32,000 bases of DNA from Candidatus Saccharimonadota bacterium (GCF_002214165.1 NZ_CP019964.1:870001-902000); one strand, 5' to 3'; shown: positions 1 to 32,000, numbered from the stretch's first letter. Numbers and translations are program-made. Notes: generated by a model from the sequence alone, not told the origin.

Positions 1-1
1 C

Positions 2-130
2 GCAAAAGGTGGAAATGCGATCTCGGTTTCCCGTGAAACAGGGATACCTATAATGATGTTTGGTGTTGGGGAGGGATATACAGATATAGCAAGTTATGAC
101 CCTAATATAATACTTGATTCTATGACTTGA
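2..130 (+). CDS. ftsY: Signal recognition particle receptor FtsY, C-terminal end (5' partial)
   Basis: Frame 2 is open from the left edge: AKGGNAISVSRETGIPIMMFGVGEGYTDIASYDPNIILDSMT*. This matches the conserved end of the SRP-GTPase G domain (GG..S.....G.PI.F.G.GE...D...F). The protein stops right after the G domain, as FtsY does; SRP54 would continue into an M domain. Confidence 0.6.
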   Translation, partial: AKGGNAISVSRETGIPIMMFGVGEGYTDIASYDPNIILDSMT

Positions 131-341
131 CCTGATTTTACATGTTATTAGAAATTCACATTTTATAGCTATTTACCTTCTTGCTCTCTCTTAATAAATA
201 TATTTATAAGCTTATAATCCCTATTATTTCTGATTGTTTGTTGATGTGCAAATGATTAATGACTAACGTATGCAGATGCACTTTAATCGGGGTATAATGA
301 GGTCGAGTTAAGGCTTGGACAAATAACTTTAAGGCGGGAAT

Positions 342-1781
342 ATGGACAATGACAATAATGAAAATAATAATTTGGACAAAGGCAAAGAAGACCAGTTGGC
401 CCAAGAAGGCGATTCTGAATTGAAAAATGATGATGATAAAAAATCGGATGCAATGGAGAACCGGCTTACCGCAGATGAAACCTTAATAGAGGACAAGATA
501 CTTGAGATGCTTATAGGTAAATTCTCTAATATAGACAAGCAGAGTGAAAAATTTGGGCTTGTTGAGGGGGCTGCAAAATCTGTAAAGCCGGACATATCGG
601 ATGAATTGATAAAGAAAATCTACGATGACATAACATATATAGGAAAGATAGAGGAGCTTGTTACAAACGATGATATAGAGGATATAGCAGTAAACAACAC
701 AATAGGGATCTTTGCTTATTTTTCAGGAGGTAGATCGGTGAACATGGATTACAAGTTCAAGACTAAAGTCGAACTTGCGAGATTTGTAAAGAAAATAAGG
801 CTTTATTCCACAAATGAAGAGGCGAATGGCAACATAATAGACGTTCATATGGAGAATGGCAGCAGAGCGAACATAATAAGCTCGCCTAGGGGATATGATA
901 TCACAATAAGAAATTTTAAAAAGCACACTCTGAGTGTGCTTGACCTAGTAAATTTTGGAGAGTTTGATTACAGCATTGCGGCTAGGTTATGGCTTTATAT
1001 GGACGGCTTAAAGGTAAAGCCTGCAAACATATTGATAGCAGGCATGCCTTCTTCAGGAAAGACGAGCTTGCTGAATTCGCTTTTCTCGTTTATAAGGCCT
1101 AATGAAAGGGTCATAACTATGGAGGAGACGTACGAGCTTGATACCTCCATGGCAAATAATGTCGTAAACCTTGAAACTAGCCAGGATATGCCAATGAGGG
1201 AGCTTGTGAAAAATTCTTTGAGGATGAGGCCAGACATGATGATAATAGGGGAGGTAAGAGGTCCGGAAGCAAATGACATGATTACCGCAATGAATGTAGG
1301 AAACATATGCCTCGGAACTATACATGCAACCTCATCCAGGGATATCATAGACAGGCTTGAGAATTCTCCGATGAATGTGCCGCAGGGTGTCATACCTACA
1401 ATAGATGCCCTTATGGTACTCTCACAGGTCTATATAAATGGCAAACCGATAAGAAAAATAATACAAATGTCGGAGATATCAGGCATAGAGACAAAGATAC
1501 TGCTTTCAGACCTTTATAAATATGATTATAAGTCTCATACGTCATCTCCTATATTGCCGAGTGTAACATACAGGGATAGGCTTGCAAAAGCGGTAGGTGT
1601 ACCTCCTCCCGATATATTGGCAGAGGAAAATGTAAGAATGCAGATATTGATGCAGCTTAACAGGTTGGGTATAAGGGACATAAAGAGCATAAGCCAAGTA
1701 GTGCAAGATTACTATGATAATCCCGATGCTTTGCTTGCAAAGATAGGCTTGAACGGGCTTCACCCTATAATAAGGGTATGA
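342..1781 (+). CDS. Type II/IV secretion-family ATPase (archaeal FlaI/PilB/VirB11-like, T2SSE) with acidic low-complexity N-terminus
   Basis: 479-aa ORF. Walker A GMPSSGKTSLLNSL, Asp box ITMEETYEL, Walker B MRPDMMIIGEVRGPEA, His box GTIHATS. The N-terminal ~45 aa are D/E/N/K-rich. Confidence 0.85.
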   Translation: MDNDNNENNNLDKGKEDQLAQEGDSELKNDDDKKSDAMENRLTADETLIEDKILEMLIGKFSNIDKQSEKFGLVEGAAKSVKPDISDELIKKIYDDITYIGKIEELVTNDDIEDIAVNNTIGIFAYFSGGRSVNMDYKFKTKVELARFVKKIRLYSTNEEANGNIIDVHMENGSRANIISSPRGYDITIRNFKKHTLSVLDLVNFGEFDYSIAARLWLYMDGLKVKPANILIAGMPSSGKTSLLNSLFSFIRPNERVITMEETYELDTSMANNVVNLETSQDMPMRELVKNSLRMRPDMMIIGEVRGPEANDMITAMNVGNICLGTIHATSSRDIIDRLENSPMNVPQGVIPTIDALMVLSQVYINGKPIRKIIQMSEISGIETKILLSDLYKYDYKSHTSSPILPSVTYRDRLAKAVGVPPPDILAEENVRMQILMQLNRLGIRDIKSISQVVQDYYDNPDALLAKIGLNGLHPIIRV

Positions 1782-1800
1782 ATTATAAAATTAGGTTTGT

Positions 1801-2142
1801 TCATAGACTGGATTCTGGCCCCTTGCCATTATCCAATGCCTCTTCTTTTCTGTAGTCCAATAAGTTGTATATATTGCTTATGGATTCGGCTATCTTGCTT
1901 CCTTTTTCAGTAAGTTTTACTATTTTGTTCTTTCCATGCTTCTCTCCGACAACTAGGTTCTGCCTTTCGCATTCCAATACGAAATTGCATGTATGGACAT
2001 ATGTTGTATTTGATTCCTTAGACAGGGCGTCTATGCTCCAGTCTCGCTGCCCGTCCTTCAATAGCAATAATAGTATACGTGATTGTTTGTCCTTCAGTAT
2101 TAAAGTTTGATCGCCTTTCATAAATACACCTTGTTTATTCAT
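1801..2142 (-). CDS. Small winged-helix transcriptional regulator (putative)
   Basis: 113-aa ORF. The segment ILLLLLKDGQRDWSIDALSKESNTTYVHTCNFVLECERQNLVVGEKHGKNKIVKLTEKG has the helix-turn-helix plus beta-wing pattern of ArsR/MarR-like wHTH proteins. Convergent with the ATPase gene, 19 nt apart. Confidence 0.5.
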   Translation of the reverse strand: MNKQGVFMKGDQTLILKDKQSRILLLLLKDGQRDWSIDALSKESNTTYVHTCNFVLECERQNLVVGEKHGKNKIVKLTEKGSKIAESISNIYNLLDYRKEEALDNGKGPESSL

Positions 2143-2345
2143 AATATTAATATCAAGATTAAATACTTAATGATTGCCCTTGAATTTCACCTGAAAGCCC
2201 GTTATATTTAAATCGGCTGCGGTTATGATAAGACTTTTTACATAGAAAAACTATTTAAATTATTACTTTTTGCAAATTGGGTGATACCGATATAATATAT
2301 ATTATTAAACTTATTGTAAGATAATATTATTAGGAAGGTGTAAAC

Positions 2346-2600
2346 ATGGTAAAATTTATAATAGGAAGGCAGTTAGTCGGCAAAAAAGTTATCACAACTG
2401 ACGGTTTTGACCTTGGGGAGTTCGTAGATGCAGATTTCAGTCCAGTCACAGGCAAGATAAATGCAATACTGGTTGAGCCAGATCCAGAAAGCAGTGTAGC
2501 GACAAAGATGGATACAGATGATGACGGAAAGATAAAGGTCCCCTATGCTGCTGTGCACTCTGTCAACGATTACATAATGGTAGATAGAAGAGAGATGTAA
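2346..2600 (+). CDS. PRC-barrel domain protein (small, stand-alone)
   Basis: 84-aa ORF. LVGKKVITTDGFDLGEFVDADFSPVTGKINAILVEP is the typical PRC-barrel signature (L.GK.V....G..LG.V.D...D...G.I..L.V). GGAAGGTG Shine-Dalgarno motif lies upstream of the ATG. Confidence 0.7.
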   Translation: MVKFIIGRQLVGKKVITTDGFDLGEFVDADFSPVTGKINAILVEPDPESSVATKMDTDDDGKIKVPYAAVHSVNDYIMVDRREM

Positions 2601-2602
2601 GC

Positions 2603-3307
2603 GTGATTATAATCGGAGGGGGGGACGAGGCCGGAAGGGGCCCTCTCATAGGCCCTCTGATCTTGTCCTTAGTTTTGATAAAGTCGTCCGCAAGCATTAA
2701 GCTCTCTGGGATAGGTGTCAGGGACTCGAAGATGCTGAGCAGGAAAAAGAGGGATCTGCTATACAACCAGATAAAGGATATTGCCTTTGATATAAAAGTT
2801 GACAGCATAGAAGCGGAAGAGATAAACAACGCGATGAAAAGCAATATCTCTTTGAATGAACTTGAAGCGGTGCACTTTGCAAAGCTTTTCGATTCCGTAT
2901 CTGATGATACGTTCGTATCAAAGGTGTACTTGGATTCCCCTGACAGGATAGCGGAGAAATTTGGCATAAGGTTCAGCGCTTCCTCGTACAAGAATACCGT
3001 TGTGCAGAATGCGAAGCAAAGCACTAAGAAAGGCGTAAAGTACACAAAGATCATTGCAGAGCACAAGGCGGATGTCAAGTACCCTGTAGTATCTGCCGCC
3101 AGCATAATAGCAAAAGTGACGCGTGACATTGCGATGGATGAGATCTCAAGTTCATTAGGTATAGACCTTGGATCAGGATACCCATCGGACCACAAAGCTA
3201 TAGACAACCTTAGGGAGAATCTGTCAAACAAAGAGCTTTCTAAATACGTGAGGACCCAATGGAGCACTATGAAGACAATAAGGCAGATGAAGCTCAGGAA
3301 TTTCTAG
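2603..3307 (+). CDS. rnhB: Ribonuclease HII
   Basis: 234-aa ORF with a GTG start 2 nt after the PRC-barrel stop. Motifs: GGGDEAGRGPLIGPL (DEAGRG catalytic motif), DSKML, HKADVKYPVVSAASIIAKV, GSGYPSD. Confidence 0.9.
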   Translation: MIIIGGGDEAGRGPLIGPLILSLVLIKSSASIKLSGIGVRDSKMLSRKKRDLLYNQIKDIAFDIKVDSIEAEEINNAMKSNISLNELEAVHFAKLFDSVSDDTFVSKVYLDSPDRIAEKFGIRFSASSYKNTVVQNAKQSTKKGVKYTKIIAEHKADVKYPVVSAASIIAKVTRDIAMDEISSSLGIDLGSGYPSDHKAIDNLRENLSNKELSKYVRTQWSTMKTIRQMKLRNF

Positions 3308-3337
3308 TTCTATTATATTTTGTTTACGATTAAGTAG

Positions 3338-3345
3338 TTATTTTA
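3338..3345 (+). promoter_or_regulatory. TATA-like box (TTATTTTA) for the tRNA-Arg gene
   Basis: AT-rich octamer centred about 27-29 nt upstream of tRNA position 1 (3371), the usual archaeal TATA-to-TSS spacing. Confidence 0.4.
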
Positions 3346-3370
3346 AGCTTAAGCGAACAAAGAGTTATGA

Positions 3371-3478
3371 GGATCTGTGGCGCAACTTGGATAGCGCGCA
3401 TGGCTTCGGACCATGTGGTTGCGGGTTCAAAATACTAAGAGGGAGAATACCTCAGGCATGGAACTCCCGCCAGATCCG
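3371..3478 (+). tRNA. tRNA-Arg (anticodon UCG) with a 33-nt intron in the T loop (position 59/60)
   Basis: Hand-folded cloverleaf. Acceptor GGATCTG/CAGATCC plus discriminator G. D arm GCGC-AACTTGGATA-GCGC. Anticodon arm CATGG-CTTCGGA-CCATG. Variable loop TGGTT. T stem GCGGG(3421-3425)/CCCGC(3466-3470), separated by 40 nt instead of 7. BHB: central helix TTCA(3426-3429):TGGA(3459-3462), bulges AAA(3430-3432) and ACT(3463-3465). Removing 3432-3464 gives T loop TTCAAAT. CC but not CCA is encoded after the discriminator. Confidence 0.85.
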
Positions 3479-3480
3479 CC

Positions 3481-4014
3481 TTAATTACATACAAAGTTTG
3501 CTCCCTCACTGATTCCATAATCTGGTTGTGTAAATGTATATGGATTGCTAGAACTAGAATAACTGCCTGTCCACCCAGAAAAGTGCCAGGCGTACAAATC
3601 CAAAAATCCGCAGCGCCCCCCAGGAGTTGCTGATATTTTTACATTAGAACCATAGTTTTCTCCTATTGTGCCTGAAGGGCTCACGCTGCCAGTTCCCTTA
3701 TTTACATATATATAATCGGATTCAGGGTTGGGGTTAAAGTGTGCAGTTTCGCGTATGTTGCCGTTAATTGTTGGATATGCAGGATTATTGTAACCTGAGT
3801 AGCAGCCGCTGCCGTTTATATTGCTGCAGGACCAGCCGGCAAAATAGTAGCCATAACCGGCGGATTCGGATATCCCTGGGCTACTGCCATCTTGGTAATC
3901 GTTGGTGCCTGAAGGGCTCACGCTGCCTGATCCACTGGCACTTACAGTCAATGGTGCCACAGTATTAAATTCCACGCCTGCATTACCACAGCTACCGCCT
4001 CCTGCCCCATCCCC
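3481..4014 (-). pseudogene. Orphan duplicated 3' end of the giant surface-protein gene (last 178 codons plus native TAA stop)
   Basis: Encodes GDGAGGGSCGNAGVEF...GANFVCN*, identical to residues upstream of the frameshifted tail of 3992..9325. It is out of frame with the main ORF because the unit is 535 bp. The only in-frame Met (4053, MESVREQTLYVIF) lies in an alternative frame of copy B with no obvious Shine-Dalgarno motif. Confidence 0.6.
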
Positions 4015-4553
4015 AAATATTACATACAAAGTTTGCTCCCTCACTGATTCCATAATCTGGTTGTGTAAATGTATATGGATTGCTAGAACTAGAATAACTG
4101 CCTGTCCACCCAGAAAAGTGCCAGGCGTACAAATCCAAAAATCCGCAGCGCCCCCCAGGAGTTGCTGATATTTTTACATTAGAACCATAGTTTTCTCCTA
4201 TTGTGCCTGAAGGGCTCACGCTGCCAGTTCCCTTATTTACATATATATAATCGGATTCAGGGTTGGGGTTAAAGTGTGCAGTTTCGCGTATGTTGCCGTT
4301 AATTGTTGGATATGCAGGATTATTGTAACCTGAGTAGCAGCCGCTGCCGTTTATATTGCTGCAGGACCAGCCGGCAAAATAGTAGCCATAACCGGCGGAT
4401 TCGGATATCCCTGGGCTACTGCCATCTTGGTAATCGTTGGTGCCTGAAGGGCTCACGCTGCCTGATCCACTGGCACTTACAGTCAATGGTGCCACAGTAT
4501 TAAATTCCACGCCTGCATTACCACAGCTACCGCCTCCTGCCCCATCCCCAAAT
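3484..4553. repeat. Exact tandem direct duplication, 2 x 535 bp (copy A 3484-4018, copy B 4019-4553)
   Basis: Base-by-base reading of the two copies found no mismatch. Flanks differ at 3483 vs 4018 and at 4019 vs 4554. Two pairs of ORF-track peptides are identical (3768..3968 vs 4303..4503, and the shared 178 aa GDGAGGG...GANFVCN). 535 is not a multiple of 3. Confidence 0.9.
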
Positions 4554-7500
4554 TCTACTTCGTAATTCTGTTCTGGCAGATTATCTATACCTATGAAAGT
4601 ATAACACCTACCATTAGTTCCTTGCCCAAAATAGGTATCACCATTCGAAAGCCCAACAAGTGTTCCGTGTGCAGCCCCTGAATTTCCTCCTGCTACCCAC
4701 TCATTGAGATTACCACCTGTCCAATAGCATTCTCCTGTATAGGATGTTTGATAAGCACCAGTGCTGTAAGAGTAGCCATTGCAATCAGGTATTGACTCGT
4801 AATCCGCGGTTTCGGTTATTGGGCCGTCCATATATATTGTCGTTGAAGTAGCGGATCCGCTGTAGCTCCCTGTACCGCTTCCAGACCAACCCGTAAACTC
4901 ATATCCAAGGCCAGTCGATTCCGATATTGAAACTCCCTGCCCCGTACTGTAATCACAGTAAGTCCCAGCGCCAGGAGATATGCTCCCTGCAGAACTTGAA
5001 GGGGAAATTGCCATTGTAAGGCAGACATCGTAAAGGGCAGTCTCTGTAACACTGCCGGTTATTGTTATAGTTGCTGATGAATCCGTGCCCCCGTAGCAAT
5101 CATTGCCTGTGCAAGTCCAGCTTGTGAATGAGTAACCGGAACTTGGAGATTCTGAAAATGAAACAGTGCTTCCATAACTATACGTGTATGTGCCACTGCC
5201 ACCACTTGGATTGGTGATACTTCCTCCTGCAGACGGATTTGTGCTTATAGTGAAAGATTCTGGTATAAGCTTGAAGTTTGCATCTTCTGTCATTGGATTA
5301 TCCATCGTAAGTGTGTAAGAGGAATCCGTGCCGTCATAGCAGTTTGTTCCGCTGCAGGTCCAGCCTGTAAACTCATAACCAGTCGACGGGCTAGCAGATA
5401 TTCCCACATTAGTTCCATACGGCACACATTCGCTACCTGGTGATACACTGCCACTTCCGCTTGATACTCCCATTGTAAGGCAGACATCAAAGTTTGCCTG
5501 CTCTGTCATTGGATTATCCATCGTAAGTGTGTAAGAGGAATCCGTGCCCCCGTAGCAGTTTGTTCCGCTGCAGGTCCAGCCTGTAAACTCATAACCTGAA
5601 TTTGTGGATTCTGAGATAGTGACCTGTGATCCATACAATTCTTGGTATGATCCGGAGCTTGGGGATATGCTTCCTGCATTAGAGTCTGAAATAGACATTG
5701 TCAAACCTATCCCATAATTAGCAGTCTCAGTTATTGGATTACCCATAGTTACTGTTATGGATGATGAATCTGCACTAGAACATCCATCCCCATTGCAGGT
5801 CCAGCCTGTGAATGTATATCCAGGGTTTGATGACTCTGTGATAGTGACTTGTGAATCATAAGCGTAATAACCGCTGTTAGGTGATACGGATCCTCCGGAA
5901 GACGGGTATGTATTTGTGGTTAAGTATACACCAAAGTTTGCCTGCTCTGTAACCTTGCTTGTCATGGTTATGGTTGGAGAGGGATCGGTGCCTGTATAAC
6001 TTGCAGAACCTGTCCCTGTCCAGCTAGTAAACTCGTATCCAGAATTGCTTGATTCTGACAAAGGCACCTGGGTACCGTAATTATAAGTATAGGTTCCTGT
6101 GCTTGGGCCTGTGCTTCCTCCAACGGATGGGTATGATTCAATAGTAAGGGTTTCTGGTATAAGCTTGAAGTTTGCAGTTTCTGTCGTCGGTCCCCCTATT
6201 GTAAATGAAGGAGATGTGCTTGTGCCAGAATAGCAGTTTATGCCGCTGCAGGTCCAATTCACAAATTCATATCCAACAGTATTATTGTCTTCGGATAACG
6301 AAATTGAATCACCGCTTGCCACTGAATAAGCTCCTGAAGATGTAGTAGAGCCGCCTGGTGATGCAGTTGCGGTTCCATCTCCTGAAGGGTTTACATTTAA
6401 TGTCAATATTACATTATAGTTTGCAACTTCGGTTACATTTGAATCTATTGTTACACTAGCTGATGTGCTTGCACCTGTATAACTTCCACTTCCGGTGCCT
6501 GTCCATTCCGTGAATGAATACCCCGAATTTTCAACTTCTGATATCGGGATTGAATCGCCATCGGGCTCATAGTAAGTTGCTATTGTAGAGGTAGATCCAC
6601 CCGGAGATGCAGTTGCGGTTCCTGAATTCTCTGAATGTACTTTTAGGGTAAACGGCGCTGTATTGTTGAGCTTTGCCGTGGCATTTCCCCCTGAACCTCC
6701 ACCACTCCCATCCGTAAGGCTTAGATAGTAGTTTTGCAAAGGAAGTGAATTCATTGTATTATACTGCAGATAGGTACTTGTTCCACTCTCTTCTAAGTAA
6801 TTCGCGCCGTTGCTCCCGTTCACGTAAACATGTGAATAATCTGAATCTCCTCCTCCAGTATATAGAGATAGATCGCCTCCCGTCCAATAGCATTCTCCAT
6901 GAACAGTTGTTGGATAGTCTGATGTTGACAATATATAGTTGTTGCAGGATTGCAACGTGTAAAAGTTTGCAGTTTCTATTATAGGGGATTCAATAATAAC
7001 GGAAGTCTTGTTTGTCTCTCCTGTATAACTTCCAGTGCCGACACCTGCCCAGTCTGAAAATCCATATTTGGTATAAGCATTGGCATTAATGTTTACCGTA
7101 GTGCCATAAGGATATGCATTGGACTCGTTATTGGTTGTTAAGTTGCCGGCATCAGAAGCAGTCCCATCTCCTACAGGGTTTACATATACTTTCAAGTAAA
7201 TATAATAGAGGGCAGTTTCTGTGAATGGGACCGATGGCACTGTCATGGTGAATGAAGCGCTGGTGCTCTTCTCGTATCCGGTCCAGTTTATAAACTCGTA
7301 TCCAGAGTTTGGAGATTCGGACAAGGTTATTGATGATGTAGGGTCATACCAGCCGCTACCTGGAAGCAATGATAGTGCACCACCTTCAGGGGATGATAAT
7401 TCGTTCAAGTATACATCGTAGTTTGCCTGCTCGGTGAATGGGACCGATGGCACTGTCATGGTGAATGATGAAGAGGAATTTTTCTCGTAGCCGGTCCAGT

Positions 7501-9325
7501 TCTCGAACTTATAGCCCGTGTTGTTGACTTCTGACAATGTGATTGAAGAATTTGGAAGATACCAACCACTGCCTGGTGAGAGCGAATAATCCGCAGTTGA
7601 AGGGGAAGCAAGTTCTGTTAGATAGACATCGTAGTTTGCCGTTTCGTTGAACCCTTTACCTGGAACAACCAATTGGAATGAAGCGCTGGTGCTCTTCTCG
7701 TATCCGGTCCAGTTTATAAACTCGTATCCAGTGTTGTTTGTCTCAGATATGGTAATGGTATCGCCATCGGTATATGTACAGCCGCTACCTGGAAGCAACG
7801 ATTTCGCACCTCCAGTTGGATTTGAAACCTCTATCAGACAGCTGTAGTAATTTGCCTGCTCGGTGAATGGGACCGATGGCACTGTCATGGTGAATGAAGC
7901 GCTGGTGCTCTTCTCGTATCCGGTCCAGTTTATAAACTGGAATCCTGAATTTGTTTGCTCTGAGATATTTATTGATGATGTAGGGTCATACCAGCCGCTG
8001 CCTTGAAGCAATGTACCTGCCTTGACACCTGAAGGAGGATATGAGAGTTCGTTCAAGTATACGTCGTAGTTTGCCTGCTCGGTGAATGGCTGGCCGGGAA
8101 CCTGCATTTGCAATTTTGATAACGTGCTATCCTCGTAGCCAGTCCAGTTCTCGAACTTATAGCCTGTGTTGTTGACTTCTGACAATGTTATGTAAGAACC
8201 TGGAACATACCAGCCGCTGCCGGGTGAGAGCGAAGAATCCGCAGTTGAAGGGGAAGCAAGTTCTGTTAGATAGACATCGTAGTTTGCCTGCTCATCTATA
8301 TCTGTATACATCTGCACGGTGCCTGAAGTGCTTGTTCCTGTATAGTTTATTGTACCGTGCCCTGTCCAGTTCTCGAACTTATAACCCGTATTGTTGACTT
8401 CTGATATTGTCAACGAAGATTTGTAATTCTCCAGATCATGGCCCGCCCCTGGCGTTAATGTTTTTGCTGCAGTCGATGGAAAGGTAGACATATTCAAATA
8501 CCTTTCATCTTTAGGTGGTGGTGGCGGTATATTAGAAGGCAACGTATAATAGGCATATATTGTACCACTATTTTCTATTGTCAAATTGGTTGATTGGTTA
8601 TAAGGGTTCCCTATTTTTAACGAGGAAGGGGAGCTTTTCCATCCAGGATTGCTTGAATAGAATACGTATCCGCTTGGAGGAGATGCGAAGAGTGAATATT
8701 CGCCTTTTATGAAAAATTGTGTTGTGCCACTCGCATACGGGACACCGTTCACACTTATACTTCCTATATTTGGATAGGTCTGAAAGTTCAGCTCTAAGAA
8801 GGATATTCCAGTTGGCGCAACAATCTGCGTCGAGTAACCTGTTGTTTTATACACTGTATCTCCACACTTGCTGGAGCTTGAACATATTTTGTATTCAAAA
8901 TTAAAAGGTGTTGTTGTGCTTGTTCCTACTGCTGCCTTTACTGGACCTGTTATATTAACCCTGCACATTACTTCCCCACCACTGGTGACGTATTCTGGAG
9001 TGCAATTGCCTAGGTAATTGTTTGTGCCAGTAGACCTGCCTATATTTGTTGTTGTCAAATTGAATCCGTTAGATGATATATTTATAGACCTCCCAAGATC
9101 GTTCTTGAAGATTATTGTATATTCCATTGGTCCTGTGGAGTTATAGACAAGCAATGTGTCGACACAAGGTAACAATGGGTCAATATTGCATTCCGATTGA
9201 AGATAATCTGATGGGGGCTTGAACCCTATTAAAATCAGTATAATCGCTATGACAATCGCTATTATCAAGATGGCCCACGAATAAGTTGTAATCATCTCTA
9301 TAGCGGATTGCTCCTTCATATGCAT
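3992..9325 (-). CDS. Giant surface protein with class III (type IV prepilin-like) signal peptide and about 17 InlB-B-repeat-like (Listeria-Bacteroides repeat) modules; 3' end altered by the tandem duplication
   Basis: 1777-codon ORF. The N-terminus MHMKEQSAIEMITTYSWAILIIAIVIAIILILIG shows a short charged leader, Q then E four residues later, and a long hydrophobic helix, as in archaeal pilin-type signals. A Cys-containing ~270-aa domain and a PPPPP linker follow. Then come repeated ~70-75-aa units with core GY.F..W[TSA][GC] ... TE.ANF/Y. The ORF ends FVCN plus an 8-aa frameshift tail IWGWGRRR*. Confidence 0.85.
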   Translation of the reverse strand: MHMKEQSAIEMITTYSWAILIIAIVIAIILILIGFKPPSDYLQSECNIDPLLPCVDTLLVYNSTGPMEYTIIFKNDLGRSINISSNGFNLTTTNIGRSTGTNNYLGNCTPEYVTSGGEVMCRVNITGPVKAAVGTSTTTPFNFEYKICSSSSKCGDTVYKTTGYSTQIVAPTGISFLELNFQTYPNIGSISVNGVPYASGTTQFFIKGEYSLFASPPSGYVFYSSNPGWKSSPSSLKIGNPYNQSTNLTIENSGTIYAYYTLPSNIPPPPPKDERYLNMSTFPSTAAKTLTPGAGHDLENYKSSLTISEVNNTGYKFENWTGHGTINYTGTSTSGTVQMYTDIDEQANYDVYLTELASPSTADSSLSPGSGWYVPGSYITLSEVNNTGYKFENWTGYEDSTLSKLQMQVPGQPFTEQANYDVYLNELSYPPSGVKAGTLLQGSGWYDPTSSINISEQTNSGFQFINWTGYEKSTSASFTMTVPSVPFTEQANYYSCLIEVSNPTGGAKSLLPGSGCTYTDGDTITISETNNTGYEFINWTGYEKSTSASFQLVVPGKGFNETANYDVYLTELASPSTADYSLSPGSGWYLPNSSITLSEVNNTGYKFENWTGYEKNSSSSFTMTVPSVPFTEQANYDVYLNELSSPEGGALSLLPGSGWYDPTSSITLSESPNSGYEFINWTGYEKSTSASFTMTVPSVPFTETALYYIYLKVYVNPVGDGTASDAGNLTTNNESNAYPYGTTVNINANAYTKYGFSDWAGVGTGSYTGETNKTSVIIESPIIETANFYTLQSCNNYILSTSDYPTTVHGECYWTGGDLSLYTGGGDSDYSHVYVNGSNGANYLEESGTSTYLQYNTMNSLPLQNYYLSLTDGSGGGSGGNATAKLNNTAPFTLKVHSENSGTATASPGGSTSTIATYYEPDGDSIPISEVENSGYSFTEWTGTGSGSYTGASTSASVTIDSNVTEVANYNVILTLNVNPSGDGTATASPGGSTTSSGAYSVASGDSISLSEDNNTVGYEFVNWTCSGINCYSGTSTSPSFTIGGPTTETANFKLIPETLTIESYPSVGGSTGPSTGTYTYNYGTQVPLSESSNSGYEFTSWTGTGSASYTGTDPSPTITMTSKVTEQANFGVYLTTNTYPSSGGSVSPNSGYYAYDSQVTITESSNPGYTFTGWTCNGDGCSSADSSSITVTMGNPITETANYGIGLTMSISDSNAGSISPSSGSYQELYGSQVTISESTNSGYEFTGWTCSGTNCYGGTDSSYTLTMDNPMTEQANFDVCLTMGVSSGSGSVSPGSECVPYGTNVGISASPSTGYEFTGWTCSGTNCYDGTDSSYTLTMDNPMTEDANFKLIPESFTISTNPSAGGSITNPSGGSGTYTYSYGSTVSFSESPSSGYSFTSWTCTGNDCYGGTDSSATITITGSVTETALYDVCLTMAISPSSSAGSISPGAGTYCDYSTGQGVSISESTGLGYEFTGWSGSGTGSYSGSATSTTIYMDGPITETADYESIPDCNGYSYSTGAYQTSYTGECYWTGGNLNEWVAGGNSGAAHGTLVGLSNGDTYFGQGTNGRCYTFIGIDNLPEQNYEVEFGDGAGGGSCGNAGVEFNTVAPLTVSASGSGSVSPSGTNDYQDGSSPGISESAGYGYYFAGWSCSNINGSGCYSGYNNPAYPTINGNIRETAHFNPNPESDYIYVNKGTGSVSPSGTIGENYGSNVKISATPGGRCGFLDLYAWHFSGWTGSYSSSSNPYTFTQPDYGISEGANFVCNIWGWGRRR
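4019..8494 (-). repeat. Intragenic coding repeat array (about 17 modules of 210-230 bp), partly near-identical at DNA level
   Basis: A 76-nt identical block occurs at 7221-7296 and 7863-7938. A ~100-nt block at 5287-5380 recurs at 5506-5599 (offset 219 bp, 2-3 mismatches). The peptide TMTVPSVPFTEQANYDVYLNELS recurs. Confidence 0.85.
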
Positions 9326-9489
9326 ATTATCAATCTATTAAATTTAAGCAATTCAAATTATTTATATTTAACTATAATTTTAATCGTGAATCTTGATTAA
9401 TTATGAATTCTGCTTTTGTTATTTTGCCTGACATAGTTTTTTAATATTTTTTAAGCAATTATAACCATAAGGCGACTAAGGTAATTATC

Positions 9490-10587
9490 ATGGGAGAGTT
9501 CACAAGTGTAGATGATGAGGATATTTTAAAGTTTATAGAGAGCTCAAAACCTAAAATATATATCGTCGGTACGGGAGGAAGCGGCAGCAATACGATAGAC
9601 AGGCTTTACGATTTGGGTGTGGAAGGCGCAACATTGATGGCAATGAATACCGATGCACCGCATTTGATAAAGGTCAGGGCGGAGAGGAAGCTTCTTTTGG
9701 GCAAAAAAGTTACAAAAGGTCTTGGTGCGGGAAGCGATTTTACCGTTGGAGAAGAAGCCGCAAAGGAGAGCAAGGAGGAGATCAAGCATATGCTTGCTGA
9801 TGCAAATATGGTGTTTGTCACATGCGGCCTTGGAGGTGGAACAGGGACTGGATCCATAGACACCATAGCAAGGGAGGCCAAAGAGCTTGGAGCTCTTACG
9901 ATTGCAATAGTGACACTGCCATTTTCAAGTGAAGGGAAGACAAGGATGAAGAATGCTCTTGAGGGTTTGGCTAAGCTGAAAAAGACCGCTGACACAACAA
10001 TAATAATACATAATGACAAGCTCCTCAGCATTGCGCCCGACCTGCCACTTAATATGGCATTCAAGGTATCTGATGAAGTTCTGGCAAATGCAGCAAAAGG
10101 CATCGTGGAGATGATTACCAAACCTGGGATGGTCAACATAGATTTTGCAGACCTCAAGATGGTGCTGAAATCTTCCGGATACGCAGTTATAAGCTCAGGG
10201 GAGTCAAGCCAGCAGACAGACAGGAAGAAGAACAGGGCATTGGTTGCTCTTGAAAATGCTGTAAAAAGCCCTCTGCTTGATGTGGACTTAGGAACAGCAA
10301 AGAAGGCACTTATAAATGTGGTGGGAGGAGAAAGCCTTACACTCAGGGAGGCTGAGAGCATATTCCAAGAAGTTTCGAGCATGATAAATACCGATGCACT
10401 CATAAAATGGGGGGCTAGGATAGACAAGGACATGGCAAAGGAGTCCCTTAAGGTTATGGTAGTTATAAGCGGTGTTGAATTCACCGAATACAGTGATGAG
10501 AACATAGAGAAAAAGGTAGATGAGCTCAGCAACTTGGACCTGGATGAGGTATTTGAAGGGGACAAGAAAAAGCCAATAAACCTATAA
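9490..10587 (+). CDS. ftsZ: Cell division GTPase FtsZ
   Basis: 365-aa ORF. GTGGSGSNTIDRL, tubulin signature GLGGGTGTGS, and NTDAPHL. AAGGT motif upstream of the ATG. Confidence 0.95.
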   Translation: MGEFTSVDDEDILKFIESSKPKIYIVGTGGSGSNTIDRLYDLGVEGATLMAMNTDAPHLIKVRAERKLLLGKKVTKGLGAGSDFTVGEEAAKESKEEIKHMLADANMVFVTCGLGGGTGTGSIDTIAREAKELGALTIAIVTLPFSSEGKTRMKNALEGLAKLKKTADTTIIIHNDKLLSIAPDLPLNMAFKVSDEVLANAAKGIVEMITKPGMVNIDFADLKMVLKSSGYAVISSGESSQQTDRKKNRALVALENAVKSPLLDVDLGTAKKALINVVGGESLTLREAESIFQEVSSMINTDALIKWGARIDKDMAKESLKVMVVISGVEFTEYSDENIEKKVDELSNLDLDEVFEGDKKKPINL

Positions 10588-10599
10588 CCTCCTGATAGC

Positions 10600-11748
10600 A
10601 TGAGGATAAAACTTGCAATGGCACAGGCAAATCTGACAGTTAGAGGGGGCGCGGAGAGAGTTGTCCTCAAGATAGCCGAGCATTACAATGCAACGATATA
10701 TACTGCGGAATATAGGAAGGATGCCACTTTCGAAGAGTTCAATGATTTAGATATTAAAGTGATAGGTGGCAGAGGCTTTTATAAGTTTCTTGGATATGGA
10801 AGGGCAGCACAGGGGCTTAATTATGGGCTCTCATTTTACAATTATAGGGTCAGGGACGATTACGATGTGCTGAATCCCCATATAGCTCCAAGCCATTGGA
10901 TCAGGCATAAAAACAGCAGGGTGCTGTGGTACTGCCATACACCCCTCAGGGATCTTTACGATCTTTATTATTATAGGCAATCGTTAAGGCCTTTTGCGAA
11001 GAGGAGCCTGTACAGTGTGATAGTTCCCAGGATCAGGTTCATAGACAAAAGGATGGTAAGCAAGATAAAGTACATAGTGGCTAATTCTGAAAATACAAAC
11101 AATAGGATAAAGAAGTATTATGGAAGGAATGACGCAGTGGTACTGAATGGGGGCATTGACTACAAGGAGTACAAGAACGAAGGAAACGACAGGTACTTCT
11201 TCTATCCCTCGCGTATATCACCGAACAAGAGGCAGGACTACGCGATAAGGGCTTTCAAGATATTCAAAAGCCAGAACAAGGGGCTCAATTACAGGCTGAT
11301 AATAAGCGGCCAGGTATCTGACGACCCATTTTACCAAGAGTATTATTCCAAAATTTCGAACATGGCAAAGAGCGTAGGGGGGGTAAGCATACTTACTGAT
11401 GTTAATGACAAGGACCTGGTAGACTTGTACAGCAAGGCGACCGCGATATTGTACCCGCCTATAAATGAAGATTATGGATTGGTGCCTCTTGAGGCTGCTG
11501 CAAGCGGCAAGCCTGTAATAGTCGTAAATGAAGGGGGACCGAAGGAGACTGTAATAAACAACAAGACGGGATTTCTAATAAACAATGAGCTTGACATGGC
11601 AGAGAAAATGCAGAAGCTGGCAGAAGAGCCGCAGCTGGTTGAGATTATGGGTAAAAAAGGTAGGGAAAGAGTCAAAAAATATTATTCGTGGAACAATTTC
11701 TTCAAGGAATTCGACAAACTGCTCTACAAAGCCAAAAACGAAAAATGA
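10600..11748 (+). CDS. Glycosyltransferase, GT4 family (GT-B fold)
   Basis: 382-aa ORF starting 13 nt after ftsZ. N-terminal MRIKLAMAQANLTVRGGAERVV and C-terminal EDYGLVPLEAAASGKPVIVVNEGGPKETV (E-x7-E region) are typical of GT4 enzymes. Confidence 0.85.
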   Translation: MRIKLAMAQANLTVRGGAERVVLKIAEHYNATIYTAEYRKDATFEEFNDLDIKVIGGRGFYKFLGYGRAAQGLNYGLSFYNYRVRDDYDVLNPHIAPSHWIRHKNSRVLWYCHTPLRDLYDLYYYRQSLRPFAKRSLYSVIVPRIRFIDKRMVSKIKYIVANSENTNNRIKKYYGRNDAVVLNGGIDYKEYKNEGNDRYFFYPSRISPNKRQDYAIRAFKIFKSQNKGLNYRLIISGQVSDDPFYQEYYSKISNMAKSVGGVSILTDVNDKDLVDLYSKATAILYPPINEDYGLVPLEAAASGKPVIVVNEGGPKETVINNKTGFLINNELDMAEKMQKLAEEPQLVEIMGKKGRERVKKYYSWNNFFKEFDKLLYKAKNEK

Positions 11749-11750
11749 AA

Positions 11751-12110
11751 TCAGTTCAATGAGACGACAAATTTGGATACGACTTTTGAGACATAATCAA
11801 GGACTTCCTTTACCTCTTTTTCTGTCTTGGAGCCTGTGCATATCATCTTGCCATTCTTGAACAGTATTATCGCCTTCGATTCCGGAACCCTGAATATAGC
11901 ACCAGGAAACTGCTCAGGCTCGTAATCTACCGCCTTCACGTCCTTTGACAGGCTGTAAAGGTCTATAGTCGCATGCAGATCTGCACTTACAACTATATTC
12001 TGTATATTGATCTTCGGATTGTCTAATGAAGAATTCCCGCGCTCCTTTACACTCTCTTTTGCAACGGGCTTGGATTTTGAAACTTTTTTGGGATTTTTAG
12101 CTTTGACCAT
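11751..12110 (-). CDS. Single-repeat (half-size) TATA-box-binding-protein domain protein with lysine-rich N-terminal tail
   Basis: 119-aa ORF. INIQNIVVSADLHATIDLYSLSKDVKAVDYEPEQFPGAIFRVPESKAIILFKNGKMICTGSKTEKEV aligns along its length with one TBP repeat, most like the C-terminal repeat (I.N.V.S.D.....L......YEPEQFPG.IYR...PK...L.FSSGK.VC.GAK). Only one repeat is present. TATA-like boxes lie within 45 nt upstream. The stop codon is 2 nt from the convergent GT4 stop, leaving no room for a second repeat. Confidence 0.8.
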   Translation of the reverse strand: MVKAKNPKKVSKSKPVAKESVKERGNSSLDNPKINIQNIVVSADLHATIDLYSLSKDVKAVDYEPEQFPGAIFRVPESKAIILFKNGKMICTGSKTEKEVKEVLDYVSKVVSKFVVSLN

Positions 12111-12289
12111 GAAACCACATATATTTTATAAACTTAATCCTATTTATACCTTTTTTGTTTTAATCTGTTTATTTAGGGGGAGTTTTATACCAAATTGTAA
12201 GGTCTACTAATTTATATTTTGAATTTGTTATTCATTATAATTGCGGGAAGTGATTTAGGAGAAGTGGTAAAATTTAAAGGTGTTTTCAG

Positions 12290-13396
12290 TTGGGCTCCTA
12301 TGACAATGTTGCTATAATAGGCGGAGGGATGGCAGGTCTGAGATTAGCGGAGAAGCTGGCTGGAAGCGATATATATGTAACTTTGTATGAAGGCAAAAGG
12401 GATGTGTCTTATCTTGCGGACAGGGCATCTGGGGTGCTTTCTGTATCTGGAGTAAACAGGCTTGGCATAGATTATTCGGGAGCACTAAAAAATGTGCTGG
12501 ACGGGGCTGTTATTTACTCAAGCAGGCAGCAGATGAAGGTTGTTTCGGAAAAGCCGCAAGCCTATGTGCTTGACAGGAAATTGCTAATAAAGGAGGCTTA
12601 TGCAAATGCAAAGAGGGCGGGGGCGAATATAGTTTTGGGCAAGAGGTTGGATGAGGCGGAATTGAATAGCTTGGATGATGGAAAAACGGTAATAGTTGGG
12701 GCGGATGGGCCCGCATCGTCAGTTGCTAAAGCTTTTGGCTTTACCCCTATAAAGGAATTCCTGCTGACCTACAAGGCGGTCTATGAGAATGTAAATTATC
12801 CTGAAAGCAGTATAGTGAGGTTGTTTTTTGATAATGCAATCTCGAAAGGGCTGTTCGGATGGTTGATACCTTATTCAAATGACAGGATTGAGCTTGGGCT
12901 TGGGGTAAGCGAAAAAACAAAGGGCAACAGCAAGCAGGCATTCGAAAAATTCGTAAAAAACAGCAATATCCACGCCATTGTAGATTCAAGAAAAGCCAGT
13001 TCGGAGTATGCAAGCGTAATACCTATAGGGGCGAGGAGGGTGACAGTGAAAGGAAATGTACTGCTTGTCGGGGATGCGGCAGGGCAGACGAAAGCTACCA
13101 CGGGAGGGGGATTGATATTCGGGCTTTCGTGCGCTGATGTAGCCCTGCAATCGATAGTGAATGCCTTCAAGAATGGCAGGCCTTTATCTGATTACGAAAG
13201 GAGCTGGAGAAAGCTCTACGGCCTTGATCTAAACATGCATAGGAGATTGCAAAGTTATTATTCCAATTTGGACAACCGTTCAATTGACAGGGCCTTGTAT
13301 CTGCTTAAAAAGCTTGGATTCGACTCGTTTTTAAGCAAGCATGGCGATATGGACAGCATTAAAACGATGATGAAAAGGGCATTCATCAGAAAATAG
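12290..13396 (+). CDS. Geranylgeranyl reductase family FAD-dependent oxidoreductase
   Basis: 368-aa ORF. TTG start with AAAGGTG 8 nt upstream. FAD-binding VAIIGGGMAGLRLA, and GDAAGQTKATTGGGL typical of GGR/digeranylgeranylglycerophospholipid reductases. Confidence 0.85.
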   Translation: MGSYDNVAIIGGGMAGLRLAEKLAGSDIYVTLYEGKRDVSYLADRASGVLSVSGVNRLGIDYSGALKNVLDGAVIYSSRQQMKVVSEKPQAYVLDRKLLIKEAYANAKRAGANIVLGKRLDEAELNSLDDGKTVIVGADGPASSVAKAFGFTPIKEFLLTYKAVYENVNYPESSIVRLFFDNAISKGLFGWLIPYSNDRIELGLGVSEKTKGNSKQAFEKFVKNSNIHAIVDSRKASSEYASVIPIGARRVTVKGNVLLVGDAAGQTKATTGGGLIFGLSCADVALQSIVNAFKNGRPLSDYERSWRKLYGLDLNMHRRLQSYYSNLDNRSIDRALYLLKKLGFDSFLSKHGDMDSIKTMMKRAFIRK

Positions 13397-13462
13397 AATA
13401 ACTGAATATGCACAAGGGCGATAGGAACCAGGATAAAAATAAAAGGAATAGAATGATATGGT

Positions 13463-15220
13463 TCAAACAACGTAGGGTACTGCTATTTTTGCTGTGCCTG
13501 AAATAGTGTAGGGCTTTCCGTTTTCCGTGTAATTTAGAGTCAGGTTGTAATTATCGTATGCAACATCAAGCGGGACCAATACGCTGCTGCATTCCACGCT
13601 TATGCTGCCTTCTTTGGTTGCATTTATTGTTGTATCCTCTTTATAGTGCTTCTCCAGGCCAGGCATAAAGCACGCAGCACTTGTTATTTTCACAGGGGAA
13701 TCCCCATTGTTCTTGATTGTGAAGTTTGCCTTGCTTGTTGATTGATTGTATGAATCAAACCTGCAGCTTAAAGTGCTATTGGATAACTGGCAGCTGCTTT
13801 GGGCTGATGGTTTCCATGGATAAACTGATTGGTTTACCTTAAGTGCTGCTATCAGGTGGGCAGCATTTGGCACTATGCTGCTCGAATAATTGGTATATGT
13901 AAATGAATACATTGAAAGCATATACCTATTGCCTACTTCATTGGACTCTGCCATGCTGTAATTGGCAAATGCAGATGCTTGGTATACTGGGCTTATCAAG
14001 TAAGAGCACAGTTCTAGGTTCTCTGAGGAATTGCTTGATATCTGGCCCTTGCATGTCATATTTGAATCCTTTAAAGAAACGTTGTATTTGGAGATATTTG
14101 AGGCAAAATTCCCATAAGGGTTTTCGAACAGATTCATCTGGGATATTGAATTTGAATTTATAGATGTTGAAAAACCGGTGTAAGTCGAATTTGTGTAAAG
14201 GAAACCGCTTGAGTAATTCATGAGTGCCTTGCTGCTGTTCAAGGATGCTTCCAACACGCTTGCTTCTTTAGGGGTGTAATTGCTTGATATAATATTCCTG
14301 CACGTGTAGTTACCGGATGCGTTGTATACAGATAATACCTTTACCCAACCATTGTTCTGTGAGGTACATATGCTTGTGAAGTTGCTGTACTTGAAGTAAA
14401 CTCCATCGGTACCAGATAGGTTAAATGCCGAATATGAAAGGGTGTTTTTGCGCAATAGTGTATTTAAGTATTGGGCAGTTATATTTCCATTCATCCACAA
14501 GCTTGATATCCTTGCTCCGCTGCTGTAATTTGCGTATACGCCATTCATTATGTGTACAAGAAGCGCTAGGTCTGTTATTGAATTGCCGACCGCAGGATAA
14601 GCGGGCCCAAACAAGTTCTTGAAGTAAGATATGTTATAATTTAAGGCCTCAATTGAGGAGAATGCTATGCCTTTTGGATAAAGTGTAAACTCCTTTGTAG
14701 ATGTTATATTCAGATTTGGTATTGATACGTATAGGTCTGGCTTTTCTGGGACTGCGACAGGAACCGCAAATGATTGATGTGACAGATCCCTGTTCTTTAA
14801 GTTTAGTAGGTTGGCAGGATCCGCTACAGCTTCGAATGTGTAATTGCCGCTATTGTTGAATGTGTAGCTTATTGAAAGGTTTACTTCGGATTTCGGCGGC
14901 AGGGTTATTACATATGAATGGAGTTTATTTCCATTGACGTATACCAGCATTGGAAGCTTGCTTAGCTTGCTTGTGCCTATGTTGATTACAGTGAGCTTGG
15001 CGCTTAGGGTATTGAATGGATACATGGTTGTATTGGCATGATAATTGACTGGTGAGAATTCAACTTTAACCGAATACGATCCTGCTTGTGTAAATGAATA
15101 TGATACATAGATTATTGCAACCGCTATTATGATAGCAATTGCATAAAGCCATATCGCAATTGAGCTTTTTTGACCTTCGTTGGTTTTTTTATCTTTATTT
15201 TTAGATTTTGAATCTGACAA
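13463..15220 (-). CDS. N-terminally membrane-anchored, N-glycosylation-sequon-rich surface protein with CARDB-like beta-sandwich region
   Basis: 585-aa ORF. Lys-rich leader then TM helix IAIWLYAIAIIIAVAIIYV. I counted about 29 N-x-S/T sequons by hand. The segment LTVINIGTSKLSKLPMLVYVNGNKLHSYVITLPPKSEVNLSISYTFNNSGNYTFEAVADP resembles CARDB domains. Confidence 0.7.
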   Translation of the reverse strand: MSDSKSKNKDKKTNEGQKSSIAIWLYAIAIIIAVAIIYVSYSFTQAGSYSVKVEFSPVNYHANTTMYPFNTLSAKLTVINIGTSKLSKLPMLVYVNGNKLHSYVITLPPKSEVNLSISYTFNNSGNYTFEAVADPANLLNLKNRDLSHQSFAVPVAVPEKPDLYVSIPNLNITSTKEFTLYPKGIAFSSIEALNYNISYFKNLFGPAYPAVGNSITDLALLVHIMNGVYANYSSGARISSLWMNGNITAQYLNTLLRKNTLSYSAFNLSGTDGVYFKYSNFTSICTSQNNGWVKVLSVYNASGNYTCRNIISSNYTPKEASVLEASLNSSKALMNYSSGFLYTNSTYTGFSTSINSNSISQMNLFENPYGNFASNISKYNVSLKDSNMTCKGQISSNSSENLELCSYLISPVYQASAFANYSMAESNEVGNRYMLSMYSFTYTNYSSSIVPNAAHLIAALKVNQSVYPWKPSAQSSCQLSNSTLSCRFDSYNQSTSKANFTIKNNGDSPVKITSAACFMPGLEKHYKEDTTINATKEGSISVECSSVLVPLDVAYDNYNLTLNYTENGKPYTISGTAKIAVPYVV

Positions 15221-15224
15221 ATTA

Positions 15225-15683
15225 TCACCTTTTTTTTAGCTCACTTATTACTGTAAGCACCTTCTCCTTTATCGGGTTTATCTTAAAATCTATTAAATTG
15301 CCCAGCCATTCTGACTCATCATATTTTTTAGCGTCTTCTGGAAGAACCAAAAAGTATTTTCCTTTTGAATGGCTTATAAGGCCTAAATTGCTGAACTGCA
15401 GAAGGTGGTATCTGAGGGTCTTTTCATTGATTGCGCTCCAGTTTTTGCTTATGTATTCCGACAGGTCGTTTACTGATGGGTCTGATTTCTCATTGAACTG
15501 AAAGTATAGTATTGCATCAAATACATAAATTGCGTTCAGCCTTGATTCTCCTGGATTTATTATTCCTAGTGATATCGCAAGCCATCTTACCATGGACCTG
15601 CGGGTCTCGAGCACTTCTGAGGTTAGCCTAAGATTTCTTAGTATGATTTCACTTTCTATAAGCTTTGATTCGTTGAGACCCAA
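15225..15683 (-). CDS. Putative winged-helix DNA-binding protein
   Basis: 152-aa ORF. TTG start with GAGGTG 6-7 nt upstream. TLRYHLLQFSNLGLISHSKGKYFLV resembles a wHTH recognition helix plus wing. It ends 4 nt before the downstream surface-protein gene. Confidence 0.5.
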   Translation of the reverse strand: MGLNESKLIESEIILRNLRLTSEVLETRRSMVRWLAISLGIINPGESRLNAIYVFDAILYFQFNEKSDPSVNDLSEYISKNWSAINEKTLRYHLLQFSNLGLISHSKGKYFLVLPEDAKKYDESEWLGNLIDFKINPIKEKVLTVISELKKR

Positions 15684-15875
15684 ATAAACACCTCTATGCT
15701 TCTGTTTGCTGTTAGCGCGTAACTTTCTCTTTTATTTTACTATTTTATAATTAAAAAATGGCTACCTAAGACTTGCTTTTATTTTTCCTGTTTTCAAAAG
15801 GTATAAATTTAATTGCTCCCTTAAAATATAAAATACCTTTGGTTATGGTACCGTTGATAAAAGTGTTATTTAAAG

Positions 15876-16331
15876 TTGCACAGGAGCCGGCAATTTATTT
15901 TCGATACATATAAATTTAAAAACAATGATAATAGGTTGATAAAGTCATTTCGTATACGATATACTGGTGATTGGTTGGAAAAGAAAGATATAAAGATTGC
16001 ATTTTCACCTGGAAAATTGAAGAGTCTGCAAAAGAACGAGATATTGGCTACAGTTAAGCTTTCCAATAATTCTGACAAATACTGCTGGTATGAATTTGAT
16101 GTCAACTTGAATTCCCCGCTGTCGTTGACTTATGACCAGGAGCTTGATAAGGGCAGGTTCAGGGTAGGGATATTGGAGCCTAAGACAGTAAAGGGCAAGG
16201 ATTTCAAGATATTTACGATGGACGACCTTAAACCAGGAATCCACAAGATTAACTTTACAATATATGTATACGATGGGGATGCTGTAATATCGGACAGACT
16301 GGATTATGAGATAGGAATAGAGTCCGTTTGA
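15876..16331 (+). CDS. Hypothetical protein (beta-rich, no signal peptide); start codon uncertain
   Basis: The 151-aa ORF has protein-like composition (…FRVGILEPKTVKGKDFKIFTMDDLKPGIHKINFTIYVYDGDAVI…), while overlapping antisense ORFs look like shadows. There is no early in-frame ATG. Candidate TTG starts at 15876 and 15936 have weak Shine-Dalgarno support. Confidence 0.45.
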   Translation: MHRSRQFIFDTYKFKNNDNRLIKSFRIRYTGDWLEKKDIKIAFSPGKLKSLQKNEILATVKLSNNSDKYCWYEFDVNLNSPLSLTYDQELDKGRFRVGILEPKTVKGKDFKIFTMDDLKPGIHKINFTIYVYDGDAVISDRLDYEIGIESV

Positions 16332-16343
16332 TGGTTTTCCTTT

Positions 16344-16607
16344 TTATAGGTTAAGAAAATCCTTTATTCCCATCCCTTTCGGGAATGCCCTTGCCGTTTG
16401 GCTTTGCACTGGAAGTCCAGCTTCTTCTGATATCCTCTGAAGCTCTGCAAACCCTATTAGTTTTTCCGAGAACAGTTCTGTATACTCCAAATTCCCCTGT
16501 TTTATTTTTTTTACTGTGAACCTGATTTTTTGTCGTATGCCCGATCTGTTTACTTCAAATGTCGCTTCTCCTTCCTTCAATATTTTTTTAGCAGACTCAC
16601 CAACCAT
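16344..16607 (-). CDS. Hypothetical small protein (87 aa)
   Basis: I prefer the ATG at 16607 (MVGESAKKIL…), which has GGTG 8 nt upstream, over the GTG at 16616 used in the ORF track. I recognised no family. Confidence 0.5.
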   Translation of the reverse strand: MVGESAKKILKEGEATFEVNRSGIRQKIRFTVKKIKQGNLEYTELFSEKLIGFAELQRISEEAGLPVQSQTARAFPKGMGIKDFLNL

Positions 16608-16665
16608 AAAATGCACCGGTATAAGCCAATTGGTATTTTCTTGTATTTAAGGATTTCAGTGAAAA

Positions 16666-17358
16666 TTAGAACAAAAGCAGGAATATTGTCAGTGCTATTA
16701 TGCTTCCGAAGACGCTTGCAAAGAAATTGGAGGTATATTTGTTGCCTTTCCCATTTTCTTCAAAATAACCTAGTATTGAATCGAATAATGTACCTGCAAG
16801 CCCGCCCAGTATTGCTGCAACAAACAGCCATAGCATGCTTATTCCTGCGGAGCCAAAATAGCCTATCCAGGGGAGCATTACAAGACTTTGCAGAAATGCG
16901 GCCAAAATGCCTGCGGATATCCCAAGCCATGTCACTGCGCCGGAAGTGCCTTTCTTGACGCGCTTTAATGTAAGAAGCATTATCGGCTCCCCATCCAAAA
17001 CCCCTATCTCGCTGCCGAATTTATCGGCTGTTATCGCCGCAACGCTCCCTATAAATGCAAATATCAGCGCATATTTTAAAAACTGGTTTGAGCTTAGGAA
17101 GTAGTAGGCGAGAACCAGCAGGAATGGCCAGAGGCCGTTTGCAATAACGTTCTTTATACCACGAGTGTCCTCAAAAAGCTTCCTTTTGAGCTTGTACTTT
17201 TTTCCAATGAAACTGACTATCGCGGACAGGACCAAAAACCATAGCATCATAAAGAAGAAGAATAGTCCCAGCCCTCTCCCTAAAAATACGATTAGCAAGC
17301 CCATAATTAACCCAATAACGGTTGCTTTTGGTGTTAATGTCAGAAAATTAAGCTTCAT
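16666..17358 (-). CDS. DUF92 (TIGR00297/TMEM19-like) integral membrane protein
   Basis: 230-aa polytopic ORF. ADKFGSEIG (family motif ADT.ASE.G), GTSGAVTWLGISAGILAA (GT.GGVS..G) and FDSILGYFEE (DS.LGA). Confidence 0.7.
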   Translation of the reverse strand: MKLNFLTLTPKATVIGLIMGLLIVFLGRGLGLFFFFMMLWFLVLSAIVSFIGKKYKLKRKLFEDTRGIKNVIANGLWPFLLVLAYYFLSSNQFLKYALIFAFIGSVAAITADKFGSEIGVLDGEPIMLLTLKRVKKGTSGAVTWLGISAGILAAFLQSLVMLPWIGYFGSAGISMLWLFVAAILGGLAGTLFDSILGYFEENGKGNKYTSNFFASVFGSIIALTIFLLLF

Positions 17359-17490
17359 TCACTCCACTTTAGATATTCTTAGTTCAATAATCGCAAAACA
17401 GATAGAAGTACATTCATAAAATTCAAAATTTGTAATGCTACTAGTTTTCCATTTCTTTTATAAATTTAAATATCTTGGTATAGAAAACCA

Positions 17491-17498
17491 TTTAAATA
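17491..17498 (+). promoter_or_regulatory. BRE/TATA-like element (GAAAACC-ATTTAAATA) upstream of the candidate small RNA
   Basis: Consensus-like TTTAAATA preceded by a purine-rich stretch. Its centre is about 26 nt upstream of the first hairpin (17517). Confidence 0.35.
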
Positions 17499-17516
17499 TT
17501 AAACTTGAAAGTATAT

Positions 17517-17593
17517 CTAGTTCTATACTGTGGAAGGTCATAGAACTGGTCGCCTTGTCAGCATGGTAAAACATGCTGACCTATTTCTTGTTT
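17517..17593 (+). ncRNA. Candidate small structured RNA (two hairpins followed by a T-rich tract), function unknown
   Basis: Hairpin 1: CTAGTTCTAT(17517-17526)/ATAGAACTGG(17540-17549), 10 bp including one G-U, 13-nt loop. Hairpin 2: GTCAGCATG(17557-17565)/CATGCTGAC(17572-17580), perfect 9 bp, 6-nt loop, followed by CTATTTCTTGTTT. It lies in a 322-bp divergent intergenic region, upstream of a separate TATA-like box for radA (about 17624-17631). Confidence 0.3.
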
Positions 17594-17680
17594 GATGATC
17601 TTAATTTTCAATTCACTAAACTATTATATATTTTGTTTGTCCAATAGTACTGTAAAACGGTTTGCCGTCAGGATGTTTTC

Positions 17681-18631
17681 ATGGTAAAAGATAAAGTCGT
17701 AAGAGAAATTGATGATTTGCCAGGTATTGGCGAGGCAACTGCAGAGAAGCTTAGGAATGCAGGAATAGATTCGTTGGACAAGATAGCTGTATATGCCCCG
17801 CATGACCTGGCAGACCTGATAGGCATAAGCCCCGAAGCTGCCAAGAAGGCCATTGCAGCGGCACAGGAAGCTACCACTATAAATTATTCTACGGGCAACG
17901 AGGTAGACAGCTTTAGAAGGGAACTTGGAAAAATATCGACTAGCTCAAAGAACTTGGATGAGCTTATAGGAGGAGGAATAGAGACGAAGGCAATCACGGA
18001 GATATATGGAAAGTTTGCATCGGGGAAAACACAGATTGGATTCCAGCTATCTGTAAATGCCCAGCTCCCAAAGGAACAGGGCGGGATAGAAGGCAATGTA
18101 CTGTTTATAGACACTGAAGGAACATTCAGGCCTGAGAGGATAGAGTCTATGGCAACAAGCAAGGGCATGGATCCGGAAAAAGCTTTGGAGAACATCATGG
18201 TTGTCAGGGCCACGACCACGGACCAACAGATTCTTACGGTTGAACGTGCCGACAAGCTTATAGTGGAAAAGAACATAAAGTTAATCATAGTTGACTCTGT
18301 CACAGCGTTGTTCAGGGCCGAATTCATAGGCAGAGGCGCTTTAGGTGAACGCCAGCAGAAGCTTAACTCGCACATACACAAGCTTCAATTGCTTGCGGAC
18401 AAGTACAATGCAGCAATATACATTACCAACCAGGTGATGGACAATCCTGGAATACTTTTTGGAGACCCTACTACACCTATAGGAGGCAATGTGATAGCTC
18501 ATGCAGCTACGACAAGACTTTACATTAGGAAAAGCAAGGAGGATAAAAGGATTGTCAGGCTTGTTGACTCCCCGGACATGCCGGATGGGGAATGTATTAT
18601 AAGAGTTACTCCTGGAGGCATAACAGACTAA
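17681..18631 (+). CDS. radA: DNA repair and recombination protein RadA
   Basis: 316-aa ORF. N-terminal HhH (DLPGIGEATAEKLRNAGI), Walker A GKFASGKTQ, Walker B LIIVDS. Colinear with archaeal RadA/Rad51. Confidence 0.95.
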   Translation: MVKDKVVREIDDLPGIGEATAEKLRNAGIDSLDKIAVYAPHDLADLIGISPEAAKKAIAAAQEATTINYSTGNEVDSFRRELGKISTSSKNLDELIGGGIETKAITEIYGKFASGKTQIGFQLSVNAQLPKEQGGIEGNVLFIDTEGTFRPERIESMATSKGMDPEKALENIMVVRATTTDQQILTVERADKLIVEKNIKLIIVDSVTALFRAEFIGRGALGERQQKLNSHIHKLQLLADKYNAAIYITNQVMDNPGILFGDPTTPIGGNVIAHAATTRLYIRKSKEDKRIVRLVDSPDMPDGECIIRVTPGGITD

Positions 18632-18784
18632 TCCTAGTCCACTTTGCCGTTTTAAATAGGGCTTAAACTAGCTGCATTATTCTTATTGGCATTAATTTGC
18701 ATATAAGATAGCCAGCAATGCAGGATTAGAAAATTTGCGTATTGTTTATCGGATTTTGATTATATATGCATAATACGAGAGTTA

Positions 18785-21241
18785 TCAAGGATTCGGCTGT
18801 ATCTCGCCAGTATCCTCCTTGCCCTCAATTGCCATTGCAGTTGCAAGGCTGTCATCTTTCTCTATCTTCATCACCCTTACACCGCTCGCGTTCCTGCCTG
18901 TTTTCCTTATGCCTTTTGCCTCTACTTGTATGGCAACACCTTTCATGCTGGTAAGCATGAACTGGCTGTCCAAGCTGGTGCACAGCGCAATGACTACATC
19001 GCCGGTCTTTTGCGTCACCTTTAGGTTGCGGACCCCTACACCGCCTCTCCTTTGCAGGCGGTATTCACTTATCACAGTGGCTTTCCCGTAACCGTGCTCT
19101 GTAAAGGTGAATACAAGGTCTGAGTCGGAAGCGGTTATCACATTCCTCACAGAATCGCCTTCTCTCAACCTTATTCCTATTACACCGCTCGCGTTCCTGC
19201 CTAAAGGCCTAAATCCGGATTCTTTGAACCTTACCGCCAAGCCCTTCTTGGTGATTATCAAGATGTTAGAGTCTCCTGTCGACAGCACTACATCAACCAA
19301 GCTGTCTCCGTCCCTCAATGCCAGTGCCCGTATTCCTTTTGACCTTGGATGAGAGAAAAGCTCGGACTTGGTCTTCTTTATGATCCCCTTTTCCGTTATG
19401 AATATTATAAACTTCCCCTCGAAGGTTCTTGTATTTATTATTTCGACAATCTGCTCGTTTTCGCCCAGATTGACCAGGTTAACCGCTGCCTTTCCTGACG
19501 AATATCTGCCGGTTTCCGGAATTCCGTAAGCTTTCAGCCAGTGCACCTTGCCTAAGCTGGTTATGAACAGCAGGTAATCCTTGGACATGCAGTTTATGCT
19601 GCGCTTTACAAAATCGCCCTCCTTAAGGTCTATGCTCCTTACTCCTTTTCCGCCCCTTCTCTGGGTGCGGTATTCACTTGCGCTCACCCTCTTCAAGTAG
19701 CCCTGCTTTGTGAGAAGTACCAAGTTTTCTTCGTCTTTTATCAGATCTTCGTTGGTTATGTTTGCATAGTTAACATTTGGCTCTATGGAAGTTGCCCTTT
19801 CCTTGGAGTATCTGCTCTTTACGCTTTCTGTCTCCTCTTTAATGATTGAATAAACTTCGTTTTCATCAGATAGCACTTTGTTGTAATATTCAATATTGCC
19901 CGTAAGTGTCTTGTCTTCTGCCTCAAGGGATGTCTTTTCAAGATTGGTAAGCTTGCTCAATTTCATATCTAATATAGCATTTGACTGCTTTTCAGAGAGG
20001 TTGAAATTGGACATTATAGCTTCCCTTGCTGCCTTTGTGTCCGAACTTGATTTTATTGTGTTTATTATTGAATCGATATCGCTTATTGCGATAAGTAGGC
20101 CCTTTACAATGTGAAGCCTATCCTCAGCCACCTTCAAGTCGTGTGCGGTCCTGTTTCTTACTACAGAAATCCTATGCTCCACAAATATCTTTATGAAATT
20201 TCTGATGTTAAGTGTCAGCAGCCTGTTTCCCATTACTGCAATATTCATTACAGGAAGTGAAATCTGCAATTGCGTATGCTTGTATAGCAGGTTCATCACG
20301 AATTCGGGATCCACATCATTCTTTACCTCTATATATATGCGTATTCCTTTCTTGTCGCTTTCATCTCTGAGCGCAGATATTGAAGTTATTATTTTATCCT
20401 TTACCAATTCCCCTATCTTCTGTATCAGTGTTGCTTTGTTGACAGTATAAGGTATCTCTGTGACTATAATCACGTTCCTCTTGCCTATGTTCTCTATATG
20501 GTAGCGAGCCCTTATGGTGACAGTTCCCCTTCCTGTAAGATACGACCTTCTTAGGTCTTCGGTATCAAAAACTATTCCGCCGGTGGGGAAATCGGGCCCT
20601 TTTATGAACTTTAGCAAATCTTCTGAAGTTGCATCTTTGTTGTTTATGTATTCTATTATGGCATCCGATACTTCTCCCAGATTATGTGGGAGTATGTTTG
20701 TCGCTACGCCCACTGCTATACCTGATGAGCCATTTATAAGAAGGTTTGGCAGCTTGGAAGGAAGCACGACAGGCTCTCTTTCGGTATTGTCAAAATTTGG
20801 CACGAATGGAACCGCGTCTTTATCAAGATCCTCAAGCATGTCTTCTGCAATTCTCCTCAGCCTTACTTCTGTATAACGCTGTGCTGCTGGCGGGTCTCCA
20901 TCTATTGACCCCATATTTCCCTGACCCTCAACCAGCATGTAGTTCATTGAGAAATTCTGTGCCATCCTGACAAGCGTCTCGTATGCCGCGGCGTCTCCGT
21001 GCGGGTGGTACTTTCCTATCACTTCTCCTACGATCCTTGCACTTTTTTTAGTAGGTTGGTCATGCAGGTTGTTTATCTGATACATTGCATACAGTATCCT
21101 GCGCTGGGCAGGCTTTAACCCATCCCTGGCATCCGGAAGGGCCCTTCCTACTATTACACTCATTGCATAGTCGATGTAGCTCTTCTGCATCTCATTCTCT
21201 ATAGGAACTTCAATATTTTCACTCATATAATCATCAAACAT
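18785..21241 (-). CDS. gyrA: DNA gyrase subunit A
   Basis: 818-aa [33 protein letters not shown], active-site region [10 protein letters not shown], and C-terminal beta-pinwheel repeats ([14 protein letters not shown]). Overlaps the gyrB stop by 8 nt. An alternative ATG lies at 21226. Confidence 0.95.
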
Positions 21242-23138
21242 CTAAGAAAGAAACTTCGGTGGAATGGGCTTCCAGGAATTTTCTCCTATCCTCAACATTT
21301 GCACCCATAAGCGTATTGAATATGGAATCCGCAAGTTCTGCATCTTTTATCGTTATCTTCTTCAGTACTCTGTTCTCTGGATTCATTGTCGTCTCCCAAA
21401 GCTGATCGGGATTCATTTCTCCTAATCCCTTATATCTGTTGACAAGCCCCTTGCCGTTGTTCTCCTTCAATATCTGGTTCATTTGCTCGTCGTTGTAAGC
21501 ATATTTTACCTCCTTGCCTATTGTTATCTTGTAAAGTGGAGGCTGGGCCGCATATATGTATCCTCTCTCTATTACCTCCTTTAGGTACCTGTAGAAAAAT
21601 GTAAGCAGCAGCGTTTCTATATGGCTTCCATCCACATCTGCATCTGTAAGGAATATGATTTTATGATAACGAAGGTTTTCTATGTTGAATGAGTCCTTTA
21701 TTCCAGTCCCCAATGCTGTTACCAATGTGTGCAGCTCTGCATTGTTAAATATCTTTTCGGTGGATGCTTTTTCTACATTTAACACTTTGCCCCTCAATGG
21801 CATTATGGCTTGGTACATCCTGTCCCTTCCCTGCTTACTGGAGCCTGCTGCGCTGTCCCCTTCTACTATGAATATTTCTGATTTGCTTGGATCATTTTCC
21901 GTGCAGTCTGCAAGCTTTCCAGGAAGGACCGAGCCTTCAAATAGGCTTTTCTTTCTTGCCAACTCCCTCGCTCTCCTAGCGGCTTCTCTAGCCTCTGAAG
22001 CTTTGAGAACTTTTTCCACTATTTTGGCGGCTTCCGCGGGATTTTCTTCTAAATAATATGATAATTCAGTGTAGACTGCATTCTCTACAATCTGCTTTAC
22101 AAAGGTATTTCCGAGCTTTTCCTTTGTCTGCCCTTCAAATTCCGGGTTCTGCATTAGGATTGATATTATTCCTATTAACCCCTCCCTAGTATCCTCTCCT
22201 TCAATATTGATGTTGGACTTCTTGACATTTTTCTGCACATATGAGGTTATTGCCCTTGTCAGGGCAGAGTGAAATCCGGATACATGCATTCCTCCTTCTG
22301 GGGTTTTAATGTTATTTACAAAAGATAACAGCTCCTCACTGTAAGATTTGATATATTGTATTGACACGCTTATCTTTGTGTCATTTACTTCCTTGGTTAT
22401 CAATATAGGCTTTGATATCTCTTCTTTACCTGACCTTATGTAGTCCATGAAATCGGTTATTCCTTTTTCAGAGAAGAATTCGGTTTTTGTCTCCTTTTCG
22501 TCCCTAGCATCTGTAAGTGTTATTTTTAGGCCGGGATTAAGATAGGTAACATCCCTCAGCCTATCTATAAGTGAAACGACATCAAACGATCCGACCGAAA
22601 ATATCTCCTTGTCGGGCTTGAACTTTATAGTTGTGCCTGTTTCTGTTGTATCCCCTAATACTTCTAAAGATGATATTGGCAAGCCCCTGCTGAATTCTTC
22701 TTTGTAAAGCTTGCCGTTCTTCTTTACCGTCACTTGTGTGTATTCTGAAAGCGCATTTACGACCGTGAGCCCGACACCGTGCAACCCTCCCGAAACCTTG
22801 TAGGTTTTGTTGTTGAATTTTGCACCTGAATGCAGGGATGTCATTATAACTTCAAGAGCGGGTTTGTTCGTGCCTGCCATTATATCTACTGGTATGCCTC
22901 TTCCATCATCGGAAACCTCCGCTACATCTGTATTGTCTTCAGTAGTCAGCTTTATGGTTATATTTTTGCAGTAGCCAGATATTGATTCGTCTATTGAATT
23001 ATCTATTACCTCGTATAATAGATGAAGAAAACCAGCGCTCCCTGTAGAGCCAATATACATTCCAGGTCTTTTACGGATACCTTGTGCTCCGGTTAATACC
23101 ATTATATCTTTTGCACTATAATCATCAGGCATAATCAC
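21234..23138 (-). CDS. gyrB: DNA gyrase subunit B
   Basis: 634-aa [19 protein letters not shown] ATPase motifs (DNSIDE, GLHGVG), Toprim [13 protein letters not shown]-like ([13 protein letters not shown]) and [15 protein letters not shown] at 23138 or ATG at 23132 could be the start. Confidence 0.95.
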
Positions 23139-23256
23139 TCATCCAATCTAATTTAAATAGCAACTAGTTTACTACCAGTTATCATTATCAATTTAACCTT
23201 TTAAGCCTTTCTAATCTCTTAATTATATGCTTCAAAAAGAGGAAAAAGAAGCGCTT

Positions 23257-23907
23257 TCATTTATAGGACTGGAACCCTTCATAAATTTCTGAGATTCCTC
23301 TGATCACTATGTAGGTAACCAATATTGCAGTCAATATATAACCTATTATTATTGGGTAATTCAGTATCCATACAAGCATCAAGTAAGAGAAGGTCACAAA
23401 CTTTACTGCTTGTATCCCAAATCTGCTTGCATTTGAAGAAAACAGTGCCTCAGTGAACTTGGATTTCATCTTTGATGATGTCCCTTTGGATGCGAGCATA
23501 GCATCAGCAAATGAATGCCTTACTATGATTATAAGTATTACAAATAGGGGGAGGACGTGTAGAAATACAAAAGTTGCCCACAATGCATACTCTGTTACTC
23601 GGTCACCTGCAATGTCTAGCCTTGGCCCATAAGGGGCTATCTTGGAAACGGACTGCTTATATGCGACAACCCTCTTATGCTCTTTCTTGTTGCCGATTGC
23701 GCTTTTAATGTATGTAATTAGGCTTATTTTGCCCTTGCTTGCCTCGCTGACTGCAAAGAATCCATCCAATGCGTCAGACGCAAGATCCAATGCGAAAAGT
23801 ACTATTATGACCCATGCATTGAACTTTATCACAACCAGATAGACAATGAGTATCATTACTGCAGTTCTTATATAGGTTGTCAGGTCCGCCTTTCTCAAAT
23901 TAATCAT
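23257..23907 (-). CDS. CDP-alcohol phosphatidyltransferase-like membrane protein (atypical motif spacing)
   Basis: 216-aa polytopic ORF. It contains D..DG..A (DALDGFFA) and G...D...D (GPRLDIAGD), the two halves of the CDP-OH-P motif. They are separated by about 40 residues rather than about 8, and the usual Arg is absent. Confidence 0.5.
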   Translation of the reverse strand: MINLRKADLTTYIRTAVMILIVYLVVIKFNAWVIIVLFALDLASDALDGFFAVSEASKGKISLITYIKSAIGNKKEHKRVVAYKQSVSKIAPYGPRLDIAGDRVTEYALWATFVFLHVLPLFVILIIIVRHSFADAMLASKGTSSKMKSKFTEALFSSNASRFGIQAVKFVTFSYLMLVWILNYPIIIGYILTAILVTYIVIRGISEIYEGFQSYK

Positions 23908-23929
23908 CTTCTTTTGAAATTAGGCCAAA

Positions 23930-25399
23930 TCAGCTGGCGGTTACATTTGCTGATGCAAATACGCCGTTCTCTCCCATTACTACTACTTTGTACTGCTCTC
24001 CCTCTATCGGCATTATTATAGGGTTGTGGAATGGCAGGTGTATTAAAGTCCCATTAACCCTCGATCTCATTGTAAAGTTGCCAGAGACGTTGAAACCCTT
24101 TCCTGATCCGTTAGCCGATGCCGAACCTGCTCCCCTTATGATTGGTGAAGGTATGCCTCTTATGGGTGATAAAGAGCCATAATAAGTGAATGTTTCATTG
24201 CTGTGGGGGCTTATCACATATCCTTTTTGGGCATATGGGAACTGGTAGTTGAAAGGCAGCTCAAGGCTACCATTTGAAAGCACAAGGAAGTTCAATACAT
24301 TATGGTACTGGTATCTGAACATCTCCGCGTTTGCAACTTCTGCTGATATGCTGAGATTTGACATGTTGTAGCGCTTAAGGTTGGAATAGACAGAAACATT
24401 TATGCTGCTAGCTATATTTTTAGGCAAAAAGTTGCTTAAACCCTGAATTATCTGGTTGTTTCTTGTCATATTTTGAGGTATTGTGTGGTTCGTGCTGCTG
24501 TTCGCCCCTAGCACGAATATAGGCTTTACTTTGTAAGAGGCATTAAATGGCATCATTGGTGAAATTCTTCCATAATTGATGCCCTCAAGCTGCATATTTC
24601 CATACAGCATCACATTGCGTATAATGATTGGGTAATTGTTGTTGTTCCTTACGGTTATTCTCAAGTTTGTCTCATTGCTGCTGTTGTTTATGGCAAGGTA
24701 TGTGCTTGTTATAGTTACATTTGGCCGGTAATTCCCGAATTCACTGCGTATGCTGCTATTTATTTGGATGTGCATATGTATCCTGGCAGTCGTTGAATTT
24801 GCATAGTGTTTGGTTAATCCAAAAGCTTGCCCATAAGGCTCAAGCCCGAACTTTGTCTGGTTGTTTGTTGCATTGTAAAATTCCATTACCCCTGGGTTTA
24901 GCCTAATCATCAATCCGGTGTCATTTTTGATAAAGGAAAGTACAGCTATTTGCGATGAACCATTTATTATGTTTAAAGGGTAGGTATTGTTGTCAATTAC
25001 AATATACCCCGACTTTATATTTATGGCGACACTTCTTATCAAGGTGTTGCTGGGTATTTTTACGACCGCAATGACATCGGAGTAGTTGCTTAGGTTCATC
25101 AGGTTCACTGATCCATAAGCAGAGAAGTTCTCCTTGATGCCATTTTCTGTGAGAACTGAGAAATTGGTATAATTAAGGACCAATGACGAAGTGCCGGGAG
25201 GTGCTGAAAGAGGGTCGGTCAGCTCGACTGCTATAGTCTTGTTGGCTGGCGCAAATGTGGTCACTGTGGTGCTTGGCACTGTGGTCACTTTGGTTGGTAT
25301 AGTTACTATAAAGTAAATACCTATCCCTATTATGATAATGCCTATTATTAAGTATAAGACTTTTTTGGGATCAAAACTCCTACTTTCTTCGTAGTCCAT
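23930..25399 (-). CDS. N-terminally membrane-anchored, N-glycosylation-sequon-rich surface protein (unknown function)
   Basis: 489-aa ORF. TM helix VLYLIIGIIIIGIGIYFIV. I counted about 31 N-x-S/T sequons by hand. It lies immediately downstream of aglB on the same strand. Confidence 0.7.
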   Translation of the reverse strand: MDYEESRSFDPKKVLYLIIGIIIIGIGIYFIVTIPTKVTTVPSTTVTTFAPANKTIAVELTDPLSAPPGTSSLVLNYTNFSVLTENGIKENFSAYGSVNLMNLSNYSDVIAVVKIPSNTLIRSVAINIKSGYIVIDNNTYPLNIINGSSQIAVLSFIKNDTGLMIRLNPGVMEFYNATNNQTKFGLEPYGQAFGLTKHYANSTTARIHMHIQINSSIRSEFGNYRPNVTITSTYLAINNSSNETNLRITVRNNNNYPIIIRNVMLYGNMQLEGINYGRISPMMPFNASYKVKPIFVLGANSSTNHTIPQNMTRNNQIIQGLSNFLPKNIASSINVSVYSNLKRYNMSNLSISAEVANAEMFRYQYHNVLNFLVLSNGSLELPFNYQFPYAQKGYVISPHSNETFTYYGSLSPIRGIPSPIIRGAGSASANGSGKGFNVSGNFTMRSRVNGTLIHLPFHNPIIMPIEGEQYKVVVMGENGVFASANVTAS

Positions 25400-25472
25400 T
25401 TTAACACAATTAGTATAATGTATTAATTAATATAAACTTTACCTTTTAGTGCCAAAGTGTCTACATAACTGT

Positions 25473-28400
25473 TCAAGGCATTGTGTAGTTGTTATGTACG
25501 TATGATGGTTTAGGGACTTGAGGAGGTAGCTTGCCCGTGAAATTGTTAAGCTCAAACGCCTTAAGTGGATCTGTATAGTTTACCAAGTTTGTGCCTTTCG
25601 AGTCATTTATGTAAGAATATACCTGGTGGAATCCAGGAAGCTCATTGAGGAAGAAGCCTTTGTAGAAATTCGATGTGTAGAATTGGGTAGGCGCATCTGT
25701 GATTGTGCCGTTTGGACCGTTTGGAGTATAAATCGCCATATATTCCTCAAATGGGGTTTCCACTCCGCTTATGTTTAGGTACTGTATACCTATATTGTCC
25801 TGCAGGTTTATGTATGAATTTGTAGGGGTATCGTTGCTTGTGTATAACTGTACCGCACCGTTTGAATTAGGTACTTCGCTCATGCATTCATACTGGCTAT
25901 TTATTGATTGATTTGTTATAGTATATATCCTTGCGAACTGGTTGCTGCTTGTAGAGAATGAGCAGTAATCGGATAGTGAAGGGCCTGATGAGTAGTAAGG
26001 GTCAAGGACCACATAAGGTACAAGCACATACTCTGGATCGTGCTCTATTTCACATGGCGATGTGCCTAGTACATATGGTTGGCCTGTTCCTGCAGCTGCT
26101 GCCTTCGCATACGCCTCAGAAGTCCCATTAACGTATACGCACCCTAAGAAGTCCAAAGCGCCCCATTTGTCTATTAACCCTTGATCAAAGACGGCGTATG
26201 CTGTCTGGTTCGTGTTCATCATGTTTGCCATTTCACTTGTGTTGAATCCGTACTTAGGCCCAAGCACGTAGCTTGCGGCTACAGCCTCGTCTTCAGTTGC
26301 ATTGGCATTATCTCCCCTGATTACTGCATTTGAATGCCCAAAGAAGTTTATCCAGTCACCATAATCCCACCATGAAAGTACACGAGGGGCGTTTGGGCCC
26401 ACATTTGCGGACAGCCACTTTCCAAACGAAATCCAGTAGGTTGGGACTGTATTGCAGAAGAAATCCGCACCCATTTCATTGTTGCATGCTGCTGTTGTAT
26501 TTCCCGCTGAATAATACGCTTGCGAGACTATTGCGGATGTGAAAGATGAAGATTCGCCTTGCAATAGTGAGCCTTTGAGCAGGCTCCCAGCTATAACTAT
26601 TATAAGGAACAGCCCAAGCAAAGAGTACATTGCCTTGTTCTTGTACGAGTATTTGAATATGAGAATCAAAAGCGCGATTATCGCAAGTATTGTTGATACA
26701 AAGAACAGCCCTATTATAAGAACGGAATATACGTAGGTCTTGTTTTCCTTGAATATGTCGGATAGGTTTGATATATTGATCTCCTGCTTTAGCTTGAACT
26801 TTGAAGCTATCAGGTAAAGTATTTCGCCAAGCATTATGCAGAACAGAAGTATGAACGCGATTCCAAAATGGGGAAGGTATTCGACTTCAATGAAACCTAC
26901 GTACATCAAAGGCAAAGCTACTGCCAGATAGAATACTCCGGTTTCACTCCTCCTGTAGGCTATGCTTACAAGTATAAGCAATACGGATATTGCAGATACA
27001 AGCCATACCATTATAGGGACTCCGAATATGGACGATCCCACAAGACCGAACCCAGCAGCGCCGAAATTGTACAGCAGACCTGAAGGCTCATATTCTGCCA
27101 CTGTCATGAATAAGGCAGACGATGGGCTAGTGAACTTCTTAGAAATGTCAAGTACTTTTATTATAGGCTTTCCCAAAGGCGTGAATGCCATCGCTATAAG
27201 AGCTATCACGGCAATCGCAATTATCCACTCAATATAGGCGGTCCTGTCTATTTTCTTGAAAAGTATGTTGTACTTATTCAGCAGCTTTGGTCCGTAGTCA
27301 AGCACCGCAACCAGCAGAAGCGCCAATGCCGGGCCTGAAACCGTTAAGGGTATGCCTAGTATCTTTGGCACATTAACGCTGAATGTAGCATGGTAAGGAG
27401 TGTATGCTGCAAGGAACACCGCTATCGTTATAAGCACTATTATATTCATCTTGTAGAACCCTTTTGGGATACCTTTTCTTGCAGCAAGGTCAATTATCCC
27501 TTCAAATATAATGTATACTGCCAAAACTCCCATATCAACGGTATAGTAGTGCGCGCCTAGGAACGTGAATGCAAATGCCACCCCTGCGAATATTGCGAGC
27601 CTCACGCTATTCTTGTCCTTGACCGCCAATAGATATGCCATGAAGAAGAAGAACAATGAGAATATGCCCCATGGCTCTGTAAGCTGTTGCCCTGCAGTAA
27701 ACTCTGTCACAAGAACGGGCATTGTGGCTGCAAGCGATGCACCTATAAGGGCTATGTACTTGCCGTACTCCTTGTACAGCATCATAAATATTACAAAGAC
27801 TAGAATCGCACCGACTATCGGAGGATAAAAGCTGCTTGTATACGACATCAGAGCATTGTTTAGAACAGTGTAATGAGGCCCGAGGTAATTTGCCAAGCTG
27901 TACCAGTACGCTTCAAGATAAGGGAGCAAAGGCTGCGCCCTTGTTATGACCCCCTTGGATATTGTAGGCCAAGCAAAATATGTGTACTGGGGCTGATACC
28001 CATAAGTCAACAGCGCTTCCGTGCCTATCATATAGTAGTATGGATCAAACTGGAAGAATACCGGGGCTATTACCTCGCTCTCCATCCCGATCACAAATGA
28101 CGCGATTATCAATAGTATAAGAACCTCGTATACCCAATGAGTCTTTATCTTGTCTGCAAGATTTGTCTGGTTGGATCCGTTGTTTGCCTGCTTTGGCGCG
28201 GACAGTTTTTCAAGAAGGGACATTTCTTCCTGCTTGTGGTCCAGCATCATTGTAGAGTTGCGTTCCCTGAACTCCTTCTCGAAATTTATTTTTTCTTCGC
28301 CTTCGAGCTTCTCCAATGAGTCTTCATAATGGCGCAGAGATTCGGATTCGTCGGTCTTGTGGTTCTCCACCATCTTCTTCCCTTCATCGTATGAATCAAG

Positions 28401-28766
28401 CTTTGACCTTATATCCTCGATGGATAATTGATAAAGGGATTTGTCGCTAACCTTTGGCTTTGTGAATTCACGAAGCTTTGAAAAAGAGAATACGCCTTGC
28501 CAGAAGCACAGGATTATACCTATTATTGTAAGCACTAGCGCATTTGCTTCAAACAGCCCGAGCGAGAATGTAAAGAAATGCATATAAGGTATCAGATAAG
28601 CTTCTACCCATGTCATAGTTGGAGTAGCCACCAGACCAAATACAAAACCTATTATAGATATATCTACAAGGTTGAGCTTGGTCTTTCGCAAGAGTGCAAG
28701 CGCCAAGAGCTCTCCTGGTACAAATAGAGTTATAAACGCAACAATTATAGCTAAAACCGCACTCAT
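25473..28766 (-). CDS. aglB: Archaeal oligosaccharyltransferase AglB (STT3 family) with ~200-aa N-terminal extension
   Basis: 1097-aa ORF. Catalytic WWDYG motif (LSWWDYGDWINF, about 26357-26377). First-loop FDPYYYM after the TM helix VLILLIIASFVIG. More than 13 predicted TM helices and a sequon-rich C-terminal soluble domain. AGGTG lies upstream of the ATG. Confidence 0.9.
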   Translation of the reverse strand: MSAVLAIIVAFITLFVPGELLALALLRKTKLNLVDISIIGFVFGLVATPTMTWVEAYLIPYMHFFTFSLGLFEANALVLTIIGIILCFWQGVFSFSKLREFTKPKVSDKSLYQLSIEDIRSKLDSYDEGKKMVENHKTDESESLRHYEDSLEKLEGEEKINFEKEFRERNSTMMLDHKQEEMSLLEKLSAPKQANNGSNQTNLADKIKTHWVYEVLILLIIASFVIGMESEVIAPVFFQFDPYYYMIGTEALLTYGYQPQYTYFAWPTISKGVITRAQPLLPYLEAYWYSLANYLGPHYTVLNNALMSYTSSFYPPIVGAILVFVIFMMLYKEYGKYIALIGASLAATMPVLVTEFTAGQQLTEPWGIFSLFFFFMAYLLAVKDKNSVRLAIFAGVAFAFTFLGAHYYTVDMGVLAVYIIFEGIIDLAARKGIPKGFYKMNIIVLITIAVFLAAYTPYHATFSVNVPKILGIPLTVSGPALALLLVAVLDYGPKLLNKYNILFKKIDRTAYIEWIIAIAVIALIAMAFTPLGKPIIKVLDISKKFTSPSSALFMTVAEYEPSGLLYNFGAAGFGLVGSSIFGVPIMVWLVSAISVLLILVSIAYRRSETGVFYLAVALPLMYVGFIEVEYLPHFGIAFILLFCIMLGEILYLIASKFKLKQEINISNLSDIFKENKTYVYSVLIIGLFFVSTILAIIALLILIFKYSYKNKAMYSLLGLFLIIVIAGSLLKGSLLQGESSSFTSAIVSQAYYSAGNTTAACNNEMGADFFCNTVPTYWISFGKWLSANVGPNAPRVLSWWDYGDWINFFGHSNAVIRGDNANATEDEAVAASYVLGPKYGFNTSEMANMMNTNQTAYAVFDQGLIDKWGALDFLGCVYVNGTSEAYAKAAAAGTGQPYVLGTSPCEIEHDPEYVLVPYVVLDPYYSSGPSLSDYCSFSTSSNQFARIYTITNQSINSQYECMSEVPNSNGAVQLYTSNDTPTNSYINLQDNIGIQYLNISGVETPFEEYMAIYTPNGPNGTITDAPTQFYTSNFYKGFFLNELPGFHQVYSYINDSKGTNLVNYTDPLKAFELNNFTGKLPPQVPKPSYVHNNYTMP

Positions 28767-28799
28767 AATTTAAAAACACCTAATTTTAAATGGAATTTT

Positions 28800-28819
28800 A
28801 TGCCTTTAAAGGAAGGCAT
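28800..28819 (-). other. Intercistronic hairpin between rps3 and aglB
   Basis: ATGCCTT(28800-28806)/AAGGCAT(28813-28819), 7-bp stem with a 6-nt loop. There is no adjacent oligo-T on the transcribed strand, so it is not an obvious terminator. Confidence 0.25.
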
Positions 28820-28833
28820 TGGAACTGATTCTG

Positions 28834-29598
28834 TTATTGGGCAGAATCTGAGTCTTCAACTTTTCCGGTGACCGCGCCTTCGCTTTCTGGGTTTTCAGTC
28901 TCCACTTTAGATTCTTCCTCTTTGTTCTCCTTGGCCTGCTCTGATGCTTCCGATTTTATCTCAGGCTCGCTAGTCTCTGTGCTTAATATGATATTGTTTT
29001 CCACGGACTTCTTGTTCACTTTGTCTGGGAAGATTGTTCCAGGTGGAACTATCCTTACATAAACACCTATTGCACCGTATTTTGGATAAGCTGTTGCATG
29101 GCCGGTATTTACCAAATCAGTGACCGCGCCTGCTTTTGGTATGTAACCTATGCTTTTCCTTATTACACGTGAACGGGCACCTTTTGCGGCCAACTTACCG
29201 CTTAGGACAATCTCCGCACCCATTGCCCCGTTGCTCATTATGTTCTTAAGGGTGTATTCTACGATTTTCCTTGGGTTCATAGATCTTTCAAGCTTGAATG
29301 CGAGGTCCTTTGCAACCAGCAGTGGCTCCAGCATCTTGTTGTCTACCTCTATTACACTTATCTGTGGGTTGCTTACGTTAAATTTGTTCTTTATTGCTTC
29401 TGTCAATTCGTTTATGGACTTGCCCGCCCTTCCTATAACCCTTCCTGGATTCAATACATGTACTGATATCCTTGTTATCATTGGAGTCTTCTGTATATCA
29501 ACTCTTGAAAAGCCTGCTTTGTCAAGCTCTTTTCCGAGGTACTTTGATATGTTAAGTTTTATCTCGGCGTCATCTATAAATTTATATTCCATAGTCAT
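28834..29598 (-). CDS. rps3: 30S ribosomal protein S3 (uS3)
   Basis: 254-aa ORF. KH domain RISVHVLNPGRVIGRAGKSINEL. GGTG 8 nt upstream of the ATG. Acidic ~50-aa C-terminal tail. Confidence 0.95.
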   Translation of the reverse strand: MTMEYKFIDDAEIKLNISKYLGKELDKAGFSRVDIQKTPMITRISVHVLNPGRVIGRAGKSINELTEAIKNKFNVSNPQISVIEVDNKMLEPLLVAKDLAFKLERSMNPRKIVEYTLKNIMSNGAMGAEIVLSGKLAAKGARSRVIRKSIGYIPKAGAVTDLVNTGHATAYPKYGAIGVYVRIVPPGTIFPDKVNKKSVENNIILSTETSEPEIKSEASEQAKENKEEESKVETENPESEGAVTGKVEDSDSAQ

Positions 29599-29619
29599 TG
29601 TAATGCACCAAATTAATCA

Positions 29620-30366
29620 TCAATATCTGTCATTCCCCAGATTTGTATTCTTTATAGGTTTGTTGTTCACATTTGGTTTTGTTGAATTGGCAACAGCCTT
29701 TTCATTGGAGATTTCTTTCTTCTCCTCAGCTAGTTTTGGGGTTTTTGGCTCTTTGTCCTTTGATTCATCCTTCGCCTTCTTTGATTTTGGCTTTGCCTTT
29801 TTGGATTTCTCGTTATCCGCTGGCAGCCTTTCTGAGTGCTTGCCGAAAAGGTGGATTAGGTCCTTCGCCTTTTTGCTCAATTCGATATCTTCTGGGTTCG
29901 CCACTCCTATTTCGACCTTGGCAAATTCGAGATCTGACCTCCTTAGTGAAGAGTAACCATACATTCCTCTGCCCCATGAAAGATTTCCTTTTGGGGGGGT
30001 CCTCATTATAATATCGTTCTTGTTGGCACTTGTATGTATTACGACCAACTTTGTTTCGTCAAAACCTTTGTTTATCGCGTTTGCTACTGCTGAACTTAAG
30101 ATGTTCTTCACGATCTTTGCGCACCTTTTGGGGTATCTCCCCTTATTTCCTCCAAGCTCGTGCCTTGAACCCATGCCCTTGTTGTGTTTCCTAAACCTTA
30201 TAGGCTTATCCTCGTTTATTACATCGTTAAGGACTTTTAGGGCATAAGGTATGCTTTTGTACCTTATTGATTCGCATACTGCACCCAAGTCTTTGTAGCT
30301 TGCATTAATGTCTGATCTACCTGCGAATGCGACCTTGTTTTTATCTCCATTATATGAAAAATTCAA
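29620..30366 (-). CDS. rpl22: 50S ribosomal protein L22 (uL22) with long Lys-rich C-terminal extension
   Basis: 248-aa ORF. TTG start with AGGTGA 6 nt upstream. The uL22 core (…SYKDLGAVCESIRYKSIPYALKVLNDVI…IRFRKHNKGMGSRHEL…) spans roughly the first 160 aa. The remainder is K/E/P-rich. Confidence 0.9.
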   Translation of the reverse strand: MNFSYNGDKNKVAFAGRSDINASYKDLGAVCESIRYKSIPYALKVLNDVINEDKPIRFRKHNKGMGSRHELGGNKGRYPKRCAKIVKNILSSAVANAINKGFDETKLVVIHTSANKNDIIMRTPPKGNLSWGRGMYGYSSLRRSDLEFAKVEIGVANPEDIELSKKAKDLIHLFGKHSERLPADNEKSKKAKPKSKKAKDESKDKEPKTPKLAEEKKEISNEKAVANSTKPNVNNKPIKNTNLGNDRY

Positions 30367-30377
30367 TTAAATCACCT

Positions 30378-30764
30378 TTACTTCTGGGCCAAGAACTTGC
30401 TTCCACGCGTTGCCCTTACTCCTGGAGCTGAGTGTACTACTCTTTTCGTTGTATATGCGAACTCTCCTAGTCTGTGGCCAAGCATGTTGGCAGTTATCTC
30501 TAGGTTCTGGAAGTCTTTGCCTGTATAAACGGAAAATGTCAGCCCTACCCATGAAGGTAGTATTACCGCTTCCCTTAGGTGGGTGCGGATTGGTTTGCCG
30601 TTCTTCCTGTGCTTTTTGACCTGTTCCATAATTTCCTTGAACTGCATCGAATTCCTCTTTATGAACCTTCTCTCCCTTGAATTGAGCATTTCCAAGTACT
30701 GCTCATCGGTCAAACTCTTTGCTTGTTCTGACAATAATCCTCTATAAGCTACTCTTTCTACCAA
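30378..30764 (-). CDS. rps19: 30S ribosomal protein S19 (uS19)
   Basis: 128-aa ORF. KPIRTHLREAVILPSWVGLTFSVYTGKDFQNLEITANMLGHRLGEFAYTTKRVVHSAPG. TTG start. Confidence 0.95.
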   Translation of the reverse strand: MVERVAYRGLLSEQAKSLTDEQYLEMLNSRERRFIKRNSMQFKEIMEQVKKHRKNGKPIRTHLREAVILPSWVGLTFSVYTGKDFQNLEITANMLGHRLGEFAYTTKRVVHSAPGVRATRGSKFLAQK

Positions 30765-30768
30765 TTAA

Positions 30769-31476
30769 TCACTTCTTCTTTCTTCCTGAACGCTTTGCAG
30801 CCAAATTTCCAACCTTTCTTCCTGGTGGGGCATTTCTTGATGTCAAGCTACTCTTTCCTTTGTGGTGCTGCTTTCCACCGAAAGGATGGTCAACTGGGCT
30901 CATCTTTACTCCACGGTTTACCGGCCAAAGGGCATTGATTGCATGCTTCATGTAATGGCTCTTTCCTGCTTTCATCAAAGGCTGGTCCTTCCTGCCTCCT
31001 CCTGCTATTACACCTATTTGTGCTTGGCAATTTTCGCTGAGCTCAATGTGAACTTTTGACGGCAGAGTCAATGATACCATGCCGTCTTTCCTTCCAGATA
31101 TAAATGCATATGAGCCTGCAGCTCTTACCATCTTTCCGCCGTCTCCTGGCTTAAACTCTATATTGTATATAGGCACCCCTTCAGGTATCTGTGAAAGAGG
31201 CATTATTGAACCTAATGAAAATGAATTCTCCTTGTTGAGATATATCTTGTCACCTATGCTAATCCCTTCCGGTGCTATCATATATCCAGTCTTAAAGTCT
31301 TCGTATACTATTTCCATCAGTGGGGCAGTATGCCCAGTATGGTTGAAGATATTTACAACTTCCGCTGCCTTGTCCTTTAAGCGTGGATAATTTACGCTGA
31401 TATCGAAAGTTCCTGGCAGCTTTGTATAAGCGCTGCTGCCTTTTCCTCTCCTTTGCTGCTTTAATTTTTTACCCAT
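30769..31476 (-). CDS. rpl2: 50S ribosomal protein L2 (uL2)
   Basis: MGKKLKQQRRGKGSSAY… through …HPFGGKQHHKGKSSLTSRNAPPGRKVG. I prefer the ATG at 31476 (GGTG 7 nt upstream) over the GTG at 31485 used in the ORF track. Confidence 0.95.
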   Translation of the reverse strand: MGKKLKQQRRGKGSSAYTKLPGTFDISVNYPRLKDKAAEVVNIFNHTGHTAPLMEIVYEDFKTGYMIAPEGISIGDKIYLNKENSFSLGSIMPLSQIPEGVPIYNIEFKPGDGGKMVRAAGSYAFISGRKDGMVSLTLPSKVHIELSENCQAQIGVIAGGGRKDQPLMKAGKSHYMKHAINALWPVNRGVKMSPVDHPFGGKQHHKGKSSLTSRNAPPGRKVGNLAAKRSGRKKK

Positions 31477-31493
31477 TATTAACACCTATCAAT

Positions 31494-31745
31494 TTACACC
31501 AGTTTTAGCTTCATTGCTACGTCACTGGCATTAAACTCTTTTTTAAGCTTTATAAATGCATGCTTTTTGTTCTTTGGGGTATTTATTACCCGTACTTTGT
31601 CAACTTTGACATTGAACTGTTTCTCGAATTCCTTCTTTATCTCGTATTTTGTGGAGTCCAGATCAACTACATAAGTTATCATATTGTCTTTGCTTATCTC
31701 TGTTATCGCTTTTTCTGTTCCTATTGGATACATTAATATAGACAT
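31494..31745 (-). CDS. rpl23: 50S ribosomal protein L23 (uL23)
   Basis: MSILMYPIGTEKAITEI…HAFIKLKKEFNASDVAMKLKLV. The ATG at 31745 follows the rpl4 stop and has GAGGA upstream. The longer alternative start at 31760 would overlap rpl4 by 11 nt. Confidence 0.9.
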   Translation of the reverse strand: MSILMYPIGTEKAITEISKDNMITYVVDLDSTKYEIKKEFEKQFNVKVDKVRVINTPKNKKHAFIKLKKEFNASDVAMKLKLV

Positions 31746-31749
31746 ATTA

Positions 31750-32000
31750 TCATTCCTCATCTGCTGCCATCTGCCTTCCTACATCAAACTTTGCTATTGC
31801 ATTTGGCAGGTCTTTTATGGCGCTTTCACTAAATATTGCAACTTTTATCAAATCCCCTCCTGGAGCCAATTTATTTGCAGTAAGCTTTGATACTGAAGAT
31901 ATGTCCAATCCAGGTATGTTTCTTGCTGCTGTTAATATTGGTGATTTGTCCGAAACTACAAGTAAAGCAACATGTTTGTATTTCTTTTGTGTTGACAGTC
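31750..32000 (-). CDS. rpl4: 50S ribosomal protein L4 (uL4), C-terminal part (5' end outside window)
   Basis: My own translation of the minus strand from 31998: LSTQKKYKHVALLVVSDKSPILTAARNIPGLDISSVSKLTANKLAPGGDLIKVAIFSESAIKDLPNAIAKFDVGRQMAADEE*. It carries the uL4 C-terminal pattern (ARN.PG.D......L....LAPGG). It is missing from the ORF track because the start lies beyond the window. Confidence 0.8.
   Translation of the reverse strand, partial: LSTQKKYKHVALLVVSDKSPILTAARNIPGLDISSVSKLTANKLAPGGDLIKVAIFSESAIKDLPNAIAKFDVGRQMAADEE

Follow-up and report, generated by a model that had tools for sequence, protein, structure and literature searches.

The minus-strand open reading frame at 3992..9325, which begins with MHMKEQSAIEMITTYSWAILIIAIVIAIILILIG and runs for 1777 codons, encodes a protein of the archaeal episymbiont Candidatus Mancarchaeum acidiphilum Mia14 that we regard, with a probability of roughly 55%, as a giant, modular adhesin resembling type IV pilins. 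The evidence lies in the architecture of the protein, the family membership of its repeats, the homology of its N-terminus, its positional orthology and its linkage to pilus genes. The window (the whole 32-kb stretch of DNA that was analysed) is part of the Mia14 reference genome (Micrarchaeota), and the reading frame and the neighbouring ATPase both match Mia14 proteins exactly. The first-pass annotation had allowed for an episymbiotic lifestyle, in agreement with the description of Mia14 as an ARMAN-2-like partner of Cuniculiplasma divulgatum (PMC5498576).

The encoded protein, ASI14218.1, is probably MIA14_0946 (the locus tag is taken from accession order), which the genome paper lists as a surface protein possibly associated with a type IV pili like system (PMC5498576, Suppl. 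Table 2) and counts among the four largest Mia14 surface proteins (PMC5498576; Golyshina et al. 2017). The two are almost certainly the same gene. With a front end that resembles a pilus subunit and a body made of a chain of 17 adhesin-type repeats, this very long surface protein is a good candidate, though one flagged before, for the molecule with which a tiny host-dependent archaeon grips its host cell. The genome paper gives MIA14_0946 no domain anatomy, signal analysis or duplication, and draws no orthology between it and a ~260-aa pilin-like gene (PMC5498576); the N-terminal family, the positional orthology, the ATPase synteny, the survey of the -1 residue and the tandem duplication are new here.

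Table 1. Features of the giant gene and its surroundings, numbered from the first nucleotide of the window
Feature	Coordinates	Strand	Basis
Whole ORF as in the window, 1777 aa	3992..9325	-	identical to ASI14218.1 / WP_124216925.1
Putative leader MHMKE, residues 1-5, Lys at -2, Glu at -1	9311..9325	-	sequence, family alignment
Class-III-like hydrophobic helix, residues 6-34, Q+1, E+5	9224..9310	-	alignment, AlphaFold2, hydropathy
Ig-like beta-sandwich head, residues 35-172, six invariant Cys (46, 54, 108, 121, 148, 154)	8810..9223	-	AlphaFold2, alignment
Degenerate 18th InlB-B-like domain, residues 176-262	8540..8800	-	AlphaFold2 beta domain, PF18998 matches of homologues
PPPPP linker, residues 268-272	8510..8524	-	sequence
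InlB-B (Flg_new_2) modules 1-7, residues 279-788, sequon-rich (N-glycosylation)	6962..8491	-	profile, motif, alignment
Insert domain A, residues 789-896, C..CYWTGG ... GGGxGGNA	6638..6961	-	array interruption
InlB-B modules 8-15, residues 897-1509, mostly with WTC.G..C loop or other paired Cys	4799..6637	-	profile, motif, alignment
Insert domain B, residues 1510-1612, four Cys, ends GGGSCGNA	4490..4798	-	array interruption
InlB-B modules 16-17, residues 1613-1766, natural C-terminus after	4028..4489	-	motif, alignment
535-bp duplication copy 1, spans end of insert B and modules 16-17	4019..4553	.	exact repeat
535-bp duplication copy 2, absent from L005, L007, L008	3484..4018	.	exact repeat
CpaF/FlaI-type type IV pilus assembly ATPase, ASI14213.1, probably MIA14_0940	342..1781	+	Pfam, PDB, synteny

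Repeat array and C-terminus

The 17 modules that had been described as resembling InlB B-repeats are bona fide members of that family by profile score, at a level far beyond chance. Flg_new_2 (PF18998) matches 16 stretches of the protein with E=1.7e-98 (323.1 bits, the cut-off being 23.6), Flg_new (PF09479) matches it too in Pfam, and TIGR02543, the Listeria-Bacteroides repeat model of NCBIfam, scores 52.6 against a cut-off of 20.95. The motif E.A[NLDH][YF] marks the ends of all 17 modules, which align over about 71-83 aa with pairwise identities of 20-80%; the 80% identity within the pairs 2/5 and 3/6 points to a block of modules having been duplicated recently. Bacterial InlB B-repeats likewise form tandem arrays in proteins of the cell surface, but the array studied here is anchored by a pilin-like N-terminus in place of LPXTG, GW or a Sec signal, and it is interrupted by two lineage-specific Cys domains. 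These are two ~105-aa non-InlB domains that the first-pass annotation did not mention, and the first of them (insert domain A) has no match in Pfam or PDB.

Other details of the earlier description fared variously. The PPPPP linker is present as described, and the WTC.G..C loops assigned to C-terminal modules occur in modules 9, 11, 12, 13 and 14, while module 16 carries the variant WSC. The first six modules had been called free of Cys, which is incorrect because C496 and C516 sit in module 4. A degenerate copy had been placed near residues 176-262, where neither Pfam nor a profile built from the protein's own 17 modules detects a repeat; the aligned region of the homologues P0001, P0003 and P0006 does pass the Flg_new_2 threshold, and AlphaFold2 models a separate beta domain at 176-261.

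At the C-terminus, a head-to-tail duplication of 535 bp is exact, its two copies being 100% identical. Three assemblies (L005, L007 and L008), otherwise 99.9-100% identical, carry a single copy. The final 8 codons of the reading frame, IWGWGRRR (3992-4018), are a frameshifted read into copy 2, which also yields an orphan reading frame of 190 aa at 3481-4053 on the minus strand, annotated as ASI14217.1 / WP_088820512.1. Since the 8-codon tail reads into a copy missing from those three assemblies, the natural protein ends in ...GANFVCN at 4019, with a length of about 1769 aa; counted from the second ATG it has 1767 aa and equals P0011. The length of 1777 codons reported earlier is accordingly right for the frame as it stands in the window, with its last 8 codons a product of the duplication.

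The pilin-like N-terminus and its family

The N-terminus displays several features of class III signals, namely a short leader whose -2 residue is basic, Gln at +1, Glu at +5 and a hydrophobic helix of about 20 residues or more. Here 24 hydrophobic residues follow one another uninterrupted (mean Kyte-Doolittle hydropathy 2.63), AlphaFold2 predicts one continuous protruding helix over residues 8-34, and Q6, A8, E10, Y15 and A18 are invariant in an alignment of 10 sequences (A2). Gln at +1 with Glu at +5 is the signature of EppA-processed archaeal pilins (PMC4371748). The helix precedes a head modelled with a pLDDT of 85 (80-85 for helix and beta-sandwich overall), for which Foldseek returned generic Ig-like sandwiches with TM-scores of 0.3-0.45, including, within the same range, FlaF (4p94) at rank 22 and a Pyrobaculum arsenaticum pilin (6w8u) at rank 31.

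These features bear on whether the protein might be an ordinary Sec substrate, with a class I signal peptide cut by signal peptidase I. The hydrophobic N-terminal segment and short charged n-region would suit such a signal, in which a small-x-small site comes after a hydrophobic core some 7-15 residues long. The stretch found here is 24-29 residues long (24 in its core) with an acidic residue before it, by inspection no A-x-A-type site follows the helix (LILIGFKPPSDY), the modelled helix is continuous and the motif is conserved as in pilins, which together make a class I signal very improbable.

The small residue of class III signals at -1 (Gly, or Ala/Ser in archaea) is replaced by Glu, an oddity correctly pointed out in the first-pass annotation, and Glu is kept in three orthologues (L009 and L010 among them). 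Characterised prepilin peptidases need Gly at this position, or Ala/Ser in archaea, and the last leader residue has been called 'absolutely critical' (PMC4471445). A FlaFind-type rule fails because -1 is Glu; the FlaFind-like expression used rejects this protein along with 60 of 83 family members. No class III model matched in Pfam (first 60 or 290 aa, E<=10) or in NCBIfam (E<=0.1), searches in which short models are insensitive.

Homology gives the N-terminus a clearer identity. Through its first ~260 aa the protein is a member of a large Micrarchaeota family in which the signal [KR]-x-Q-S-A-I-E is conserved, and the module corresponding to residues 1-262 usually exists as a stand-alone protein of ~255 aa. 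A profile search with the domain returned 7293 matches at E<1e-3 and 249 at E<1e-30, totals that include proteins matched only through InlB-B repeats, and in many of the matches listed the domain lies at the extreme N-terminus of proteins of ~250 to 1767 aa. Lineages other than this one carry Ig_3 or DUF2341 C-terminal modules in place of InlB-B arrays. Many members, homologous over the whole domain, have a canonical KG↓Q, KA↓Q or RG↓Q site, and a pilin-like N-terminus, as originally proposed, is supported by this family with its Q+1, E+5 and K/R at -2. Among 82 members picked by the motif Q[ST]A[ILVMF]E, which fixes Q+1 and E+5 by construction, 72 have K/R at -2 and 44 (54%) have Gly, Ala or Ser at -1, the residue being bulky or charged in the other 46%. 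Because Glu is conserved at -1 and a small residue occupies that position in no more than 54% of the family, cleavage of the leader of this protein is putative. In L017 the residue at -1 differs among tandem paralogues (Q, S, M and A), which suggests that it is simply unconstrained in this lineage.

The same data could describe a fibrillar adhesin that is never part of a pilus, uncleaved and anchored in the membrane by its N-terminus, a reading that we consider possible if somewhat unlikely. The class-III-like segment would then serve as a signal-anchor only (type II topology), and the 17-18 InlB-B repeats would form a stalk projecting the distal Cys-rich domains through the S-layer. Fibrillar adhesins typically have long repeat stalks, and both the Glu kept in the orthologues and the bulky or charged residues of 46% of family members speak against cleavage by a prepilin peptidase of the classical kind. 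However, an anchor alone leaves unexplained why hundreds of divergent members strictly conserve K/R at -2, Q+1, S/T+2, A+3 and E+5 and keep an acidic residue within the helix, and the L017 paralogues weaken the argument from -1.

Gene neighbourhood

The neighbouring ATPase (Pfam T2SSE 7e-30; PDB CpaF 2e-45, FlaI 3e-35) is encoded 2.2 kb from the pilin-like gene in conserved synteny. L009, L024 and L025 share the arrangement family gene, RNase HII, PRC, wHTH, ATPase, and L010 does so up to the end of its contig. At the position of the giant gene, L024 encodes a protein of 260 aa, L025 one of 689 aa and L009 one of 1776 aa; the giant gene is the positional orthologue of a ~260-aa family member in relatives. 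Furthermore, L017 has four tandem class-III-like genes with the orthologous ATPase 19 nt after them, a family member in L028 shares its locus with a T2SSE ATPase and two T2SSF proteins, and in L001-L004 an A24 peptidase lies two genes from a 256-aa homologue. The family is in this way linked to peptidase or pilus genes through the ATPase and in L017, L028 and L001.

No TadC gene and no peptidase gene was found within the window, and pilus machinery lies within 10 kb in only 9 of 60 family loci, an enrichment that is modest and phylogenetically non-independent. Both observations speak for a non-pilus fibrillar adhesin, against which stand the ATPase operon of L017 and the full pilus locus of L028. 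Mia14 has two pilus loci and one prepilin peptidase, MIA14_0570, outside the window (PMC5498576).

Positional orthology also bears on a structural role in the S-layer or envelope, which the grouping under 'surface layer proteins' in the genome paper implies. The size rank of MIA14_0946 among Mia14 surface proteins (PMC5498576), a composition rich in Ser, Thr, Gly and Asn and 33 N-glycosylation sequons would suit such a role. We nevertheless judge it improbable, given that a 260-aa protein occupies the same position in relatives, that MIA14_0342 is the gene annotated as S-layer protein, and that the S-layer models TIGR01564 and TIGR01567 are absent from the NCBIfam matches of the protein. These two models characterise the experimentally supported S-layer protein of Micrarchaeota (SLP_Mh), which belongs to a separate family of ~101 kDa (bioRxiv 10.1101/2021.04.28.441871).

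Proposed display at the cell surface and related systems

For the modular pilin-like adhesin that we favour, the MHMKE leader, the Q-S-A-I-E motif and the 24-residue helix would direct N-in membrane insertion through SRP/Sec, and the 5-residue leader may be cut off before Gln6 by the cell's only prepilin peptidase, which is FlaK/EppA-like. The helix and a putatively disulfide-bonded Ig-like head (35-172) would constitute the pilin module, which the Tad/FlaI-type ATPase and a TadC platform encoded elsewhere may dock at the tip of a type IV pilus or in a short pilus-like stub. The remaining ~1500 residues would form a long beads-on-a-string stalk of one degenerate and 17 clear InlB-B repeats and the two ~105-aa Cys domains, its membrane-proximal half possibly glycosylated and its distal half possibly disulfide-stapled. 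Such a stalk may reach beyond the cell's own S-layer and bind the wall-less Cuniculiplasma host. The claim is best kept at the wording first given, 'pilus-tip or cell-anchored adhesin'.

If the N-terminal module is indeed a pilin, the succession of module, PPPPP linker and InlB-B array makes the protein a modular pilin. Modular type IV pilins are known from Streptococcus sanguinis PilB and PilC and from a survey of >1,200 bacterial proteins (Raynaud et al. 2021, PMC8179133). They likewise join signal, helix and small head by a short linker to non-pilus domains typical of adhesins, they combine one pilin module with varied effector modules across relatives, and they are expected at the tip because of their bulk (PMC8179133). 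The present protein is archaeal, whereas the survey covers bacteria only, and its size of about 1769 aa compares with 860 aa and 12 repeats in the most extreme example given there (PMC8179133). Its head is an Ig-like sandwich instead of the bacterial alpha-beta roll, its -1 residue Glu instead of Gly, and its assembly into pili putative.

Among archaeal systems, the EppA-type pilins EpdA-E of Methanococcus maripaludis share the short basic leader, Gln+1, Glu+5 and long hydrophobic helix (PMC4371748). They also have an N-glycosylated beta-rich head, glycosylation being a prediction for the Mia14 protein. Their characterised substrates carry Gly or Ala at -1 (RA↓QI, KG↓QV), whereas the Mia14 protein has Glu and just 54% of its family a small residue there, and the Mia14 protein is more than ten times larger. 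The Sulfolobus bindosome offers a precedent for a class III signal on large functional surface proteins, displayed by a pilus-like assembly system without a visible long filament (PMC4471445). It differs in that its proteins bind solutes, are processed by PibD at canonical sites, have a dedicated Bas operon and lack a repeat stalk.

A bolder joint reading, which we hold to be doubtful, would combine a Micrarchaeota peptidase blind to -1, a tip subunit of 1769 aa and host choice by the Cys domains and the InlB-B array. If it were true, the protein would be the tip of the 'pili-like connections' between ARMAN cells and wall-less Thermoplasmatales, and the lineage-specific Cys domains together with the array would decide which host is bound. 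Q, L, M, E, I, V and P would then occur at -1 across the family because the peptidase ignores this position. Recognition by such an enzyme would depend instead on K/R at -2, Gln+1 and Glu+5.

The repeat array and the natural end of the giant protein

The giant ORF (table) is an exact match to ASI14218.1 of Ca. Mancarchaeum acidiphilum Mia14, an ARMAN-2-like Micrarchaeon grown together with Cuniculiplasma divulgatum (PMC5498576), and carries the existing annotation 'cell surface protein' or 'InlB B-repeat-containing protein'. Its N-terminus is as quoted in the first-pass annotation. The pilus-type ATPase encoded nearby matches ASI14213.1 exactly, and accession order, counting the tRNA gene, makes the two almost certainly MIA14_0946 and MIA14_0940, respectively. 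Elsewhere the window holds archaeal housekeeping genes (TBP, RadA, FtsZ, gyrase, a probable AglB-like oligosaccharyltransferase and ribosomal proteins).

The 17 InlB-B-repeat modules first proposed by inspection are borne out far beyond chance. Indeed, the Pfam profile PF18998 (Flg_new_2, divergent InlB B-repeat) matches the giant protein in 16 stretches (E=1.7e-98, 323 bits), Flg_new and TIGR02543 likewise match, and the module ends, E.A[NLDH][YF], occur exactly 17 times; the protein clearly belongs to the InlB-B repeat family. A search of PDB sequences with the whole protein returned no matches. Pairwise identity among the modules is 20-80% over aligned spans of 71-83 residues, and the 80% identity of modules 2/5 and 3/6 reflects a recent block duplication that can be seen in the DNA as well. 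An eighteenth, degenerate copy had been suggested at residues 176-262. It goes undetected in the giant protein, where this region matches neither Pfam nor a profile built from the 17 modules. The aligned region of three homologous proteins (P0001, P0003 and P0006) passes the Flg_new_2 threshold, and residues 176-261 form a separate beta domain in the AlphaFold2 model.

The array is uneven in composition. All but one of the 33 N-x-S/T sequons lie within residues 1-1023, the remaining one falling in the last ~750 residues, and the 32 Cys are mostly in the distal half, in WTC.G..C loops and as C-x19-21-C at module starts, and appear to be paired throughout. The first six modules had been described as Cys-free; module 4 in fact carries Cys at 496 and 516. 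Size and composition would also suit an S-layer protein, an improbable identity given that the protein has no S-layer domains and that the Micrarchaeota S-layer protein belongs to a different family.

The array is interrupted by two non-InlB domains of ~105 aa, at residues 789-896 (insert A) and 1510-1612 (insert B). Pfam gave nothing meaningful for either, insert B had chance-level matches only among PDB sequences, and an alignment of three copies found no match at E<=1e-3 in a large database. Among the sequences covered by a local profile search, further copies occur in orthologues and in a 474-aa neighbouring surface protein, solely in the Mancarchaeum lineage.

The 3' end of the gene lies in an exact head-to-tail tandem duplication of 535 bp, at whose junction ...GTATGTAAT is followed directly by ATTTGGGGATG.... 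As 535 is not divisible by three, the reading frame shifts there. The duplication gives rise to the last eight codons of the giant ORF (IWGWGRRR), a downstream 190-aa ORF and separately annotated fragments (ASI14217.1, WP_088820512.1). A single copy is found in three near-identical assemblies, the MAG contig L005 and the Logan contigs L007 and L008, with flanks 99.9-100% identical to the window; compared with these, the duplication is present only in the Mia14 reference sequence. Furthermore, the orthologue of a related species stops a few residues past ...GANF. This places the natural C-terminus at ...GANFVCN, for a product of about 1769 aa. The Mia14 reference genome appears to carry a duplication by which the annotation of the giant gene is cut short and split, and which may be either an artefact of assembly or a variant in the culture.

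A tRNA-Arg(UCG) gene is convergent with the duplicated 3' copy and directly abuts its TAA. ARAGORN, run on the window, called no tRNA and so missed it, and its Rfam score, over 3371-3429 only, was 29.4 bits with the threshold at 29; with the intron deleted in silico, ARAGORN calls tRNA-Arg(tcg).

Features of the window and of related loci
Feature	Location	Strand	Description
Giant ORF	window 3992-9325	-	1777 codons
Insert domain copies	window 4490-4798, 6638-6961	-	C..CYWTGG ... LP.QNY ... GGGxCGNA
Surface protein with third insert domain copy	L005:6354-7778	-	C-terminus of 474-aa N-terminally anchored surface protein, just outside window
535-bp duplication copies	window 4019-4553, 3484-4018
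190-aa ORF	window 3481-4053	-	downstream product of duplication
tRNA-Arg(UCG)	window 3371-3478	+	intron of ~31-33 nt in T-loop
ATPase	window 342-1781	+	Tad/FlaI type: CpaF 2e-45, A. fulgidus GspE 2e-41, FlaI 3e-35; best NCBIfam model FlaI
CARDB surface protein	window 13463-15220	-	585 aa, sequon-rich
489-aa ORF	window 23930-25399	-	N-terminally anchored, very rich in N-x-S/T sequons, no family match
Multi-pass membrane protein	window 25473-28766	-	1097 aa, weak STT3/AglB core matches
Family member, 1776 aa	L009		identical N-terminus MHMKEQSAIEM; gene order as in window
Family member, split 497 + 587 aa	L010		N-terminus MQFKEQSAMEM; window gene order to contig limit
Family member, 260 aa	L024		KQ↓Q; UbiA-like / family gene / RNase HII / PRC / wHTH / ATPase
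Family member, 689 aa	L025		RQ↓Q; gene order as L024
Four tandem class-III-like genes	L017:5797-12925	+	-1 = Q, S, M, A; then 19 nt and orthologous ATPase on same strand
Family member, 384 aa, and four more class-III-like genes	L028:1424-15488		two T2SSF (TadC-like) proteins, T2SSE ATPase
Family member, 256 aa	L001-L004		A24 peptidase two genes away

A pilin-like N-terminal family

Residues ~1-260 of the giant protein define a family of their own. When residues 1-290 were used in a word-based search, short homologues of 205-355 aa that stand alone were recovered, with 36-44% identity; a Micrarchaeaceae MAG supplied one of these. Run against 1.84 billion representatives, a profile had 7293 matches at E<1e-3 (249 of them reaching E<1e-30), totals that include proteins matched through InlB-B repeats alone. 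In many of the matches listed the domain lies at the extreme N-terminus, in proteins of ~250 aa to 1767 aa. The sequences of a 10-sequence alignment all retain Q6, A8, E10, Y15, A18 and six Cys.

If cleavage falls before Gln6, the spacing is that of the Flp type (Glu at +5, an aromatic residue at +6). Gln +1 with Glu +5 is the signature of EppA-processed archaeal pilins, with sites such as RA↓QI and KG↓QV (PMC4371748); these have Ala or Gly at -1, whereas the giant protein has Glu. Glu is kept in three orthologues and is therefore not an error. The -2 residue is K/R in 72 of 82 family members, and the -1 residue varies (Q 22, A 20, S 14, G 10, L 8, T 2, M 2, and E, P, I and V once each), members with the canonical KG↓Q, KA↓Q or RG↓Q being homologous throughout the domain to those with non-canonical -1 residues. 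There is no clear difference with protein length (G/A/S in 60% of short and 45% of long members). Two other readings of the N-terminus were rejected: a start at Met11 behind AAGGAG (codons 4-5) would have a 15-nt spacer, and every homologue keeps the QSAIE peptide; against a cut behind Ser7 stands the Flp/EppA spacing, which a cut before Gln reproduces.

The class III signal of the first-pass annotation is upheld for the most part, in its leader, Lys at -2, Gln at +1, Glu at +5, helix and gene linkage, and falls short in the defining small -1 residue and in a curated profile match. No curated class III profile matches the giant protein, and Pfam gave nothing meaningful for its first 60 or 290 aa. 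A FlaFind-like rule rejects it and 60 of 83 family members. The protein is therefore classed as 'pilin-like' rather than as a demonstrated type IV pilin. Such a range of -1 residues across the family suggests that FlaFind and similar rule-based predictors find too few of the pilin-like proteins of Micrarchaeota.

AlphaFold2 predicts a protruding helix (8-34), an Ig-like sandwich (44-168) and a second beta domain (176-261) with pLDDT 80, or 85 for residues 1-172. Foldseek searches with the 290-aa and 172-aa models found generic Ig-like sandwiches only, with FlaF at rank 22 and a Pyrobaculum arsenaticum pilin at rank 31; the predicted fold is compatible with a pilin, not diagnostic, and neither proves nor disproves one.

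Two alternatives concern the fate of this segment. It could be the uncleaved N-terminal anchor of a fibrillar adhesin, a tentative reading to which Glu at -1 and the bulky -1 residues of 46% of the family point; the strict conservation of the pilin-type motif speaks against it, as do the operon contexts. A Sec-cleaved secreted protein would share the N-terminal hydrophobic segment, but the 24-residue hydrophobic helix and the missing A-x-A site make it very improbable.

Gene order and pilus genes

Scanning one genome per species, we located 60 family loci, nearly all in Micrarchaeota. L009, L024 and L025, and L010 as far as its contig reaches, share the gene order of the window (table), and by position the giant gene is orthologous to a small pilin-like gene. 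The compact pilus operons of two Micrarchaeota MAG loci, L017 and L028, extend this link: the 'orphan' ATPase of the window has its orthologue in L017, and the five class-III-like genes of L028 encode 187-960 aa, the large ones with canonical KA↓Q or KG↓ sites. The A24 peptidase of a relative had no sequence match in PDB. Pilus-machinery genes lie within the fetched flanks of nine of the 60 loci, a modest and phylogenetically non-independent enrichment. Most family members are stand-alone genes, as are those of haloarchaeal PilA pilins (PMC4858521). Among longer relatives the C-terminal modules differ, with Ig_3 in L014 and weak matches to DUF2341 in both L014 and L025.

A proposed modular pilin-like adhesin

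Together, these observations favour, with a probability of roughly 0.55, a modular type-IV-pilin-like adhesin. In its pilin module, signal and helix would be followed by a head with three probable disulfides and by one InlB-B domain. SRP/Sec would insert the module, the cell's only prepilin peptidase might trim it before Gln6, and Tad/FlaI-type machinery would then dock it. An extension of ~1500 residues would leave room for it only at a filament tip or on a short stub. The extension would form a repeat stalk with sequons, putatively glycosylated, in its proximal part, paired Cys distally and lineage-specific Cys domains at the end of the array, presumably reaching past the S-layer and binding the wall-less host.

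The protein would work like the bacterial modular pilins PilB and PilC of S. sanguinis, its pilus assembly being our proposal; among the >1,200 such proteins surveyed, the extreme is an 860-aa protein with 12 repeats from a CPR bacterium (PMC8179133). It would likewise resemble the Sulfolobus bindosome, in which class III signals occur on large functional proteins (PMC4471445). A pilus-associated surface protein, tentatively tied to type IV pili, had been proposed at annotation level in the genome paper (PMC5498576). Newly recognized here are the modular-pilin reading, the conservation of Glu at -1, the reference duplication, the positional orthology that links the giant gene to one of ~260 aa, and the lack of a small -1 residue in nearly half of the members of a large pilin-like family of Micrarchaeota.

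Mia14/Cuniculiplasma is among the few co-cultures in which the recognition and holding of hosts by DPANN archaea can be tested. The giant gene offers a concrete candidate, a carrier module common to Micrarchaeota joined to a lineage-specific adhesive stalk, and is among the better host-attachment candidates in a cultivable DPANN system. An archaeal parallel would be informative because Saccharibacteria, which are bacterial episymbionts, bind their hosts via type IV pili (PMC12206443).

Other surface-protein genes lie in the window. The CARDB protein has an N-terminal hydrophobic anchor behind ...NEGQKSS, and its L009 orthologue reads ...PKGIGN before the anchor; the N-terminus may be a degenerate class-III-like signal. 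The 489-aa ORF adjoins the gene of the 1097-aa AglB-like protein, probably the oligosaccharyltransferase, and both are relevant to surface-protein glycosylation.
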